Part shown: one piece after another, positions 1-64,000 of the stretch
Position numbering within the stretch: position 1 is the first letter of the stretch
Layout of the letters: each line of letters starts with the position of its first letter
Source of the DNA: Spirochaetota bacterium
GTDB lineage: Bacteria > Spirochaetota > UBA12135 > COTS27 > CBDBHE01
Length of the DNA stretch: 64,000 nt
Assembly (NCBI GenBank): GCA_965205605.1
Contig: CBDBHE010000006.1
Coordinates: forward strand, 160,001-224,000
Reading direction: 5' to 3'
Notes under the pieces: model-generated
Database searches by the model: none
Told to the model about the DNA's origin: nothing
The model's input: the letters and a program-made list of their open reading frames with translations, nothing else
Program-made: the position numbers and the translations under genes

Positions 1-597
1 ATTGCGACTCAAAACCAACATAAATTATTAGAAATAAAAAAATGGTTAAAAAAAGATTTTTATCCTTCTTCTTTAAAAGATTTTACTCCTATTGGAGCGA
101 TTAAAGAAACGGGGGGCAGTTTTTTTGAAAATGCTTTGATTAAAGCGAAAGCTGTTTTTAAGCATACGAGGATGGCGTCTTTGGCTGAAGATTCTGGATT
201 GCTTATTGATGCTTTGGGAGGGGAGCCTGGGATTAATTCAGCTAGGTACGCAGGTGAGCATTCAAGTACAGAAAGTCTTATTAGAAAAGTTTTAAGAAAA
301 ATGAAACCTTATGAAGGTTTAAATAGAAAAGCTTGTTTTCATTCTACATTTGTTTTTTATTTTTGTTCTACTGAAGGTGAGGAAGTTATTTTAAAATCAG
401 AGGGAAATATTTTTGGTTTCATTGCTAAAGCCCCTCAAGGAAATCAAGGGTTTGGATATGACCCCATTTTTATCCCAAAAGGCTATGAGAAAACATTTGG
501 ACAGCTTGGAAGTGAAGCCAAAGACAACATCTCTCATCGGGCTAAAGCATTAAAAAAAATGCTTGGTCTGCTAGAAAAAACTAAACACTACATTTAG
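1..597 (+). CDS. rdgB: RdgB/HAM1 non-canonical purine NTP pyrophosphatase (5'-truncated by window edge)
   Basis: Frame is open from base 1 (IATQNQHKLLEI...ETGGSFFENALIKAK); motifs AEDSGL, PGINSARYAG, GFGYDPIF, SHRAKAL. Confidence 0.95.
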   Translation: MATQNQHKLLEIKKWLKKDFYPSSLKDFTPIGAIKETGGSFFENALIKAKAVFKHTRMASLAEDSGLLIDALGGEPGINSARYAGEHSSTESLIRKVLRKMKPYEGLNRKACFHSTFVFYFCSTEGEEVILKSEGNIFGFIAKAPQGNQGFGYDPIFIPKGYEKTFGQLGSEAKDNISHRAKALKKMLGLLEKTKHYI

Positions 598-1235
598 TCT
601 GCATACTCAAAAACATTCCAATCACTGCTTGTGGCTTCTTTAAGTAAAAAGATGTAAATTTTGTCTTCACTATCTTTTAAGAAATCAATACTATTCCTGT
701 GGGATCCTGAGGCTTGTTCAAATTGTACGCTTTCTCCCGACTTTAACATAATCGAATCTTCTAATGGAGTTTCTAAATCATAAGCGTCGGGTCCATCATC
801 TTCTTCTTCTGCCTCTACTATTACTACCTCTTCACCATCTTCTGTAAATATATCTATAAGTGTCTCTATAGCTGCTGCTGCTATAAAGTCAAGAGTTGTA
901 AATTCTCCATTTTGGATGTTTCTGATATAAGCTTTTACGTAAGCTGTTTGATAACCAGGTCTAGAAGCTTCAAAAAGAATGGTACGTTTTTCTATTGTAT
1001 CACCTTCTAAACGAAAAGAGCCATTAGAGTCTGTTGTTGTTGAGGTATTTCCAGAGCGTATTGTGATGCGATTATCGCCTTCTTGATAATCAAAAGTATT
1101 ATCAGTGCTATTGGAGCTGGGGTCTTCTAAAAAAACTTTTCCATTGATGGCAAGAGTTTCGTGAGTACCACAAGAAAAAATTAAAAATAAGCTTACAGAA
1201 AAGATTATTTTTTTATTGTTTCTTATTATCATCAT
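594..1235 (-). CDS. Putative lipoprotein with carboxypeptidase-regulatory-like (beta-sandwich) domain, acidic
   Basis: Signal peptide with lipobox-like LIFSC; TTTDSNGSFRL and PGY motifs typical of prealbumin-like folds. Confidence 0.6.
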   Translation of the reverse strand: MMIIRNNKKIIFSVSLFLIFSCGTHETLAINGKVFLEDPSSNSTDNTFDYQEGDNRITIRSGNTSTTTDSNGSFRLEGDTIEKRTILFEASRPGYQTAYVKAYIRNIQNGEFTTLDFIAAAAIETLIDIFTEDGEEVVIVEAEEEDDGPDAYDLETPLEDSIMLKSGESVQFEQASGSHRNSIDFLKDSEDKIYIFLLKEATSSDWNVFEYAD

Positions 1236-1238
1236 TTT

Positions 1239-2618
1239 TTAAAAATTTAAATTTAATCCCAACTGGTAATGACTTTCTTGGTCATTAAATGTATAAAAAT
1301 AAGGTTTAATAGAAAGATTTTTATTATGGTAAGAAAAAAAGGGATTTTCAGATGCTGGGTAAGTTGCATCAATAATGTTAAAAAAATGAATGATGGCTCC
1401 AATGACAGTGAACGTCCATCCAGTAAAGTGAATCCCAAATAAAATATCTCTTTCTAATTGGCCTTTTCTTGAGGTTTCGTTTCCATTATTGTCAAAGGTT
1501 TTCCCATTTTTTTCAATCACGTCTTCAAATCGTCTTAATGAAGCAACCCCTTCGTCAAAACCTCCCAAAGCCATAGGGAGTCCTATTCCAAAACAGATGG
1601 CTTCGTAAAAAATAAAAGCAAAACCGACGCCACTTTTTCCATTGATGATTTGACTTGCTCCAGGAATGAAGATACTAGCAATACCAGAAGGGAAGTGAAA
1701 TTGTCGTTCAATTACTTCTAGTGTTTGACCGACTTGTAACTGGTGAAAGTCTCCATCAGAAAAGATTTTGGCTTCTGAATAGTTTTCTTCTATTTCTGTA
1801 ACAATTAAAGTGGCGACTTTTTTTTTTAAAAAAACAGTTTTTCCATCATAGTTAATTTTTTCTTTTTTGTAAACCTTTAGATTAGATTTTGCAAATAAGC
1901 CATTTTTTTTTCCTAAGTTGATTATTATTTTTTGATCTTTTTTTTTAAGGGCAATAATTTTTCCAGTAAGCTTCATGTCTTTGATAAGGTTAACAATTAG
2001 ACTTTTAGCTGATTTTTGTAGTAGATTTTTGGTAATTTTTCTTTTTTCGCTTTGACTTAATCTTTTAGGGGCTTTTTTTGAAACGCTCGCTTGACCTGTT
2101 TTAATTTCTGAAACTTCACCTGTTTCTGAATTAATAAATTTTCCAGAAATTTTAGTGGAAAAAGAATAAGGGGTAAAATATTTAACCACTTTTTCATAAT
2201 ACCATTGTGTTTTTTTCTTTCCTTTTTTGTTGTAGGTCACTAATGGTTTTTTGACTAGCTTTACTTTTCTAACTTCATTTCCCTCTACAACGGAAACATC
2301 GACAATATCCCCAATTACTAGGTATTCGATGTTTAAAATTTCACTGATTTCTTTGGTTTCATCCGCTGTCGTTAACCCTGAAAGGACGAGTTCTTTTTCT
2401 TTTAAAACTTTGTCTAAATTTTCTCTGTCAACAATCTTAAATCGCTTTGTTCGAAAAAGATATTCGCTAATAGTTTGATTGACAACAGCTAGATATTCTT
2501 TTGATTTTTTTGTTTTATCACCAAAACCAGTAATTGCAATATTGATTTTTTCTCCTTGTCCAGCCAATAGAGAAAAAGACAAAATTAAAAAAATAAACCA
2601 TTTACTTTTTTTAATCAT
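1239..2618 (-). CDS. CsgG/HfaB-family exported protein with FlgT-C-like domain and C-terminal hydrophobic domain
   Basis: Signal peptide; RFKIVDRENLDKVLKEKEL...SGL (CsgG/TolB-N like); IIINLGKKNGL (FlgT C-terminal like); SIFIPGASQ plus TM segments; ends in LGLNLNF. Confidence 0.7.
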   Translation of the reverse strand: MIKKSKWFIFLILSFSLLAGQGEKINIAITGFGDKTKKSKEYLAVVNQTISEYLFRTKRFKIVDRENLDKVLKEKELVLSGLTTADETKEISEILNIEYLVIGDIVDVSVVEGNEVRKVKLVKKPLVTYNKKGKKKTQWYYEKVVKYFTPYSFSTKISGKFINSETGEVSEIKTGQASVSKKAPKRLSQSEKRKITKNLLQKSAKSLIVNLIKDMKLTGKIIALKKKDQKIIINLGKKNGLFAKSNLKVYKKEKINYDGKTVFLKKKVATLIVTEIEENYSEAKIFSDGDFHQLQVGQTLEVIERQFHFPSGIASIFIPGASQIINGKSGVGFAFIFYEAICFGIGLPMALGGFDEGVASLRRFEDVIEKNGKTFDNNGNETSRKGQLERDILFGIHFTGWTFTVIGAIIHFFNIIDATYPASENPFFSYHNKNLSIKPYFYTFNDQESHYQLGLNLNF

Positions 2619-2625
2619 TTTTTTT

Positions 2626-2674
2626 ATTTTACTATTTTACTATACTTTTTTTTTATTTTACTATACTTTTTTTT
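2626..2674. repeat. Short tandem repeat ATTTTACTATAC(T)8-9 x2 plus a partial third copy
   Basis: Units at 2634-2654 and 2655-2674; ATTTTACTAT also at 2626-2635. Confidence 0.85.
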
Positions 2675-2735
2675 ATCTCTTACAAGAGAGGATGTTTGGT
2701 GATATAGTAAACTCATGAAATAGGGATTTGATTTT

Positions 2736-3152
2736 ATGAAGTTTTTTTATTTTTCTGTTTTTTCTTTAAGTCAGTGTTTTTTGATATTTTCTTGCTTTGG
2801 AGGTGACCGCAAACAAAAAAAAACATTAACCCCTAAAGAACAGCTTATTTCCGAAGGACAGAAGATGTATCATATAAGAGGTTGTGTTAAATGTCATGGC
2901 TTTAAAGGAGATGGAAAAGGGCCTCTTATGATGACGTATCGGGGGACGTATCGGGCACGTGATTTTTCTAATTTAAAAGCGTATCGACAAGGGAGTAATT
3001 TAAAACAAATGATGCAGACCATTAAAGTAGGCATTACCAATGTCAAAACAACGATGCCAGCATTTCCTTACTTATCTGAGAAAGAAAAACTCTCTATAGC
3101 AACTTATATTATTTATCTTAGAGAGCTTTCTTTAAAATCAACTAATTTTTAA
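2736..3152 (+). CDS. Monoheme c-type cytochrome, probable lipoprotein
   Basis: CVKCH heme motif, GFKGDGKGP, distal Met in TTMPAF; LIFSC lipobox-like. Confidence 0.9.
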   Translation: MKFFYFSVFSLSQCFLIFSCFGGDRKQKKTLTPKEQLISEGQKMYHIRGCVKCHGFKGDGKGPLMMTYRGTYRARDFSNLKAYRQGSNLKQMMQTIKVGITNVKTTMPAFPYLSEKEKLSIATYIIYLRELSLKSTNF

Positions 3153-3158
3153 TTTGCT

Positions 3159-3980
3159 TTGGAGCCATTGGTTGTTTTCGAATCTATTTTAAAAAGTCCT
3201 CTTTTTAAATCTAAAGAACAGAATTTAAGAAAAAAAATTAGAGGTTTAAAAAAAGTGATTGTTGCTTTTTCTGGAGGGGTGGATTCTTCTGTTGTGGCCA
3301 AAGTGTCTTCACAAGAGCTAGGGAAAGGGGCTTTGGTTTTAATTGGGGATTCACCTAGTCTTTCTAGAGAAAATTTAAAAATAGCCACTCAGATTGCAAA
3401 AGAGCATCATTTTTATTTTAAAACAGTGAATGTTTTTGAGCATTATAATCCAAAGTATTTTAACAATCCTAAAAATAGGTGTTTTTTTTGTAAATTTGAG
3501 CTTTATGAAACTTGTAAGCAAGTCAAGTTGAAAGAAAATTATGAGGCTATTTTAGATGGAAGTCATATAGATGATTTAAGTGATGATCGACCGGGGGAAG
3601 GAGCTGCAAAAAAAAAGGGGGTTGTAAGTGTTCTTAAGCAATTTGAGTTTAACAAAAAAGAAATACGAGCTTTTGCGTATCAATTAAAACTTAAAAATTA
3701 TCAAAAAATAGCTGAGCCTTGTCTTGCTTCACGTGTACTAACAGGAATTAAAATAACAAAAAAGGTTTTAAATAAAGTAGAACAAGCAGAAGCTTTTTTA
3801 AAAAAATTAGGATTTTTAGAAGTACGAGTACGGTATCATGGTAATTTTGCTAAAATTGAAGTTCCTTTTTTAAAAATAAAAAATCTTTTTTCTTTTAAAA
3901 AAATTATAGAAACTCGCTTTAAAAAAATCGGTTTTGAGCATATTACTATTGATTTAATAGGGTTAAAAAAGAGCTTTTAA
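3159..3980 (+). CDS. larE: LarE-family ATP-dependent sulfur transferase (TIGR00268-like)
   Basis: PP-loop AFSGGVDS, NRCFFCK, DDLSDDRPG, PCLASR, VRVRYHG; TTG start. Confidence 0.9.
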   Translation: MEPLVVFESILKSPLFKSKEQNLRKKIRGLKKVIVAFSGGVDSSVVAKVSSQELGKGALVLIGDSPSLSRENLKIATQIAKEHHFYFKTVNVFEHYNPKYFNNPKNRCFFCKFELYETCKQVKLKENYEAILDGSHIDDLSDDRPGEGAAKKKGVVSVLKQFEFNKKEIRAFAYQLKLKNYQKIAEPCLASRVLTGIKITKKVLNKVEQAEAFLKKLGFLEVRVRYHGNFAKIEVPFLKIKNLFSFKKIIETRFKKIGFEHITIDLIGLKKSF

Positions 3981-4079
3981 AGAAGGCTGTTTATTGATTC
4001 TTTCTTAGGGTAGAGATTTAATTGATAGTATAATTTTATTTTTATTTTTAAAAACTCATAAAGAGAGGTTATTGATTTT

Positions 4080-4652
4080 ATGGTTGGAACAAATTATTTA
4101 AAAAAAGGAATTACCATTAAGAAGGTAAATAAATTGTGGTTTGTTATTAGTAGTTTTTTTGTCAAACCTGGAAAAGGAGCCGCTTTTTATAAAGCGAAGC
4201 TTAGGGAAATAAAAACAGGAAAAGTGGTTGAATACACTTTTAAATCAGGTGAGGAAATTGATTTAGTTGATACGGAAAGAAGAAATGTACAGTTTTTGTA
4301 TCAAGGTAGGCAAGAGTATGTTTTTATGGATGAGGAAAATTATGAACAATATCATTTAAAGATAGATATTGTAGGAGAAGAAGTTGCTCGGTTTTTAAAA
4401 GAAGAACAAAAGCTTGTTTTATTTTTTGTTGAAGAAGAGCCGATTAGTATAAGTTTTGTGAAGCAAAAATTATCTTTTAAAGTTGTAGAAGCTCCTCCGG
4501 GAGTAAAAGGAGATACAGTTAGTAATGCCTTTAAAACAGTGACGATTGATTCAGGAGCTAAGATACAAACGCCTCTTTTTATTAAAGAGGGCGAAGAGAT
4601 TATTGTTAATGTTGAAACGGGCGAATATTGCGAAAGAACGAAGGGTAATTAA
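4080..4652 (+). CDS. efp: Elongation factor P
   Basis: VKPGKGAAF, PGVKGDT, TPLFIKEGE; GAGGT RBS upstream. Confidence 0.97.
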   Translation: MVGTNYLKKGITIKKVNKLWFVISSFFVKPGKGAAFYKAKLREIKTGKVVEYTFKSGEEIDLVDTERRNVQFLYQGRQEYVFMDEENYEQYHLKIDIVGEEVARFLKEEQKLVLFFVEEEPISISFVKQKLSFKVVEAPPGVKGDTVSNAFKTVTIDSGAKIQTPLFIKEGEEIIVNVETGEYCERTKGN

Positions 4653-4664
4653 AAGCAAATTGTA

Positions 4665-5555
4665 TTAAGTTTTATAAAGATAAGCGACTTGTTTTTCATA
4701 GCCATTGTAAGGCAGGGTTTTTTGGATTTTGTTGCTACCGATTAGTCTTTCCCATTTTTGGGACCACCTAGGGTGAGGTACTTTGGGGTTAACATTAGAG
4801 AAAAAGCCGTATTCTTTTGGAGCGACATCGTTCCAAAAAGTGGCTGGTTTTTTATTGGTGAATTCGATTGAAACAATACTTTTAATACTTTTATAGCCAT
4901 ATTTCCAAGGAGTAATGATTCTTACAGGGGCTCCATTTTGTTTTGGAAGTGCTTTCCCATACATTCCAATCGTCAATAAAGTAAGAGGATTTAAGGCTTC
5001 ATCTAGTCGCAGTCCTTCATAATAAGGCCAAGGATAATAGGGGGCTGTTTTAATACCAGGCATTTGTTTGGGTTTGTAAGCGGTTACAAATCGAACATAT
5101 TTTGCTTTTTTAAGAGGCTTGGCGTCTTTTATAATATCTCTAAAAGCGATTCCCATCCAAGGTACAACCATTGCCCATTTCTCAACACATCGAAATCGAT
5201 AGATCCTTTCCTCAACATTAAAACGCTTGGTATATGAATACAAATCTACTTTTTTTTGATTTTCACAAAGACCTTTAATTTCTATTTCCCAAGGATTGAT
5301 TTCAAATCGACGTGTGTTTTTTATTACTTTTTCTTTATCAAGACCAAACTCATAAAAGTTATTATAACTAGTTGCTATTTTTTCGTTTGTTATTTGTAAG
5401 TTAGTTTTTTTTTTGGCTTTAATAAAGGAAGCAAGACTAAAAGTAGTTGCTAAAAGAGCTGTTTTTTTTATGAAGCTTCTTCGATGATTAAAAATAGATT
5501 CATCAGTAACGTCATTTTCAGTTAAAGCCCATTCTTTTTTTTGATGATAATGCAT
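4665..5555 (-). CDS. msrP: Protein-methionine-sulfoxide reductase catalytic subunit MsrP (YedY)
   Basis: Tat motif RRSFIK; YNNFYEFG, RFRCVEKW (Mo-ligand Cys), WPYYEGLRLDEA, QNGAPVR, PWKYGYKSIKSI, HPRWSQ. Confidence 0.95.
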   Translation of the reverse strand: MHYHQKKEWALTENDVTDESIFNHRRSFIKKTALLATTFSLASFIKAKKKTNLQITNEKIATSYNNFYEFGLDKEKVIKNTRRFEINPWEIEIKGLCENQKKVDLYSYTKRFNVEERIYRFRCVEKWAMVVPWMGIAFRDIIKDAKPLKKAKYVRFVTAYKPKQMPGIKTAPYYPWPYYEGLRLDEALNPLTLLTIGMYGKALPKQNGAPVRIITPWKYGYKSIKSIVSIEFTNKKPATFWNDVAPKEYGFFSNVNPKVPHPRWSQKWERLIGSNKIQKTLPYNGYEKQVAYLYKT

Positions 5556-5592
5556 TTTTATAGGATTTGCTTCTTAAAGAGAAAACGAATCA

Positions 5593-6951
5593 TTATTCTG
5601 GAAAAATTTGATTACCTGCCTTTAGGTCAGAAACAACCGATATATCTTTTAAGGTTCTTTTTTGAGAAGGCCCATTTTCTAAATTAAGCACCCCTCTAGG
5701 GCAAACAGTAGAACACAACCCGCAACCTACGCAAGAAGATCTTACGATATTTTGTCCTCTTTGAGCGTACCATTTAACATCGATACCCATTTCACAATAA
5801 GTAGAACAATTGCCACAAGAAATACAAAGAGAACCATTAGTGGTGATTCGAAATCTTGAAAAAAACCGTTGTAAAACACCTAAAATAGCAGCTTGAGGGC
5901 ATCCAAATCGGCACCAAAGCCGTGTCCCAAAAATTGGATAAAATCCTGTCCCAACAACACCTGCAAAGACCATCCCAATCAAAGTCCCATAAACCATTCG
6001 AAATTCTTTTGATAAAGGACCAAAAATGGAGTTGGGTTTCATTAGATCAATCCATAAGAAAACGGTTGTCGTAATAATAAAAAGAAGCACGCTATAAATA
6101 CTAATTCTTTCTATTTTCCAAGAAATAAGCTTCTTAGAAGATAATTGTCTCCAAGGATCCCCAAGAGTATTGGCAAGGCCTCCACAACCACAAACCCAAG
6201 AACAATACCATCTTTTACCATAAAAATAAGTTAAAATAGGAACGGCAACAAAAGATAACGCAATCGACCAAGCGAGTAAAAAAATGCTTAATTTACCTGG
6301 ATGATTTAGCATATAATCAATATTACTTGGAAAAATGTCTTGATAACTTAAAGGCCAAAAATAATTTACGTATTTTTGAGGTTCTTTTAAAAAAACTAAA
6401 ATAGCTGGGATTAAATAAGCAAAAATAGATTGAAAAAAGATAACTGATAAGGTTCTAATAATTTGATAAGCACTGTGTCGATATTTTACGATTGCCCTAA
6501 TTCCCATCATGAAAATTAAAAAAGTATACAGAGAGCCATATAAGAAATATTGATCAGACCCCCTCCCTCTTAAAGAGTAAGAGAAAGCATCTGTCATTTT
6601 AATCAGATGTTTTAAAGTAAAAGGGAACCAATACATTAAAATATAAAACCCGGTTAAAAAAAGACACAGCATCCAAGCAAAGGCACCTCGGTGAGTTAAA
6701 AAAGATGTGGTAATGTTATCATTTTTAACCCCCGCAGGAGTTTTTAAGTAATGTTTTAAAATATAAATAAGAGCCCCTACACTTATAAAACTAAGGCTTA
6801 AACCAAAAAAAAGTTTTGGTTGATGACTGCCTCCACCAAAAGCACCAATAAAAAATAAAAAAACCCCAATAGAAAAAATAAAAAGACCACTTTTTTCTAT
6901 AAAGCCTAAAGAATAATCTTTAATAAGACTAGTTGAATCATTTGTATTCAT
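5593..6951 (-). CDS. Polytopic membrane 4Fe-4S protein (NapH/MauN/YccM-like)
   Basis: About 9 TM helices; GKRWYCSWVCGCG, RLWCRFGCP, CISCGNCSTYC, CVGCGLCSTVCP. Confidence 0.9.
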   Translation of the reverse strand: MNTNDSTSLIKDYSLGFIEKSGLFIFSIGVFLFFIGAFGGGSHQPKLFFGLSLSFISVGALIYILKHYLKTPAGVKNDNITTSFLTHRGAFAWMLCLFLTGFYILMYWFPFTLKHLIKMTDAFSYSLRGRGSDQYFLYGSLYTFLIFMMGIRAIVKYRHSAYQIIRTLSVIFFQSIFAYLIPAILVFLKEPQKYVNYFWPLSYQDIFPSNIDYMLNHPGKLSIFLLAWSIALSFVAVPILTYFYGKRWYCSWVCGCGGLANTLGDPWRQLSSKKLISWKIERISIYSVLLFIITTTVFLWIDLMKPNSIFGPLSKEFRMVYGTLIGMVFAGVVGTGFYPIFGTRLWCRFGCPQAAILGVLQRFFSRFRITTNGSLCISCGNCSTYCEMGIDVKWYAQRGQNIVRSSCVGCGLCSTVCPRGVLNLENGPSQKRTLKDISVVSDLKAGNQIFPE

Positions 6952-6980
6952 TTTTAATTAAAACTCCTTGTATTGTGTTA

Positions 6981-8348
6981 TTAATTTCTACTTTGAAAGA
7001 TAGGGAATAATCCTTTTTTTGATTTTAATTTGATTGGATTTTCTTTGTGCAGGTTATTGTAAACATTAAGAACGTTTTTTTCAAAACTTTTATAAAATTC
7101 TGGATCAAAATTAACTTGCCCTAAATGAGCTAGAACATGAGAGAGCTTTTGTTTTTCGTGAATCCATTTTTCACATATTTGGTGTCTCCCTCGAATCCCT
7201 AAAAAATTAAAACCGATAACAGTTTGATTTGACTTTAAGTAGTTGATACGAATGCATCGTTGTCCATTAGGATCTTCCCAATAAATACTGGCTTCATTTT
7301 TTGGGTTTTTGTTTAAAATCATCCCATAAGTTTGATATTCAATATTAAAAAATTTAGCTGAATTAAACCAAATACCAGGAGAATAAAGGGTTTTTTCAAG
7401 AGTAATACTTCTGGCGACACATTCCCCTTGCATTTTTCCAGTATACCACAAAGGTTCACTTGGTTTTCGATTAGGGCTTGGCTTTTTTAAAGCAGAACAG
7501 TCCCCAATCGCATACACATCCTCCATGTTTGTTTGCATATAATCATTAACAAGAATTCCTTTTTTATCAATTTCAAGATCACTATCTTTTAAAAAATCAA
7601 CATTAGCTCTCACTCCTATAGTAATTCCTAAAAAATCACAAGGGATTTCTTCACCTTTAGTGGTAATAATAGCTCTGACTTGTCCTTGTTGATTAGATAA
7701 GATTTCTTTTAATTCTGTTTCAGTTTTAAGGTGAACATGGTGTCTTTTGATTTCTCGGGTAATAAGCTTTGCTTCTTCTTCAGGTAGGGTAGAGCTAAAA
7801 TACAAATGGCTGCGAATAAGAAAAGTGACTTTGATACCTCTAGACAAAAGCATTTCTGCCATTTCTACTCCAATAAGCCCTCCTCCAACAATGACTGCTT
7901 TTTTAATATTTTTAGTATTTTTTTCCATCTGCTCAAGCGATTGATAACTATAAAGTCCTTGGATGCCTTTTGATTCTTTTCCAGGCCAATTTAAAAAAAT
8001 AGGGATTGACCCTGTCGCTAAAATTAAAATATCATAATTCATTTCTTTTTCTTTAGATTTTTTTAAATGAAGTGTTTTATTTGAAAAATTGATTTTTTCT
8101 ACGTAAGCTTTAAGTAAGTTAATTTTATTTTTTTTCCAAAACCAATCTTCATAAGGTTTTGTTTGTTCATAAGTCAAATGCCCCATATAAATGTACATTA
8201 GAGCGGTTCTTGAGAAAAAGTGATCGGTTTCGTTTGAGATAATCGTAATGGTGTGCTTAGAATATTTTCTAATATATCGGGCAGCGGTAATGCCTGAAAT
8301 CCCATTTCCTATAATAACAATGTTTTTTTTAGTATTCACTTTGATCAT
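6981..8348 (-). CDS. NAD(P)/FAD-dependent oxidoreductase (pyridine nucleotide-disulfide / rubredoxin-reductase-like)
   Basis: IIGNGISG FAD motif, ILATGS, VGGGLIGVEMAE NAD motif, VYAIGDC. Confidence 0.9.
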   Translation of the reverse strand: MIKVNTKKNIVIIGNGISGITAARYIRKYSKHTITIISNETDHFFSRTALMYIYMGHLTYEQTKPYEDWFWKKNKINLLKAYVEKINFSNKTLHLKKSKEKEMNYDILILATGSIPIFLNWPGKESKGIQGLYSYQSLEQMEKNTKNIKKAVIVGGGLIGVEMAEMLLSRGIKVTFLIRSHLYFSSTLPEEEAKLITREIKRHHVHLKTETELKEILSNQQGQVRAIITTKGEEIPCDFLGITIGVRANVDFLKDSDLEIDKKGILVNDYMQTNMEDVYAIGDCSALKKPSPNRKPSEPLWYTGKMQGECVARSITLEKTLYSPGIWFNSAKFFNIEYQTYGMILNKNPKNEASIYWEDPNGQRCIRINYLKSNQTVIGFNFLGIRGRHQICEKWIHEKQKLSHVLAHLGQVNFDPEFYKSFEKNVLNVYNNLHKENPIKLKSKKGLFPIFQSRN

Positions 8349-8483
8349 AACCCTTCAATATTAATAATGCTTTAAATTATAATCTAAAATTTGACTTTTT
8401 TTTCAAAAAGTAAAGTGAAATAAAAATAATCCCAAAAATTACAAATAACTAATAAAGAAGTCTTTTTAAATTTTAAAAAATAG

Positions 8484-8500
8484 GTTACTTTTTAAGTAAC
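8484..8500. promoter_or_regulatory. Inverted repeat GTTACTT-ttt-AAGTAAC, possible operator
   Basis: Perfect 7-bp arms with 3-bp spacer in a divergent intergenic region. Confidence 0.35.
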
Positions 8501-8536
8501 TCTTATAAGTTTCAGGATTATTTTTATTTAAGTCAA

Positions 8537-9601
8537 ATGAAATCTAAAAAAAAAATTAAAAAATGGGGAAATTGGGAAAAAATTTCTTCTTTTAAAAAAA
8601 ATAAAAAAGATTCAAAACAAAAAGAGGAAAAAAACAATCAAGGAAAAATCGTTAAAAACTATGATGTGACTAAACTTGATAAGATTAATCTTAAAGCTAT
8701 TAAAGAAAAATATTCCCAAGTTTACTCAAAACAAGTCTCTAAAATCAATGAAATCAAAGCCCCAAAAATATGTTATTTTTGTGGTGTGAGTATTCAAAAA
8801 GAAAGTTTTTTTGTTTTTATTCCTCAAGAAAAAGAAATTTGTCGTGCTTGTTTGCAAACAAAAAATCAATGTAAAAATTGTGGTGTTTTAATTGCGTCTT
8901 TGCAAGTAAAAGGAATGGACCAAAAATATTGTGTTTATTGTAAGCCTCAAACAAAATGTTCGGCTTCTAATAAGAGCTTATTAATTAGCGAAGGAAGTCG
9001 ATTAGAAGGAACTTGTGGTTTTTTTTCTAAAGAAGCCCTTTCGAGAGGAAAAAAATGTTTTTTTTGTCAATTTCCTGCTTTTGAGATATTTTCAAAAGAT
9101 TCCAAAAATCCTTTTCTTTGTTTAAAATGTTCGTCAACTCTTTTAAAAAATGAATCAGATTTTCATTCAGTGCATTTAGACATTACTTCTTTTCTTAGAA
9201 GATATCAGCCGAGACGACTGAGGGCTACTTTTAAGATGCGATTTGTTCTTTTTAAAGCAGATTCTTTAAATTTTTTCAAAAAAGAAAATCGTTTATTTTG
9301 GGTGATAACACCGATGCCCAAACTATTTTTTATCGAATCTTTTTTAATGCATTATTTAAAAGATATTATTTGTCCTTATTATTTGTCTTTAAGAGAACGT
9401 GATCAAAAATTATTTTTTCAATTTGTGTGTTTTATTTTTTATCAATTTAAAGGATATTTACTTGAAAGTCTTAGGGTGAAAAAACAAGCTTTTAGAGGAA
9501 ATGGTTTTGGAGATGCTTTTAGAAATTATTACTTAATGTTAGAAGAAAGTGGCATTAAGAAAACATTAGATGTTCTTTTAAATGATTTGAAAGTAAGTTG
9601 A
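8537..9601 (+). CDS. Cys-rich zinc-finger protein, LIM/DA1-like with degenerate peptidase domain
   Basis: CYFC, CRAC, CKNC, CVYC, CFFC, CLKC pairs; C-terminal MPKLFFIESFLMHYL and FGDAFR resemble DA1 LPRLL..HEMMHAW and YGDGFR. Confidence 0.55.
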   Translation: MKSKKKIKKWGNWEKISSFKKNKKDSKQKEEKNNQGKIVKNYDVTKLDKINLKAIKEKYSQVYSKQVSKINEIKAPKICYFCGVSIQKESFFVFIPQEKEICRACLQTKNQCKNCGVLIASLQVKGMDQKYCVYCKPQTKCSASNKSLLISEGSRLEGTCGFFSKEALSRGKKCFFCQFPAFEIFSKDSKNPFLCLKCSSTLLKNESDFHSVHLDITSFLRRYQPRRLRATFKMRFVLFKADSLNFFKKENRLFWVITPMPKLFFIESFLMHYLKDIICPYYLSLRERDQKLFFQFVCFIFYQFKGYLLESLRVKKQAFRGNGFGDAFRNYYLMLEESGIKKTLDVLLNDLKVS

Positions 9602-9635
9602 AATTAAAAATTAATATTGTTTTAGAAAAAAAATA

Positions 9636-10601
9636 TTAATTTTTTAATTGAGGAATAAGGGATAAATTAGTAAAATCATTTTTATAAAAGGCTTGAATAT
9701 TTTCGATTGTCTTTTGAGCCATTTTTTCATTTGCACAAGCAGTATGAGCGGAAATATGGGGGGTTAAAATTACGTTAGGCAAGGTTCTAAAATCGATTTC
9801 TTTTTTAGAGGAGTAGGGTTCGGTTTTAAAAACATCTAAAGCGGCAGCAGCTATTTTTTTTTCTTTTAAAAAGTAAAAAAGAGCTTTTTCATCAATGACG
9901 TTGCCTCTACTGGTATTAATGAGAAAAGCTTTTTTTTTCATTTTTTTTAAAGTTATTTTATTAATCATATGAGTTGTCTGAGTGGTTAGAGGGACATGAA
10001 TTGAAACAATATCACTATTAGAAAGACAGTCTTCTAAATTGTTATAAAAAAAATCGACCCATTTGATTTGTTTGGCGTCTTTAGGGGGGGTTTTTGTGTA
10101 GACGATGACCTTCATATTTAAGGCTTGTTTGACTACTTTAGAGAGGTGTTTACCGATATTACCAAATCCGATAATTCCAATTGTTTTATCTTTAAGCTCA
10201 ATGCCTTCGATGCGGTCCCAGTGACCGCTGATGATATTTTGATGAGAGTGGAGGATGTTTCTAGCTAAAGAAAGCATAAGTGCTAAAACATGTTCGGTGA
10301 CTGAGTTTTTTAAAATACTAGGAGTATTGGCTACTAAGATATTTTTTTTTAAACAAAGATCAATTGGGATATTGTTATACCCTGTGCCAAAACGAGCGAT
10401 CAAAATCCTTTGTGGAAGAGAAGAGAAAAAGCGTTTACTAAAAGGTCTTGAATCAATAACAATGCATTTAGTTTGATGTTTTTTTAATTTATTTAAGAGG
10501 TCTTCTTCGTCTCTTTTGGAAGAAGAAATGAAGTTGATGGTTGAATTTTTAAAAGTATTTTTGGCTCTTTGATAGAGTTTTTCTTGAATAATGGCTTTCA
10601 C
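9636..10601 (-). CDS. D-isomer-specific 2-hydroxyacid dehydrogenase (SerA-like)
   Basis: GTGYNNI, VANTP, GIIGFGNIG, HVPLT, INTSRG, ALDVF, LTPHIS; likely GTG start at 10601 overlapping the DUF368 stop (GTGA); the ORF track starts it at 10637. Confidence 0.9.
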   Translation of the reverse strand: MKAIIQEKLYQRAKNTFKNSTINFISSSKRDEEDLLNKLKKHQTKCIVIDSRPFSKRFFSSLPQRILIARFGTGYNNIPIDLCLKKNILVANTPSILKNSVTEHVLALMLSLARNILHSHQNIISGHWDRIEGIELKDKTIGIIGFGNIGKHLSKVVKQALNMKVIVYTKTPPKDAKQIKWVDFFYNNLEDCLSNSDIVSIHVPLTTQTTHMINKITLKKMKKKAFLINTSRGNVIDEKALFYFLKEKKIAAAALDVFKTEPYSSKKEIDFRTLPNVILTPHISAHTACANEKMAQKTIENIQAFYKNDFTNLSLIPQLKN

Positions 10602-11539
10602 GTTTTGATTTTTTTGGAAACAATTTCGATGATCCAAGGAATAAAAAATCCGATAATAATAAAAACAAAGGCAATAGAAACGAGAGATTTTTCTCCCGTT
10701 AAAGCAGTGAACTTCGAAGGGGAGAGGAATTGTTCGACTAAAGATTGGTGATGTTTTTGATGCTCAATGGCTGCTTTCCATGGCCAAAGTTTGTTAAGAG
10801 AGCCCATCATAAAACCAGAGAGAATAGATAAAGTAGGATTCTTTGCTTTTTTTAACATCCAAGAAATCAGTTTTGAAAAACTAAGCAACCCTGAAAGGCA
10901 ACCTAAAGCAAAAGTAATGATAATAGGAAAGTGATGATTTTTAATGGCAAGTAAAATAAACTCATACTTATTCATAATCAGTAGTAAAAAACTACCCGAA
11001 ATACCAGGAAGCATCATCGCACAAATAGCAATAAATCCTGCTATGAAAATAAAAAAAGTTGTATTAGGTGTTGTAAAAGAAGAAAGGTTCGTGATTAAGT
11101 ACCCCATAGCGATGCCAATGAATAGATAAAAAAAGTATATCCATTTTGAAAAAGAGGTTTGCTTTAAAATAAAAATAGCTGAAGAAAAAATGAGGCCTAA
11201 AAAAAAAGACCATAAAGCAATCGGATAATGCTCTATTAAGTACAAGATTAGATTAGAAAGACTCCACAAACTAAAGAGAATTCCTAAAAAAACAGTGAAT
11301 AAAAAATAAAAATTAAATTCTTGTAAACAATCTTTAATTCCTTTGTTTTTTAGTGTTATTAATAAAGAAAATCGAATCGATTTTAAAGAATCAATCCATT
11401 CTTTGTAAATCCCTGTGATTAAAGCAACGGTTGCTCCTGAAATACCTGGAACAATATCGGCAATGCCCATAAAAATCCCTTTTACAAAAAGAAGCAAATA
11501 GTTTAAAAAAAAAATTCTTCTAGATTTGGAAAGAATCAT
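10598..11539 (-). CDS. DUF368 membrane protein (putative undecaprenyl-phosphate translocase)
   Basis: KGIFMGIADIVPGISGATVALITGIY and AMMLPGISGS repeats; GSLNKLWPW. Confidence 0.92.
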   Translation of the reverse strand: MILSKSRRIFFLNYLLLFVKGIFMGIADIVPGISGATVALITGIYKEWIDSLKSIRFSLLITLKNKGIKDCLQEFNFYFLFTVFLGILFSLWSLSNLILYLIEHYPIALWSFFLGLIFSSAIFILKQTSFSKWIYFFYLFIGIAMGYLITNLSSFTTPNTTFFIFIAGFIAICAMMLPGISGSFLLLIMNKYEFILLAIKNHHFPIIITFALGCLSGLLSFSKLISWMLKKAKNPTLSILSGFMMGSLNKLWPWKAAIEHQKHHQSLVEQFLSPSKFTALTGEKSLVSIAFVFIIIGFFIPWIIEIVSKKIKT

Positions 11540-11680
11540 TGAAATCGATGTATTTTGAGAAAAAAAGTAAGAAAAATTATAACATTAAGCAAATCATTTT
11601 GGTAGTGGTTTAAAAGAGTATCATTTATTAATAAATTAAGTATAATTAAAAGTTTATTATTTAAAAAAAAGGAACCTATT

Positions 11681-13171
11681 ATGAAATTAAAAGCACATCA
11701 TCAACTTTCAGAGCATATAGAAAATCAAGTTTTTTTTACTTATGAAGGGCCAAAAGCAAATCAGTTTAAGGTTTTTTGTGAAGAGAGATTGATTTACAAT
11801 ATGATCTACCCTTTATATGTTGCAGGAGATTATGGAACAGAAAATTTTGAAGTCTTTACCTTGCATCAAGAAGGTCGCTTTAAAAGAATCAGTTTTCTTC
11901 ATTTTCTTTTTAAAGAAGATAAAAAAATAGAGGCTAGTGATTTTAGAAAAGCTTCTCATGCACTTGTTAATAAAATTAGAGCAACAAAGCATTTGGAAAT
12001 TAATCTTATAGTTGGTGAAGAGATGGAGAAGCTGTTTTCTTTGCCATTAAAAGAAATGGTTAAAGGACTAGGGGAAGGTTTCTTTTTATCGAGTTATTCT
12101 TTTAATAAGTATCAGAAAGAAGAAAAGAAAAGAAAAAAAATTAATAAGGTAACATTTATTACTAAAGAAAAAGAAATCAAAAAAGTTGTTTTAGAAACGG
12201 AGCTTGTTTGTCAGACGGTTTCTTCTGTAAGAGATTGGGTGAATGAACCAAGTAATCACTTTAATGTTAAAGAATTTTCAAAAACAGTTATTGATGAAGC
12301 TAAAAAAAACAAAGTAGCTTATCAAGTCATGGGAAAAAGTGAGATTAAAAAATTAAAAATGGGAGGGTTGCTAGCAGTGAATGCAGGATCTTCACAGCCT
12401 GCTCAAATACTTACCTTAGAACATGGACTTACAAAATATAAAACAAATAAAAAAATACTTTTAGTGGGTAAAGGAGTTGTTTTCGATACAGGGGGGATTT
12501 CGCTTAAACCTTCTTTGGGGATGGGAGAGATGAAAATGGATATGGCTGGGGGAGCGTGTGTACTGGGCACTGTGATGGCGGCAAAAAAATTAGATCTTAA
12601 TGTTAGTTTGATTGGCATGGTGCCTATGACTGACAATAAGCCAGGATCTTTAGCGATTAATCCAGGGGATGTGGTGAAGATGCATAATGGAGTGAGTGTA
12701 GAAATTGATAATACAGATGCAGAAGGAAGGTTAATATTAGCCGATACACTTGCTTATGGGATTAAAAAATATAAACCAAATATTGTTATTGACGTAGCAA
12801 CTTTGACAGGAGCTTGTATTATTGCTTTAGGAAATCATAGGGCGGGACTTTTTTCAAATGAGGTTTCACTCGCTGAAGAATTGTTAAAGGCAAGTATGAT
12901 GGCTGGAGAAAAACTTTGGGAACTTCCTCTGGATGAAGAGTATTTTGAACAAATAAAATCTGATGTAGCGGATATTAGAAATGTAGGGGGTAGAGAAGCA
13001 GGAGCTGTTACAGCGGCAAAATTTTTAGAAAGGTTTGTTGATAAGGTTTCTTGGGCTCATTTAGATATTGCAGGAACGGCTTTTTTAGAAAAACCTTTTT
13101 TCTATTGGCGAAAAGGGGCTACTGGCTTTGGGGTTCGTCTTTTAATTGAGTATTTAAAAAAATTATCTTAG
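11681..13171 (+). CDS. pepA: Leucyl aminopeptidase (M17)
   Basis: VGKGVVFDTGGISLK, MKMDMAG, NTDAEGRL, DVATLTGA, WAHLDIAGT. Confidence 0.96.
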   Translation: MKLKAHHQLSEHIENQVFFTYEGPKANQFKVFCEERLIYNMIYPLYVAGDYGTENFEVFTLHQEGRFKRISFLHFLFKEDKKIEASDFRKASHALVNKIRATKHLEINLIVGEEMEKLFSLPLKEMVKGLGEGFFLSSYSFNKYQKEEKKRKKINKVTFITKEKEIKKVVLETELVCQTVSSVRDWVNEPSNHFNVKEFSKTVIDEAKKNKVAYQVMGKSEIKKLKMGGLLAVNAGSSQPAQILTLEHGLTKYKTNKKILLVGKGVVFDTGGISLKPSLGMGEMKMDMAGGACVLGTVMAAKKLDLNVSLIGMVPMTDNKPGSLAINPGDVVKMHNGVSVEIDNTDAEGRLILADTLAYGIKKYKPNIVIDVATLTGACIIALGNHRAGLFSNEVSLAEELLKASMMAGEKLWELPLDEEYFEQIKSDVADIRNVGGREAGAVTAAKFLERFVDKVSWAHLDIAGTAFLEKPFFYWRKGATGFGVRLLIEYLKKLS

Positions 13172-13181
13172 TTGTTTTTTA

Positions 13182-14426
13182 GTGACTTTTGATTCCTCTT
13201 TTTTAAAAAAAGAAGGGCATGGGCCTATTGAAAATGCGATTAAAATCATTGGTATTGGCAAAAAACGTCTTTTATCTTTAGAAAAAGAACTTGTTTTTAA
13301 AGTCATCCAAGCAATCGAAAAAAAACCACTACAAGCTGTTTTAGAAGGTGCTTTGGTGGGATGTCTACTTTGTAAAGAATTAAATCCTTCCGAAAAAGAG
13401 CTTTTAGGTGTTTTAGGGTTTAAAGGAAATTTTTCCCTAGAAGACATCGCTTATCATTTTTGTAACGAAGCCTCTAAAGATATTTTTCAAATCACCCTTA
13501 AATTACTAAAAAAACAAACCCTCCTTAAAGAAGAAGCTTTTCTTTTAGGAGAATATTTATTTTCAAAAAATTGTTCTCAAAAATTTATAGGGTTTATCTG
13601 TATGGTTTTAAGGATTCGTTATGAAACCATAGAAGAGTTTACAGGGCTTTTACAAGCTTTAGAAGCTTCTTTACGAAATTCTTTTAAAAAAAATATTTTT
13701 CAAAAACCTTTTATTCAATGGGCAGAACCAATGGATGGATTTAATAAATCTTATGTACTTTCTCCTCTTTTAAGAAATCATTTTTTAGATAAAAGGTATG
13801 AATCTCTTTTTCTTTGCTGTGAGAGTAGTGGCCCTAAAGAGGGTCTTAATTTAAAAAAAATTGGAGTTTCTTTAGGGATTTCTTTTGTGAAAGAACCACA
13901 AGATTTTTTGAGAAAAATAAATTGGGGCTATTTTGTTGATTTAGAAAATTTGTATCCATCTTTTAGCAAGTGGATTTTTTTGAGAAGAAGTTTAATAAAA
14001 CGACCTTTTTTAGCAACCCTTGAAAAGCTTTTAAATCCTTTTGGAGCTGATATTGTTGTTGCATCTGCTTTTCATGGTCCGTATATGGAAAAAATGGTTT
14101 CCATTGCAGAAGCAAGAAGATACCAAGCTTGTATGATTTCTAAGTGGGGAAATGAGGGGGGATTAATGAGTCGAGGGAATCGATCTATTGAACTGCTTTG
14201 TTCGGTTAAAACAAATGGAGGTTATAAAAGAAAGCTTATTAAGTCTAAAGTAATCAATTCTAAAGTTAAAAAAGATGAGAATTTTGATGGTTCTTTAGAA
14301 TTTAATAAATCTTTAATTTTAAATTATCTTAAAAAAGGAACCATGGGTATTTCGTTTTGGGATGACTTATTTCAAGTTTCTTTGGAAGTGTATTTAGAAG
14401 GACTTGATTTTATTCAATCAAAATAA
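13182..14426 (+). CDS. Anthranilate phosphoribosyltransferase-like (YbiB/TrpD2-like) protein
   Basis: IKIIGIGKK, LRIRYET, AEPMDG, KRPFLATLEK, AFHGPY. Confidence 0.65.
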   Translation: MTFDSSFLKKEGHGPIENAIKIIGIGKKRLLSLEKELVFKVIQAIEKKPLQAVLEGALVGCLLCKELNPSEKELLGVLGFKGNFSLEDIAYHFCNEASKDIFQITLKLLKKQTLLKEEAFLLGEYLFSKNCSQKFIGFICMVLRIRYETIEEFTGLLQALEASLRNSFKKNIFQKPFIQWAEPMDGFNKSYVLSPLLRNHFLDKRYESLFLCCESSGPKEGLNLKKIGVSLGISFVKEPQDFLRKINWGYFVDLENLYPSFSKWIFLRRSLIKRPFLATLEKLLNPFGADIVVASAFHGPYMEKMVSIAEARRYQACMISKWGNEGGLMSRGNRSIELLCSVKTNGGYKRKLIKSKVINSKVKKDENFDGSLEFNKSLILNYLKKGTMGISFWDDLFQVSLEVYLEGLDFIQSK

Positions 14427-14503
14427 AAAAATTAAAAATTTATTAAAAATTCGCTTCTTTTTTAAAAGTTAATTAAAAAATACTAAATTCCGATGAAATT
14501 AAT

Positions 14504-14562
14504 AAAAGAGCTAACAAAAGAGCTGATCTTTGATTTATACTAGGTAGTAGCTATAAATCAAA
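14504..14562 (+). promoter_or_regulatory. Leader element: AAAAGAGCT direct repeat followed by an 11-bp inverted-repeat hairpin just before the RBS
   Basis: AAAAGAGCT at 14504 and 14516; TTTGATTTATA (14529-14539) pairs with TATAAATCAAA (14552-14562); AAGGA follows at about 14567. Confidence 0.5.
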
Positions 14563-14578
14563 CTTTAAGGAATTTAAT

Positions 14579-17113
14579 ATGAAAAAAAATAGTAAAAATT
14601 CTAGTAGGTTACAATTTTTGAGGCTTATTTTTTTTTTAAAAAAAAGAAAAAATATGATAAAAAGTATTTTTTTACTTAGCTGTATTTTGATATTAAGTTA
14701 TCCTTTTCTTAACCTTTTATATATTTATGGAGGGACGTTTTTTAAGTCTTATTCTTTAGAAATCGATCAATATGCTAATTTAATCAAACGCTATAGTTTT
14801 GAAGAAAAAGAAGAAAATAAAAATTTTTTAAGTGGTTTTTATCATGAAAATAAAGAACCTTTTGGAGAAATCAAATTAGAAAAAGTATCTTTGGATGGTT
14901 ATTATAATTCTATTTTAGAAGAATATCGATTAGAAGAAGATACAAGTTTGGGAGATTTTTATTTGAGTAGGCTTCGCTTAGGTTTAAAAAGCATCAGTAA
15001 TGAGCGAGTGTCTTTTATTTTTGGAGATAAAGAACCTATTTTAATTGGCAAGGACCCCTCAGAAGTGCTTGCTGATTTGGGAGAGTTAAAAATTTTTCAT
15101 TATTTTGATGGTGTTCATAGTGAAAAAGAAAAAAATACTAATTTTAAAAATTCACCTTCTGATAAAATTGTTAGTAAATTAGATGAAGAAGGTAAGAACA
15201 ATAATTATATTGATACATATGTCGATGATAAATATTTTAAAAACTATAGTTCTGTTATAGATAAAGAGTTGGAGCAAAATGAAAATGATTTTTATACATC
15301 ACCTAATCCAAATAAAGTAAAAACTAATGCTTTAAAAATACTTCAAAGTGTTCAAATTATTTTAAATAAAGCAGCTTACTATTCTTATGAATTAATTAAG
15401 GTTAATTTAGTTTCAAAAAACAGTCTTAATTTAAGTGATTTTAAAATTTATGTAAAACGAAAAAATTATATTTTTCCAAATGTAGGGGGAAGAAATGATT
15501 TCTTTTTTAAATATAAAGGAGATACAATTTATACAACTATAGCTATAGGATATGCTCCTTCACCAGGGGAATATACGGTTTTAGTGAAGTCACTTTCAAA
15601 TCCTTCTTGGCCAGGCATCAAAAAAAAATTTAGAATGCTTAGACGAAAAGTACCTCCTTTAAAGAAAGGGTTTTCTGTTGTTAATTTGGAATACACGATT
15701 CCTTTAAATGGAGTGTCTCTTAAAGGTCCTTATGGGAAAGTAGGAGGTTATGAGAAGTTAGTAGATTGGGTTTCGTATATGGATAATGATGCCTTTTGGA
15801 TGTTAGTTGCACAAACAACTGGATGGGGTTCTTCAATATCTCCTTCATCTCCTTGGATTAAAGGAGGGTTTGAAAATTTAAAACTTTTAGGGCCTATTTG
15901 TAAAGAAAAAAACATTAAACTAGGTGCCTATGTCATGGCTTATTTTACTCCTGGAAATGGAAAAAAAAAAGCTAAATATGATCCTTCCTTAGGGTATTCG
16001 CATCATCGGGGGCTAGAAGATTCGCTTCATATATCACTTAATTCTGAGCAACGGCTCAATGATATTGTTGAAGTTGTCAAAAGATTTGACAAAAACCCAT
16101 ATGTAAGTTTTATTGGGCTTGATTTTATTCGTACAGGTCGAGCGGATGGTTATGAAATGGGGCCTGAGTTTATTGATGATATGAATGTAAGAGTGCCTAA
16201 TTATTATTTTAAAATGAGTTATGTTGATAAAATTAAATGGTTTTCAAAACGTGTTGAAAATCGAAAAAATAGAAGCATCATCATGAAATGGCGTTGGTGG
16301 AGAGCTCATAAAGTTGCCACGATTGTTAATACGATTATTAAAAAAGCGCACTTAAAAAAACCTTTTTGGGTTTTTACCTTAGGATGGGAACATGGTAAAC
16401 AACATGGGCAAGATCCGTATATGTTTTTTGATGCCGGTGTTTTTATAGACGCAGTGATGCTATATGAGGCAAAATTAAAGCAGTTTCAAAATATGATGAT
16501 TCAATGGCCTAATTATATGAGAGATCATCGTAATAATATTGTTATTGGCAATGCTTCTGATATAAGGCTTTTAGATGGTCTTAGCCATAATCCAGCTATT
16601 GAGTATCTTTATAGAACGAAGCGTGGTTATAAAGAAATTTATAGAAATAGTTATGCTAAAGGAATTTTTTTACATGACATCTCTAGGGCTCTTTGGAGCT
16701 CTAAAAGAGGGATTGATGTGGAAGACTGGGCGGTTATTCATGGGCATGCGACTTCGATTTATCGCCATGACTTAGGGTTGATTCCTTATAGGGGTGAATT
16801 TGTTTTTAATGAAGATAAAAAAACTGGATTTATTAAAATTGTTAATAAAAGCGGCAGGCAGATTAATAATATCAACCTTAAAATGGTTAAGTCAAAACAT
16901 TGGCGGAGCTTAAGCCATCAAGGAATAAATACTTTTTCACTAAAGCCTCATGAAGCAAAAATCATTTCTTTTAAAGCCGTTCCTCATACTAAATATAAGT
17001 ATAAAGAAATTTTATTAGGTGCTTATTTAAAACACCCTGTATATCGAAAATTTTTCTTTTTTATCCATCGTTCTAAAAGAAATTTAAAACCTTTTGTTAG
17101 TTATGCCCGTTGA
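14579..17113 (+). CDS. Large membrane-anchored hypothetical protein with putative glycoside-hydrolase-like TIM-barrel
   Basis: 844 aa, N-terminal TM helix; GLDFIR, WRWWRAHKV, DAVMLYE resemble GHL/DUF4015-type barrels; start may be at the downstream Met (MIKSIFLL). Confidence 0.5.
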   Translation: MKKNSKNSSRLQFLRLIFFLKKRKNMIKSIFLLSCILILSYPFLNLLYIYGGTFFKSYSLEIDQYANLIKRYSFEEKEENKNFLSGFYHENKEPFGEIKLEKVSLDGYYNSILEEYRLEEDTSLGDFYLSRLRLGLKSISNERVSFIFGDKEPILIGKDPSEVLADLGELKIFHYFDGVHSEKEKNTNFKNSPSDKIVSKLDEEGKNNNYIDTYVDDKYFKNYSSVIDKELEQNENDFYTSPNPNKVKTNALKILQSVQIILNKAAYYSYELIKVNLVSKNSLNLSDFKIYVKRKNYIFPNVGGRNDFFFKYKGDTIYTTIAIGYAPSPGEYTVLVKSLSNPSWPGIKKKFRMLRRKVPPLKKGFSVVNLEYTIPLNGVSLKGPYGKVGGYEKLVDWVSYMDNDAFWMLVAQTTGWGSSISPSSPWIKGGFENLKLLGPICKEKNIKLGAYVMAYFTPGNGKKKAKYDPSLGYSHHRGLEDSLHISLNSEQRLNDIVEVVKRFDKNPYVSFIGLDFIRTGRADGYEMGPEFIDDMNVRVPNYYFKMSYVDKIKWFSKRVENRKNRSIIMKWRWWRAHKVATIVNTIIKKAHLKKPFWVFTLGWEHGKQHGQDPYMFFDAGVFIDAVMLYEAKLKQFQNMMIQWPNYMRDHRNNIVIGNASDIRLLDGLSHNPAIEYLYRTKRGYKEIYRNSYAKGIFLHDISRALWSSKRGIDVEDWAVIHGHATSIYRHDLGLIPYRGEFVFNEDKKTGFIKIVNKSGRQINNINLKMVKSKHWRSLSHQGINTFSLKPHEAKIISFKAVPHTKYKYKEILLGAYLKHPVYRKFFFFIHRSKRNLKPFVSYAR

Positions 17114-17561
17114 GTTGGCTTTATTTAGGCCTCTTATTCCTCAAAATACAGGAAATATTGGCAGACTTTGTGTTGGTTTTAATGTTTTTTTAAATTTAAT
17201 TGGACCACTTGGATTTAAAATAAATGATAAAAGGATTAAAAGAGCAGGGCTTGATTACTGGCAACATTTAAATTATAAGTTTTATGCTGATTTTGAATCT
17301 TTTTATTTAAATAAAAAAGATAAACGAATTATTTGTATTTCGAAGTATGGAGAAAATCTTTTATGTGATTTTTCTTTTAGTAAAACAGATATTTTACTAA
17401 TGGGCCAAGAAACGGAAGGAGTACCAAAAGGTTTAATTAAAAATTATGGTTTAAAGCGAGTTGCCATTCCAATGGAAGGCTTGATTCGTTCTTATAATTT
17501 AGCCAATGCGAGTGCGATAATTCTTTATGAATCTTGGAGGCAACTTAAAAAATTGAAGTAA
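17103..17561 (+). CDS. trmL: tRNA (cytidine/uridine-34-2'-O)-methyltransferase TrmL
   Basis: PLIPQNTGNIGRLC, RAGLDYW, GQETEG, RSYNLAN; ATG at 17103 overlaps the end of the upstream gene. Confidence 0.95.
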   Translation: MPVELALFRPLIPQNTGNIGRLCVGFNVFLNLIGPLGFKINDKRIKRAGLDYWQHLNYKFYADFESFYLNKKDKRIICISKYGENLLCDFSFSKTDILLMGQETEGVPKGLIKNYGLKRVAIPMEGLIRSYNLANASAIILYESWRQLKKLK

Positions 17562-17570
17562 TAGCTAAAA

Positions 17571-18116
17571 CTAGATTTTTTTTTTAAGATTGATATTAAC
17601 ACGTTTATTATTTTTTTTAATAATTTTTCCTGGATTTCCAATAACAGTGCAATTAGAAGGGACATCATTCATAATAAGTGTTTTAGCTCCTATTTTGACA
17701 TGGTTGCCTATTTTAATAGGGCCTAAAAGAGTAGAGCCAGTGCCGATCATGACATTATCACCAATTGTAGGGTGTCTTTTTCCTTGATAGTTTCCAATAC
17801 CTCCCAAAGTAACCATATGAAACATAAAACAATTTTCTCCAATTTCGGTAGTTTCTCCAATAACACTCCCCATGCCGTGATCAATAAAAAAGCCTTTAGC
17901 GATTTTGGCTCCAGGGTGGATTTCAATACCGGTTAAAAATCTGGCTATTTTAGCAAAGACTTCTGCAATAAAATAAAGCTTAATTTTATATAAAGGATGG
18001 CTAAAATAACGGTGAATAAAGATAACTTGAAATCCGGGAAATAGTAAAAATTGAATTCCTCTAGCAGATGGGTCGTTTTTATAAAGAGCCTGTATATCTT
18101 TAATAAAAGCTAACAT
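17571..18116 (-). CDS. cysE: Serine O-acetyltransferase
   Basis: DPSA, TGIEIHPGA, FIDHGMG, VTLGG, KRHPTIG. Confidence 0.93.
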   Translation of the reverse strand: MLAFIKDIQALYKNDPSARGIQFLLFPGFQVIFIHRYFSHPLYKIKLYFIAEVFAKIARFLTGIEIHPGAKIAKGFFIDHGMGSVIGETTEIGENCFMFHMVTLGGIGNYQGKRHPTIGDNVMIGTGSTLLGPIKIGNHVKIGAKTLIMNDVPSNCTVIGNPGKIIKKNNKRVNINLKKKI

Positions 18117-18189
18117 GGTTTAAGAAACTTATTTTTTTTAAGAAACAATTAGGAACATTAACAAAAAAAGAAAACCATTTTAAAAAAAC

Positions 18190-20628
18190 TTATGGTTGTT
18201 CAATTTCTTGAATAACCGCTATGTCAATAACAACGTCACCTTCTTTTACATTAACCAGTTTAGGTCCTTTGGCTTGTCTGCCTAGTTTAGAAATATCATT
18301 ACTATCCATACGAATAATGTTGCCTTTAGAAGTAATTGCTAAAATATTTTCATCTTCTCTAACAGAAGCAATAGCGGCAATATTACCTGTTTTATTATTT
18401 GTTTTCATACAAATTTGGCCTTTTCCAGCACGCCCTTTTGCTGAAAATTCTGAGAAATTAAGTTTTTTTCCAAGTCCTTTTTCAGAAATGAGTAATAAAG
18501 ATTTATTATTATCGACTTTTTGAATTCCGATGACATTGTCTTTAGTTGATAAATTAATGCCAATAACCCCCCCTGAGTTTCTACCCATTTTTCTAAAGTT
18601 TGATTCTTTGGTTCTAATAGCAAGGCCTTTTTTAGAAAAAATCATCAAATCATCTTCTTTTTGGATTTCAACAGTGCTTACAATCGTGTCTCCATTTTTT
18701 AAATTAATCGCTTGAATTCCTCTTTTTTTGGCATTAACAAAATCATTGACACTACATTTTTTAGCAATCCCTTTAGAAGTGACCATAAGAAAATTTTTTT
18801 TTTGTTCAAAATTTTTAAACGTAAGATACCCTTGGATTTCTTCATCGGATCTTAAGTTTAAAATCATTTTGATATGAGTGCCTTTAGCAATTCTTGAAGC
18901 TTGAGGAATTTCATGAATTTTTACATAATAAGCTTTCCCTAGGTTGGTAATAAACATAACGGTATCATGAGTGGTGGCAACAAATAAAAGAGAGACAATA
19001 TTTTCTTGGTTACTTGTTGAAAGATTTTTAATTCCAACTCCTCCTCGATTTTGTTTTTTGTAAGTTTCACTAGGAATTCGCTTTACATGACCTGTTTTAG
19101 TAAGTGAAATAACAACGGTTTCTTTTTCTATAAAATCTTCTTCTTTCAAGTTTTCTCCAAGAGAATCCATGATTTCAGTTTTTCGGTCTTTTCCATAATT
19201 GTCTTTTATGGCGAGAAGGTCTTTTTTAATCAAATCAAAGAGTTTGTCTTTGTTAGCTAGGAGATCTTTACATTTTTGAATAAAGATTTTTGTTTCTTTG
19301 TAATCTTTATTTAACTTATCAATTTCAAGAGAAACCAAGCGAGATAGTCGCATTTCTAAAATAGCGACCACCTGTTCATTAGAAAAGGAAAATTGACTAA
19401 TTAAGTCTTTTTTGGCTTTTTCAACGGTTTCATTGTTCCTAATAATTTTAATGACTTCTTCAATATGGCTGACTGCTTTAATGAGTCCTTCTAAAATATG
19501 GGCTTTGACTTCTGCTTTTTTGAGTTCGAAAGTAATTCTTCTCGTTTCAACTTCAAAACGATGTGCTACAAAATAAGAAATTATTTCTAGCAAATTTAAA
19601 GTCTGGGGTGATCTGTCTACAAGAACGACATTGTTAATTCCAAAACTATCTTCTAAAGGAGTGTGTTTATAAAGTTGATTAATCAATATTTGAGTGAATG
19701 TATTTTTTTTTAGCTCAATAACAACTCGCACTCCTTGTTTATCAGATTCATCTCTAATTTCTGTAATTCCTTTAAGGACTTCGTTTTTAGTCAAGGCAGC
19801 TATTTTTTTAATGAGCTCGGCTTTATTAATTTGATAAGGGATTTCTGTAATAATAATCGCTTCTTGATCTTTTCTAAAAGGTTCGATGTGGACTTTTGCT
19901 CTTATTTTAAAAATACCTTTGCCTGTCTCGTATCCTTTTTTAATGCCTTCTTTGCCATAAATAATGGCACCTGTTGGGAAATCAGGGCCTTTAATAAAAC
20001 GCATCATATCTTTGATAGTGCTTTCTTTTTGATGATTGATATAATAAATAATGGCATCAATAACTTCTCTTAAGTTATGAGGAGGAGAGTTTGTTGCCAT
20101 TCCAACAGCAATTCCTGAGCCACCATTAACGAGGAGATTTGGAAAGGCAGCAGGAAGCACGATTGGCTCTTTTTGAGAATCATCAAAAGTGTTTTGATAA
20201 TCGATGGTATTTTTTTCGATATCTTTTAACATTTGTTCGGAAATTTTTTCTAATCGACATTCTGTGTAACGCATCGCAGCTGCATTATCACCATCCATCG
20301 ACCCAAAGTTTCCTTGCCCGTTAATTAGGACATGACCCATAGAAAATTCTTGTGCCATTCTCACTAAAGCATCATAAATGGCTTGTTCTCCATGGGGGTG
20401 AAATTTACCCAACACTTCCCCTACCACCGTTGCACATTTTTTGTGAGGTCGATTGAAAACCATTCCCACTTTGTACATAGCAAATAAAATCCTTCTATGT
20501 ACAGGCTTAAGGCCATCTCTTACATCCGGTAAAGCTCGAGAAACAATTACGGACATAGCGTAATTTAAATAAGAAGTTTTTAATTCTTGTGAGATATTTC
20601 TAGGAATAATCGTTTCTGGCAAAACCAT
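18190..20628 (-). CDS. gyrA: DNA gyrase subunit A
   Basis: RALPDVRDGLKPVHRR, AAMRYTE, GyrA-box QNRGGVG, C-terminal beta-pinwheel repeats; true start may be TTG at 20622 given AAGGGG spacing. Confidence 0.97.
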   Translation of the reverse strand: MVLPETIIPRNISQELKTSYLNYAMSVIVSRALPDVRDGLKPVHRRILFAMYKVGMVFNRPHKKCATVVGEVLGKFHPHGEQAIYDALVRMAQEFSMGHVLINGQGNFGSMDGDNAAAMRYTECRLEKISEQMLKDIEKNTIDYQNTFDDSQKEPIVLPAAFPNLLVNGGSGIAVGMATNSPPHNLREVIDAIIYYINHQKESTIKDMMRFIKGPDFPTGAIIYGKEGIKKGYETGKGIFKIRAKVHIEPFRKDQEAIIITEIPYQINKAELIKKIAALTKNEVLKGITEIRDESDKQGVRVVIELKKNTFTQILINQLYKHTPLEDSFGINNVVLVDRSPQTLNLLEIISYFVAHRFEVETRRITFELKKAEVKAHILEGLIKAVSHIEEVIKIIRNNETVEKAKKDLISQFSFSNEQVVAILEMRLSRLVSLEIDKLNKDYKETKIFIQKCKDLLANKDKLFDLIKKDLLAIKDNYGKDRKTEIMDSLGENLKEEDFIEKETVVISLTKTGHVKRIPSETYKKQNRGGVGIKNLSTSNQENIVSLLFVATTHDTVMFITNLGKAYYVKIHEIPQASRIAKGTHIKMILNLRSDEEIQGYLTFKNFEQKKNFLMVTSKGIAKKCSVNDFVNAKKRGIQAINLKNGDTIVSTVEIQKEDDLMIFSKKGLAIRTKESNFRKMGRNSGGVIGINLSTKDNVIGIQKVDNNKSLLLISEKGLGKKLNFSEFSAKGRAGKGQICMKTNNKTGNIAAIASVREDENILAITSKGNIIRMDSNDISKLGRQAKGPKLVNVKEGDVVIDIAVIQEIEQP

Positions 20629-20720
20629 CCCCTTTTATTTTACTTAGATTATTGATAACTATTTTTATGCTATTAAAGACAAATAGAAATTCAAGTTAAA
20701 ATTCTATAATGTAACAAAAA

Positions 20721-21404
20721 TTATGTCAAAATCTTAAGAGCTCCTTCTTTAAGTTTATAAATTTTGTGACACTTCTTTGATAAACTAAGTGAATGAGTGA
20801 CAATAATAACGGTGGTTTTGTTCTTTTTGCTTAAAGCTAACAAAAGATTAAAAATTTTTTCACTATTTCTTGTATCTAAATTACCCGTAGGTTCATCAGC
20901 TAAAATGATTTTTGGCTTATTGATAATCGCTCTTGCAATAGCAATACGTTGTAGTTCTCCACCAGAAAGCTCTCCGGTAAGATGATTTTTTTGTTCTAAT
21001 AAATCAACTTTTTTTAAAAGAGAGAGTGCTTTTTCCTCGGCTTCTTTTTTGTTTTTTAAATAAATCATTTGAGGAATCATTAAATTTTCAAAAGCTGTGA
21101 AATCTTTAAGTAAATGATGTTGTTGAAAAATAAAACCAATATTTTGATTGCGATAATAAGCAAGTTTTGATTCTTTTAAGTTTGTAATCGCTTGATTATT
21201 AATAATAATCGATCCTTTGTCTACTTGATCCAATCCCCCAACCACATTGAGTAAAGTTGATTTTCCAGCACCACTTTCACCTACAATAGCGATGAGTTCT
21301 CCTTGAGTAATTTTTAAGTTAATATTTTTTAAAATAGTGTTTTTTTTTTCTTTCGAAGAATAACTTTTATCAATTTCTTTGATTTCAATAAAGTGATTAT
21401 TCAT
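20721..21404 (-). CDS. lolD: Lipoprotein-releasing ABC transporter ATP-binding protein
   Basis: GESGAGKST, GFIFQQHHLL, LSGGE, ADEPTGNLD; overlaps the LolC/E gene. Confidence 0.9.
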   Translation of the reverse strand: MNNHFIEIKEIDKSYSSKEKKNTILKNINLKITQGELIAIVGESGAGKSTLLNVVGGLDQVDKGSIIINNQAITNLKESKLAYYRNQNIGFIFQQHHLLKDFTAFENLMIPQMIYLKNKKEAEEKALSLLKKVDLLEQKNHLTGELSGGELQRIAIARAIINKPKIILADEPTGNLDTRNSEKIFNLLLALSKKNKTTVIIVTHSLSLSKKCHKIYKLKEGALKILT

Positions 21405-22710
21405 ATCGCATCACTTCTACAGGTTTTAATTTAGCAGCTTTCGAAGAAGGAAGCAGTCCTGCCAAAACAGATAATATCATCGCTAAAACAACTAGTAAAA
21501 AAGCTCTGCTAAGACTGATATCAATGGGAATCTTTTCAAAATAATAAACTTCTTTTGGAAAAAAATAAAAAGAAGTTGTTTCCAATGAATTGGAAGTAAA
21601 AAGGTTTAAAAAATAAAAAATTCCTTTTTTAAAAAAATTAATGAGTATTTCAATAACAAAAAGCACTTGTTTTAAGTATTTTGCCAAAATCGTTCCCATC
21701 AAAGCCCCTAAACTTGCACTAACACTAGTAATCATTAATCCTTCTATTAAAAATATTTTTTTTATATGAGTTGGTCCCATGCCTAATGTTTTTAAAATCC
21801 CTATTTCTTTTTTCTTTTCAATGACCAGCATAATTTGAGAACTCATCACGTTAAAAATAGCAACAACTAATACCATCGCCATAATTACCCACATTAAAGT
21901 TCTTTCTGTTGCAAGGGCTTTAAAAAGATTGGCATTACTATTTTGCCAAGTTGAAAAATAATACCGATACCCATATTTTTGAGTCAATTTTTTAATAACA
22001 GGTTTGGTTTTCCAAATATTTTTAACTTTAATATCAATAGAATTAACTTTGCTTCCTAAATTAAACTCACTTTGAAGTGTTTTTAAAGAAAGATAAATCA
22101 CAGAATTATCATATTCATAATAACCGGTTTTAAAGATACCTGTTGGGTATGCTTTTAAAATAGTAGGTTTTTTTGCTAAAGAAATGGTGTCTTTCATTGT
22201 GATAATAGATAAGCGAGTGTGAAGATTAATAAAGTGATTTTTGGCTAATTCATTTCCTATAAGAGCATAATATTTTCTAGAAAGATCTTTTTTCCCTCTT
22301 TGAATGTAAAGAATTTTTGAAAGCTCAGGATCTTGTTTAAAACTATTTTGATGAAGCCCTCGAATGACAATTGGTTTTAATTCTTGATCAAGTTTAAGCA
22401 TGCCTTGAGTTTCTATGTAAGGGATAACAGAGGCCACATTTTTGATCTTAGAAATTTCTTTAATAAGAGTAGGGTAGTTTTGGAAGTTTTTGTTTCTTTT
22501 TGCTTGAATCGTAATATGTCCTTGAATTCCCAAGATTTTTTCTCTAATTTCTTTTTGAAACCCTGAAAAAACAGACATAATTAAAATAGGCCCTAAGACA
22601 CCTAAAAAAACACCAATAAAAGCAAAAAAACTAACAAGAGAAAGAAGATTCTTTTTCCTCCCTTTATTAAGAAGGTAGCGATAACTAATAAAAAATTCTA
22701 CCGGCATCAT
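21397..22710 (-). CDS. lolC: Lipoprotein-releasing ABC transporter permease LolC/E
   Basis: FISYRYL, MSVFSGFQ, GIFKTGYYEYD, EIGILKTLG, PVEVMRYE. Confidence 0.88.
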   Translation of the reverse strand: MMPVEFFISYRYLLNKGRKKNLLSLVSFFAFIGVFLGVLGPILIMSVFSGFQKEIREKILGIQGHITIQAKRNKNFQNYPTLIKEISKIKNVASVIPYIETQGMLKLDQELKPIVIRGLHQNSFKQDPELSKILYIQRGKKDLSRKYYALIGNELAKNHFINLHTRLSIITMKDTISLAKKPTILKAYPTGIFKTGYYEYDNSVIYLSLKTLQSEFNLGSKVNSIDIKVKNIWKTKPVIKKLTQKYGYRYYFSTWQNSNANLFKALATERTLMWVIMAMVLVVAIFNVMSSQIMLVIEKKKEIGILKTLGMGPTHIKKIFLIEGLMITSVSASLGALMGTILAKYLKQVLFVIEILINFFKKGIFYFLNLFTSNSLETTSFYFFPKEVYYFEKIPIDISLSRAFLLVVLAMILSVLAGLLPSSKAAKLKPVEVMRYE

Positions 22711-22795
22711 TGTTTTAATTATACTTTGAAGTTAGCTCAAAAAAATTCATTGAGACAAAATTTATAAAACGTCTTTTTAAAGAATAAAGAAAAAA

Positions 22796-23281
22796 TTAAA
22801 AAAATTTTTGAAGCCAAGTTTTTTTAGCTTCTACTTCCCATTTTCCTAAGCGAAGTTGTTTAAGTGTACTAATGCTATTATCAAAAATAATTGTATTAGA
22901 GGAAATGATTTTTTTTCTTATCAGTAAATTAATATCAAAGCGATTGAAATGATCGATCTTATTTTTTTTGTCTTGATAAAAAATAAGACTTTTATCAAGA
23001 GCTTTTAAATGATATGTTGATTCTAAATCTTTAAAAATTCTAACACTGCTGTCTATTGAGCAACCACTGATCATTTTTTCTTCATTAACTAAAAGTGCAA
23101 ATTGATCATAAATGATTTGATAACTCCCTTTAGTTTTTGTCTCATGGCTCATCCAGTGTTGAGTAAAATCTTTTAGAGTTGTTTCAACAATTGCTTTTTC
23201 TTTTTTATTTAAAGGATCACAAAAAGCATAAACCCACAATTTGGAACTATCTTCAAAATTAGAAAAAAAAGTTTTTAGCAT
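22796..23281 (-). CDS. Conserved hypothetical protein with SGCSID motif (family often mislabelled 'ABC transporter ATPase')
   Basis: SSKLWVY, WMSH, ISGCSIDSSVR, IFDNSI, KKTW; no Walker A motif. Confidence 0.75.
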   Translation of the reverse strand: MLKTFFSNFEDSSKLWVYAFCDPLNKKEKAIVETTLKDFTQHWMSHETKTKGSYQIIYDQFALLVNEEKMISGCSIDSSVRIFKDLESTYHLKALDKSLIFYQDKKNKIDHFNRFDINLLIRKKIISSNTIIFDNSISTLKQLRLGKWEVEAKKTWLQKFF

Positions 23282-23284
23282 CTC

Positions 23285-25849
23285 TTATTTTAGTATGTTA
23301 CTAATAATTTCGTTTAAATCTTTAGAAATAGGCTGACTTTGAATCCTTAACATTGCTTTTTCCATTTTTTCCTTTATGGAAGAAGGGAGGTTTTTAAAAT
23401 AATTAAAACTACTGGCTATTCGAGCTGCAATTTGAGGGTTGTAAACATCTATCTTAATGATTTTTTTTGCCAAAAACTCATACCCTTTTCCAGAAGGATG
23501 ATTAAAATAAAGCAAATTAAATTGACTAAAATTTTTATAAAGAGCCATTAATTTATTAGGACTATAAATATCAAAAGAAGGGTGATTTTCTAAAGAGCTG
23601 AGTCTTTTAAAAATAGAAGGCTCTTCGATACGTGCTTGAATAGAAAAGTATTTGTTCATGACTAACGAATCATTTTGGTATTTTTTTTCGAAAATTTTTA
23701 TAGCTTTTTCATGATAAGGTGTGTAAAAAACAAGATAAGAAAAATTAATTAATCGAGTATTCATTGTTTTAGCATCTTGAAATTGCTTGTAAACAAGGTC
23801 AAAATATTCTTGTTTTTTGAGAATGACTAAGAAGTAAAGCAATCGATTTTTCCATGCTCTTTCTTGATAAGTAAGCTCTTCAAATGATTTTTTGGCATAT
23901 TTTTTGTAATTTTCTAAAAAAAAGTCTTTGTTTAAATTAGCAAAAGCAAAATCAAATTTTTTACAAAAAGAATGGATTTTTTTGATATCGATAACCTGCT
24001 GCTTGTTGAGATAGTGAAGAGGACTTGGAAATGTAAAACACTCTGATTTATAGTCTGGATCAAATTTTGGGTTTTGAGCGATTTGAAGTAAGGTTTCATT
24101 AAATGTTTTTGGGACTTTGATTTTATTGTCTTTAGAATAATTTAAAAAAAGCCTATCGACGATATTCATGGTGAGCTCCCATTGATTAAAAAGGTTTTTT
24201 TCAAAAGGATATTTTTGAAGCAAGTCTTTTAAATGGTTTGATTCTTTAATAATAACAGGGCAAATAAAATCTTCGTTAATAGATAAGAAAGGTTTTTGAG
24301 AAATGTTTTTAAATATCATTTTTTTTTTTCTTTTATTAAAAAGAATCAAAGAAGAAAAAATAGTTTTTTTAGAAGTAAAAAGAGATATTTTTAAAGGGAA
24401 AAGGAGTGGTTTTTCAAGCTTATGTTTTTTAATAGATTGGTGAATCTCAAGGATAAATTGTTCTTTTTTTTTAGAATATTCTTTGTTAATGGTTAAAATA
24501 GGGGTTCCTTTTTGATGGTACCAACGTTTAAATTGTTTCAGTTTTATTTTAGAAACGCTTTGCATTGAATGTAAAAAATCTTCAATGGTACTTGCTTTCC
24601 CGTCATATTTTATCAGATATTTTTTAATGCCTCGATAAAAAACGTCTTTTGTAAGAAGAGTAAATAGCATTCGAATCACAGCAGCTCCTTTTTCATAAAC
24701 CGTTGTTGTGTAAAAATTTCTAATTTCTAAGTATTCACTAGGTTGAATGGAATGAGCATGGTTACTGAGGTCTTCTGTAAATTGATTTTGTTTGATAACA
24801 ATGGCGTCTTGAATGCGCTTTACTGTTTTTGAGTGAAAAGATGCTGTAAAGCATTGGTCTCTAAAAACAGTCAAACCTTCTTTTAAAGTGAGCTGAAACC
24901 AATCTCTTATTGTGATTCGATTTCCTGTCCAATTGTGAAAATATTCGTGAGCGACAATGTTTTCAATTCTTACATATTCAGCATCTGTTGTGGTATCAGG
25001 GCTGACCAAGATCAAATTGGCATTAAAAATATTTAGCCCTTTATTTTCCATTGCTCCTGAGTTAAATGATTCAATGGCTACAATATTATAATGTTTCAAA
25101 TCATATTCTAATCCATAAACTTCTTCGTCCCATTTCATTGCTTTTTTGAGCGAACTGGCAGCATGGTGACATTTATGTGTTTCTCCTTTAGTTGTATAAA
25201 TTTTAATATTTACCTTTTTTTTACTTTTAGTTTCATAATAGTCTTGATAAAACAGTAAGTCTCCTGCAACAAGAGCATATAAATAAGAAGGTTTTGGTAA
25301 AGGGTCTTTCCAAATAGCCCAGTGAGTTTTGTCTTTATTTTCTCCAAAATTTTCTAAATTGCCATTTGATAAAATCACAGGGTATTGATCTTTGTTAGCG
25401 GTAATACGTGTTGAAAAAATAGCTAAGTTATCAGGTCTATCAATAAAAAAAGTAATTTTTCTAAATCCTTCTGCTTCATTTTGAGTACAAAGGATATTTC
25501 TAGCGAGATAAAGTCCTTCTAAGGACTTGTTATTTTGAGGGTACAGCCTTACGGTGCTTTCTAAAGTAAAAGCATCGGGTGGATTTTTAATAATCAAGTG
25601 AGAATCTTTTTTAATATATTGCTTTTTTCTAAGAGAGGTTTCATTTAATGAAAGAGATAAGCATTCTAAATTTTCTCCGTCAAGGACAAGGTTTTGTTTA
25701 AAAAGAGTTTTAATTTTTTTTTTTACAAAAAGTTTGCTTTTTACTAAAGTATGTTGTTTTTTAATAACAATATCCAAATCAATTTTAGAGATTGAAAAAA
25801 TAGAAGGTGTATAATCTTTTATGAAAGTTTTTTTAATTTTTTTTGACAT
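23285..25849 (-). CDS. pepN: Aminopeptidase N (M1)
   Basis: TQNEAEGFR, GAMENKGLNIFN, HEYFHNWTGNR..KEG, NFYTTTVYEKG, NPQIAAR. Confidence 0.97.
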   Translation of the reverse strand: MSKKIKKTFIKDYTPSIFSISKIDLDIVIKKQHTLVKSKLFVKKKIKTLFKQNLVLDGENLECLSLSLNETSLRKKQYIKKDSHLIIKNPPDAFTLESTVRLYPQNNKSLEGLYLARNILCTQNEAEGFRKITFFIDRPDNLAIFSTRITANKDQYPVILSNGNLENFGENKDKTHWAIWKDPLPKPSYLYALVAGDLLFYQDYYETKSKKKVNIKIYTTKGETHKCHHAASSLKKAMKWDEEVYGLEYDLKHYNIVAIESFNSGAMENKGLNIFNANLILVSPDTTTDAEYVRIENIVAHEYFHNWTGNRITIRDWFQLTLKEGLTVFRDQCFTASFHSKTVKRIQDAIVIKQNQFTEDLSNHAHSIQPSEYLEIRNFYTTTVYEKGAAVIRMLFTLLTKDVFYRGIKKYLIKYDGKASTIEDFLHSMQSVSKIKLKQFKRWYHQKGTPILTINKEYSKKKEQFILEIHQSIKKHKLEKPLLFPLKISLFTSKKTIFSSLILFNKRKKKMIFKNISQKPFLSINEDFICPVIIKESNHLKDLLQKYPFEKNLFNQWELTMNIVDRLFLNYSKDNKIKVPKTFNETLLQIAQNPKFDPDYKSECFTFPSPLHYLNKQQVIDIKKIHSFCKKFDFAFANLNKDFFLENYKKYAKKSFEELTYQERAWKNRLLYFLVILKKQEYFDLVYKQFQDAKTMNTRLINFSYLVFYTPYHEKAIKIFEKKYQNDSLVMNKYFSIQARIEEPSIFKRLSSLENHPSFDIYSPNKLMALYKNFSQFNLLYFNHPSGKGYEFLAKKIIKIDVYNPQIAARIASSFNYFKNLPSSIKEKMEKAMLRIQSQPISKDLNEIISNILK

Positions 25850-25914
25850 TATTTTAGTTTTATTTTTTAAAAAGAAATTTTAATACGTTGTTTTTTTTAA
25901 AAGAAAAAAAAGCT

Positions 25915-27015
25915 TTATTGATAAAGAGAATTATATTGCTCTATGATTTCATTCATGGCAAATCGTTTTCTAGCTGAATCATAAGCGTTTTTTGATAAAA
26001 CTTCCCATTTTTTAGGGTTGTTAATAAGGCTAAGAGCAATTTCAGTAGCTTTACTAATGTCTTTTGGCTCAAAAAGATACCCGTCTTTTCCTTCGATAAC
26101 GACTTCGCTCACTCCCCCGACTCGTGTTGAAATCACAGGGACTCCACAAGCCATTGCTTCTAAAGCAGCTAGTCCAAACGATTCGTCTTGACTGGTTGAT
26201 AAAAAGAAAGAAGCTTTTTTTAAAAAATGGGCTGGATTTACTTGAATCCCTAAAAATTTTACTTTATCTTCAATATTAAGTTTTTTACAAAGAGTAAGCA
26301 TACGATGTTCTAAAGGCCCTTCACCTACTACCCAAAGAAAACATTTTTTTGAAGTTTTTTTTTGAATTTGATCAAATATTTTAATTGTCTCAAGGGGATT
26401 TTTAACAACTCTTAAGTTGGAAGAATGAAAGAAGATAATGGGGTTTTCTAATTTTTTATTTTCTTTCATTTTATAATAATTTGGATTGACGAAATTATAA
26501 ATTGTTTGAATTTTATTTGGATTAATTTGAAAAAATTTCTCTGTTTTTTCTTTTAAATAATTACTAACAACAGTGATTTTATCGGAATTTTCGATGGCAT
26601 ATTTAGTAATGTGAATCATGGATGAATGAGACCCTACAATTGTAATGTCGGTGCCGTGTAAAGTTGTAATGCATTTAACTTTTTTTTTTGATATTTGTTT
26701 TGCTAAAATCGCTGCAATAGCATGAGGGATGGCGTAATGACTGTGAATAACATGAATGTTCATTCTTTCAACCAGCTCGGCTAATTGAGAAGCTAAAGCA
26801 AGAGTATAGGGTTGAAAATCAAAAACAGGGTATTCTTTTATAGAGATTTTGTGATAATGAATTTTTTCATTAAAATTTTCTTGATATCTAAAAGGATGTT
26901 GAAGACCAACAAAATGAACATGGTAATTTTTTTTCTCTGCCATGGCTTTACCAATTTCGTAAGCGACAATACCAGATCCACCCAATCGATGAAAATTTAA
27001 AATAGCAATATTCAT
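25915..27015 (-). CDS. bshA: N-acetyl-alpha-D-glucosaminyl L-malate synthase BshA
   Basis: GGSGIVAYEIG, HSHYAIPHA, TTLHGTDITIVG, ESFGLAALEAMACGVPV; adjacent to bshB/bshC. Confidence 0.95.
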   Translation of the reverse strand: MNIAILNFHRLGGSGIVAYEIGKAMAEKKNYHVHFVGLQHPFRYQENFNEKIHYHKISIKEYPVFDFQPYTLALASQLAELVERMNIHVIHSHYAIPHAIAAILAKQISKKKVKCITTLHGTDITIVGSHSSMIHITKYAIENSDKITVVSNYLKEKTEKFFQINPNKIQTIYNFVNPNYYKMKENKKLENPIIFFHSSNLRVVKNPLETIKIFDQIQKKTSKKCFLWVVGEGPLEHRMLTLCKKLNIEDKVKFLGIQVNPAHFLKKASFFLSTSQDESFGLAALEAMACGVPVISTRVGGVSEVVIEGKDGYLFEPKDISKATEIALSLINNPKKWEVLSKNAYDSARKRFAMNEIIEQYNSLYQ

Positions 27016-27016
27016 T

Positions 27017-27742
27017 TTATTTTTTTTCTATATGAGCTAAAGGATCTTCTATTTTTAAAGGAGCATTAAAAAAAAACCCTTCTGCATAAGGCACACCGAT
27101 TAAACTTCCAAAGTACTTTGATTTTGAAATCAAAAGTTGCCAAAAGTGTGTTGATTTAATAAAGGTTTTGCTAGGCTGCTTTTCATCTTTTTCAGTGAAG
27201 ACCTGACTTTGATAACATTTTATAGCTTCTAATTTTTTTTCCCAAACAGGAGTAATATCAATAATAAAATCAGGTCTTTGAGTTGAGAAAAATTCGTTAA
27301 ATTGAAACAAGGTTTTTGGTTTATGTGCTTTTGTGTCTTTAATGTTTATTTTTTGAAGTCCAGAGAGAAAAAAACATTCTTGGATCATTTGGCCTGTGTA
27401 ATAATGATCTGGATGCCGTATCAGAGATCCTCCAAAACTAATCAGTGCTTGGGGTTGATAAGTGCGAATAACTTTAATAATTTTTTTTCTTGATGCTTCG
27501 TTATTTCTGATATTGCCATCGGGCAAATCAAGAGTAATTCTTTTGTCCAACTGTAAAGTTTTAGTTGCGTTTTCTGTTTCTTTTTTTCTTTTTTTTTCAT
27601 CTCCCAAGGTCCCTGCTTCTCCTTTGGATAAGTCACAAATGCCAATAGTATATCCTTTTTTTTTTAACATCATTAAGGTCCCACTTACAAAAAATTCACA
27701 GTCATCTGGGTGAGAACCAATAGCAAGATAATCTATTTTCAT
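27017..27742 (-). CDS. bshB1: Bacillithiol biosynthesis deacetylase BshB1 (PIG-L family)
   Basis: SHPDDCE, DLSKGEAGTLG, RHPDH, YQSQ, YAEGF. Confidence 0.92.
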   Translation of the reverse strand: MKIDYLAIGSHPDDCEFFVSGTLMMLKKKGYTIGICDLSKGEAGTLGDEKKRKKETENATKTLQLDKRITLDLPDGNIRNNEASRKKIIKVIRTYQPQALISFGGSLIRHPDHYYTGQMIQECFFLSGLQKINIKDTKAHKPKTLFQFNEFFSTQRPDFIIDITPVWEKKLEAIKCYQSQVFTEKDEKQPSKTFIKSTHFWQLLISKSKYFGSLIGVPYAEGFFFNAPLKIEDPLAHIEKK

Positions 27743-28974
27743 TCCTTTGTTATTTCCAAAATATCAATCGTTTTTTTTTGAAAATCATAGATGTTTTCAA
27801 TTTTCTCAATAAAGTTTAGTCCATATAGGTTGAGATAATAAAATAAATTAAAAATTCTTTCTTGCGGTTTTCCATAAGGAGCTAATGAAGCAGAAATAAA
27901 TTGAAGATTTTTAATTTCTTTTTCTCTTTTTTCTTTTAATTTTTTTCTTTTTGCTCCAATAATTTCTTTTGATTTTTGAAATAACCATTTTTCTATTTCT
28001 TTTTTTTCGATATTAAGATTTTCTAATTGTGTAAAATAATGATGGTTTATTTTTTGAAATTTTTCTTTCAATTGGGATAAATTAACGTCTCCTTTAAAAA
28101 TAAAATAATCTTTTATTAAGTTGTCTTGCTCTTTGTTTAGAAAAAAATCCCAAGAAAGGCCTAATTTTTTAAGGATTTTTTTTATAGAGGGTTCTATCAA
28201 AATAGCAGACATTCGTTTTTGAATTTTTGGTAGTTTGACTTGATGAAAATGATATTGTGCTTTTAAATTTTTTAAATAAACCTCTTCACTTGGACCGGTG
28301 ATATAAGTATGAGTTTTGAAGTAAGCATCTTGGAGGACGCTTCTTGTTTTAAGGTGAGGGAGTAAGGAATGGTTTTCAATAGAGACTACTTGATTGTTTC
28401 GATCTACGAATTGGTTGTTTTTTTTAAAAAGGGTTTTTCTTTGGTCGTTAATAGAAACAAATAAATTGCATTGATTGCCTTCAGGAGTTTTATGAGCTTC
28501 TTTGATTAAAAAAGGTTTTGCAAAGTTTAGGAAAGATTTTTCTGAAGGATCAAAAAAAACAAGCGAATTATTTTTAAAAAGTTTTTTGGCTAATTTGAGG
28601 GAAGCTTTCATAAGAGTGTTTCCTTTAATATAGCAATCAAAGCAAAGAGATTTAAGAAAAGAAGTGTTTTCTGTTTGGTGGATGTCATCAAAAAAAATAT
28701 TTAAAAGCTTGATTAAATGTTCATCAATGATGACTTTTCCAATTGAAAGTCCATGAGTTTTTTTTTCCCATTTTAATTTTTTTAAAACATTTTTTTTATT
28801 AAGATAATCGATGGTGTTAATTTCATTAAAATCAGCATCATTAGATTCCATCCAATAAATAGCGGTTCCTTTTAGTTGTTTGGCTAACTCCAAAGAGCCT
28901 AAAACTTTATAAGTAGTAAAGAGAGGCCCTCCCAAGAGGCCAATTTGTTGACCGGTAACAATATTTGGTTGCAT
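27739..28974 (-). CDS. bshC: Bacillithiol biosynthesis cysteine-adding enzyme BshC (short form)
   Basis: IVTGQQIGLLGGPLFTTYK, WMESNDADFNEI, YITGPSE, PQERIFN; overlaps the bshB1 start (ATGA). Confidence 0.9.
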   Translation of the reverse strand: MQPNIVTGQQIGLLGGPLFTTYKVLGSLELAKQLKGTAIYWMESNDADFNEINTIDYLNKKNVLKKLKWEKKTHGLSIGKVIIDEHLIKLLNIFFDDIHQTENTSFLKSLCFDCYIKGNTLMKASLKLAKKLFKNNSLVFFDPSEKSFLNFAKPFLIKEAHKTPEGNQCNLFVSINDQRKTLFKKNNQFVDRNNQVVSIENHSLLPHLKTRSVLQDAYFKTHTYITGPSEEVYLKNLKAQYHFHQVKLPKIQKRMSAILIEPSIKKILKKLGLSWDFFLNKEQDNLIKDYFIFKGDVNLSQLKEKFQKINHHYFTQLENLNIEKKEIEKWLFQKSKEIIGAKRKKLKEKREKEIKNLQFISASLAPYGKPQERIFNLFYYLNLYGLNFIEKIENIYDFQKKTIDILEITKE

Positions 28975-29109
28975 TTTTTTTGATAGCAGAAAATAAATAA
29001 TAGATATTTTGCTATGGAACAGCTTTTGTTAGAAGCTTAAGTAAGAATTTTCTTTTTAAGAAAAATGGAAAAGAAAAATATTTTTTTTTATCTAAAAGAA
29101 GGTTAACAA

Positions 29110-29880
29110 TTAATACTTGGGGACTTGTTGATCAATTTTCTCAGACCAAGCTTGGATACCACCGGTCATTTTAAAAACATTTGTAAACCCTTGTTGATTG
29201 AAAAAACGAACGGCTTGATGACTATGTTTACCTTGATGACAATATAAAACAATCAAAGTATCTTTAGACCAATTTTTTAAAATATTTTGGAAATAGGCTT
29301 CGTTTAAAAATTCGCTTCCTTCAATAAAAGCTTTTTTTCTTTCCCATTGGGCACGAGAGTCGAGTAGTTTGATTTCTTTTTTTTTAAGTTTTTCTTTGAC
29401 TTCTTCAGGAGTCATTTCTAAGGCTTTAGAAGGATCTTTAATTTGAATAGATTCATTAATTTTTTCGCCATAAAATTTATCGTAAATACTTGTAATAAAG
29501 GTTAAAAGAGAAGCTGGATTAAATCCTTCGATTTGATGACGCTCAATCATATAAATTAATTGTTGATCTTTAAAAAAAGCAATCGAAGGGGAAGACGGTG
29601 CATAGCCTTCAAAATATTTTCTTGCTTCTTCTGTTGCTTCCATATCGACTCCGGCAAAGACAGTATAGATTTTTTGAGGCGTGAGTGGGTTTTTTAAAGA
29701 TTCGATCAAAGCTGGTCTTGCAGAGGCCGCAGAGCATCCACAAACAGAATTAACTAAGACAACATAACTTCCTTTTTCATTGGATAAGCTTTGATTGACT
29801 TGTTGGGAGCTTGTAAGCTCTTTAACCCCATTACGAGTTAATTCCTCTCGCATTGGTTGAGTGATCGTTGGATTATACAT
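29110..29880 (-). CDS. Bacilliredoxin (BrxA/BrxB) fused to a C-terminal rhodanese domain
   Basis: PMREELT, NSVCGCSAASARP, TVFAGVD, PSSPS, ERHQIEG; then LLDSR, YCHQGKHS, GGIQAWSEKIDQQVPKY. Confidence 0.93.
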   Translation of the reverse strand: MYNPTITQPMREELTRNGVKELTSSQQVNQSLSNEKGSYVVLVNSVCGCSAASARPALIESLKNPLTPQKIYTVFAGVDMEATEEARKYFEGYAPSSPSIAFFKDQQLIYMIERHQIEGFNPASLLTFITSIYDKFYGEKINESIQIKDPSKALEMTPEEVKEKLKKKEIKLLDSRAQWERKKAFIEGSEFLNEAYFQNILKNWSKDTLIVLYCHQGKHSHQAVRFFNQQGFTNVFKMTGGIQAWSEKIDQQVPKY

Positions 29881-30011
29881 GTATTATTATAAGATAAATT
29901 TACTTTTTTTAAAAATTTATTGAAATTAACAAGTTATTTTCTATTTTAAAATCAATAATTGTGGGTTTTTTATGAAAATAAGTTTAAACTATATCTAGAG
30001 GTTTTTCTTAA

Positions 30012-31892
30012 ATGTTTTTTTTTCCCTTTCAAAAGAAATTTTTAAAGATTATTTTTATTTTTACTCTTATTCCTTTGCTTTATGCGATTCCTAAAGAAAG
30101 CAAAAATATTGATAAACTCATTAAAAAAAATCTTTTAAAAAAAGGAATGACTCTATCTCCTTTAGCAACAGATACCACTTTCCTAAAGCGTGTTTATCTA
30201 GTTGTTGCAGGGCGCATTCCTCACTATAAAGAAGCAAAACGTTTTCTTAATTCTACAGATAATTTAAAAAGAGAAAAGCTTATTAAAAAGCTTCTTAAAA
30301 GTGAGGATTATGTCAATAGTTTTTATAATTTTTGGGCAGATTTATTGGCTATTAAACCAGTTGATTTTGGTGGGAAAATGGGGGATTATAGAAAAAATTT
30401 TTTTGATCAATGGATGAAAAAAATGATACGAGAAGATCAGTCTTATCGAAAAATAGTTGAAAAAATCATTTCTGCTGAAGGGGATATTTTTAATAACCCA
30501 CAAACTTATTACTTCATTCAAGATGATAGAAAAAATATGCTTTTGGAAAAAACGGGCATGATGGCTCAATCTTTTCTTGGTACTCGTATCGGTTGTGCCC
30601 AATGCCATGATCATAAAAGTGATAAATGGACACAAGAGCAATTTTATCAAAACGCTGCTTTTTTTTCTGGGCTTACTTTTAAAAATTATAATACTAGACA
30701 AGTTAGAACTGTAAGAAGAAATTTAGGAAAAATCGAGAAATCTATTTCTAAAAAAGAAAGAAAGAAAATTAGAAGATTTTTAAGAACCCTAGAAGGAAAT
30801 TACCTTATTAAAGAAAACAAAAAAAATAATCTTAAATACCCAGATAATTATATTTATGATAAAGGAAAACAAGGAAAGGTTGTTTCGCATAAAGTATTAT
30901 TTGGTCGTTTGAGAGAAAACCCAGAAGAAACAAAAAGAGAAAATTATGCTGCTTGGCTGACGTCCGCTTATAATAGGCGTTTTACTAAAACCATTGTTAA
31001 TCGCTTGTGGAGAGAAGTGATGGGACAGGGATTTTTTGAACCCGTCGATGATCTCAAGGATAACAATCTTGTTTTTAATCGACCTTTATTTGATTATTTA
31101 GAAAGATTAATGAGAAGAAAAAATTATAAAATTAAATCTTTCTTGTCTATTTTACTCAATTCAAAAGCCTTTCAAATGGATTCTAAGATTTTTGATAAAG
31201 AAGATTATCAAGGAGAAGGGTATGTTTTTAGAAGAATGACTCCGTATCAAATTTGGGATTCTCTTGAGTTAATAAGATTAGGAAAATCTGTTTTTAATAT
31301 TCCTGTTAAAGATAAAATTGTTTCAGTTGAAGAAGATTTGAAACGAACTTCTTTTATTAGAAAAACACTTGAAACTTGGAAAGTTGATTTTAATTTAGCT
31401 TATAAAAATATAGAGCAAAATGAAGAATCGTTTCAAAAATTAACTAAAACAGCTAACGATTATTTTAATTTTTCAAAACGAAAAAAAGGAGAAAATATAC
31501 GATTTATATTTTATCCGAGTTCGTATATAAGCTATTTTCCTTATCGATTAAAACAAGGTAACTTTTTAAAAGAATTTGGTATGACAGATAGAGAAAGTGT
31601 TAGCCACTGCTCTATTGAGCCAAGTATCCCGCAATCTCTTTTTTTAATGAACAGCTTTTATGTTAATAAGTTGGTTCTTAATGCCAGGACTTTAAGGGTT
31701 TCTTTTGAAGGACTGGGTTCTTTGAAAGAGGTCCTTGATTTTGTGTATTTATCTGTTTTGAGTCGTTTTCCTTTAGATGAAGAAATGCGTATATGGCAAG
31801 AGCATTATAAAGGAAAATTTAATAAAAATAAACATTACAAGCAGATTTTATGGACGGTGATTAATAGTCGAGAGTTTATTTTTATTCAATAA
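30012..31892 (+). CDS. DUF1549/DUF1553 (PSCyt2/PSD1) planctomycete-type cytochrome-like protein
   Basis: FLKRVYL..GRIP, FWADLL, FLGTRIGCAQCHDH, VNRLW..MGQG..EPVDD, QSLFLMN, WTVINSREF. Confidence 0.9.
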   Translation: MFFFPFQKKFLKIIFIFTLIPLLYAIPKESKNIDKLIKKNLLKKGMTLSPLATDTTFLKRVYLVVAGRIPHYKEAKRFLNSTDNLKREKLIKKLLKSEDYVNSFYNFWADLLAIKPVDFGGKMGDYRKNFFDQWMKKMIREDQSYRKIVEKIISAEGDIFNNPQTYYFIQDDRKNMLLEKTGMMAQSFLGTRIGCAQCHDHKSDKWTQEQFYQNAAFFSGLTFKNYNTRQVRTVRRNLGKIEKSISKKERKKIRRFLRTLEGNYLIKENKKNNLKYPDNYIYDKGKQGKVVSHKVLFGRLRENPEETKRENYAAWLTSAYNRRFTKTIVNRLWREVMGQGFFEPVDDLKDNNLVFNRPLFDYLERLMRRKNYKIKSFLSILLNSKAFQMDSKIFDKEDYQGEGYVFRRMTPYQIWDSLELIRLGKSVFNIPVKDKIVSVEEDLKRTSFIRKTLETWKVDFNLAYKNIEQNEESFQKLTKTANDYFNFSKRKKGENIRFIFYPSSYISYFPYRLKQGNFLKEFGMTDRESVSHCSIEPSIPQSLFLMNSFYVNKLVLNARTLRVSFEGLGSLKEVLDFVYLSVLSRFPLDEEMRIWQEHYKGKFNKNKHYKQILWTVINSREFIFIQ

Positions 31893-31904
31893 CAATAACA
31901 ATAA
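31887..31904 (+). repeat. (CAATAA)x3 microsatellite spanning the stop codon and preceding the RBS
   Basis: caataacaataacaataa then gaaggag. Confidence 0.8.
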
Positions 31905-31918
31905 GAAGGAGAAAAGCG

Positions 31919-33172
31919 ATGATGTTTTTTAATGATTTAAATAGGCGTGATTTTATTAAAATAGGAGCGGAAGCTTTTTTGGGAGTTAGCTTTTTAAAAA
32001 GCCATCTTCTTGCTAACTCTTTAAATAAAAAAGCAACTGCTGATGCAGTTATTTATTTAGATATGCAAGGGGGGCAAAGCCATTTAGATACTTGGGATCC
32101 AAAACCAAAAAGTAGTAGTGAAGGAGAAATTAAAACCATTAAAACCAAAGAAGCTGGAGTGTTGCTTTCAGAAGCCCTCCCTTTAACTGCATCTATTTTT
32201 AAAGATATCACTATTATTCGTTCGATGACGTCAAAGGAAGGAAATCACCAAAGAGGCAAATATTTACAGCAAACTAATTATCTTCCCAGAAAAGGAGTCG
32301 AGCACCCTTCTTTAGCGTCGTGGTTTTTAAAGAAGAAAGGGGTTAAAAATAAAGATTTGCCGGGTTATTTTTCTTTAGGGGGGAAGGTCATAGGATCTGG
32401 GTTTTTAAATCGTTTTTATGGGCCGTATGTTATTAATCCAAAATCAGAAAAACCTTTAAAAAATATTTCACCTCATGAAGTTGATATGGAGCAGTTTTTA
32501 TCAAAATATTCTTTATTAGAAAAGCTCAATCAAATTTTTTCTAAAAGTCGTAGTGGTCTTGAAGTAAACTCTTATAATCAAGTTTATGAGATGGCTAAAA
32601 AAATGATGTCTTCGAAAGATTTAAAGGCTTTTGATCTTTCTAAAGAACCTAAAGAAGCTTTGAAAATGTATGGGGAAAGTTCTTTTGGTAAAGCTTGTTT
32701 GCTTTCTAGAAGGCTCGTGGAGCATGGGATTCGTTTCGTGCATGTCAATTCAAGAGGTTGGGACACTCATAATAACAATTTTGAGTCGGTTATGAAAAAT
32801 TGCGAGTCTTTAGATCGAGGGTATAGTGCTTTAATCAAAGACTTAAAAAGAAAAGGATTATTACAAAGAACGCTTGTTGTTATTGCGACTGAATTTGGAA
32901 GAACCCCTAAAATTAATTCACGTAAAGGGAGGGGACATCATCCAAGAGCGTATTCATCTGTTTTGGCAGGAGGAGGGATGGAAGGAGGAAGAATTTATGG
33001 ACAAACCGATAGACTTGGAAAAGAAGTGCTCAGAAATCCTGTGAGTCCTCAAGACTTGAATGCTACAATTGCGTATGCTTTAGGTTTTAATGAAGATGAT
33101 TTGCTTTTTTCTAGAACAGGTAGACCGTTATTGTTTTCTAATGGGGGGAAGCCAGTAAAAAAATTATTTTAG
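31919..33172 (+). CDS. DUF1501 family protein with Tat signal
   Basis: NRRDFIK, GGQSHLDTWDPK, CLLSRRLVEHG, GWDTH, TEFGRTP, GRGHH. Confidence 0.93.
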   Translation: MMFFNDLNRRDFIKIGAEAFLGVSFLKSHLLANSLNKKATADAVIYLDMQGGQSHLDTWDPKPKSSSEGEIKTIKTKEAGVLLSEALPLTASIFKDITIIRSMTSKEGNHQRGKYLQQTNYLPRKGVEHPSLASWFLKKKGVKNKDLPGYFSLGGKVIGSGFLNRFYGPYVINPKSEKPLKNISPHEVDMEQFLSKYSLLEKLNQIFSKSRSGLEVNSYNQVYEMAKKMMSSKDLKAFDLSKEPKEALKMYGESSFGKACLLSRRLVEHGIRFVHVNSRGWDTHNNNFESVMKNCESLDRGYSALIKDLKRKGLLQRTLVVIATEFGRTPKINSRKGRGHHPRAYSSVLAGGGMEGGRIYGQTDRLGKEVLRNPVSPQDLNATIAYALGFNEDDLLFSRTGRPLLFSNGGKPVKKLF

Positions 33173-33182
33173 ATTTTTATGA

Positions 33183-33713
33183 ATGAAATTTATATTTATA
33201 TTTTTCTTGAATTTATTTTTTTTAACTCATTTTCTTTATTGTAAAGAAGAAGTTGAAAAAATTGTTTATGTTGATGTAGAAAAAATCTTAGAAGTTTTTT
33301 TGCAATCTACAAAATTTGAAAAAAATATTTTAAAAATAAAAAAAGATGCTCACCAAATTGCTCAAAGAAAAAAAAATAAAATTGAAAAGCTTAGTGATAA
33401 ACTAGAAAAAGAAAGAAAACTTTTACCAGATGATACCATTGAAAATCTTCTAGAAGAAATCGATTTTTTAGAAGAAGATTTAAAAGAATATTTAGCTGAG
33501 AAAAAAAAAAAAGTTAGGCAAATAAAAAAAAAATATAAGAGAAGCCTTTTAAATAGAATTGATTATTATCTTAAAAAAATAGCTAAAATAAAAAAATATT
33601 CGCTTATTTTAGAAAAGAATTCTTCCTTTTATTATGTTTCAAAAGATTTAAATGCTACTAAACAAGTAATTCAATTTATTGAAAAAGAAATCGAAACAGA
33701 CCGTTTTAATTAA
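33183..33713 (+). CDS. OmpH/Skp-family periplasmic chaperone
   Basis: Signal peptide, IVYVDVEKIL, coiled coil, YSLILEK...DLNATKQV. Confidence 0.8.
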   Translation: MKFIFIFFLNLFFLTHFLYCKEEVEKIVYVDVEKILEVFLQSTKFEKNILKIKKDAHQIAQRKKNKIEKLSDKLEKERKLLPDDTIENLLEEIDFLEEDLKEYLAEKKKKVRQIKKKYKRSLLNRIDYYLKKIAKIKKYSLILEKNSSFYYVSKDLNATKQVIQFIEKEIETDRFN

Positions 33714-33721
33714 ATTTTTAG

Positions 33722-33751
33722 TTGACTCTATTAATGTAAATCAAATAAGAT
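33722..33751 (+). promoter_or_regulatory. Putative sigma70 promoter of pyrG
   Basis: TTGACT-N18-TAAGAT upstream of the ATG at 33771. Confidence 0.45.
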
Positions 33752-33770
33752 TATTTTTTATCTTAAAATC

Positions 33771-35438
33771 ATGAAACAAAAAACAAAGTATATTGTTATT
33801 ACAGGTGGGGTCATTTCTGGTTTAGGGAAAGGAATTACAACAGCTAGTTTAGGTTGTCTTTTAAAAAATAATTTTAAAGTTCTCCCTATTAAATGTGATG
33901 GGTATCTCAATACAGATCCAGGGACTCTTAACCCTATTGAACATGGGGAGGTTTATGTTTTAGATGATGGGGGAGAAGTGGATATGGATTTTGGTCATTA
34001 CGAACGTTTTATTGGTCTTACTGCCAGAAAAGACTGGAATATTACTATGGGAAAAATCTATAAAAACATTTTGGAAAAAGAAAGAAAAGGAATTTATCTT
34101 GGGAAAACGGTGCAGTTGATTCCTCATGTGACGGATGAAATTAAAAGTAAAATTTATAACCTTGCCAATAAAGAATCAGCTGATTTAACCTTGATTGAAA
34201 TAGGGGGAACCGTGGGGGATATGGAAATTGAGCTTTTTGTTGAATCTGTTCGTCAAATGAGAAGTGAAGTAGGACGAGAAAACATGATGTTTATTCATTT
34301 AACTTATGTTCCGACTCCTTATGGAGTGCAAGAAGCAAAATCTAAACCAACCCAACAAAGTGTTAAGCATTTAAATCAATTTGGGATTTACCCTGATGTG
34401 ATTATTTGTCGTTGTCAGAAGAAATTGAGTGATGAGATTAAAGAGAAAATTAGTCTGTACTGTAATATCGATAAAGAAGCGGTTATTTCTGCCATTGATG
34501 TAGACCCTATTTATGAGATGCCTCTTGTTTTCAAAGAAGAAGGCATTGACTCGATTATTAAAAAAAAATTTTCGTTTTCTTATGCTTCTAATATAAGTAG
34601 TTTTAAAAAATTGGTGCTCTCTTTAAAAAAATCTTTTAAAGAGAGAAAAAAAATTGTAAAAATTGGTTTATTTGGTAAGTATACAAAATTACAAGATTCG
34701 TATGCGAGTATTCGTGAGGCTTTAAGTCATGTAGGGGCTCATTTAAATCTTTTTATTGAGACGATTTCTGTGGATACATCGAGTCTGAAAAGAGAAGATG
34801 TTGAAAATAAATTGAAAGCATTTAATGGGGTGATTGTTCCAGGAGGGTTTGGAGTTAGAGGGATGGAAGGCAAAATAGAAATTATTCGTTATTTACGAGA
34901 AAACAAGATTCCTTTTTTAGGTATTTGTCTTGGAATGCAGTTAGCCATTATTGAATTTGCTCGCCATGTTTGTGGGTTGAAACAAGCCACTACTCGTGAA
35001 GTTGAAAATAAAGAAAAAAGAGAAGAAAAAAAAGATTTTGTTGTTGATATTCTTCCAGGTCAGAGAACTGTTTCTAAAAAAGGAGGAACCATGAGACTGG
35101 GAGGCTATTTAGTTAATATTAAAAAAGGAAGTTTTGCTGAAAGGATTTATGGAGTAGAGCAGATAAGAGAACGTTTTCGTCATCGTTATGAAATCAGTCC
35201 AGACTATATCCCTTTGATGGAAGATAAAGGGCTTGTTTTTTCTGGCAAATCTAATGATGAGGCTATTGTTCAAATTATGGAGCTGCCAGGCCATCCATTT
35301 TTTTTCGCTAGTCAATATCACCCTGAGTTAACTTCTAAATTAGAAGCTCCTTCTAAATTGTTTTACTTTTTTATTAAAGCTTGTTTAGAAAAAATGAGGC
35401 TTTTTAATAGTAGCAAAAAGTCCCATCAGCAGAGTTAA
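33771..35438 (+). CDS. pyrG: CTP synthase
   Basis: TGGVISGLGKG, DGYLNTDPGT, DMDFGHYERF, GICLGMQ, ERFRHRYE, QYHPE. Confidence 0.98.
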   Translation: MKQKTKYIVITGGVISGLGKGITTASLGCLLKNNFKVLPIKCDGYLNTDPGTLNPIEHGEVYVLDDGGEVDMDFGHYERFIGLTARKDWNITMGKIYKNILEKERKGIYLGKTVQLIPHVTDEIKSKIYNLANKESADLTLIEIGGTVGDMEIELFVESVRQMRSEVGRENMMFIHLTYVPTPYGVQEAKSKPTQQSVKHLNQFGIYPDVIICRCQKKLSDEIKEKISLYCNIDKEAVISAIDVDPIYEMPLVFKEEGIDSIIKKKFSFSYASNISSFKKLVLSLKKSFKERKKIVKIGLFGKYTKLQDSYASIREALSHVGAHLNLFIETISVDTSSLKREDVENKLKAFNGVIVPGGFGVRGMEGKIEIIRYLRENKIPFLGICLGMQLAIIEFARHVCGLKQATTREVENKEKREEKKDFVVDILPGQRTVSKKGGTMRLGGYLVNIKKGSFAERIYGVEQIRERFRHRYEISPDYIPLMEDKGLVFSGKSNDEAIVQIMELPGHPFFFASQYHPELTSKLEAPSKLFYFFIKACLEKMRLFNSSKKSHQQS

Positions 35439-37004
35439 TAAAGGGATCCCTAAGGTAAATAAAAAGAAAACATTTAGAGCTTCTTTTTTTCCTAAATTAA
35501 TATTTTTAGTACGGTGTTCTTTTGTTCTTATTGAAAAAAGTTTTTCTTCTTTCATCAGCCAATGGACGATATTGAGGTACAGATCCTTGTTACCACCCAT
35601 ACTAATTAAATGATTATTAGCAAAATCAGAATCCCCCATAACAGCGATACGCAAATTATTTGCTTCTGTTTTTCTTTTTATTTCAGTAAGGAGCCCAACG
35701 ACTAAAGGTCCTTTTTGTTCTAATTTTTTGTCGTATTTTGGGGGGGCACCTACAGTTGGATTGGTTTCTCCCCAAGCAGTTTTTGTACTTGTAATTAAAG
35801 AGATGTGCTTTACATTTTCAGTAGATCTATTTTTTTTAATGCTTCTTGTTGATAAAAAGATAGGGAATAATCCTTTCTTTTCAAGTAGCGTAATACTAGA
35901 ATGCTTTTCATCATAATTTAAAACGGGGGTGATAGGAGAGCCTCGACTCGATTTAATTTGAAAAACATAATTAACAGGATCAATCACTAAATCATCATTA
36001 AAAAAAATATTATAATCAGATAAAAGATTTTCTAGACCCGTTGCTTTATAGCGGATATCAATAGAGGGGTCTAGTAAAAGAAAGAAGGCTTGATTTTTTT
36101 TTAGAAATGATTTAATTAAAGTTGTTTCTGCTAAAGACCATTTCATTTTGCTGCCATGGAGGATGAGTAGATCGGCGCTTTTAGGAAGTTTTTTTTTTGA
36201 AGGGAGGTGCCAAGATTCAACTTGAAGGTTTTCTCTTTGAAGGGCTTCTTTTAAAAAAGAGAGTCCATTTCCTTGATTGTTTTTAATGCTTTTTTCTTTG
36301 TGACCACTTAGAAAATAGATTTTTTTTTTAGGTAGATCAGTGAGGCTGAGTAAGGTCGATGAGATACTTTCTTCATAGAGATAGTTTCTTATTCGATTAC
36401 CTTGCTGATCTTGGCTTTCTTTTGACATATCAGAGTAAGGAAGGATTAGAGGTGTTTTGTTAGAAGTAATAAAAACAAGAGTGCTATCTTGGGTAATGTT
36501 GTATTGCTTAACTTGAAGAGGGTGTTTGACAGGGTTGATGAGTTGGTACTTAATTAATTTATTCTTAGCTGTGTAAATTTTTAAAATATGATGTAATTCA
36601 TCTTCAATATTTCTAGAATCAAATAGTTTGATATTGATAGGGGTTTTAATTTGTTTTAAAATTTGTTCTGTTTGATTGGATAGAGTAAATTTTTTTGTTT
36701 CACTTAGATCGATTTTAAATCGCAAAAGATCAAAGTAAAAAAGAAGATAAATACAAATTAAAATACTTAAAAGAAGCAGTAATTGAAAAGAAGATTCGAT
36801 TTCTTTCCTAGCCCTTTTAGAAGTAAAAAAATTAATGATTTTTTTTTTATTAGGGTATAAGTAAAACGTAAAAATCATTGTAATACTAGTTAGGTAAAAA
36901 ATCAATGAAATGATTTTTTTGTTTAAAGCTTGCATGCTGCTTCCTGCCAAAAAGAACGCAATAATAATAAAAAGAAGCAGTTTTTTAGAAGTTTTTTTTT
37001 CCAT
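35385..37004 (-). CDS. GldG-like ABC transporter accessory/substrate-binding protein
   Basis: N-terminal TMs, DLSETKKFTLS, FLSGHKE, VMGDSDF, NKDLYLNIVHWL, C-terminal TM. Confidence 0.85.
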   Translation of the reverse strand: MEKKTSKKLLLFIIIAFFLAGSSMQALNKKIISLIFYLTSITMIFTFYLYPNKKKIINFFTSKRARKEIESSFQLLLLLSILICIYLLFYFDLLRFKIDLSETKKFTLSNQTEQILKQIKTPINIKLFDSRNIEDELHHILKIYTAKNKLIKYQLINPVKHPLQVKQYNITQDSTLVFITSNKTPLILPYSDMSKESQDQQGNRIRNYLYEESISSTLLSLTDLPKKKIYFLSGHKEKSIKNNQGNGLSFLKEALQRENLQVESWHLPSKKKLPKSADLLILHGSKMKWSLAETTLIKSFLKKNQAFFLLLDPSIDIRYKATGLENLLSDYNIFFNDDLVIDPVNYVFQIKSSRGSPITPVLNYDEKHSSITLLEKKGLFPIFLSTRSIKKNRSTENVKHISLITSTKTAWGETNPTVGAPPKYDKKLEQKGPLVVGLLTEIKRKTEANNLRIAVMGDSDFANNHLISMGGNKDLYLNIVHWLMKEEKLFSIRTKEHRTKNINLGKKEALNVFFLFTLGIPLLTLLMGLFATIKKPHFF

Positions 37005-37006
37005 TT

Positions 37007-37729
37007 TTATTTATGTTTCCATCTATATTGTTCAACATTTCGAGTGCTTAAAAATAGTAAAAAGACATTAACAAGAATAAAATAAAGAAAATCTTTTAAA
37101 TCAAAAAGACCATTATTAAAACTATTAAAATGAATAATCATTGTTATTTCTTTTAAAATAATTCTAATAAAGGAGTCAAAAAAAGTAGCAATCCATAAAG
37201 TCAGCATCAGACTTAAAGAAATGGCAAAAGCAATAATACTTGAAATAAGTTGATTTTTACTAAGTGAAGAAGCAAAAAGACCAATCGCACAATAAGTAGA
37301 ACCTAGTAAAAAAAAACCAAGGTATTGCAAACTGATCTCAGGCCAATAAAGATTTGTTTTAAATTGCAAATAAAAAGGGCCCAAAAGAGTTTCTAGTAAA
37401 AAGAGTATAAAAATACTCAATATTGCTAAATATTTACCAATAACAATTTCCAAAATACTTAAAGGGGATGTGTATAAAAGACTTAAAGTGTTTTCTTTTT
37501 TTTCATCAGATATCATTTTTACCCCTAAAAGAGGACAGAGAATTAAAGCAATCATTGATAAATTAGAAAAAACATCTTTCATTTTGCTTTGTTGTTGTAA
37601 AAAAGTGCCTGTATAGAAAAAAAGACCGTAAATAGCTAATAAACAAAAAAGAACAATATAAGCTGTCCAAGAAGTAAAAAGCATATAAATTTCTTTTTTA
37701 AAAATAGTCCAAATATTTCTTAAAAACAT
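37007..37729 (-). CDS. GldF-like ABC-2 permease
   Basis: IFKKE, EKKENTLSLLYTSP, IVIGKY, AIGLFASSL.KNQ. Confidence 0.88.
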   Translation of the reverse strand: MFLRNIWTIFKKEIYMLFTSWTAYIVLFCLLAIYGLFFYTGTFLQQQSKMKDVFSNLSMIALILCPLLGVKMISDEKKENTLSLLYTSPLSILEIVIGKYLAILSIFILFLLETLLGPFYLQFKTNLYWPEISLQYLGFFLLGSTYCAIGLFASSLSKNQLISSIIAFAISLSLMLTLWIATFFDSFIRIILKEITMIIHFNSFNNGLFDLKDFLYFILVNVFLLFLSTRNVEQYRWKHK

Positions 37730-37734
37730 TTTTT

Positions 37735-38667
37735 TTAATTTTTTTTAGTTAGTTGTTTGAAGATATTTTCTAAAGAAGTATTTTGATTTAAAAGAGAGGA
37801 AACTTGTAATTGATTTTCAACTAAAAGGCGTAAGATTTTAGGTTGGATGATATTAAAAGATTTTTCGTAAATTAATATTAATTCATTTTCTTTTTTTTCG
37901 ATTTGAATTTCAGGGTATTTTTTTTGAATTAATTTGACCGCTTTTTCGATTTTTTTTTCTGTCTCTGTAAATTGAATACAAAGTCTTTTTTTTTTAAAAA
38001 AGTTTTCTTTAAGAGATTTAATATTTCCTTGCATAATAATTTTGCCTTTGTTTATTAAAATTACATTATCACAAATGGCTTCAATTTCTTGTAAAATATG
38101 AGAAGAAATAATGATGGTTTTGTTGCCACTTTGTTTTTTAATCAAGTCTCTAATACCGACTATTTGATTAGGATCAAGTCCTACAGAAGGTTCATCTAAT
38201 ATCAGGACTTTTGGATTTCCTATAAACGCCATTGCAATGCCGACTCGTTGTTTATAGCCTTTGGAGAGAGTACTAATCTTTTGATTTTTTCTTTCCTCCA
38301 GTTGACAAACTGTTATTACTTTTTTTGCAGCTTCTTTTCGTTTTTGTTTTGAAAACAAACCTTTGAGTTCACTAGCAAACATTAGGTAGCTTTCAACACT
38401 CATTTCTTCATAAAGAGGGGGGACTTCTGCTAGGTAGCCTATTTCTTTTTTGATTTCTCTAGGGTTTTCAAAAACATCTTTATTATTAATCAAACAATTG
38501 CCTTTAGTGGGAAATAAAGAAGCCGATATGATTTTCATTAAAGTACTTTTTCCAGCACCATTCACTCCTAAGAGACCAGTAATTTTATTTTTTTCAATAG
38601 TGGTGTTAATTTGATCAAGTGCAGTGATCTGTTTGTATTTTTTTGTTAAGTAATTTATTGTAATCAA
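37735..38667 (-). CDS. GldA-like ABC transporter ATP-binding protein
   Basis: GVNGAGKST, LSKGYKQRVGIA, LDEPSVGLDPNQ; probable TTG start at 38667 (ORF track start 38730). Confidence 0.9.
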   Translation of the reverse strand: MITINYLTKKYKQITALDQINTTIEKNKITGLLGVNGAGKSTLMKIISASLFPTKGNCLINNKDVFENPREIKKEIGYLAEVPPLYEEMSVESYLMFASELKGLFSKQKRKEAAKKVITVCQLEERKNQKISTLSKGYKQRVGIAMAFIGNPKVLILDEPSVGLDPNQIVGIRDLIKKQSGNKTIIISSHILQEIEAICDNVILINKGKIIMQGNIKSLKENFFKKKRLCIQFTETEKKIEKAVKLIQKKYPEIQIEKKENELILIYEKSFNIIQPKILRLLVENQLQVSSLLNQNTSLENIFKQLTKKN

Positions 38668-38771
38668 AAGGGTTGATTTGATTTTTTTATTTATCCACTT
38701 AATCTTATCATTAGAAAACAAAAACCACATAGATTTAGGATGGTTATTTCTATGTAATAAGGAGATATTTT

Positions 38772-39098
38772 TTGGAAAAAATTAAAAAAAACTATTCTTT
38801 AAAAGAATTGCAAGAATATATGAAACAACTTTGTGAAAAAAGAAATTGGAATCAAGTTTCTCATTTGGAAAAATTTTTACTTTTTAGTGAAGAAGTGGGT
38901 GAGCTTGCAAAAGCGATAAGAGAGTTTCTTTCAATTAGTGTGGAAAAAAAGAAAAGCAAGAAAGGAAAAAAAGATTTAAAGGAAGAGTTTGCAGATGTTT
39001 TGAATTATTTTTTAGATTTAGCTAATGGATTTGATATTGATCTTGAAGAGGCTTTTTTGTTAAAAGATAGAAAAAATATGAAAAGGGTTTGGTTTTAA
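38772..39098 (+). CDS. MazG-like nucleotide pyrophosphohydrolase
   Basis: EEVGELAKAIR, EEFADV, IDLEEAF; AAGGAG RBS with TTG start. Confidence 0.9.
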   Translation: MEKIKKNYSLKELQEYMKQLCEKRNWNQVSHLEKFLLFSEEVGELAKAIREFLSISVEKKKSKKGKKDLKEEFADVLNYFLDLANGFDIDLEEAFLLKDRKNMKRVWF

Positions 39099-39111
39099 AA
39101 AAAGAAGATTA

Positions 39112-40317
39112 TTAAAGAATTGTTTTTAAAATAGCATTGATTTTCCATTCAGTTTCTTGCCATTCTTTTAAAGGGTTAGAATCTCGAGTGATACCGGCTC
39201 CTGCGTAAGAAACAACAAAGGAAGGGTAAGCTTGTAAAGAACGAATATTGACAAAAAGGTGGCTTTGATCATTGAGATTAACAGGGCCTAAAAATCCAGA
39301 ATAGTAAGAGCGATCGTGTGGCTCATAAGTGTTGATCAACTTTTGAGAAGGTTTTTTTGGGATTCCACAAACAGCTGAAGTGGGTTGAATTAATTTTAAA
39401 ATTGATTCTGCTAAAAAAGGCCTTTTTAATTTTTTAAGATTGATTGTAAAGAAAGATTTAAGGTGAAGTAAATTGCCAGCTTGAATACTCCTAGGCCCTT
39501 CTATATCAAATTCTCTTAATCGAATCGATTTAAAACATTCAATAATATATTTTGTCACCAAAGCTTGTTCTTCAATTTCTTTTTGAGACCAGAGAACGTC
39601 TTTCATTTTTTTTGATTTGTTAAAAGTCTGTGTTCCAGCTAGAGAAATTGTTTTAAGTATTTTTTTGTCTAGTTCAATAAGAATTTCAGGAGAAGCGCCT
39701 ATCCATGTTCCAAATAAATGAGAACAACATAAAAAAACAAATGAATCGGGGTTATTATCCAATAGTTTTTTATACATTGAAATCAGATTAATTTGTTTAT
39801 TTAATTTTGTTGTTTTTTGGCGAGAAAAAACAATTTTTTCTAATTTTTTTTCTTTGATTTTTTTAATCATTAAGGCGGTTTTTTTTATAAAAAAATCTTT
39901 AGAAATATCTTTTTTTTTAAATTGATACCAAGTGCTTTCTTTAAAATAAGAGGAATTTTCTCTTTTATTAGGAGGGTTTTTTTTGAGAAGATTTTGATAA
40001 AAGAGTCGATTTTTTTTTGAAGATTCTTTCGTTGGAAAAACAAGTTGATTTTTATTTGAATTGTATAAGAGATGAGCTTGAAAGAAATGTTTTTTACTTC
40101 CTTTAAAGTTATGAAAAACAAAACCAGGGTTTTTTTTAGTGAAAAGATGCTTTGGGTAAGTGGGAGGTTTTGAATCAAAATTAATGAGACAAAGCGTTTC
40201 TTCTTTATTAGGAAGTCTCCATAAAAAGAAGTGATGATTTCTTGTAAAGCAGGCGTTTAGAAGGGATTCTATTTTATAAAAAAAAGCGTTTATTTTTTTT
40301 GATTTTTGAAATTCCAA
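39112..40317 (-). CDS. menF: Isochorismate synthase / chorismate-binding protein
   Basis: KIVFSR, WIGASPE, SLAGT, KEIEEQ, PTSAVCG.P, YYSGFLGP, AGAGIT..S...EWQETEWK. Confidence 0.8.
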   Translation of the reverse strand: MEFQKSKKINAFFYKIESLLNACFTRNHHFFLWRLPNKEETLCLINFDSKPPTYPKHLFTKKNPGFVFHNFKGSKKHFFQAHLLYNSNKNQLVFPTKESSKKNRLFYQNLLKKNPPNKRENSSYFKESTWYQFKKKDISKDFFIKKTALMIKKIKEKKLEKIVFSRQKTTKLNKQINLISMYKKLLDNNPDSFVFLCCSHLFGTWIGASPEILIELDKKILKTISLAGTQTFNKSKKMKDVLWSQKEIEEQALVTKYIIECFKSIRLREFDIEGPRSIQAGNLLHLKSFFTINLKKLKRPFLAESILKLIQPTSAVCGIPKKPSQKLINTYEPHDRSYYSGFLGPVNLNDQSHLFVNIRSLQAYPSFVVSYAGAGITRDSNPLKEWQETEWKINAILKTIL

Positions 40318-40329
40318 AGAGTAATTAAT

Positions 40330-42795
40330 TTATGATTCAAAATACTTTCTTTTTTTATCGATGACAAACCAAATAAAAATGCTTGCAAATACTAGATAGT
40401 TTAAAAGAGTAATGAAAAATCCAATCCTATTAGGTTGATAGAGAATGGTAATTTTTTTTGTATCTTCATTTAAATAAAAACCATTAAAAAAATAATTTAC
40501 TGGAAAATGAGCAAGTTTTTTACCATTAGCATACGCTTTCCAATGGTTGTTGTACTTATTAGCAAGGACTAAAATGTTGTCTTTAGCATTAGAAACTTCT
40601 AAATGGTATTGATTGTCAGAAAAGGATTTTATGTTAAAAGAAGATAAAACAGGTAAGGTGATTTGGTTGGTATTTAAGAAGCTGGGTTGTTTAAAAAAAA
40701 TGGCTTCGTTAGAGAAGTTGAAATTAGAGCTGTTTAGATGAGTAAAGAAAGCTTCTTTGTTAGAAATAACGCTGTAATGATTTGCTAAATAAACCCTTGG
40801 AGAATAATTTTTTAGTTCATAAAGAAATACACTTTCTTGGATTACCTCAAAACTATATTGCTTTTTAAAGTTAAGTTCGTTATGAAAAATAGGTTGTTGA
40901 AATAAAATATAGCGAACGTTGGCTAGTTTAAGATGATTTAGAGTTTGATAATTATTCATTTTTTTAAAGTAAGTTTTAATATCATCAGGCCATTTTCTAA
41001 TCGCTCTATAGTCAATTAAATCAATTGAATAGTAAGGAGAAAGCGTCCATATAAAATGTTTGAGGTATTGTTTTTGAGTAATAACTTTAGTTCTAAATGG
41101 TTTTTTTTGTTTTTCTTCTAATAAGAAGTCAATAAGCTTGTCTTTTTGAATATTTTTTTTGGCATCAATAAAGAGAATGTATTTTCTGTTAATAAGATAA
41201 AAATCAAAAAAAGAAAACACAAGAAAATAAATAAAGATAAGCTTTGCTGTTTTTAAAGTCAGTTGATTTTTTTTCATTAAGTAAATGAGGTAAAACAAAG
41301 GAAAAATTGCTAATGAATAAATCATGAAGAATCTAAAACTTTGTTTAAAAATATTTGTAATGACTAAATGACTGAGTTTAAAACCAATGAGATTTGAAAG
41401 ATGGTTTTCAAATTTATTGGAATTAAAGGCAAAAATAATAAAAGAAAGTATTGAGACAATAAAAATTGTAATTAGTATCAATTGAAAGGGGGGGTATTTT
41501 TTTTTACTTAAATCCAAGTCTTTTTTTTCTAAAATATTTTTAATAGTGATATAAAAATGATTGATTGAATAGGCGGACAAAGTAAAAATAGAAAAGTGAA
41601 AAAGATGTAAAAATTTGTTGGGATTTCTAAACTCATCCATAAAAGGAATGTGGTAAAAAAATTGGTATAAAGGGAAGAATCTTCCGTAAGATAGGAGTAG
41701 GGAAATAATGACAGCTCCTCCCCAAAATAGCTTAATTTTTCTTGGCGTAATGAATAGAGCATAAATAAAAAATATAAAGCAAATCACTCCTAAGTAGTTG
41801 GAAGTGTAGGAATAGTTATAAAAACCTCTTTGGTGCTTTTCCCAGTTGGGGCTTTGCCCTGTTTTGCCCCAGTAGGGATTTTCCTTACTCCCTGTGTAAT
41901 AACCAAAAATGCCTGGGGCAAAAAATTCGATTGTTTCTATAGGAGCAAGAGACCATTGTGTTGCCCAGTCCCATTTTTGTTTGGAGGATTGTTGGTTGGT
42001 TGTTTTTTTTTCAAAAGGAATGATTTTCGAATAATCTTTTTTAACAAACACATAGGCATAATGTTCAATACTTTGGTAGGCAAAGAAGATAGAAAAAAAA
42101 GGGATTAATAAAAAAAGAAGAAGCTTTTTTTTCATTTTTGAAAAAAATAATTGAAAAGATAAAAAGTTTTTTTCTTTTTTTTCTATGATTAAAAAAGGAA
42201 TGTAACAAACAAGCATGATAACAAAATATAAGCTTGTTTGGACAGCTTCGGAAATAAAAGCAAAGGATAAAAACAAGGTAGTAAGGAGTGCATTTGGGAG
42301 ATGATTTTTTTTAGACATAAAATAATATCGCAGTGTCCCAAAAGCTAAAAAGAAAAAACATATCGAAAACATTTTTCCAATATGACCGGTACGAATATAA
42401 GTAAAGTACATCGGTGAAAATGTGAATAAAAAAGAAACAACAATAGAGGGGATTTTTTGAAAAAAATGACTTTTACAAAAAAAGTAAGCAGAAAATAAAG
42501 TAAGTGAAAGAATAAAAATATAAAGAAGATGAATGGCAATGATGGGAGGAAAAAGCCAATAAAAGATATTTTGGATATTAAAAGAAGTAATTTTCCCGGC
42601 TCCAAAAAGAGTGTTGTTGCTCCAATTGCCTATAAATCCTCTAGGTAGTTCTTGATGGATGAGATTTGTCCATTCTAGTCTGAGATCGTCAGCGTAGACA
42701 AGTTTGCCTTTGAAAATGAAAGGAGCGAAGGTAATGAAGATAAGAGAAATGAAGATAATTAAGGGAATTTGTAAGGATTTTTTTTTTAGATTCAA
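40330..42795 (-). CDS. YfhO-family polytopic membrane glycosyltransferase-like protein
   Basis: Many TMs, GHIGK, WSLAPIE, YWG, YLG, FRNPNKF, C-terminal Y..HWKAYANG; AGGGAG RBS with TTG start. Confidence 0.8.
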   Translation of the reverse strand: MNLKKKSLQIPLIIFISLIFITFAPFIFKGKLVYADDLRLEWTNLIHQELPRGFIGNWSNNTLFGAGKITSFNIQNIFYWLFPPIIAIHLLYIFILSLTLFSAYFFCKSHFFQKIPSIVVSFLFTFSPMYFTYIRTGHIGKMFSICFFFLAFGTLRYYFMSKKNHLPNALLTTLFLSFAFISEAVQTSLYFVIMLVCYIPFLIIEKKEKNFLSFQLFFSKMKKKLLLFLLIPFFSIFFAYQSIEHYAYVFVKKDYSKIIPFEKKTTNQQSSKQKWDWATQWSLAPIETIEFFAPGIFGYYTGSKENPYWGKTGQSPNWEKHQRGFYNYSYTSNYLGVICFIFFIYALFITPRKIKLFWGGAVIISLLLSYGRFFPLYQFFYHIPFMDEFRNPNKFLHLFHFSIFTLSAYSINHFYITIKNILEKKDLDLSKKKYPPFQLILITIFIVSILSFIIFAFNSNKFENHLSNLIGFKLSHLVITNIFKQSFRFFMIYSLAIFPLFYLIYLMKKNQLTLKTAKLIFIYFLVFSFFDFYLINRKYILFIDAKKNIQKDKLIDFLLEEKQKKPFRTKVITQKQYLKHFIWTLSPYYSIDLIDYRAIRKWPDDIKTYFKKMNNYQTLNHLKLANVRYILFQQPIFHNELNFKKQYSFEVIQESVFLYELKNYSPRVYLANHYSVISNKEAFFTHLNSSNFNFSNEAIFFKQPSFLNTNQITLPVLSSFNIKSFSDNQYHLEVSNAKDNILVLANKYNNHWKAYANGKKLAHFPVNYFFNGFYLNEDTKKITILYQPNRIGFFITLLNYLVFASIFIWFVIDKKRKYFES

Positions 42796-42826
42796 ATTGT
42801 TTTTCTCCCTACATTAATTTTAAAAA

Positions 42827-42840
42827 TTGGGTTAACCCAA
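42827..42840. promoter_or_regulatory. Perfect 14-bp palindrome TTGGGTTAACCCAA, possible operator
   Basis: Between divergent yfhO-like gene and eno; GC-containing palindrome in an AT-rich background. Confidence 0.45.
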
Positions 42841-42911
42841 AGGTATTGTTTTTATTTTTATTGTATGATGAATGTAAAAAATAATAAAACCATTCAATTA
42901 ATCTAGCTTAA

Positions 42912-44231
<1,320 letters not shown>

Positions 44232-44237
44232 AAAAAA

Positions 44238-45041
44238 TTATTTTTTTTCTTCTAAGTCTTGTTGGAGTTTTTTATCCCAAGTTTGATATTTCTTTTTAAG
44301 GATTTCAGCTTGCTCCTTTTCGCCAAGTAAAATATGGAGTCTTCTATGAAAGGCAACAAAGGCAAGAGCTTTTTTCATATCAGAGACTTGTTTTTGAGTC
44401 AGTTCGTATTTATTTCGATATAGCTCAGCAGCTTCATCTAGTTTTGATGTTACCAGGTTTAACATATTCATTCGTTCAGCATACTTTGGAATAGCAGGGT
44501 TTAGATTTTTGATAAGATTTGGAAAATCAACCATGTTTTTCATCGCTCTAATAAAACTTCCTTCTAAATCGACCAAAGACCATTTCCATTTAGAGTTTTC
44601 TCCAGATAGATTTTTTAATCGATCAATAGTAAATCCAAATCTTTTTATTTTTTCAAATTGTTCTAAATTAGAGATCTTATTATTAATATAACTAAACCCC
44701 TTTGCTAACTGAGCAGGAGGAATATCTATTTCATTACCTACTAAAGATTCTAAGTAATTGACGATTGAAATACAATTTTTTCTAGCTAAATCTAAATAAG
44801 CTTCATTTTTGAAATTTAAAATATTGATACTAGTAATACAAATAGTAATTTGATAACAAGTTTCTTTAAAAATAAGATCGATCACTTCTAATGTTTTATT
44901 TGTTTTATTCTCTAAATCAAGGTCATTAACTAGCATGAGTTCTTTTTTTATTTTAGCTATATAGATGGAAATAACCTCAATAGCGTTCTTTAAAGGAGCT
45001 ATTTGCTTGTCATAAATTGCTTTTTCTGTTATTTGAAACAT
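44238..45041 (-). CDS. Conserved helical hypothetical protein of spirochaete type
   Basis: GENSKWKWSLVDLEG, AELYRNKYEL; recalled as similar to uncharacterised Treponema/Borrelia proteins. Confidence 0.7.
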   Translation of the reverse strand: MFQITEKAIYDKQIAPLKNAIEVISIYIAKIKKELMLVNDLDLENKTNKTLEVIDLIFKETCYQITICITSINILNFKNEAYLDLARKNCISIVNYLESLVGNEIDIPPAQLAKGFSYINNKISNLEQFEKIKRFGFTIDRLKNLSGENSKWKWSLVDLEGSFIRAMKNMVDFPNLIKNLNPAIPKYAERMNMLNLVTSKLDEAAELYRNKYELTQKQVSDMKKALAFVAFHRRLHILLGEKEQAEILKKKYQTWDKKLQQDLEEKK

Positions 45042-45094
45042 TTTTAGATAAAATTCACTTTATTAAATTTTCCATTTTATGTATCATGTTAGTA

Positions 45095-45122
45095 TCTTCG
45101 GCTATATAAGGTGTTTTTTTTA
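45095..45122 (-). promoter_or_regulatory. Putative sigma28 (FliA/SigD) promoter
   Basis: Minus strand TAAA-N16-GCCGAAGA about 54 nt upstream of the ATG at 45041. Confidence 0.4.
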
Positions 45123-45157
45123 AAGATAATTTTAATTGATTCATTGGTTTTTTCAAA

Positions 45158-46417
45158 TTGTTTGGCTATCACCTACTTAAAAATGAAGCTGATTTTTTAT
45201 CTTTAATCAATCAAAGACGTCTTTCAACAGGCAATTTATTACTTTACAAAAATTATTATTATTATTTTTATTATAAATCTTATATTTATGGTCTTTATAA
45301 AGTTGATAAAATTGATAATTTTTTTTATTTTTTTAAAAAAAAGGATTATCAATCAATTTATTTCTCTCCTCTTAAAGAAAAAGAAGAAAAAATAAATAAA
45401 TATTTAAAAGACACAAAAAATGTTTTGAATTTTTTTAAAAAAAGAATTCAAAAAAGAAAAGAAATTTATTTACAAATGATTTTTCTCAGTAAAAATAAGT
45501 TGCATTTTCGTTGGTGTTCGAGAGAATCTAGTGAATTATTTGGTTTTTATAGTAAAACTTTTTCTAAAAAATGCTTATTATCTTTGGAGAAAATTATGAA
45601 TCTTTTTAAAAAACAAGAAGTTAATTCTGAGTTCATGCACTTAATTTTTAGAAAAGAAGGTTATTTTTTATATAAAACTTTGATTGATTCTAATTTGGAA
45701 GATGTTTTGGAAAAATCTTCAAATATTTATATTAAAAATAATGCCAATATTCCTTTTAATTATTTTTTTGATGGCAAGCAGTATCTTTTTGAAAAAGCGT
45801 ATATCGTTTGTCATAAACCATTTCCTTTTTTATCTAAAGAAAATGAGATTAGGAGCGAAGAGAAGCATTATTGTTCTGTGATGATGCCTTGTAAGTTTGA
45901 TATGTTTATGGTGGAAGAATTTGAAAAAATCTTAGAATTATTTCAATTAAAAAAAACAATTCCATTTCAATCGATTCGTTTTTTATCTAATGCGACGGAG
46001 TTTATGAGTAAATTAGCTACTTCTTGGTGGGTTCATTTCATAGGTCATGGCAAAATTATTAAAGATGATTTTTGTTTTTGTTTGAGTGAACAAGAAATTT
46101 TATTTGTTAGCACGTTAGTTGAAAATGCTATCAGGGCACCTAAAGTATTGATTATGAGTGCTTGTCATTCTCTGCATTCTTCCTTGCAAGAATGGTTTTT
46201 TACTTCAGGGGGTGAGGTTTTAATTGGATCTAGAGGGGATGTGGCTTCACAAGAGCTAGTTAAGCTTTTTATTGATTTTTATTTAGAGCTGTTTGAAAAA
46301 AAACTAACACTTAACGAAGCCTTTTATAATGTGAAAGTAGCTTCGCTTAAAAAAGAAGAAACGAGCTGTTTCCATTTAGAATTAATTGGCAATGGGGATG
46401 GATTTTTATACATTTGA
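45158..46417 (+). CDS. CHAT-domain (caspase HetF-like) protein
   Basis: IPFNYFFDG, VHFIGHG (His) and LIMSACHS (Cys) dyad, FYLELF, final LIGNG. Confidence 0.75.
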   Translation: MFGYHLLKNEADFLSLINQRRLSTGNLLLYKNYYYYFYYKSYIYGLYKVDKIDNFFYFFKKKDYQSIYFSPLKEKEEKINKYLKDTKNVLNFFKKRIQKRKEIYLQMIFLSKNKLHFRWCSRESSELFGFYSKTFSKKCLLSLEKIMNLFKKQEVNSEFMHLIFRKEGYFLYKTLIDSNLEDVLEKSSNIYIKNNANIPFNYFFDGKQYLFEKAYIVCHKPFPFLSKENEIRSEEKHYCSVMMPCKFDMFMVEEFEKILELFQLKKTIPFQSIRFLSNATEFMSKLATSWWVHFIGHGKIIKDDFCFCLSEQEILFVSTLVENAIRAPKVLIMSACHSLHSSLQEWFFTSGGEVLIGSRGDVASQELVKLFIDFYLELFEKKLTLNEAFYNVKVASLKKEETSCFHLELIGNGDGFLYI

Positions 46418-48199
46418 TTAAAATAATTTTTTGTCGGCTTGTTTAATCAGTTTTCGATGAAAATTCAAAAGAGTTTTCTCATTTTTTTGATCCCCAAAGA
46501 AATCACAAGAAATTCTAAACACAGGCTCTGTTTTAGAACCTCTCATCCAAAGGAATCCTCTTTTTTCATTTTTTTGATTAAAAAAAAGAACTTTAAAGCC
46601 GCCTTCTCCTTTACCGATTTGTTTTTTAGGGCCGATTAGGACCTTATCAGCTTCATAATTTAAAAACTGATAATCATAGAAGTCATATTTTTTTTTCCAT
46701 TTTTCTTTGTTTATTTTAAAAGCTTGTTCGAATTGTTGTTCATAGATTTTTTTTAAAGCTTTAGGATTGTTGCTTTTAAGATAAACTAAAGCTCTTTTTT
46801 CAAAAACGGCAGTTGTTGTATACCAATTAATTGCTTTTTGGAAGAAATAAAGAAGGTCTTCTTTATTTTTTTCTAATAGAGTTGGGTTTAAATTAAGTTT
46901 TTTTACAGCGATAAATAAAAGAGAGTTTTGAGATTTGGGCTCTTTTAAAAAAATAAATTTCAAAAGACTCATTAGTGTTAGCAATGGATCGCGTATTGTA
47001 GAAGGGAGTGTAATATTACCTCCATTACTTCCTTCTCCTAACATATGGACGTAAAAACCTTTTTTTTTTTTTTTTTTTGCTAATGAAAGCAAATTGGCTT
47101 CTCCTACTTCTGCTTGAAAGAAAGAAACGTTAAAAGCAGAGCAAATTTGATCAATTCTAAGAGAAGTGGCGTCGTTAGCAATAATGGCTAATTTTTTCAA
47201 TTTTTGAGGATAAAAAAGTGTAATAAAAGAGAGTTCTGAAATCACACAAAGGGCAAAAACCATTTGAGCTTGGAGGATCACAGGCTTGTTATTGTAACAA
47301 ACAACAATATTACCCCTATCGCCATCACAATCAGGGCAATATCCTAAGAGGAATGGTTTTTTTTGTTTTTTCATAAAAACTTTTAGCATATTTAAAGATT
47401 TGCCTTCGGGGACAATTTTATGAGCAAAGTGACCTAATTTTTCGTTAATAGATTTAAAGTGAATGTGGTAAGTGCTTAAGTAATGTTTGTCAATTGAGTT
47501 AATACGGCTTGAGCCATTGAAATCACAAGCTAAAAAATAATTTTTTTTTAAAAAATTATTTTGAAAACTCTTTTTAATTAAATTATTTTTATGCTGAAAA
47601 CAAACTTGATCAATAAGCTCAGCATATTTTTTTTCAGAAGCCAAAAGATGTTTTTTCGAGAGAGTGGCAGTAGGAGGATTTATTTTTTGGTATAAGCGAA
47701 TGAAGTTGTTTGCTTTTAATTGATTTGAACAGGTTTTTTTAAATTGTGTTATTAATTGATTCATTTCTTTTTGGTGGAGGACTTCTCCCTTCTCATTTCC
47801 GATTTTGAGTCCATTGTATCCGGGAGGATTGTGAGAAGCGGTTAAATAGATCACTTTAAAAAGACTTTTTTTTTTTTTGACATAGGCCATTACTTGAGGA
47901 ATGGCAGTAATCCCAATATTTTCTATTGGGATTTGATAAAAATTAAAAACGTTGTAGATAATTTTTAAGATTTCTTTCCCTGTAGGTCTAGAATCTCTAG
48001 CAAGTAAAATTTTTTTTTTTAGAAGTAAAGGGTGCTTTTTAATTAAAAAATCAGCAATCACGAAAGCAGCAACAATCATCAAATTTTCATTAAAAATTCC
48101 AATTGATTTTTGAAGGCTGTTTTCTTTTTTATTTTCAGCGAATATTTTTCGCCACCCCGAATAACTTAATATAAAATTTTCTAGATTTAAATTAAGCAT
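46418..48199 (-). CDS. Phosphoglucomutase/phosphomannomutase family protein
   Basis: ARDSRPTG, TASHNP, PDCDGDRG, EVGEAN, GEGSNGG, MRGSKTEPVFR. Confidence 0.9.
   Translation of the reverse strand: MLNLNLENFILSYSGWRKIFAENKKENSLQKSIGIFNENLMIVAAFVIADFLIKKHPLLLKKKILLARDSRPTGKEILKIIYNVFNFYQIPIENIGITAIPQVMAYVKKKKSLFKVIYLTASHNPPGYNGLKIGNEKGEVLHQKEMNQLITQFKKTCSNQLKANNFIRLYQKINPPTATLSKKHLLASEKKYAELIDQVCFQHKNNLIKKSFQNNFLKKNYFLACDFNGSSRINSIDKHYLSTYHIHFKSINEKLGHFAHKIVPEGKSLNMLKVFMKKQKKPFLLGYCPDCDGDRGNIVVCYNNKPVILQAQMVFALCVISELSFITLFYPQKLKKLAIIANDATSLRIDQICSAFNVSFFQAEVGEANLLSLAKKKKKKGFYVHMLGEGSNGGNITLPSTIRDPLLTLMSLLKFIFLKEPKSQNSLLFIAVKKLNLNPTLLEKNKEDLLYFFQKAINWYTTTAVFEKRALVYLKSNNPKALKKIYEQQFEQAFKINKEKWKKKYDFYDYQFLNYEADKVLIGPKKQIGKGEGGFKVLFFNQKNEKRGFLWMRGSKTEPVFRISCDFFGDQKNEKTLLNFHRKLIKQADKKLF
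47060..47078 (-). repeat. A19 homopolymer within the phosphohexomutase CDS (encodes A-KKKKKK)
   Basis: 19 consecutive T on the + strand, reading frame preserved. Confidence 0.9.
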
Positions 48200-48206
48200 C
48201 TAAAAA

Positions 48207-49271
48207 TCATTTTTCTAAAATAAATTTATCTACTTTAAAAAGATAAGCAATTAAAGCAACCCTTACCCACATCCCATTTCGTACCTGTCTCCAATACATC
48301 GCTCTTGGATCTTCATCAACATTGTTTTCAATTTCAGTCTTCCTAGGCAAAGGATGAAGAATTACCCCGGTGTGTTTTAAAGTTTTTAGATGTTTTTTTT
48401 GAAAGCTATATTTTTTTTCATCATAATTTTTTGATTCTTTTTGATGAGTATCATATTCGTTTTGAAGACGGGTCATATAAACGGCATCTGCTTGATGAAT
48501 GATGGATTCAAATTTTTCGGTTTCTTTAAAGTTGATTTTTTTGTCTAAGAGCATTTTTTTGATATTGTTTTCTATTTTAAATTTTTTAGGAGATGAAAAA
48601 ATAATTTTTATATTAGAAAAAAGAGAGAGTAAATGACAGAGGGATTTGATGGTTCTGCCTCTTTTCAAGTCTCCAACCATTAAAATGGTTTTATTTTCCA
48701 GTCCACCAATTTTTTCAAAAGATTTTCTTAAGGTAAAAATATCTAAAAGCGATTGTGTTGGGTGTTCGTCTTTTCCTGATCCCGCATTAATAATTGAAAT
48801 AGGTCTACGAGTTTTATTTAAAACAAAAGAAGCTTTTTCAACATTTCCTTCAATTAAATCTCGCATAATAATAAGATCAAAGTAACTAGAAAAAGTACGA
48901 ATGGTGTCTTCAAAAGATTCTCCTTTCACTTCACTTGAAACCTGAGGATTTCTCACATCACAAAATGTAATTCCTAAGGTTTGACAAGCAGTAGCAAAAG
49001 AAAGAAATGTTCTAGTGGATGGTTGAGTAAAATAAAACATTGCCTTATAATTTTTAAGTAAAGTAGAAAGCCAGATTTTGCCATCTTTTGTTTTTGAAAC
49101 CAGTCTTACTTTGTTTGTTAACGTATAAATCGTATCTAAAAAATTAATATCAAACTGTTTTGAGAAAAGAATATTAAATAAACGATTTTCTTTTTTAAAA
49201 TAAGGGATTCTACTTTCAAAAGGGAGGGCTTTAAAAGCATCCCAATTAAGATTATCTTTAATTAATTCCAT
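48207..49271 (-). CDS. pyrB: Aspartate carbamoyltransferase catalytic subunit
   Basis: QPSTRT, KGES, INAGSGKDEHPTQ, GDLKRGRT, YMTRLQ, HPLPR. Confidence 0.96.
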   Translation of the reverse strand: MELIKDNLNWDAFKALPFESRIPYFKKENRLFNILFSKQFDINFLDTIYTLTNKVRLVSKTKDGKIWLSTLLKNYKAMFYFTQPSTRTFLSFATACQTLGITFCDVRNPQVSSEVKGESFEDTIRTFSSYFDLIIMRDLIEGNVEKASFVLNKTRRPISIINAGSGKDEHPTQSLLDIFTLRKSFEKIGGLENKTILMVGDLKRGRTIKSLCHLLSLFSNIKIIFSSPKKFKIENNIKKMLLDKKINFKETEKFESIIHQADAVYMTRLQNEYDTHQKESKNYDEKKYSFQKKHLKTLKHTGVILHPLPRKTEIENNVDEDPRAMYWRQVRNGMWVRVALIAYLFKVDKFILEK

Positions 49272-49295
49272 TGATTTTAAAAAAGTAAATAAGCT

Positions 49296-49324
49296 CTTAT
49301 AATTTGAATTTTACCTATTGTCAA
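49296..49324 (-). promoter_or_regulatory. Putative sigma70 promoter of pyrB
   Basis: Minus strand TTGACA-N17-TATAAG, 25 nt upstream of the ATG. Confidence 0.55.
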
Positions 49325-49472
49325 TGAAAATCGAGTCATGTTTTTTCTTTTATTTTAGATTTATTAAATCTAAGTTATAATTGATATATTATCTTTCTTT
49401 ATAAAAAAAATAGAAAATTTTTTTCGATTTAAATGACATTTTTTATTATTAATTTTTTTAAGAACAGTTAAC

Positions 49473-50285
49473 ATGCCTACAAAAAAGATTGTTATTTATT
49501 GCACTTATTGTAAATTTGCCCTTAGAATTCCTAGTTTACAAGGTTTTTTGAAGGTAACTTGTCCTAAATGTAAAGAAATTTTTTTGTATTCTAAAGAAAC
49601 TAATTTTGATTTTAAAAGTAGGGTGCAATTTTATATTTCAGCAGGTATTTTAGGAGGGATTATTGGGTTTTTTATTACAGAATATTTAAGGAGATTTTCT
49701 TTAGATTTTCTAGATCAAAAATTAATTTTTTTGATAGGGAATTTTTATACTTATGCTGGAGTTGGATTATCTATTAGTGTTTTTTTATCAAGTGTGGATG
49801 GGTTTTATTTAAAAGATCAAAAGAAATTTTGGTATGGTGTGGGTTTAGGGGTTTTGTTGGGTATTTTAGGAGGCCTTTTAAGTGGAATTTTGGCACAATT
49901 GATTTTTAAAGGAATTCTTTCTATTAGTGCTTGGTATAGTATTGGGTATATAGGATTTTTTTTAGCAAGAGTTTTAGGGTGGTCTTTTTTTGGTTTTTTT
50001 TTAGGGCTTTCTTATGGGGTTAAAGAAAACACAATTGGTGATTTAAAATATGGAGGGATTAGTGGTATTTTAGGAGGATTTTTAAGTGGGGTTTTATTTG
50101 AGCCAATTGCTTTTATGATGAATAGTGCTCAGCATAGTCGTTTGGTTGGTTTTTCTATTTTAGGAGGATTTTTAGGATTTTCGATTAAATATTTTCAAGA
50201 AAGAGCGATTATTAAAGGTGAAGAAACAATGTTTAAACAGTTGACGCGTCATCTCCCTGAGAATAATCGATTGGAGAAGAAATAA
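49473..50285 (+). CDS. Membrane protein with N-terminal zinc ribbon and glycine-zipper helices
   Basis: CTYC...CPKC followed by about 6 TM helices rich in GxxGG motifs. Confidence 0.7.
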   Translation: MPTKKIVIYCTYCKFALRIPSLQGFLKVTCPKCKEIFLYSKETNFDFKSRVQFYISAGILGGIIGFFITEYLRRFSLDFLDQKLIFLIGNFYTYAGVGLSISVFLSSVDGFYLKDQKKFWYGVGLGVLLGILGGLLSGILAQLIFKGILSISAWYSIGYIGFFLARVLGWSFFGFFLGLSYGVKENTIGDLKYGGISGILGGFLSGVLFEPIAFMMNSAQHSRLVGFSILGGFLGFSIKYFQERAIIKGEETMFKQLTRHLPENNRLEKK

Positions 50286-50288
50286 ATA

Positions 50289-51950
50289 TTGAAAATTGCT
50301 TTAGCTCAAGTGAATCCTATTGTAGGGGACCTTGATGGTAACTTAAATCTAATCACTCAAACAATCAAACAAGCTTTAAATAATAAAGCGAGATTGATTG
50401 TTTTTCCCGAGCTTTGTCTTATAGGGTATCCTCCAAAAGACCTTTTGTTTGATGTTGTTTTTTTAAAAAAAGCTGAGGAAACTCTTTTTAAGCTTGTCAA
50501 AAAAATAGAAGACTTGTATGTTTTAATTGGGACGATTTGGGTTTCAAAAAAAAAAGAAAAAAGACAAATTTTTAATACAGCGGTTCTTATTTATCAAAAA
50601 AAAATCATTCAAAAAATCTCTAAGAGACGACTTCCTAATTATGATGTGTTTGATGAAAAACGTTATTTTTCGATCCCGCGAGATCGTTTTCCTGAAAGCA
50701 ATTTTATAAGCCTTGAACAGGAAAAATTTTTAGTGACAATTTGTGAAGATATTTGGGAGCCTTCTTTACTACCTTCTTATATTCAGTATGAAAATTTTTT
50801 AAATCAATTTTCTAAAGAAAACAAAAATCTAAGTGGGATTATTAATCTAGCGGCGTCTCCTTTTTATGTTGGGAAGCTAGAAGAGAGAGAGATTTCTGCT
50901 AAAAGTTTTGCTTGTTATTTCAAAAGCCCTCTTTATTATGTCAATCAAGTCGGCGGACATGATGATCTTATTTTTGATGGTTCTAGCTTTATAATGAATG
51001 AGAAGGGAGAAATCACCCAAGAGCTTGCTTCTTTTAAACAAGCGTTATTTTGTACAGAATTAAAGCAAGTCAAAAAAACTCGAGTTAAAAAAAACCCAAT
51101 GGCTTTAATCGAAGAAGCTCTTGTTTTAGGGTTAAGAGATTATATGAAAAAATGTTTTTTTAAAACAGCGTTGATTGGCTTGAGCGGAGGGATTGATTCG
51201 GCGATGGTAGCGGTGATTGCGAAAAAATCTTTGGGAGCTGAAAATGTTTTTTGTGTTGCGATGCCTTCTCGTTTTTCAAGTAAGGGTTCTCTTTTAGATG
51301 CTAAAAAACTAGCAACAAATTTAAATGTTTCTTTTGAAGTTATTTCAATAGAACCTACTTTTAAAGCCTTATTAAACTCACTTAAAACTAATTTTAAAAA
51401 AACCCCTTTTGGCTTAGCAGAAGAAAATCTTCAAGCAAGGACTAGAGGCACGATCTTAATGGCTCTTTCAAATAAGTGGAATCACCTTCTTTTAGCAACA
51501 GGTAATAAAAGCGAATTTTCAGTCGGCTATAGTACTCTTTATGGTGATATGAATGGAGGACTTTGTCCTTTAGGAGATTTGTTTAAAACAAAAGTGTATC
51601 AATTAGCTGCTTATATCAATGAAAAAGAAGAAATCATCCCAAATGTTATCTTGAAAAAAGCACCCTCCGCTGAATTACGTTCTAATCAAAAAGATACTGA
51701 TACTTTGCCTGCTTATGAGGTTTTAGATCGTTTTTTAGAAGCTTATTTAGAAAAAGGTGCTTGTAAACAAGAGCTTGTAAAGATGGGTTTTGATCAGCAA
51801 ATAATTGAACAAGTGTTATTTCAAATCCATCGTAATGAATATAAACGTAATCAAGCTCCTCCTATTTTAAAAATCACTCCAAAGTCTTTTGGTTTTGGTA
51901 GGCGGTTGCTGATTTCTAAAAACTGGCAAAATCTTTTTAAAGATGAATGA
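50289..51950 (+). CDS. nadE: Glutamine-dependent NAD+ synthetase
   Basis: FPEL..GYPPKDL, LPNYDVFDEKRYF, ICEDIW, GLSGGIDS, ENLQAR, TGNKSE, APSAELR. Confidence 0.97.
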   Translation: MKIALAQVNPIVGDLDGNLNLITQTIKQALNNKARLIVFPELCLIGYPPKDLLFDVVFLKKAEETLFKLVKKIEDLYVLIGTIWVSKKKEKRQIFNTAVLIYQKKIIQKISKRRLPNYDVFDEKRYFSIPRDRFPESNFISLEQEKFLVTICEDIWEPSLLPSYIQYENFLNQFSKENKNLSGIINLAASPFYVGKLEEREISAKSFACYFKSPLYYVNQVGGHDDLIFDGSSFIMNEKGEITQELASFKQALFCTELKQVKKTRVKKNPMALIEEALVLGLRDYMKKCFFKTALIGLSGGIDSAMVAVIAKKSLGAENVFCVAMPSRFSSKGSLLDAKKLATNLNVSFEVISIEPTFKALLNSLKTNFKKTPFGLAEENLQARTRGTILMALSNKWNHLLLATGNKSEFSVGYSTLYGDMNGGLCPLGDLFKTKVYQLAAYINEKEEIIPNVILKKAPSAELRSNQKDTDTLPAYEVLDRFLEAYLEKGACKQELVKMGFDQQIIEQVLFQIHRNEYKRNQAPPILKITPKSFGFGRRLLISKNWQNLFKDE

Positions 51951-52009
51951 AAATTTTTTAGAAATCTATTTTTAATCCTTTAATCAAATAAACAGATTAT
52001 AATTTTGAT

Positions 52010-52711
52010 ATGGTGTTTTTTAATAAGATATTTTTTATTCTTATCCTTACTTTTTTATTTTCTTTTGTTTCTCCTTCTTTTGAAGAAGGAGAAAAATTAT
52101 ATTTAAAAGAAGATTACAAACAATCAAAAAAATTGCTTTTAAATGTTTTAAGTACTAATCCTTCCCACCAAAAAGCCCATTTCTATATCGCTAATATTTT
52201 TGTTTTAGAAAAAGACTATGGGGGAGCTAATGGGTATTATCAAAAACTCATTAAGCTTAATAATAAAAATCCTACTTACTATAGTTATTATGCTCATTTA
52301 AAGTTGAAACAAAAAGAGTATGATGTCGCAGAAGCTTTTTATCAAAAAGCACTTTCTATAGCACCTACTTATTATATTTGTTTTGAAGGGCTCTCTCATG
52401 TCTATTTTAATCAAAAAAAATACTCTAAAACAGCTGATATGCTTGAAACTTTATTAAAAATAAAGCCAGATCACCCCAAAAAATTGATGATCACTTTAAT
52501 CATCGAGCGCCTTAGGCGAAAAGTAGGATCAGGGGGAGAAAAAAAAGGTTTTGGTGCTCAATCAGGGGGAAGTGGTCGCCCTGGAGGTGGGGGAGAAGGG
52601 CTGGAAGATTTGTCCCTTGATGATCTTGATTTGGGATTAGGGGGAGGGGCAGACTCTAAAAGTGAAGACTCTATTAAAGATATTGAAATTGATCTTGGAA
52701 TTATTGATTAA
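52010..52711 (+). CDS. Exported TPR protein with Gly-rich/acidic C-terminal tail
   Basis: Signal peptide; about 4 TPR repeats; GGSGRPGGGGEG-LEDLSLDDLDLG tail. Confidence 0.8.
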   Translation: MVFFNKIFFILILTFLFSFVSPSFEEGEKLYLKEDYKQSKKLLLNVLSTNPSHQKAHFYIANIFVLEKDYGGANGYYQKLIKLNNKNPTYYSYYAHLKLKQKEYDVAEAFYQKALSIAPTYYICFEGLSHVYFNQKKYSKTADMLETLLKIKPDHPKKLMITLIIERLRRKVGSGGEKKGFGAQSGGSGRPGGGGEGLEDLSLDDLDLGLGGGADSKSEDSIKDIEIDLGIID

Positions 52712-52742
52712 GTTGGGTTTAAAAAAAGAGAAACCATTTTTT

Positions 52743-54476
52743 TTAAATACGAGCTTGGTAAGTATAAAGTGTATGATATCTTCCTTTTTTTTCCATGAGC
52801 TCTTTGTGTTTTCCATTTTCTACAATCGTTCCTTTTTCAATCACTAAAATTTGATCAGCATTTAAGATAGTGCTCAACCTATGAGCAATAACGATAGTGG
52901 TACAATTTTTCATAAGATTTTTAAGACTTTTTTGAATGTATTTTTCGCTTTCATTATCTAAACTGGAGGTGGCTTCATCTAAAATAAGAATTTTAGGGTT
53001 GGCTAACATGGCTCTCCCAATAGAGATTCGTTGTCTTTGTCCTCCAGAGAGCTTTACTCCTCTTTCACCGATAATCGTCTGAAGTCCTTTTTTGAACTTA
53101 GCAGAAAATTCATCAATATAAGCTAGCTTAACCACTTTTTCCAAGTCTTGTTTAGACGCTTTAGGATTGCTATAAAGAAGGTTTTCTTTCAAAGTCCCAT
53201 CAAAAAGAAAATCATCTTGCAACACGACTCCTAAATTTTTTCGGTAACTTTTTAAATCAACACTATTTAAATCTTTACCATCAACTAAAACCTTCCCAGA
53301 TTGCACTTTTAAAAAAGAAGCCACTAAACTAGCAATCGTTGTTTTCCCAGAGCCAGAGCTTCCAACTAAAGCAACGGTTGTATTGGCTTTGGCCTCAAAG
53401 GAAATGTTTTTTATAATAGGGGTGTCTTTTTCATAGGCAAAAGAAACTTTATTAAAAATAATGCTTCCTTTTAAAGAATTGAAAATATGAGTTCTATTTT
53501 TTTCCTGAGCTTCAGTGGGAAGAGATAGGATTTTTTCCATATGATCAATTCCAGCAAAAGCTTCGGTAATTTGAGTCCCTATATTAGACATTTGAATAAT
53601 AGGGGCCCCTAAAAACCCTAAATAAAGAATGTATGAAAAAAAATCACCAATAGACATCGTTCCTTCAATAATTTGATGCCCTCCAATAAGCATTATCATC
53701 GAAGTCACAATTCCTATTAAAAAAGTAGAGCTCATCATCACAAAGGCTTGAGTCACTAATGTTTTTTTAACATTAAAAAAAATACGTTCTGCTCCTTTGG
53801 CAAAAATTTCTTGTTCTTTTTTTTCAGTGTTAAATCCTTTAATGATTTTAATCCCCCCAAGACCTTCAGTTAGCCTCCCTGTTACTTCAGCATTAATTTT
53901 ATTTCGTTTACGAAAAACAGGTCTGACTTTAGAAAAAGCAAAAATCATAATCACCCCAAAACAACTAATAAAAAAAACAGAGATAATGGTTAAAAGAGGC
54001 TGGATAAAAATTAAAATGCATAGCGCTAAAATAGCGGTTAAAATCCCTCCTATTAGTTGCACAAATCCTGTCCCAATCAGATTTCGAATCCCTTCAACAT
54101 CATTCATAATTCTCGATACAAGCTCTCCGGATTTATTTTTATTAAAAAAATCAATCGGAAGTTTGATGACATGATTGTGAATTTGACAACGAAGCTTATA
54201 AATCACTTGGTGAGCTTCAACACTTAAAATTTTTGTTAAAAAAAAAGAAGTCGTTCCTTGAACAAAAACAGCGGTAATAACAAAGCTAATCAGTTTCCAA
54301 AGCATTTCAATGTTTTTTTCACTAATCACATTGTCAATCAAAAACTTAATCGAACCAGGAAGCACTAAACCTGCTAAACGACTAATGATGATTAAAATGA
54401 GCCCTAATAACAAGAGCCATCGCCTGGGCCAAAGTAATTTTTTGAAAATATATAAAAATGTTATTTTTTGTTCCAT
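52743..54476 (-). CDS. ABC exporter, fused permease/ATPase (MsbA/MdlB-like)
   Basis: 6 TM plus GSSGSGKT, LSGGQRQR, LDEATS, IAHRLST. Confidence 0.93.
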   Translation of the reverse strand: MEQKITFLYIFKKLLWPRRWLLLLGLILIIISRLAGLVLPGSIKFLIDNVISEKNIEMLWKLISFVITAVFVQGTTSFFLTKILSVEAHQVIYKLRCQIHNHVIKLPIDFFNKNKSGELVSRIMNDVEGIRNLIGTGFVQLIGGILTAILALCILIFIQPLLTIISVFFISCFGVIMIFAFSKVRPVFRKRNKINAEVTGRLTEGLGGIKIIKGFNTEKKEQEIFAKGAERIFFNVKKTLVTQAFVMMSSTFLIGIVTSMIMLIGGHQIIEGTMSIGDFFSYILYLGFLGAPIIQMSNIGTQITEAFAGIDHMEKILSLPTEAQEKNRTHIFNSLKGSIIFNKVSFAYEKDTPIIKNISFEAKANTTVALVGSSGSGKTTIASLVASFLKVQSGKVLVDGKDLNSVDLKSYRKNLGVVLQDDFLFDGTLKENLLYSNPKASKQDLEKVVKLAYIDEFSAKFKKGLQTIIGERGVKLSGGQRQRISIGRAMLANPKILILDEATSSLDNESEKYIQKSLKNLMKNCTTIVIAHRLSTILNADQILVIEKGTIVENGKHKELMEKKGRYHTLYTYQARI

Positions 54477-54515
54477 CGAATCCTTCTTTTTAAACTTATT
54501 TAAACTAGAAAAAAT

Positions 54516-54881
54516 TTAATTTTCTGCAATTTTTTTTTTGTAACCTTCTAGTGAAAACAAATCATTTGTTTGAAAAGAAGAATTAATTTTCACTTTGACA
54601 AGCCATCCATGATCTTCAGGAGACTCGTTTACTTTTTCAGGATTTTTTAATAAAGTCTGGTTAATTTCCACAATACTGCCATCAATAGGAGCATAAATAT
54701 CACTAGCAGCTTTAACAGATTCAATTGACATAAAAACTTCATCTTTTTTTAGTGTCTTTCCTATTTCTGGGAAATCAATATACACCACATCAGAAAGTTC
54801 CCCTTGAGCGTGATTTGATATTCCGATAGTTGCTAAATCTTTTTGGATTTTAACCCATTCATGTGTTTTTGAGTAAAGCAT
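54516..54881 (-). CDS. gcvH: Glycine cleavage system H protein
   Basis: YSKTHEWV, IESVKAASDIYAP (lipoyl Lys), VNESP..GWL; ATG at 54881 preferred over 54929. Confidence 0.95.
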   Translation of the reverse strand: MLYSKTHEWVKIQKDLATIGISNHAQGELSDVVYIDFPEIGKTLKKDEVFMSIESVKAASDIYAPIDGSIVEINQTLLKNPEKVNESPEDHGWLVKVKINSSFQTNDLFSLEGYKKKIAEN

Positions 54882-54974
54882 TTTTATTGAGTTATTATTA
54901 TAAAGTAAATATGAAGTAAAAAAAAGCAACTTTATTTAAAAGGTTATTTTTCTTTATAAAATATAAGAAGTTAT

Positions 54975-56042
54975 TCAAACAAATTTTCTTTTGTGTTTAG
55001 TTGCTTTTAGTAATTTTTTTTTTGATTCAATCCAAAATATTGGGTCACAATATGTCTTTGAAATAAATGCTAGTCCAATGCTTTTTTTAAGTATTGGAGA
55101 ATACACACCGCTTGTTACAGATCCGATTATGTTTTTTTTTTTATCATAAATCTTGCTTTGGTGTCTTGCAATGCCTCTTTCTTCAATTATAAAGCCATTT
55201 AAGCTCTTGCGAATGCCTTTTTTTTTAATATCTATGAGCGCTTTTTTTCCAATAAAGTCTTCTTTTCTAAGATCAACGGTCCATTCTAAACCGGCTTCTA
55301 TAGGGTTAATGTCTTCATTAATTTCGTGTCCATACAGTGAAAACCCTTTCTCTAGCCTCAAGCAATCTCTCGCCCCTAGTCCACAAGGAATGGCTCCGTT
55401 TTCAATAAAAGATTTAAATAAAGAAGTAGCCATTTTATTTGGAATCATGCATTCAATCCCGTCTTCTCCTGTATACCCCGTTTTAGAAATAAGACAACTT
55501 TTATTTTGATAAGAAGCTTCTATAAAAGAAAAAGGTTTTAAGGCATCAAAAACCCCTTTTAAAATACGATCACTCACTTTTTTACTTTCTTTTCCTTGAA
55601 GGGCAATAAGAGAATACTCATTTGAATGATTAACAACATTTAGAGTTTTACTAAAGGAATTGGCTTTTTCTTTAATCCAATTAAAATCTTTTTCAATATT
55701 ACAAGCATTAACGATGAGTATTGCTTCTTCTTCATTTTTTAGATAAATCATGACGTCATCGATGATGGTTGCATTTTCGTAAAGCAATAATGTATAAATT
55801 GTTTTTTGAAGAGTAATTTTAGACATGTTGTTTGCAATCAGATAATTTAAAAAAGTAATGGTCCCCTTGCCATCAATAAAAATATTGCCCATATGAGAAC
55901 AATCAAAAACACCCACTCCTTGACGAACACTTAAATGTTCTTTGATAATAGAGGTGTATTGAATAGGCAAAGACCACCCTGCAAAATCAATCATTGTCCC
56001 ATTGAGCTTAAGGTGAGTTTCAAATAAAGCTGTTTTTTTCAT
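54975..56042 (-). CDS. gcvT: Glycine cleavage system aminomethyltransferase T
   Basis: FAGWSLPIQY, FDCSHMG, TGYTGEDG, GLGARDCLRLE, LYGHE. Confidence 0.96.
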   Translation of the reverse strand: MKKTALFETHLKLNGTMIDFAGWSLPIQYTSIIKEHLSVRQGVGVFDCSHMGNIFIDGKGTITFLNYLIANNMSKITLQKTIYTLLLYENATIIDDVMIYLKNEEEAILIVNACNIEKDFNWIKEKANSFSKTLNVVNHSNEYSLIALQGKESKKVSDRILKGVFDALKPFSFIEASYQNKSCLISKTGYTGEDGIECMIPNKMATSLFKSFIENGAIPCGLGARDCLRLEKGFSLYGHEINEDINPIEAGLEWTVDLRKEDFIGKKALIDIKKKGIRKSLNGFIIEERGIARHQSKIYDKKKNIIGSVTSGVYSPILKKSIGLAFISKTYCDPIFWIESKKKLLKATKHKRKFV

Positions 56043-56164
56043 TAATTTTTTTTTTAGAAAAAAAATCTGTTTTAGTTTTGATAAATAAAAGAGTATTTTC
56101 TCTTACAATTTTTTTTCATTATATAATGTGAAATAATTTTAATTAAATACTTAACGATTTACAT

Positions 56165-56743
56165 TTGAAAAAACATTTTTTACTTTGTTCTTTTATTTTA
56201 ATTTTGGCCTTAGGCTGTGATAAAAAACCTTACAGAACTTATCAAGAAATTTCCTCTTTAAAAAAATCAAAAGAAGCATTAAGTGATCAAATAGATTCTT
56301 TAAAAAATCAAACCGGTGGATCTGCTCAAGGTATTTCTTGGAGAGCTTCTGTTAATTGGGTTGAAAAACAAGCAACGGGGTTTCGTATAGGTTCTTTTGA
56401 AAGCCAACAAAAATTAGATGTTAGTATTATTACTTTTCCAGGGGATGCAGGGGGAGTTTTACAAAATGTTAAAAGATGGCTTGGTCAGATAGGGTTTAAT
56501 CCTTCAAAAAAAGAGTTAGGCCTTTTTTTAGAGACTGTCATCACTAAAAAAAATAAACAAGGACTTTCTTATCATTTTGTTAGTAGTCTTTCTTTAGGGA
56601 AGGAACAACATTTTTTAGGGGCTATTTTTTTTGTAAAAACAAAAACAATTTTTGTTAAAATGACTGGAAACAAACCATTAATTGAAAAAGATAAAGAAGA
56701 TTTTTTAATGTTTTGTGACTCTATCGCTTATCAAGAAAAATAA
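56165..56743 (+). CDS. Lipoprotein associated with cytochrome c biogenesis genes
   Basis: LALGC lipobox; GDAGGVLQNVKRWLGQ and FVKMTG motifs; first gene of the resB-ccsA unit. Confidence 0.7.
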   Translation: MKKHFLLCSFILILALGCDKKPYRTYQEISSLKKSKEALSDQIDSLKNQTGGSAQGISWRASVNWVEKQATGFRIGSFESQQKLDVSIITFPGDAGGVLQNVKRWLGQIGFNPSKKELGLFLETVITKKNKQGLSYHFVSSLSLGKEQHFLGAIFFVKTKTIFVKMTGNKPLIEKDKEDFLMFCDSIAYQEK

Positions 56744-56761
56744 AAAAAAATAACTGAAACT

Positions 56762-57955
56762 TTGAAACAAAAAAATAGGAATTTAAAACAACTCATTAAG
56801 CGCCTAGCTTCGCTTAAAATAACGGTTGTCTGTTTGATTTTATTTTTCATTCTAACGGCTTGGGGGACAGTCTACCAAGTAGAAAATGGTTTGTATCAAG
56901 CACAAAAACGTTTTTTTAATTCTTGGGTTTTTCTAAATTTTTCTTGGTTACCCTTTCCGGGGGCGCAAGCGATTATTTGGGTGCTTTCGATCAATCTTTT
57001 TTGTGCAGCTCTGCTTTTAAAATTTAAATTTAAACTTAGAAAAATAGGAATTCTTTTTATTCATTATGGGCTTATTTTACTTTTATTAAGTTCTTTTTTT
57101 TCTTATTACTATTCTAAAGAATCTTTTTTACCCTTGTATGAAGGTTCGTTTTCAAATCTTTCTAAAGACTATAGAAAATGGGAATTAGTTTGTTGGCGAG
57201 AAACACAAGATTCTAAAAAACAAATCTATGCTTATGCTTTGGATGGCATTAAAAAAGAAGAAATTATTTCTTTTGATTCTTTAAACCTTAAAATAATGGC
57301 AAATGCTTATTTTAAAAATAGTCTTTTGACACAAAATAAGGTTTCAGAAAATGCTTTACCTGGGTTGTTTCATCAAAAAATAACCAATCAAGCAACTTTT
57401 ATCAGTAAATTAAAACCTCTCCCTCCTCCAAAAGATCCAATGGAAGCTTTACCAGGATTTTTAGGGGATATTGTTTTACCTAGTGGGGAAAATGTTAATA
57501 TTGTTCTTTGGGGAGGGAATGAGAACCCTTCTAAAATTAATTTTGAAAATGAGACTTTTTATTTTAAATTAAGACGAAAAAGTTATTTACTTCCTGTTGT
57601 TGTTAAGCTTTTAGAATTTAAAAAAGAAACTTATCAAGGCACAGAGATTCCAAAAAGTTATGAAAGCCTTGTGGAAGTGACAGAAAATAAAATTAATCGA
57701 AAAGTAAAAATCTTTATGAATAATCCTTTTAGAAAAAATGATTTCACTTTTTATCAGTCTTCTTTTTCAGTTGATGCCTTAGGAAGAGAACAATCTATTT
57801 TTGCTGTTGTTAAAAACAAAACAAGACTTTTTCCTTATATTTCAAGTTTGCTTATTTCTTTAGGACTTTTAATTCATTTTTTAACAGAATTTATTAGAAG
57901 AACTTTTTTGAAAAAAAAAGATCTTCTAGAAAAAAAAGGAAATCATGAAAGATGA
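56762..57955 (+). CDS. resB: Cytochrome c biogenesis protein ResB/CcsB
   Basis: LASLKITV, GTVYQ, IHYG, PKSYES, MNNP, FYQSSF. Confidence 0.85.
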   Translation: MKQKNRNLKQLIKRLASLKITVVCLILFFILTAWGTVYQVENGLYQAQKRFFNSWVFLNFSWLPFPGAQAIIWVLSINLFCAALLLKFKFKLRKIGILFIHYGLILLLLSSFFSYYYSKESFLPLYEGSFSNLSKDYRKWELVCWRETQDSKKQIYAYALDGIKKEEIISFDSLNLKIMANAYFKNSLLTQNKVSENALPGLFHQKITNQATFISKLKPLPPPKDPMEALPGFLGDIVLPSGENVNIVLWGGNENPSKINFENETFYFKLRRKSYLLPVVVKLLEFKKETYQGTEIPKSYESLVEVTENKINRKVKIFMNNPFRKNDFTFYQSSFSVDALGREQSIFAVVKNKTRLFPYISSLLISLGLLIHFLTEFIRRTFLKKKDLLEKKGNHER

Positions 57956-59859
57956 TTTTTAAAAAAATGGCTTTTTTTTTATGGAGTTTAATTTTGATAA
58001 GCTTGTTTACTTTGTATGAAAGACCTGTTTTTTCACAGAGTTTTTCTAACATCAATTTAAATAAGTTTAAAAGCTTGATTGTGCATGAAGGGGGTAGGTT
58101 GAAACCAATGGATACACTTGCTAAAACAACGCTTGTGAGTTTTAGTGGTCGTTCTCGTTATAAAGGGGAGTTGGCTATTAGTTGGTTTGCTCGTCTTGTT
58201 TTTTTACCAGAGACAACAGGGGGTGATAAGGTTTTTCGTATTAATCATCCAGGGATTCTTGATGCGTTGTCTTTGAAAAAAGAAAAAAGGCATCGTTATA
58301 GTTTGAAACAAATGATTCCTTCTTATAATGAATTGGTAAGACTAGTGGGACTTGTTTTTGAAAAAGAGGAAGAACAGAGAGATATTGTTGAAAAAGAAAT
58401 GATTAGACTTTATGGTAACTTGCAAAGATATTTAAGTTTTACTAGTAGTTTTTCATTTACCAAAAACTTTTATTTTCCAGCTTTAGAAGATGAAGTTATT
58501 CAAAAAAAGATTGGCTTTTCTAAAGAATTAAAAGCAAATGTTTTGTATTTGGATTTATTTTCAAACCATCAAGTAACGTTTTTGAAAATGTTAAGGAAAT
58601 ATCAAAATAAAAAGGAATCAAGTTTTACTCAACAAGATTGGCGTTTGCTTTCTTTTTTAGTCAATTATTTTGGGATTCAAAAAAATGCAACTCAAGCTAA
58701 TTTTTTAAAAATCATTCCTTCCAAGCATGTTAATTTGGAATGGTTTGCTCCTTGGCAAGTGTTGAGCTCTGGGATTTCAGAAAGTGAAGATCTTTTACAG
58801 AGACTTAATCAAGTGGCAAATGCTTACCGAAAAGGAAATCAACAAGATTTTGATACAGCTTTAATAAAGTTTAAAAATGATGTTTTAAGTAAAACAGAAA
58901 TAAAAAAAGGACTGGCAAAAAGAAATTATTTAGAAGTTTTTTATAATCGATTAAATCCTTTTGGTTATGCAAAATTGTTTTATTTTTTGTCTTTAATGAG
59001 TCTTTTTTTTTCTTTTTTAAAGTTAAAAAAAGTTTTTTCTTGGGTTTCTTTAGTGAGTTTAGTATTAGGTTTTGGGATTCATTTTTTTGGGATGGGACTT
59101 CGAGCTTTGATTACAGAGAGACCACCTATTTCAAATCTTTTTGATACGTTTGTTTTTGTTTCTATAATGACGGTTGTTTTAGGCTTTGTGGTAGAGTTTT
59201 TAAATAAAGAAAGGCTAGGGCTTATTTGTGCTAGTATAGGGGGATTGATTCTTTTGCTAATTTCGGGAAGGTTTGCTGCTGAAGGAGATACTATGGGAGT
59301 TTTGGTTGCTGTTTTAAGAAGTAATTTTTGGCTTTTAACCCATGTAATTGCTATTAATTTGGGTTATTCAGGGATTATTTTTTCGGGTTTAGTGGCTCAT
59401 TTTTATCTTTTTTTTCTTCTTCAAAAGAAAAACAATCCAGAAAAAGAAAGGCATTTTTTTCGTTTTATTTATGGGATTCAAGGATTTGGATTATTATTTA
59501 CATTTTTAGGGACTATTTTAGGTGGGATTTGGGCAGATCAATCTTGGGGACGTTTTTGGGGATGGGATCCAAAAGAAAATGGAGCTCTTTTAATTGTGAT
59601 TTGGAGTGCAATTTTATTTCATGCAAAAATGGGAGGTATCATTGGTAATTTAGGGTTTGCAGCGGGAGCTGTTTTTAATATTATTGTTGTTATTCTTGCC
59701 TGGTTTGGAATTAATCTTTTAGGGGTAGGGCTACATTCTTATGGTTTTACTTCGGGATTAGGCTTTGGGGTTTTTGCTTATATTGGGTTGCAACTGAGTC
59801 TTCTTTTCTTTCTTCTTTATTTGATTTTTAGAAACAAAGAGAAGCAGATTTCTTCTTAA
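57952..59859 (+). CDS. ccsA: Cytochrome c biogenesis protein CcsA/ResC with large periplasmic N-domain
   Basis: GRLKPMDT, RPPISN, WLLTHV, WWD motif WADQSWGRFWGWDPKEN, GLHSYG. Confidence 0.93.
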   Translation: MIFKKMAFFLWSLILISLFTLYERPVFSQSFSNINLNKFKSLIVHEGGRLKPMDTLAKTTLVSFSGRSRYKGELAISWFARLVFLPETTGGDKVFRINHPGILDALSLKKEKRHRYSLKQMIPSYNELVRLVGLVFEKEEEQRDIVEKEMIRLYGNLQRYLSFTSSFSFTKNFYFPALEDEVIQKKIGFSKELKANVLYLDLFSNHQVTFLKMLRKYQNKKESSFTQQDWRLLSFLVNYFGIQKNATQANFLKIIPSKHVNLEWFAPWQVLSSGISESEDLLQRLNQVANAYRKGNQQDFDTALIKFKNDVLSKTEIKKGLAKRNYLEVFYNRLNPFGYAKLFYFLSLMSLFFSFLKLKKVFSWVSLVSLVLGFGIHFFGMGLRALITERPPISNLFDTFVFVSIMTVVLGFVVEFLNKERLGLICASIGGLILLLISGRFAAEGDTMGVLVAVLRSNFWLLTHVIAINLGYSGIIFSGLVAHFYLFFLLQKKNNPEKERHFFRFIYGIQGFGLLFTFLGTILGGIWADQSWGRFWGWDPKENGALLIVIWSAILFHAKMGGIIGNLGFAAGAVFNIIVVILAWFGINLLGVGLHSYGFTSGLGFGVFAYIGLQLSLLFFLLYLIFRNKEKQISS

Positions 59860-59876
59860 AAAGAAGATTTTTTTTT
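59851..59876 (+). terminator. Possible intrinsic terminator at the end of ccsA
   Basis: TCTTCTT-aaa-AAGAAGA stem followed by T9; weak AT-rich stem. Confidence 0.4.
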
Positions 59877-59908
59877 ATCAATAAGCATTCGGGTTGTTTT
59901 CTTTTTGA

Positions 59909-59937
59909 TTGACTTTTTTTTAAAAAAAAGTTAGGAT
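59909..59937 (+). promoter_or_regulatory. Putative sigma70 promoter of nusA-infB-rbfA
   Basis: TTGACT-N17-TAGGAT; the spacer is a T8A8 palindrome. Confidence 0.45.
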
Positions 59938-60078
59938 AATAGAAGTTTTTTCTATTGCTTTTTCCAAAGGATTTTGTAAAATAATCAATTTTATTTTTTT
60001 GATAAAATTGAAATTGAAATGATTTTGAAATAACATAGTGAAAAAAAAGTTTGAATTTTATAAGGGATTAATACTACA

Positions 60079-61572
60079 TTGTTAGAGCTTAAAGATGCGA
60101 TTGAAATGATATCAGTGCAGCATTCTATTGCAACTGAAGAAGTTGTTAATCTTTTAAAAGACACGATTAAAAATGAGTTTTCTGAGTTTTTAAATGCTTT
60201 TGAAGAAGACATTATTGTTGATATTGATGACGAAGAATATAAAGTGAATATTTCTATTATGAAAGAAGTGATTAACACGCCTGCAAATGAGTTTTTAGAA
60301 ATTTCTTTAGTAGAAGCAAAAAAAATCTTTAAAGAAGAAGATCTTAAAATTGGAGTTCGTATTAAAGTTCCCCTTAGTTTTGAAGTTTTAAAAAGAAAAG
60401 ACATTAAAAGACTTAACTTTATTTTAAAACAAAAAATTCGAAATATTAAAAATGAAATCCTTTATCGAGATTATAAAAATAAAGAAGGTGAATTGATTAA
60501 TGGTATTTTTTTAAGAAGAAGAGGCCAAGATATGTTTATTGATATTGGTAAAATAGAAGCTTGCCTTCCTTTTAGAGAGCAATCTTTTAGAGAGAAATAC
60601 AAGCAAGGGGATCATATCAAAACTTACATTAAAGAAGTCGTCATGGATGAGCGGCAAATGGTTAATATTTATGTAAGTCGAGTTGACGCTAATATTGTTA
60701 GAAAACTTTTTGAATTAGAGATCCCTGAGTTAGCAGATGGATCTGTTAAAATTAAAGAGATTGTAAGAGACCCTGGGAAAAAAATAAAAATGTCCGTGTA
60801 TTCGACAAAAATAGGCGTTGAGCCGGTAGGGTCTTGTGTGGGGGTTTCGGGGATTCGTATTAAGGCGGTTATTAAAGAGCTTTGGGGCGAGAGGATTGAT
60901 GTGGTTCCTTATAATGATAACATTAAGGAATTTATTGGTCGTGCTATGCAACCTGGAAAGGTCATCAATGTTCTTATTATTAATGAGGATAAAAAAGAAT
61001 GTTTAGTGATTGTTGACGATGAATCTTATCCTTTTGCACTTGGTAAGGATGGGGTGAATATTAAATTAGCTTCCCATTTAACGGGGTGGAATATTAGTGT
61101 GCGTTCAGAAAGCCAAGTTAAAAAATACCCTGATCTAATGAAGATTTTTTCTAGAGCAGAAAATCTTTTTTCTAATGTTGAAACAGATTTAAATCAATTA
61201 ACTGAAATTGACGAATCAGTTATTGTTAAACTTATGAATGCTGGCATTATGTCTATTGCTGATTTGTATGAGAAGAGTGTTGAAGAAATTAATCGTTTAG
61301 AAAATATTTCTAAAGAAGAAGCGACCCTCATTAGAAAAACTCTTGATGAAATGGTAGAAATTGTAGATGAAGATGAAAAACCTAAAGAGATCCCTAGACC
61401 TTATTTAAATCGAGATGAGAGAGGATATTCTCCACAGCAAGAAGTTGTCAAAGAAGAAGTAGAGCATGTTGAGTATTTGGTATGCCCTTCTTGTGATTAT
61501 GAATTTGAATATGAAAATCAAAAAAGGTGTCCTTCTTGTGATGTAGAATTTGAATTTGAAGAGGAAAACTGA
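60079..61572 (+). CDS. nusA: Transcription termination/antitermination factor NusA with C-terminal zinc ribbon
   Basis: LFELEIPE, RDPG..K, VGSCVG..G.RI, ERIDV, ALGKDGVNIKLAS.LTGW; CPSC...CPSC tail; TTG start. Confidence 0.96.
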   Translation: MLELKDAIEMISVQHSIATEEVVNLLKDTIKNEFSEFLNAFEEDIIVDIDDEEYKVNISIMKEVINTPANEFLEISLVEAKKIFKEEDLKIGVRIKVPLSFEVLKRKDIKRLNFILKQKIRNIKNEILYRDYKNKEGELINGIFLRRRGQDMFIDIGKIEACLPFREQSFREKYKQGDHIKTYIKEVVMDERQMVNIYVSRVDANIVRKLFELEIPELADGSVKIKEIVRDPGKKIKMSVYSTKIGVEPVGSCVGVSGIRIKAVIKELWGERIDVVPYNDNIKEFIGRAMQPGKVINVLIINEDKKECLVIVDDESYPFALGKDGVNIKLASHLTGWNISVRSESQVKKYPDLMKIFSRAENLFSNVETDLNQLTEIDESVIVKLMNAGIMSIADLYEKSVEEINRLENISKEEATLIRKTLDEMVEIVDEDEKPKEIPRPYLNRDERGYSPQQEVVKEEVEHVEYLVCPSCDYEFEYENQKRCPSCDVEFEFEEEN

Positions 61573-61582
61573 GGTTTCTAAG

Positions 61583-63778
61583 ATGTATAAAAAAACGCCA
61601 AAGATTATTTTTAAGAAAAATCCTGATGGCACAACAACTAAAGTTGTTGTTAAAAAAGTTGTTAAAAAAGTAAAAATTAGTACAGCATCACAAAATAAAT
61701 CAAAATTTCAATCTTCTCCATCTCCTCAAAATCGAAATAGTTCTTTTAATAAACCTACTTATAAAAAAGACAGTCATCAAGGTGGAAAAAAAAAAATCCT
61801 TATTACTAAAAAGAAAAAAACCAAACAAACAGGTTCAGGATTTGCTTCTTTTGATTTTGCTTCAAATAAAGGTCGAGATTATAGCTCTAGAAAAGATAAA
61901 AGAGAAATTCTTGAAAAAGACAAACTAGAGTCTAAAGAAGAATATAATAAATACACACATACGGTTGGTAAAAATCAAAATACTACTTTTGATGAGTACT
62001 CAGGAATCCCTAAAAATATCGAGATACCGGATGTAATTTCTATTAAAGATTTAGCTTTAAAGCTTAATTTGAAAGCTTCTCAAATTTTGAAGAAGCTTTT
62101 TAATTATGGGATTATGGATTTAACTGTCAATGATAATATTGATGCTCAATCTGCTCAAGTAGTTTGTGCGGAATTAAACTGTAATGTGAAAGTGGTTTCT
62201 CTTTTAGAGCAATCAAAAGTTGAAGAAGATATTGGAAAGAAAGAAGACTATGAAAAAAGAGATCCGGTTGTGACGATTATGGGGCATGTTGATCATGGAA
62301 AAACGACGCTTTTAGAAACCATTAAAAAATCAAAATTGACAGGGTTAGAATCAGGTGGGATTACTCAACACATAGAAGTCTATCACGTGCAAACTAGTAA
62401 AGGAGGAATTTTATTTATTGATACTCCAGGTCATGCTGCTTTTTTTAAAATGAGAGCAAGGAGCACTATCGTTACAGACTTAATTATATTGGTTGTTTCT
62501 GCTGTTGATGGTATAAAACCACAGACAACTGAGGTGATTGAACATGCTAAGAAGGCTAATGTTAATGTGGTTGTGGCAGTCAATAAAATGGATATGCAAG
62601 GGGCCGATTTTAAAAAAATAGAGTTGGAATTTTCTAAACATGGACTTTCGTCAACAGATAAAGGAGGGGATATTATTTTCCATCCAATATCAGCTCTTAA
62701 AAATCAAGGCATTGATGAACTTTTAGAAAAAGCTGTTGTAAAAGCCAATACGTTAAGTTTAAAAGGAAATAAAAAAGTCAGAGCAAGTGGGTATGTTATT
62801 GAGTCTAAAGTAGAAACAGGCAAAGGAAATGTAGCAACAGTGGTTATTAAAAATGGACTTTTAAAAGAAGGTGATGCGTATATTTGTGGTAATTATCCAG
62901 GGCGTGTTAGAGCAATGTTTGATGAAAGAGGTAAAATTATTAAAAAAGCAGGTCCTTCATCTGTTGTTGAAGTGATTGGTTTAGATGGGTTTGTGTCTTC
63001 AGGCGATCAGTTTCAAGTTTTAAAAACTGAAAAGGAAGCTAGAAAAATTTCTGAAATGCGTATTCAGTTGGAAAAAACCAAAAGCTCTAATGTTAAAAAA
63101 GTAACCCTCTCAAACTTATTTGATACTATCAAAGAAACTGAAATTAATGAATTGAAAGTCATTGTTAAAGGAGATGTATTTGGTTCGGTGGAAGCAATTA
63201 AAGAAATGCTTGAAAAAATGAAAAATGAAGAAGTTAAAATTTCCGTGATTCATTTTGGTACAGGAAGTGTTACTGAAAATGATATTAATTTAGCTTCTGC
63301 TTCTAATGCTCTTATTTTAGGCTTTAAGGTGCGGCCTAATAGTAAAGCCAAAAAGCTAGCAGAATTAGAAGGAATAAAAATTTATCTTTATCAAGTCGTT
63401 TATGATCTCGTTGATCAAATCACAAAAATACTTGAGGGAATGCTAAAATATGATCATAAGGAAGATATTTTGGGTCAAGTGAAAGTTAAAGAAATTTATA
63501 AAATCTCAGGATCTGGTAAAATAGTTGGTTGTATTGTAACCAAAGGAAAAATTATAAAAAATGGTAAAATTAGAGTTTTGCGATCTAATAAAAATATTTT
63601 TGAAGGAGATATTAGCTCTTTAAAAAGATTTAAAGATAATGTTAAGCATGTGAGTGAAGGAATGGAATGTGGGATACAAATAAAAAGTTATCAAGATTAT
63701 CAAGTCGGTGATGTTTTAGAATCTTATTCTATCACCAAGGTACAAAAAAAGTTACAATTAAATGTAAATAACAATTAA
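61583..63778 (+). CDS. infB: Translation initiation factor IF-2
   Basis: MGHVDHGKTT, GGITQH, DTPGH, NKMD, SLKRFKD, GMECG; ATG at 61583 with GAGGT RBS. Confidence 0.97.
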   Translation: MYKKTPKIIFKKNPDGTTTKVVVKKVVKKVKISTASQNKSKFQSSPSPQNRNSSFNKPTYKKDSHQGGKKKILITKKKKTKQTGSGFASFDFASNKGRDYSSRKDKREILEKDKLESKEEYNKYTHTVGKNQNTTFDEYSGIPKNIEIPDVISIKDLALKLNLKASQILKKLFNYGIMDLTVNDNIDAQSAQVVCAELNCNVKVVSLLEQSKVEEDIGKKEDYEKRDPVVTIMGHVDHGKTTLLETIKKSKLTGLESGGITQHIEVYHVQTSKGGILFIDTPGHAAFFKMRARSTIVTDLIILVVSAVDGIKPQTTEVIEHAKKANVNVVVAVNKMDMQGADFKKIELEFSKHGLSSTDKGGDIIFHPISALKNQGIDELLEKAVVKANTLSLKGNKKVRASGYVIESKVETGKGNVATVVIKNGLLKEGDAYICGNYPGRVRAMFDERGKIIKKAGPSSVVEVIGLDGFVSSGDQFQVLKTEKEARKISEMRIQLEKTKSSNVKKVTLSNLFDTIKETEINELKVIVKGDVFGSVEAIKEMLEKMKNEEVKISVIHFGTGSVTENDINLASASNALILGFKVRPNSKAKKLAELEGIKIYLYQVVYDLVDQITKILEGMLKYDHKEDILGQVKVKEIYKISGSGKIVGCIVTKGKIIKNGKIRVLRSNKNIFEGDISSLKRFKDNVKHVSEGMECGIQIKSYQDYQVGDVLESYSITKVQKKLQLNVNNN

Positions 63779-63790
63779 TTTAAATTCCAA

Positions 63791-64000
63791 ATGAATCGGC
63801 ATGGAATTAAGTTAAAACGTTTAGAAAAGGCTTATCAGCAAGCTCTTTGTGAAGCCCTTTTATTTAAAGTAAGAGATCCTCGTTTGGAAAATGTAGAAAT
63901 TTCAATTAATCGTGTTGAAATTAACCAAGAAATGAGTGTCGCTTCTGTTTTTTTTACTTTGAGTGATAACCAAAATAAAAATAAAGTGATTAAAGCTCTT
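63791..64000 (+). CDS. rbfA: Ribosome-binding factor A (3'-truncated)
   Basis: MNRHGIKLKRLEK...KVRDPRL...INRVEINQEMSVASVFF directly after infB; not in the ORF track. Confidence 0.88.
   Translation, partial: MNRHGIKLKRLEKAYQQALCEALLFKVRDPRLENVEISINRVEINQEMSVASVFFTLSDNQNKNKVIKAL

Follow-up and report, generated by a model that had tools for sequence, protein, structure and literature searches.

In DsbD/CcdA, the reducing power of cytoplasmic NADPH is delivered to the periplasm by a thiol-disulfide relay. For the MsrPQ system of Escherichia coli, the cytosolic flavin reductase Fre was reportedly proposed as an electron source by Juillan-Binard in 2017. In this system, also called YedYZ, the heme-b membrane protein MsrQ feeds electrons to the periplasmic MsrP, as stated in passages of two sources (PMC5449189, PMC12525009). 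NapH in turn serves a periplasmic redox partner (an excerpt of PMC5449189), and NapH-like proteins, including NosR, PceC, and their relatives, are described in passages of Meheust et al. 2021 (PMC8238504) as polytopic iron-sulfur proteins that are proposed to transfer electrons across the membrane and are combined in modular fashion with different periplasmic oxidoreductases; those passages make no mention of an association of NapH-like flavinylated systems with MsrP. Our literature search brought up no work that describes MsrP systems lacking MsrQ or an iron-sulfur donor to this enzyme. Here, we describe a locus that offers a candidate for such a donor.

Within the window (the whole stretch of 64,000 nucleotides that was analyzed), three co-oriented genes on the minus strand (open reading frames within 4665..8348) encode, in reading order, a Pyr_redox_2 flavoprotein, a NapH-like polyferredoxin, and a Tat-exported MsrP. 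The flavoprotein gene (6981..8348, minus strand, 455 aa), for the proposed electron-input subunit, is followed by a spacer of 29 nt (6952..6980, minus strand), in which an RBS-like AGGAG can be read before the second gene, that of the iron-sulfur membrane protein (5593..6951, minus strand, 452 aa). A spacer of 37 nt (5556..5592, minus strand), with no terminator-like site called inside it, then leads to msrP (4665..5555, minus strand, 296 aa). The coordinates of the reading frames thus reproduce the arrangement given in the preliminary description, three co-oriented genes with gaps of 29 and 37 nt, and spacing this tight counts for a single functional unit. The same description had placed a convergent efp after msrP with no msrQ adjacent, and this is what we find: efp (4080..4652, plus strand; TIGR00038 192.6 bits, cut-off 185.8) runs toward msrP, the two stop codons are 12 nt apart, and efp marks the end of the unit, with no room left for msrQ. 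Upstream of the first gene, a promoter-like site (8379..8406, minus strand, TTGAAA-16-GATTAT) is a consensus match only and no evidence of function, as the region holds 12 such sites against a shuffled mean of 19.9. Across our scans, counts of promoter-like and terminator-like sites were at or below those of shuffled sequence, and the scans are therefore uninformative on co-transcription. As part of the best explanation of the locus, we give about an even chance to the three genes being one operon for MsrQ-independent periplasmic methionine-sulfoxide repair. The uninformative scans can also be set to the credit of a different reading, in which the genes stand together by accident of gene order, the genome being small and compact, or traveled along on a single transferred fragment, and the adjacency has no functional meaning. 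Synteny tells for the same reading: of the window's 13 genes around the locus, efp is the only one that four closed genomes from this order have in common with it, which gives no usable means of dating the arrangement.

The product of the third gene matches the Pfam family Oxidored_molyb (PF00174) at 4.3e-29 and scores 405.7 bits against the NCBIfam equivalog NF003767 (cut-off 207). Its twin-arginine motif, RRSFIKK, occupies residues 25-31, with R25 and R26 nearly invariant among 30 sequences, and C123, which we take to be the Mo ligand, is invariant in the same set. The genome encodes a Tat system (TatC, 170 bits) and Moco synthesis (MoaC, 108 bits). By these features, the window MsrP is a Tat-exported molybdoenzyme and a predicted methionine-sulfoxide reductase. 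In our tree, its clade of 43 rows includes 39 without an MsrQ neighbor, four undetermined, and none with MsrQ, whereas in the other MsrP clade an MsrQ neighbor is present in 76 of 88; the long branch (0.89) and odd composition of the window sequence are a caveat on its placement, and the SH-aLRT value of its clade, 94, is under the 95 mark. MsrP is taken to depend on MsrQ, yet the survey reveals a large clade that is generally without it, and 95 of the 168 genomes of one phylum carry MsrP of this MsrQ-less kind.

That MsrQ is missing from the whole genome, and not only from the locus, was upheld by a profile search of the assembly (1.69 Mb, 8 contigs), which gave no match to PF01794 or NF003831 at E<=1; with completeness at 91.19%, this absence is not proven, and a normal msrQ might sit in the unassembled ~9%. 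We consider that highly improbable. Where metagenome loci could be judged, msrQ adjoins msrP in 60 of 67, and here that place is taken by the convergent efp. PF01794 is also missing from genomes that are closed or nearly so and carry MsrP of the same clade (G418, G424, and G427 among them), and in the phylum of G415 it is missing over the cut-off from 89 of 95 MsrP genomes, with no MsrQ beside any msrP. Among the pair-bearing genomes with MsrP, 15 of 17 are without PF01794 over the cut-off. MsrQ labels assigned by ORF clustering at loci L092 and L153 were rejected, as these are shadow ORFs without PF01794.

The flavoprotein matches Pfam Pyr_redox_2 at 1.6e-55. Its best NCBIfam matches (CoA-disulfide reductase, the NirB N-terminus, NorW, PadH, and HcaD) are all far under cut-off, and TIGR03385 gives 173.7 bits (cut-off 578.8). 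Across 73 aligned family members, the N-terminal region holds no conserved Cys, and no Cys column precedes position 237; the sole invariant Cys is C284, within a conserved D283-C284 pair. A CoA-disulfide or thiol reductase was rejected for want of a conserved redox cysteine among the 73 members, which marks the protein as a flavoprotein that transfers electrons and not one that reduces disulfides. The protein is thus predicted to be an NAD(P)H/FAD protein of the two-dinucleotide-binding-domain superfamily without a redox-active cysteine.

The membrane protein combines a Fer4_5 region (residues 227-267) with a C-terminal 4Fe-4S dicluster domain (371-422) in Pfam, and hydropathy predicts about eight hydrophobic helices. 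It had been credited with two CxxxCP-like motifs; one of them stands, as CRFGCP (C347/C351, P352), whereas the other reads CSWVCGC (C250/C254/C256), with no proline following. All 13 motif cysteines, those of both ferredoxin motifs included, are invariant among 33 sequences. Its score against the NapH/MauN family TIGR02163, 56.5 bits where the cut-off is 213, leaves it outside that family, and NF007013 gives 48.6 bits (cut-off 234). No FMN-binding domain (FMN_bind) was found by Pfam in this protein or in the seven window proteins scanned. The AF2 model of the membrane protein (pLDDT 67.2, pTM 0.68) had no match in the PDB at E<=0.001 using Foldseek, and a sequence search of the PDB matched the ferredoxin domain alone. 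As these searches gave no full-length relative, the topology and the cofactor positions are not fixable from a solved structure; the topology is a prediction from hydropathy, and the cofactors of the proposed chain are putative assignments from motifs.

In 78 of 80 related loci, the gene immediately preceding that of the membrane protein encodes the flavoprotein, and one scan detected at least 554 relatives of the gene pair. Elsewhere, a flavoprotein domain and a homologous membrane part are fused in one protein, with the fused and split membrane parts sharing 31% identity over 433 aa (E 2e-49) and all Cys motifs. This adjacency and fusion indicate that the two proteins work together, as a module that may be split or fused. 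The module was found in two whole-phylum surveys, and MAGs in which it occurs are labeled Bacteroidota, Rhodothermales, Latescibacterota, KSB1, Gemmatimonadota, Ignavibacteria, Calditrichia, Planctomycetota, and Verrucomicrobiota. The pair is a conserved two-gene unit and, as the preliminary description had suggested, is usually found in other contexts: none of the 80 loci of its closest homologs has msrP within 5 kb, a result that counts against an electron chain from the module to MsrP and in favor of an accidental adjacency. The commonest other neighbor, in 24 of the 80 loci, is DUF547, an exported protein with a CxxxxCP motif, which points to periplasmic clients; glycosyltransferases and NAD kinase also recur.

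Seen from msrP, linkage is similarly rare. No module lies near msrP in 17 plus 16 further MsrQ-less loci, where msrP is solitary, and in the phylum of G415 the module is near msrP in only one of 95 MsrP genomes. However, msrP adjoins the module in three unrelated lineages, namely, the window (split), metagenome contig L098 (fused, 108 nt upstream of the gene for a Tat-MsrP), and genome G913 (fused, where 855 nt separate msrP from the fused gene, which a two-component system of response regulator and histidine kinase follows). The three-gene linkage is thus found again in L098 and G913, in fused form, but not in the 80 module loci or the solitary msrP loci. Recurrence with a fused homolog of only 31% identity is hard to square with a chance arrangement. 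In the window's own phylum, moreover, MsrP occurs in six of 401 genomes and the module in six of 41, both rare, yet they stand side by side here across the short second spacer, and the co-occurrence described below holds in two further phyla. We regard an adjacency of no functional meaning as improbable.

In genome counts from two phyla, the module accompanies MsrQ-less MsrP far more often than the background rate. In the phylum of G418, the module is present in 15 of 17 genomes with MsrQ-less MsrP, compared with 73 of 368 MsrP-negative genomes and none of 16 with both MsrP and MsrQ; in the phylum of G415, the corresponding figures are 86 of 95 MsrP genomes and 31 of 73 MsrP-negative ones. These counts are not phylogenetically independent. 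The numerous MsrP-negative carriers in both phyla mean that the module has another role, and they favor an explanation in which it has a job of its own, such as NAD(P)H:quinone oxidoreduction or service to another exported client (e.g., DUF547), and is tied to MsrP by shared regulation or inheritance alone, while MsrQ-less MsrP draws in some other way on the pool of quinols or on a cytochrome c of the periplasm. Several observations fit this explanation: the recurrent neighbors of the module are DUF547, glycosyltransferases, and NAD kinase, and not msrP; msrP stands alone in the 33 MsrQ-less loci; a cytochrome c gene (2736-3152) lies 1.5 kb from the locus; and NapH belongs to a quinol dehydrogenase, according to parts of PMC5449189 and PMC8238504. 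Further, G842 and G846 carry MsrQ-less MsrP (in G846, on a 2.98-Mb contig) and have no module even by profile search, which also counts against the chain. Set against this, it is unlikely that msrP and the module would have become neighbors three times independently, in two architectures, if they were not functionally tied, the module is strongly enriched in genomes with MsrQ-less MsrP and wholly excluded from those with MsrP and MsrQ in one phylum, and no other conserved co-oriented neighbor of MsrQ-less msrP was found. An independent job for the module is a real possibility, although we place it somewhat short of even.

We judge the chances to be balanced on whether the module supplies electrons to MsrP. 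If so, the cytoplasmic flavoprotein would oxidize NAD(P)H and pass electrons to the NapH-like membrane protein, reducing its pair of ferredoxin-type [4Fe-4S] clusters and probably one more center, bound by Cys at the inner face of the membrane. On the outer face, the membrane protein would in turn reduce the exported MsrP, with or without a quinone bound in it as intermediate. We infer the direction of electron flow, and the trans-membrane step and the contact with MsrP are conjecture throughout. In the alignment of 33 sequences, the predicted outer loops lack any conserved Cys or His through which electrons might cross the membrane, which counts against the chain, and we know of no cofactor spanning the membrane in this protein's family. 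A complex prediction for the membrane protein and mature MsrP (residues 48-296) scored 0.00 and 0.01 against a mark of 0.32 and counts neither for nor against. Among 50 longer MsrP homologs, none is fused to a Fer4/NapH-like domain and 18 are fused to MsrQ, which is weak evidence against the chain. A natural fusion protein, P0024, joins MsrP and MsrQ to a 2Fe-2S domain and to FAD/NAD domains of the FNR type, and a chain from NAD(P)H to MsrP thus has a precedent elsewhere.

The suggestion of an alternative reductant supply for MsrP accordingly keeps part of its ground: the missing MsrQ, the co-occurrence in two phyla, and the recurring linkage speak for it, but the rarity of that linkage and the module-free genomes G842 and G846 speak against it. 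The further claim that the three-gene linkage assigns a function to the pair is abandoned. With msrP absent from all 80 loci, the module common without MsrP, and MsrQ-less genomes without the module, assigning "the" function of the pair from linkage is not justified. The module is a general unit, not dedicated to MsrP, since it is found where MsrP is lacking and next to other exported proteins, and MsrP is at most one client among several. A broader proposal, which we advance only tentatively and think rather unlikely, is that the module, split or fused, is a hitherto unrecognized heme-free conduit that exports NAD(P)H reducing power through the inner membrane to several periplasmic clients, including the whole MsrQ-less MsrP clade and DUF547. 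If true, there would be three such solutions, the other two being hemes of the MsrQ/NOX type and thiol relays of the DsbD type. The survey offers one concrete candidate electron source for periplasmic methionine repair in bacteria without MsrQ, and a first clue to the function of a very widespread gene pair and of DUF547.

Compared with known systems, the likeness to DsbD/CcdA is a functional analogy only, in that cytosolic NAD(P)H power would reach periplasmic repair or redox proteins; transfer here would be by iron-sulfur and flavin centers rather than a thiol-disulfide relay, and there is no sequence relationship. The flavinylated NapH-like proteins of the NosR/PceC type share the polytopic NapH-like iron-sulfur protein, but here no extracytosolic FMN-binding domain was detected by Pfam, and the predicted electron entry is a cytoplasmic flavoprotein. 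NapH, of the NapGH quinol dehydrogenase of periplasmic nitrate reductase, has in common with the window protein the Fer4_5 region, a CxxxCP motif, and the C-terminal double [4Fe-4S] domain. It differs in having four helices (as given in an excerpt of PMC5449189) against about eight predicted here, in its first motif, CxxxCP rather than CxxxCGC, and in its partner, a periplasmic NapG rather than an adjacent cytoplasmic NAD(P)H flavoprotein. With Escherichia coli MsrPQ, the locus shares its catalytic subunit (NF003767 score above cut-off, Tat signal, and presumed Mo-ligand Cys) and, as proposed here, a membrane protein feeding periplasmic MsrP, possibly from cytosolic NAD(P)H. It differs in that no heme-b MsrQ (PF01794) was found, the window MsrP falls in a separate clade, the flavoprotein is of the Pyr_redox_2 class and not the Fre/FNR class, and MsrQ would be replaced by a membrane iron-sulfur protein of unrelated fold.

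The three genes follow one another in the same direction on the minus strand: a flavoprotein gene (gene 1, 455 aa, 8348..6981), a gene for a membrane iron-sulfur protein (gene 2, 452 aa, 6951..5593), which has an AGGAG-like site 5' of it, and msrP (gene 3, 296 aa, 5555..4665). These open reading frames and their spacers of 29 and 37 nt, read from the window sequence, are the ones reported in the preliminary description, and its remark that no msrQ is adjacent also holds: efp (4080..4652, plus strand) converges on msrP with 12 nt separating the stop codons, so there is no space downstream for the gene of MsrQ, the heme-b membrane protein that is the usual partner of MsrP. The gene 3 product scores 405.7 bits against the NCBIfam MsrP equivalog (cut-off 207), carries an RR signal, and retains C123, a conserved residue; msrP is present in a single copy in a genome that encodes both TatC and MoaC, so that MsrP is plausibly made and exported in this organism. 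The genome-wide check for MsrQ that had been proposed gave no match to PF01794 or NF003831 at E<=1 in 1.69 Mb on eight contigs (91.19% complete). That an msrQ is present but was missed, in a genome of this completeness and with efp on the downstream side of msrP, seems very improbable. Judged by model score, the gene 3 product is a genuine MsrP catalytic subunit that lacks its defining partner. A 188-nt AT-rich spacer separates the three genes from a divergently oriented one (8537-9601, plus strand), whose 354-aa product is rich in lysine, contains many CxxC pairs, and matches no Pfam or NCBIfam family; 1.5 kb past msrP is a gene for a small exported cytochrome c (2736-3152, plus strand; Cytochrom_C, 2.6e-07), conceivable as an alternative periplasmic electron carrier.

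The gene 1 product is a cytoplasmic Pyr_redox_2 flavoprotein (Pfam, 1.6e-55) without a signal peptide. Its best NCBIfam matches (CoA-disulfide reductase, the NirB N-terminus, NorW, PadH, and HcaD) all fall far under the cut-offs. A role as a disulfide reductase was rejected because an alignment of 73 family members contains no conserved Cys before position 237; the sole invariant Cys is C284, within a conserved D283-C284 pair. We read the protein as a putative electron-transfer flavoprotein of the ferredoxin-reductase kind. The gene 2 product combines a Fer4_5 segment with a C-terminal double [4Fe-4S] domain (Pfam), has about eight membrane segments by hydropathy, and matches NapH/MauN weakly (56.5 bits, cut-off 213). 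Across 33 homologues, C250, C254, C256, C347, C351, and both CxxCxxCxxxC motifs are invariant, as are numerous aromatics, among them a YFWPL stretch in loop 189-222, which is predicted to face outward; conserved Cys or His residues are absent from the predicted outer loops. For the membrane fold, no relative of solved structure was found. A 528-561-aa variant occurs in eight genomes from the phylum of genome G418 (G541, G565, G613, G725, G729, G741, G757, and G769); it matches in two pieces, N-terminal (∼40% identical) and C-terminal (58-70%), a pattern pointing to an insertion or to a separate subfamily.

Genes 1 and 2 form a conserved module. With the membrane protein as query and one genome per species, 554 relatives were confirmed and the best 80 (48-61% identity) kept, from MAGs and isolates labeled, among others, Bacteroidota, Rhodothermales, Gemmatimonadota, KSB1, Latescibacterota, Calditrichia, Ignavibacteria, Planctomycetota, and Verrucomicrobiota. 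Within these best 80 of 554 loci, the flavoprotein gene is immediately upstream in 78, and none has an MsrP homologue within 5 kb, which bears out the preliminary description in that the pair is usually found in other contexts. Neighbors in the same 80 loci include DUF547 and two clusters of GT2 glycosyltransferases (24 loci each), GT87 (14), and NAD kinase (12); the NAD kinase gene, upstream of the pair at L004:1364-2311 and 11 other loci, hints at NADPH rather than NADH as the substrate. The two functions also occur fused, as 750-850-aa proteins with an N-terminal Pyr_redox_3/2 domain and a homologous membrane iron-sulfur part. Over 433 residues, the split and fused membrane parts share 31% identity (E 2e-49), and every Cys motif is kept; the flavoprotein parts are distant (24% identity, E 0.003). 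A cytoplasmic flavoprotein and a membrane polyferredoxin are thereby tied by conserved adjacency and by fusion, and the fusion shows that they act together. The DUF547 proteins (for instance, L002:2066-2821, L173:109-933, and L229:1210-2049, the last being G000:C6 in the window's own genome) have an N-terminal signal peptide and a conserved CxxxxCP motif, features that fit a module serving periplasmic clients, of which DUF547 may be another; no study of bacterial DUF547 was among the literature matches listed. The single copy in the window's genome lies ∼10 kb before the window start and ∼14 kb from the operon, and in G004, a genome of the same order, the DUF547 gene overlaps the end of the fused gene. 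The fused gene of G013 (L172:3817-6821, G013:C81) adjoins soxY, soxZ, and soxA-like genes and is preceded by a gene for a 284-aa protein of no family, with two membrane helices and a C-terminal CxxC...CxxC ribbon; a protein 35% identical to it precedes the fused gene of G028 (L174:11150-12013, G028:C9).

A scan of metagenomes with the window's MsrP as query confirmed 592 relatives. Among the best 80 (41-55% identity), an MsrQ gene stands beside msrP in 60, seven have none despite at least 700 nt after msrP (L092, L098, L102, L126, L140, L153, and L163), and 13 end too soon after msrP for a call. In a maximum likelihood tree (IQ-TREE, quick search), 131 MsrP sequences split into two groups, with an SH-aLRT of 94 each, where the tool's mark is 95. 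The MsrQ-linked clade has 88 rows, 76 with MsrQ beside msrP, two without (L102 and L083, the latter from G013), and 10 with no call. In the other clade, of 43 rows, none has MsrQ beside msrP, 39 have no MsrQ (L092 and L153 are counted here), and four allow no call; it includes L098, all MsrPs of module-carrying genomes, and the window's MsrP. The last placement is likely but not certain because the sequence has a long branch (0.89) and an odd composition and the support is under the mark.

The module tends to occur where the MsrQ-less kind of MsrP does. Fifty of the best 80 module-bearing genomes were examined, and 17 encode MsrP. PF01794 exceeded its cut-off in two of the 17 (∼400-aa frames on other contigs) and matched below threshold in one more, and in none of the 17 loci is msrP near the module or MsrQ or beside a conserved co-oriented neighbor. 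In the phyla of G418 and G415, the kind of MsrP was set by score and model end-point, with confirmation by the tree for the 33 + 15 loci fetched. The former has MsrP in 33 of 401 sampled genomes: 16 high-scoring (including the fragmentary G739), all with MsrQ beside msrP and none with the module, and 17 lower-scoring, none with MsrQ beside msrP and 15 with the module (14 split, one fused). Three of the 17 have PF01794 elsewhere (353-387-aa frames), and two genomes, G842 and G846, have an MsrQ-less MsrP and no module, even by a profile search with A1, the alignment of membrane protein homologues. The module is also present in 73 of the 368 MsrP-negative genomes; Fisher tests on the counts for this phylum gave p = 8e-9 and p = 1.5e-7, values overstated by the non-independence of relatives. 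In the phylum of G415, 95 of all 168 genomes have MsrP of the MsrQ-less kind and 117 have the module, mostly fused: 86 of the 95 versus 31 of the 73 MsrP-negative genomes (p = 1.7e-11, likewise overstated). Fourteen of the 168 have a PF01794 match, none of them near msrP; the frames are 363-475 aa long, apart from a single sub-threshold match in one of 208 aa. In the window's phylum, MsrP exceeds the cut-off in six of 401 genomes and the module is found in six of 41; all eight other genomes of the window's order lack MsrP and a close split pair, and G004 carries the fused module. Elsewhere in the phylum, G015 has MsrP and MsrQ and no module, and G013 has msrP followed by hisS, a sub-threshold PF01794 match only, and, on a separate contig, a fused module. 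Shared ancestry confounds all of these co-occurrence counts. A module that is functionally related to MsrP, and is not its direct donor, would accommodate the module-bearing genomes without MsrP; the association itself and the physical linkage described below sit less easily with it, and we hold it to be a real possibility, at somewhat over one chance in three.

That linkage recurs in fused form. On metagenome contig L098, the gene for a fused flavoprotein/iron-sulfur protein (754 aa) stops 108 nt short of a Tat-MsrP gene on the same strand, and no MsrQ follows. In G913 (L230:3203-9576, G913:C54), msrP, an 855-nt gap, a 785-aa fused gene, an OmpR-type response regulator, and a histidine kinase follow one another on one strand, an arrangement that resembles E. 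coli msrPQ beside the HprSR two-component system. The gap has no convincing open reading frame and contains two similar short stretches, a repeat. The neighborhood survey suggested earlier thus found the linkage in other genomes, but rarely: in one of the best 80 of 592 metagenome loci, one of the 95 MsrP-bearing genomes from G415's phylum, and none of 33 further MsrQ-less loci fetched. Such rarity is what an accidental adjacency of msrP and module might produce; the appearance of the linkage in three lineages, the window included, and two architectures speaks the other way, and we regard accident as unlikely. That the module feeds electrons to MsrP in this organism has, in our judgment, about an even chance.

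In the proposed path, both Cys motifs would face the cytoplasm together with the ferredoxin domain, as motifs and hydropathy indicate and as is reported for NapH (PMC5449189), so that NAD(P)H would reduce FAD and then the iron-sulfur clusters of the membrane protein. Neither a conserved Cys nor a conserved His is present in the predicted outer loops; electrons would have to reach the periplasm by way of a quinone bound in the protein or along the conserved aromatic residues. NapH-like proteins have been proposed to pass electrons to other periplasmic enzymes this way (PMC8238504). NAD(P)H-driven MsrP chains do exist, given the 919-aa MsrP homologue P0024, in which MsrP, MsrQ, a 2Fe-2S ferredoxin domain, and FNR-type FAD/NAD domains are naturally fused. 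Further natural MsrP fusions are P0017, P0019, P0025, P0028, P0035, P0040, and P0041, and in proteins with green-algal source names MsrP is linked with cytochrome b561 domains, DOMON domains, or both. We found no literature on MsrP without MsrQ, on MsrP with a 4Fe-4S electron donor, or linking MsrP with NapH or Bacteroidetes; a figure legend in PMC6987092 places yedZ and yedY in Rhodothermus marinus. The finding amounts to an MsrP system independent of MsrQ, with iron-sulfur and flavin proteins as its candidate electron supply. In its mode of working, the gene 2 product may be likened to NapH/NosR-type proteins; however, it falls below the NapH family cut-off and has about twice the number of helices of NapH, and, unlike NosR-type proteins, it is without an FMN domain.

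Follow-up and report, generated by a model that had tools for sequence, protein, structure and literature searches.

The gene brx-rhd is predicted from its sequence to encode a bacilliredoxin of the BrxA/B type, the only one of its kind in this organism, in permanent fusion with a single-domain rhodanese of the GlpE/TSTD1 type. We propose, at a probability of roughly 0.45, that this protein (Brx-Rhd) serves as a bacillithiol-dependent persulfide or sulfane-sulfur reductase or transferase, the bacillithiol counterpart of the thioredoxin-rhodanese and glutaredoxin-rhodanese fusions; the sulfur donor, the transfer within the molecule, and what is released are our inference. Observed are the domain arrangement and its retention among relatives, the signatures of both active sites, the folds, and the presence of the recycling enzymes. 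Our literature searches returned no paper describing a Brx-rhodanese protein, in keeping with the preliminary description, which had named it a candidate for an undescribed system. According to the excerpted text of PMC5790435, very little is known of how bacillithiol users deal with persulfides and other sulfane sulfur, apart from the oxidative pathway of staphylococcal CstB.

Positions refer to the window, that is, the whole stretch of 64,000 nucleotides analyzed. The gene and its parts are as follows:

29110..29880, minus strand: brx-rhd, 256-aa bacilliredoxin-rhodanese fusion (ORF list, Pfam, NCBIfam, AlphaFold2)
29473..29877, minus strand: BrxA/B domain (DUF1094, thioredoxin fold), residues 2 to 136 (Pfam, Foldseek, VIA-align)
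29734..29742, minus strand: CGC active-site motif, Cys47-Gly48-Cys49 (codons TGT GGA TGC read by hand)
29413..29472, minus strand: conserved interdomain linker, residues 137 to 156 (alignment A1, model pLDDT)
29137..29412, minus strand: single-domain rhodanese, residues 157 to 248, then the tail ...DQQVPKY (Pfam, VIA-align)
29221..29241, minus strand: rhodanese active-site loop C214-H-Q-G-K-H219, then S220 (codons read as CHQGKHS)

The reading frame is uninterrupted and starts with ATG, and its 256-aa translation includes NSVCGCSAASARP, YCHQGKHS, and GGIQAWSEKIDQQVPKY. That a single ORF joins a full BrxA/B domain with its CGC motif to a catalytic-type rhodanese, as first proposed, is agreed on by the ORF list, Pfam, NCBIfam, and the codons. 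PF06491 covers residues 2 to 136 (E value = 9.4e-51; 172 bits versus a cutoff of 25; profile positions 1 to 135 of 136), and the NCBIfam model TIGR04191 for BrxA/BrxB scores 174.1 bits versus a cutoff of 100, again over profile positions 1 to 135 of 136. The rhodanese profile PF00581 is matched from end to end by residues 157 to 248 (E value = 4.6e-16; 59.6 bits versus a cutoff of 22.2; profile positions 1 to 102 of 102). Brx-Rhd has three cysteines only, at positions 47, 49, and 214. The CGC motif is invariant in fused homologues (19/19 in alignment A1, 18/18 in A2, and 28/28 in A3), as are linker residues G138 and P150 and rhodanese residues D174, R176, and E180 in A1. C214 pairs without gaps with the Cys of the GlpE loop CYHGNS, giving a loop length of six residues, which is described as a sulfurtransferase signature in an excerpt of PMC8533005. 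An arsenate-reductase/Cdc25 identity was rejected because it needs a seven-residue CX5R loop, whereas the loop here has six residues and Ser instead of Arg at +6.

Like the rhodaneses of MoeZ, MOCS3, and Uba4, Brx-Rhd carries a tail of the form ...GGIxAWS..D..VPxY, and the C-terminal part of MoeZ is its closest partial NCBIfam match; unlike them, it has no ThiF/MoeB adenylation domain, and its N-terminal half is Brx. A MoeZ/MoeB identity was rejected because this adenylation domain is missing and NF005902 is matched at positions 269 to 392 only, with 51 bits versus a cutoff of 647. The MoeZ-like tail pointed out earlier is thus present in this protein, but across the family the VPxY tail and a basic loop occur in a core subgroup only. 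A separate ThiF-rhodanese protein is encoded elsewhere in the genome.

The predicted structure is consistent with these assignments. The AlphaFold2 model has a mean pLDDT of 91.2 and a pTM of 0.79, with pLDDT values of 95, 92, and 90 for the 10-residue blocks across residues 131 to 160 (the linker region). In a two-domain protein, this pTM suggests a fixed arrangement of the modeled domains; the pTM of the ESM Atlas model for homologue P0011 is only 0.62, and therefore the domain packing is not robustly predicted. The Brx domain matches YphP (3fhk; 45% identity, rmsd 1.0, TM-score by target 0.85 to 0.87; Foldseek) and BrxA-BSH of Staphylococcus aureus (7rzb; 37% identity, Z 23.9, rmsd 1.0, 135 of 138 residues; VIA-align, also a Foldseek match). 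For the rhodanese domain, VIA-align gave GlpE (1gn0; Z 17.2, rmsd 2.0, 101 residues aligned), the MOCS3 RLD (Z 13.9), TSTD1 (Z 13.6), Uba4 (Z 13.2), the persulfide reductase Npsr (3nt6; Z 13.0), and a persulfide dioxygenase-rhodanese fusion (Z 12.4), with Cdc25 (Z 11.2) below the sulfurtransferase matches.

The same architecture is found in seven of the eight other genomes of the order (8/9 including this genome), whose members span 30% to 65% GC; both Pfam domains are present in all seven order ORFs tested (7/7), and neither this genome nor any of the seven relatives has a PF06491 match other than its fusion. Among the 120 protein clusters listed, which come from several sources, both domains occur in 19 and PF06491 alone in 101, mostly of 140 to 150 aa, which upholds the earlier statement that BrxA/B proteins are otherwise single-domain. 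About 10 full-length fusion clusters were present among the best 150 matches from 1.84 billion representatives, and the fusion was not found in the other Spirochaetota genomes searched. All 27 fused Brx domains fall on one side of a branch with an SH-aLRT of 99, that is, in one clade. Brx-Rhd is rare and, on these sequence data, restricted to a single small order of marine spirochaete-like bacteria. The organisms with Brx-Rhd are uncultured or host associated.

An artefact in which two adjacent genes were joined by a sequencing or assembly error is refuted: the frame is continuous in 7 other genomes and in the 19 independent protein clusters listed, the linker is conserved, and we found nothing in favor of such an error, so the concern raised with the initial proposal falls away. 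The GC content around brx-rhd is uniform (26 to 35%) and thus gives no hint of a recent acquisition from elsewhere. An apparent stand-alone rhodanese beside the fusion of one relative (G008) was set aside as a duplication or assembly artefact, as it repeats the rhodanese part of that fusion in tandem at 98% identity and is not evidence of a Brx and rhodanese partnership.

Around brx-rhd, the window contains the following context features:

27739..28974, minus strand: short bshC (411 aa), 135 nt downstream of brx-rhd (PF10079 from profile position 88, plus PF24850)
27017..27742, minus strand: bshB1 deacetylase (TIGR04001, 223.3 bits, cutoff 182.5)
25915..27015, minus strand: bshA glycosyltransferase (TIGR03999, 410.6 bits, cutoff 273.7)
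29886..29913, minus strand: weak promoter-like TTTAAA-16-TATAAT (10 of 12 matches), just upstream of the brx-rhd start codon

A scan for promoters and terminators did not exceed chance; promoter-like sites in the region number 22 versus 18.1 in shuffles (standard deviation 4.1). The short BshC, which occurs in 9/9 genomes of the order, scores 217 bits against NCBIfam TIGR03998, below the cutoff of 265.8, and aligns from profile position 79. The preliminary description had placed the fusion at the head of the bsh genes; it does adjoin bshC in this window, but this adjacency is kept in only two of the eight fusion genomes, namely, here (30% GC) and in G004 (65% GC). In the other six, the gene lies among unrelated housekeeping genes, and neighbors elsewhere in the order include serS, a class I Trp/Tyr-type tRNA synthetase gene, ribonucleotide reductase, ndk, and rpsF. 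No connection emerged for PepN and the downstream 161-aa ORF, which had been grouped with the fusion into one system. The gene context of brx-rhd contains no sulfur-oxidation or sulfide-detoxification partners. At free-standing Brx loci of other phyla, a rhodanese is near 3 of 79, all more than 5.8 kb away, and near 0 of the 80 metagenome-contig loci listed, all of them single-domain. Free-standing Brx genes are therefore not rhodanese neighbors, and the fusion is best read as a lineage-specific event and not as a Rosetta stone that would reveal Brx and rhodanese as general partners.

The genome also encodes Bdr/YpdA (384 bits, above the cutoff) and BrxC/YtxJ (99.8 bits), and gshA and gshB were not found in it (91% complete). 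TusA was not found in this genome either, and rhodaneses are therefore likely persulfide carriers here. Across the order, Bdr is above the cutoff in only 3/9 genomes.

We envisage the following relay. Cys214 would accept sulfane sulfur from polysulfide or from the persulfide of a protein or low-molecular-weight compound, thiosulfate being less probable, to give Cys214-SSH. Cys47 of the CGC motif would then attack Cys214-SSH, with Cys49 or free bacillithiol completing the reaction, and the products would be H2S or bacillithiol persulfide plus oxidized Brx (a Cys47-Cys49 disulfide or Brx-SSB). Oxidized Brx could be reduced by BrxC, the NADPH-dependent Bdr, and bacillithiol, for which this genome carries the genes, and the Brx domain presumably retains ordinary de-bacillithiolation.

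Several features of the sequences and models favor this relay: the intact catalytic signatures of both domains, with the invariant CGC and the aligned C214; a cysteine count that is exactly the number the relay requires; the retention of the fusion across the order, with a conserved and confidently modeled linker; the sole-BrxA/B status of the protein in a genome that has the recycling system (Bdr/YpdA, BrxC/YtxJ, bshA, bshB1, and bshC) and in which gshA and gshB were not found; and the lack of a TusA match, which leaves rhodaneses as the likely persulfide carriers. By analogy, precedents also speak for it, namely, H2S release by thioredoxin-rhodanese pairs, redoxin-rhodanese fusions, and the likeness of the rhodanese to those of Npsr and of a persulfide dioxygenase-rhodanese fusion. 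Excerpts of PMC11763069 state that thioredoxins release H2S from rhodanese-type sulfurtransferases and that natural sulfurtransferase-GRX fusions exist; the occurrence of redoxin-rhodanese fusions in glutathione and thioredoxin users, claimed at the outset for glutaredoxin fusions in glutathione users, is thus supported, and ESM Atlas clusters combining Grx, Trx, or AhpC with a rhodanese (scores of 0.76 to 0.82) provide leads only. Other features weigh against the relay: the less than robust domain packing, members with Ser, the atypical loops of the COTS27-type subgroup, the missing sulfur partners nearby, the unlinked free Brx genes, and Bdr in only 3/9 genomes.

Variation in the rhodanese loop bears on both the donor and the breadth of the proposed function. 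Of 27 fused homologues, 25 retain the rhodanese Cys; the two divergent members P0127 and P0129 have Ser in this column, and therefore a relay based on Cys214 cannot explain the family as a whole. The core subgroup shows hardly any variation in the loop CHHGxRS, whereas the loops of the COTS27-type subgroup are acidic or atypical (CDHGDL, CEDGTQ, and CKDGTM) and are, judging from these residues, predicted to be poor anion binders. Together, the Cys in 25/27, the near-fixed core loop, and the invariant D174, R176, and E180 indicate selection on catalysis, beyond the fold. Across the 25 fused homologues with the loop, its last residue is R in 20, H in 2, and Q, M, and L in 1 each. An excerpt of PMC8533005 holds that thiosulfate use needs Arg, Thr, or Ser at the loop end; the loop CHQGKH of Brx-Rhd terminates in His219 and not in any of these, which argues against thiosulfate as the donor here.

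Comparison with known systems places Brx-Rhd between several classes. Its full-length Brx domain, with CGC in a VNSVCGCAA..ARP context, is like BrxA (YphP) and BrxB (YqiW) of Bacillus subtilis and S. aureus, and it likewise co-occurs with bshA, bshB, bshC, BrxC, and Bdr; unlike these known proteins, which are single-domain and about 145 aa long, it extends to 256 aa through a C-terminal rhodanese and has no second BrxA/B beside it in the genome. With the single-domain rhodaneses GlpE (Escherichia coli), TSTD1 (human), and RDL1/2 (yeast), which hand sulfane sulfur on to thioredoxin or low-molecular-weight thiols, it shares the fold, the six-residue Cys loop, and a thioredoxin-fold dithiol as the proposed acceptor. 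GlpE uses thioredoxin as its acceptor. Thioredoxin partners are also stated for TSTD1, STR16, and STR18 in an excerpt of PMC11763069. In Brx-Rhd, by contrast, the acceptor would be fused and bacillithiol specific, and the loop ends in His. Closest in plan are the Grx-rhodanese and Trx-rhodanese fusions, a class defined by architecture only, which also combine a thioredoxin-fold thiol-disulfide oxidoreductase with a Cys-bearing rhodanese in about 220 to 310 aa and which, as far as our literature searches show, are known from sequence only; Brx-Rhd differs in its redoxin part (DUF1094, with CGC in place of CxxC or CGFS) and in its thiol cofactor, bacillithiol.

Two further families link a rhodanese to low-molecular-weight thiols. 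The NADH-dependent persulfide reductase Npsr of Shewanella loihica and CoADR-RHD of Bacillus anthracis couple a disulfide reductase linked to low-molecular-weight thiols to a C-terminal rhodanese, the rhodanese domains superpose (3nt6, 3ict, and 3icr), and the rhodanese is thought to handle persulfide or polysulfide (excerpt of PMC5790435). Whereas CoADR-RHD/Npsr has its own flavoprotein domain and uses CoA, Brx-Rhd is flavin free and would rely on Bdr as a separate enzyme and on free bacillithiol. CstB and other persulfide dioxygenase-rhodanese proteins, which are matched structurally (5ve3 and 5ve4), also fuse a rhodanese to an enzyme for low-molecular-weight persulfides, and CstB-type substrates include bacillithiol persulfide (excerpt of PMC5790435). 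CstB, however, is oxidative, with a metallo-beta-lactamase-fold Fe domain, while the partner in Brx-Rhd is a reductive thiol-disulfide domain.

The strongest competitor of the relay, although itself unlikely, is that Brx-Rhd is an ordinary housekeeping bacilliredoxin whose rhodanese is a docking, stabilizing, or regulatory accessory outside any relay, with a dispensable Cys. As the sole BrxA/B in each fusion genome, the protein must supply the general Brx function, its neighborhoods consist of housekeeping genes (serS, ndk, rpsF, etc.), and CGC is invariant, yet P0127 and P0129 have Ser in place of the rhodanese Cys and loops of the COTS27-type subgroup vary widely. A dispensable Cys is, however, hard to square with its conservation in 25/27, the near-fixed core CHHGxRS, and the invariant D174, R176, and E180. 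Rather less probable is a bacillithiol-dependent oxidant scavenger or sensor, in which a low-pKa Cys214 would be sulfenated by peroxide or hypochlorite and S-bacillithiolated and Brx would remove the bacillithiol, so that the protein would act as a redox switch or run a thiol-peroxidase-like cycle that recycles itself. Three cysteines and a tethered Brx suit this chemistry as well as they suit the relay, bovine rhodanese is reportedly a thioredoxin oxidase, and AhpC/TSA-plus-rhodanese clusters exist in the ESM Atlas, although only as leads; RhdA of Azotobacter vinelandii has also been tied to glutathione-linked antioxidant functions (PMC3458005). On the other hand, no peroxidase-type context or regulator adjoins the gene, and the fold and loop match sulfurtransferases, with nothing specific to peroxide chemistry.

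The gene order in the window raises the further idea that Brx-Rhd assists the short BshC in the final step of bacillithiol synthesis, e.g., by maintaining the Cys substrate or a thiol of an enzyme in a reduced or activated state, to which we give very little credence. The gene lies directly upstream of short bshC in two genomes as divergent as the 30% GC window and the 65% GC G004, BshC was not found in the flanks of Brx genes at 159 loci from other phyla, and the short BshC (9/9) and the fusion (8/9) mark the same order, whereas family f10 of the same phylum has a full-length BshC and a single-domain Brx. We know of no chemistry in which amide ligation needs a rhodanese. The adjacency is missing in 6/8 fusion genomes, and the co-occurrence of short BshC and fusion belongs to one evolutionary lineage and therefore counts as one event. 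The BshC reaction, according to an excerpt of PMC5790435, is unreconstituted and may need another protein. A related and also quite improbable idea, to which we give little credence, is that Brx-Rhd has co-evolved with the N-terminally truncated BshC, either as the extra protein for the last bacillithiol step or so that the pair makes or recycles bacillithiol persulfide directly; if true, this would explain both why the two oddities mark the same order and why they adjoin in two very divergent genomes.

The minimal three-cysteine Brx-Rhd is a ready test object for the question of whether a Brx can act as a depersulfidase or persulfide reductase, as Trx and Grx do elsewhere. The practical weight is limited, as the family has few members, which come from uncultured or host-associated organisms, and its function is inferred. 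Brx-Rhd also marks a complete bacillithiol toolkit (BshA, BshB1, short BshC, BrxC, Brx-Rhd, and, in some genomes, Bdr) in an order of the Spirochaetota; a 2018 listing gave no low-molecular-weight thiol, documented or predicted, for the Spirochaetes, at least in the excerpted text of PMC6282198. In the source records, homologues are named as BrxA/BrxB family (NCBI) or YphP/YqiW family (JGI) bacilliredoxins, and the extra rhodanese domain is therefore invisible there.

The brx-rhd gene encodes a bacilliredoxin-rhodanese fusion protein (Brx-Rhd) with the following features, of which the codons of the two cysteine motifs were read directly from the DNA.

29110..29880, minus strand: brx-rhd, one unbroken ORF with an ATG start, 256 aa
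Residues 2-136, minus strand: complete Brx/DUF1094 domain, PF06491 (Pfam, E = 9.4e-51)
Residues 157-248, minus strand: complete rhodanese domain, PF00581 (Pfam, E = 4.6e-16)
29734-29742, minus strand: codons of Cys47-Gly48-Cys49 (the CGC motif)
29221-29241, minus strand: codons of the loop Cys214-His-Gln-Gly-Lys-His-Ser

The preliminary description had proposed a single ORF joining a full bacilliredoxin domain to a catalytic-type rhodanese, and this holds in every detail, from the single ORF and two complete Pfam domains to both Cys motifs in the codons. The first half of the protein matches the BrxA/BrxB family model TIGR04191 of NCBIfam (174 bits versus a cutoff of 100), and the protein contains exactly three cysteines. 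Residues that are invariant in an alignment of 19 fused homologues include C47, G48, C49, R55, and P56 at the Brx site, G138 and P150 in the linker, D174, R176, E180, C214, H215, G217, and S220 in the rhodanese, and the C-terminal motif G240-G241-I242..W245..D250..Y256.

An AlphaFold2 model built from this alignment had a mean pLDDT of 91.2 (linker blocks, 90 to 95) and a pTM of 0.79; for homologue P0011, the ESM Atlas model reached a pTM of just 0.62. The Brx half of the predicted model fits the bacillithiol-bound BrxA of Staphylococcus aureus (7rzb; Z = 23.9, rmsd = 1.0) and also superposes on YphP (3fhk). Known folds matched by the rhodanese half include GlpE (Z = 17.2), the MOCS3 RLD (13.9), TSTD1 (13.6), Uba4 (13.2), the persulfide reductase Npsr (13.0), and a persulfide dioxygenase-rhodanese fusion (12.4). 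No structure spanning both domains in one arrangement was present among the 50 VIA-align entries shown or the Foldseek chains listed. Cys214 pairs with the Cys of the GlpE loop in an ungapped alignment, and under the loop definition stated in PMC8533005, the loop is therefore of the six-residue sulfurtransferase type and not of the seven-residue Cdc25/Acr2 type. On all sequence and fold criteria but single-domain architecture, the N-terminal half belongs to the BrxA/B family, and, the loop-end residue excepted, the C-terminal half corresponds to a single-domain rhodanese of the catalytic type.

The fusion is real and conserved, yet it is rare and limited to one lineage. In a collection of 5.8 billion proteins, both Pfam domains occur in 19 of the 120 relatives listed (P0001-P0019; 46 to 100% identity; 247 to 307 aa), and the remaining 101, mostly 140 to 150 aa long, carry PF06491 alone. 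Run exhaustively against 1.84 billion representatives, phmmer yielded 4763 matches at E <= 0.001, with 10 complete two-domain proteins among the best 150 (P0003, P0008, P0121-P0125, P0127, P0129, and P0145); fusion fragments (P0126, P0128, P0150, and P0200) were also matched. A search of 41 related genomes found a two-domain frame in seven of the eight remaining members of the order, G002 (82% complete) being the sole exception; the 32 genomes from elsewhere in the class and phylum had none. All seven ORFs tested with Pfam, which came from these relatives and L001, a named record, contain both domains. Of 201 genomes in the phylum, 10 have a PF06491 match: eight belong to this order, with one match apiece in frames of 250 to 277 aa, and the other two belong to family f10 and have single-domain frames of 171 to 172 aa. 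The nearest named record with the fusion, "Spirochaetes bacterium COTS27" (L001; 41% identity), is grouped in PMC7444263 with the "marine spirochetes," which are proposed as an order of their own. An NCBI copy of the protein type found in G004, another genome of the order, is titled merely "BrxA/BrxB family bacilliredoxin [Spirochaetota bacterium]."

A maximum-likelihood tree, built by a quick method, combined 27 fused Brx domains with 172 single-domain Brx proteins. The single-domain set comprised those members of a pool of 274 proteins that were 130 to 175 aa long and bore CGC or CAC, fragments and longer proteins being excluded. All 27 fused domains lie on the same side of a branch with an SH-aLRT of 99, and P0194 (138 aa), a fragment or a secondary loss, is nested among them. 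For a quick method with 146 columns retained and single-domain proteins picked by similarity to the query, the tree is consistent with one single fusion event.

The genes surrounding brx-rhd in the window are as follows.

27739-28974, minus strand: short, divergent bshC (411 aa), N-terminally truncated relative to TIGR03998, downstream of brx-rhd together with bshB1 and bshA on the same strand
After bshA: M1 aminopeptidase (PepN-type), 161-aa ORF, FtsX/MacB-type ABC transporter, gyrA, and hexapeptide transferase
22796-23281, minus strand: the 161-aa ORF, with no Pfam match, between the aminopeptidase and ABC transporter genes
30012-33172, plus strand: PSCyt2/PSD1 (DUF1549/DUF1553) and DUF1501 gene pair, upstream of and divergent from brx-rhd

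Planctomycetes and Verrucomicrobia are the groups best known for the PSCyt2/PSD1 and DUF1501 pair. The fusion gene does head the bacillithiol synthesis genes in the window, as proposed earlier, but not as a conserved arrangement: elsewhere, the short bshC adjoins it only in G004 (L095:6526-7761; 411-aa BshC; locus GC, 65%). Its neighbors are genes for a TPR protein, CoaBC, and TrhO in G001, ribonucleotide reductase in G005, ndk, an RDD protein, and rpsF in G007, serS, a class I Trp/Tyr-type tRNA synthetase, and pgpA in L001 and G008, and trigger factor and clpP in G003. Because of this restricted adjacency and these differing neighbors, the position ahead of the bsh genes is local and does not represent a conserved system. 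The candidate undescribed system with BshC, PepN, and an "SGCSID protein" (presumably the 161-aa ORF) is not a conserved multigene one, and no link between the 161-aa ORF and Brx-Rhd was found. Around single-domain Brx genes of other phyla, a rhodanese ORF occurred in the flanks of 3 of 79 named-genome loci, each time more than 5.8 kb away, and in none of 80 metagenome loci. With the window's divergent proteins as phmmer queries, which limits sensitivity, the flanks of these 79 and 80 loci yielded no BshC or BshA and a BshB-like ORF at one locus. Neither the promoter-like site directly before the start codon nor the absence of a terminator-like site ahead of bshC exceeded chance. In G008, a 117-aa ORF (L098:7691-8044, minus strand) directly downstream of the fusion gene (L098:8195-9016, minus strand) shares 98% identity (113/115) with the rhodanese part of that fusion and is either a copy that arose recently in tandem or an artifact of assembly.

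The genome containing the window (1.69 Mb in 8 contigs, 91% complete; window GC, 30%) encodes Bdr/YpdA (384 bits, above the cutoff) and BrxC/YtxJ (99.8 bits); no gshA, gshB, or TusA was found in this incomplete assembly. A short BshC is present in all nine genomes of the order (frames of 408 to 488 aa; loci including the window, L095, and L107-L116), matching TIGR03998 only from about position 39-79 and exceeding the cutoff in none. In the window, the 135 nt between bshC and the upstream gene leave no space for the missing N-terminal part. In family f10, which belongs to this phylum too, BshC is canonical and full-length (427 to 428 bits) and Brx is single-domain. The order carries a bacillithiol toolkit of BshA, BshB1, short BshC, Brx-Rhd, BrxC (7/9 genomes), and Bdr (over the cutoff in 3/9). 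A 2018 survey placed Spirochaetes among lineages without a documented or predicted low-molecular-weight thiol (PMC6282198), and the "similar length" criterion of that survey may have overlooked the short BshC.

Three further rhodanese proteins are encoded in the genome, namely, TrhO, a ThiF/MoeZ-type adenylyltransferase-rhodanese adjoining thiH and cysD, and a 104-aa single-domain protein. The gene for the last lies between cysM, encoding the thiosulfate-using cysteine synthase B, and an OsmC-family gene (L100:547-2202; contig C6, about 96.5 to 98.2 kb, outside the window), a cluster that appears to form a distinct sulfur module linked to thiosulfate or oxidative stress. Cysteine desulfurases are also present. 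The best match (C6:234487-235597, minus strand, outside the window; 435.8 bits) covers profile positions 36 to 371 in one frame, and positions 1 to 48 match an adjoining stretch bearing one in-frame TGA; candidate explanations are a frameshift, a split gene, and codon recoding.

Rhodaneses hold a persulfide on the loop Cys. In BrxA/B proteins, as described in PMC10950700 and PMC5790435, the first Cys of the CGC motif attacks protein-SSB mixed disulfides, bacillithiol recycles Brx, and the NADPH-dependent Bdr reduces oxidized bacillithiol (BSSB). Thioredoxins are stated to free H2S from rhodanese-type sulfurtransferases (PMC11763069), and the same source states that sulfurtransferase-GRX fusions occur naturally, so the precedent of glutaredoxin-rhodanese fusions invoked in the preliminary description is sound; overall, the interpretation offered there is upheld in part. 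We tentatively propose, with a probability of roughly 45%, that the tethered CGC site would resolve the Cys214 persulfide within the three-cysteine protein, that the net result would be a sulfane-sulfur reductase or transferase driven by bacillithiol, and that the same Brx domain would keep serving as the cell's sole BrxA/B.

The rhodanese Cys is kept in 25 of 27 fused family members and replaced by Ser in P0127 and P0129. The loop is mostly CHHGxR in the core subgroup; the COTS27-type subgroup has CDHGDL, CEDGTQ, CKDGTM, and CATGKT loops and lacks the VPxY tail. The loop of the window protein ends in His219, and the 25 homologues with the loop have R (20), H (2), Q (1), M (1), or L (1) at its end. 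For RDL2, DUF442, and TST, a loop-end Arg, Thr, or Ser is described as required for sulfur uptake from thiosulfate (PMC8533005). A sulfur donor of the persulfide or polysulfide kind is more probable than thiosulfate because of His219. That residue, the Ser replacements, the drifted loops and missing tail of the COTS27-type subgroup, and the P0011 model all weaken a simple relay. The Ser variants and loop drift favor the main rival, in which the protein is simply a bacilliredoxin whose rhodanese is an accessory outside any relay, a reading that we nevertheless regard as rather unlikely. A bacillithiol-dependent oxidant-scavenging cycle at Cys214 appears improbable, and a role for Brx-Rhd as a helper of the short BshC highly improbable. 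A small share of the probability is reserved for functions outside these readings.

As a candidate bacillithiol-driven sulfane-sulfur enzyme, Brx-Rhd shares the architectural class of the redoxin-rhodanese fusions (Grx-Rhd, Trx-Rhd, and Prx-Rhd), and its logic resembles that of the CoADR-RHD/Npsr persulfide reductases and CstB-type fusions. Searches of open-access papers and bioRxiv turned up no account of a Brx-rhodanese protein, although subscription journals may hold one, and the words "rhodanese" and "fusion" are both absent from the 2024 review PMC10950700. The protein gives the biochemistry of bacillithiol and persulfides a clean lead that can be tested, and it is a marker for a bacillithiol system within an order of spirochaetes. 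In P0239 (228 aa), an N-terminal GGCSSCG (CxxC) region is joined to the same rhodanese subtype, with a CHHGVRS loop, a ...VDPSVVRY tail, and 38% identity to Brx-Rhd residues 118 to 256, so this subtype has joined up with redox-Cys modules on more than one occasion. Other metagenome Brx proteins carry a C-terminal TIR domain (P0234, 316 aa) or are preceded by N-terminal TPR repeats (P0156 and P0218).
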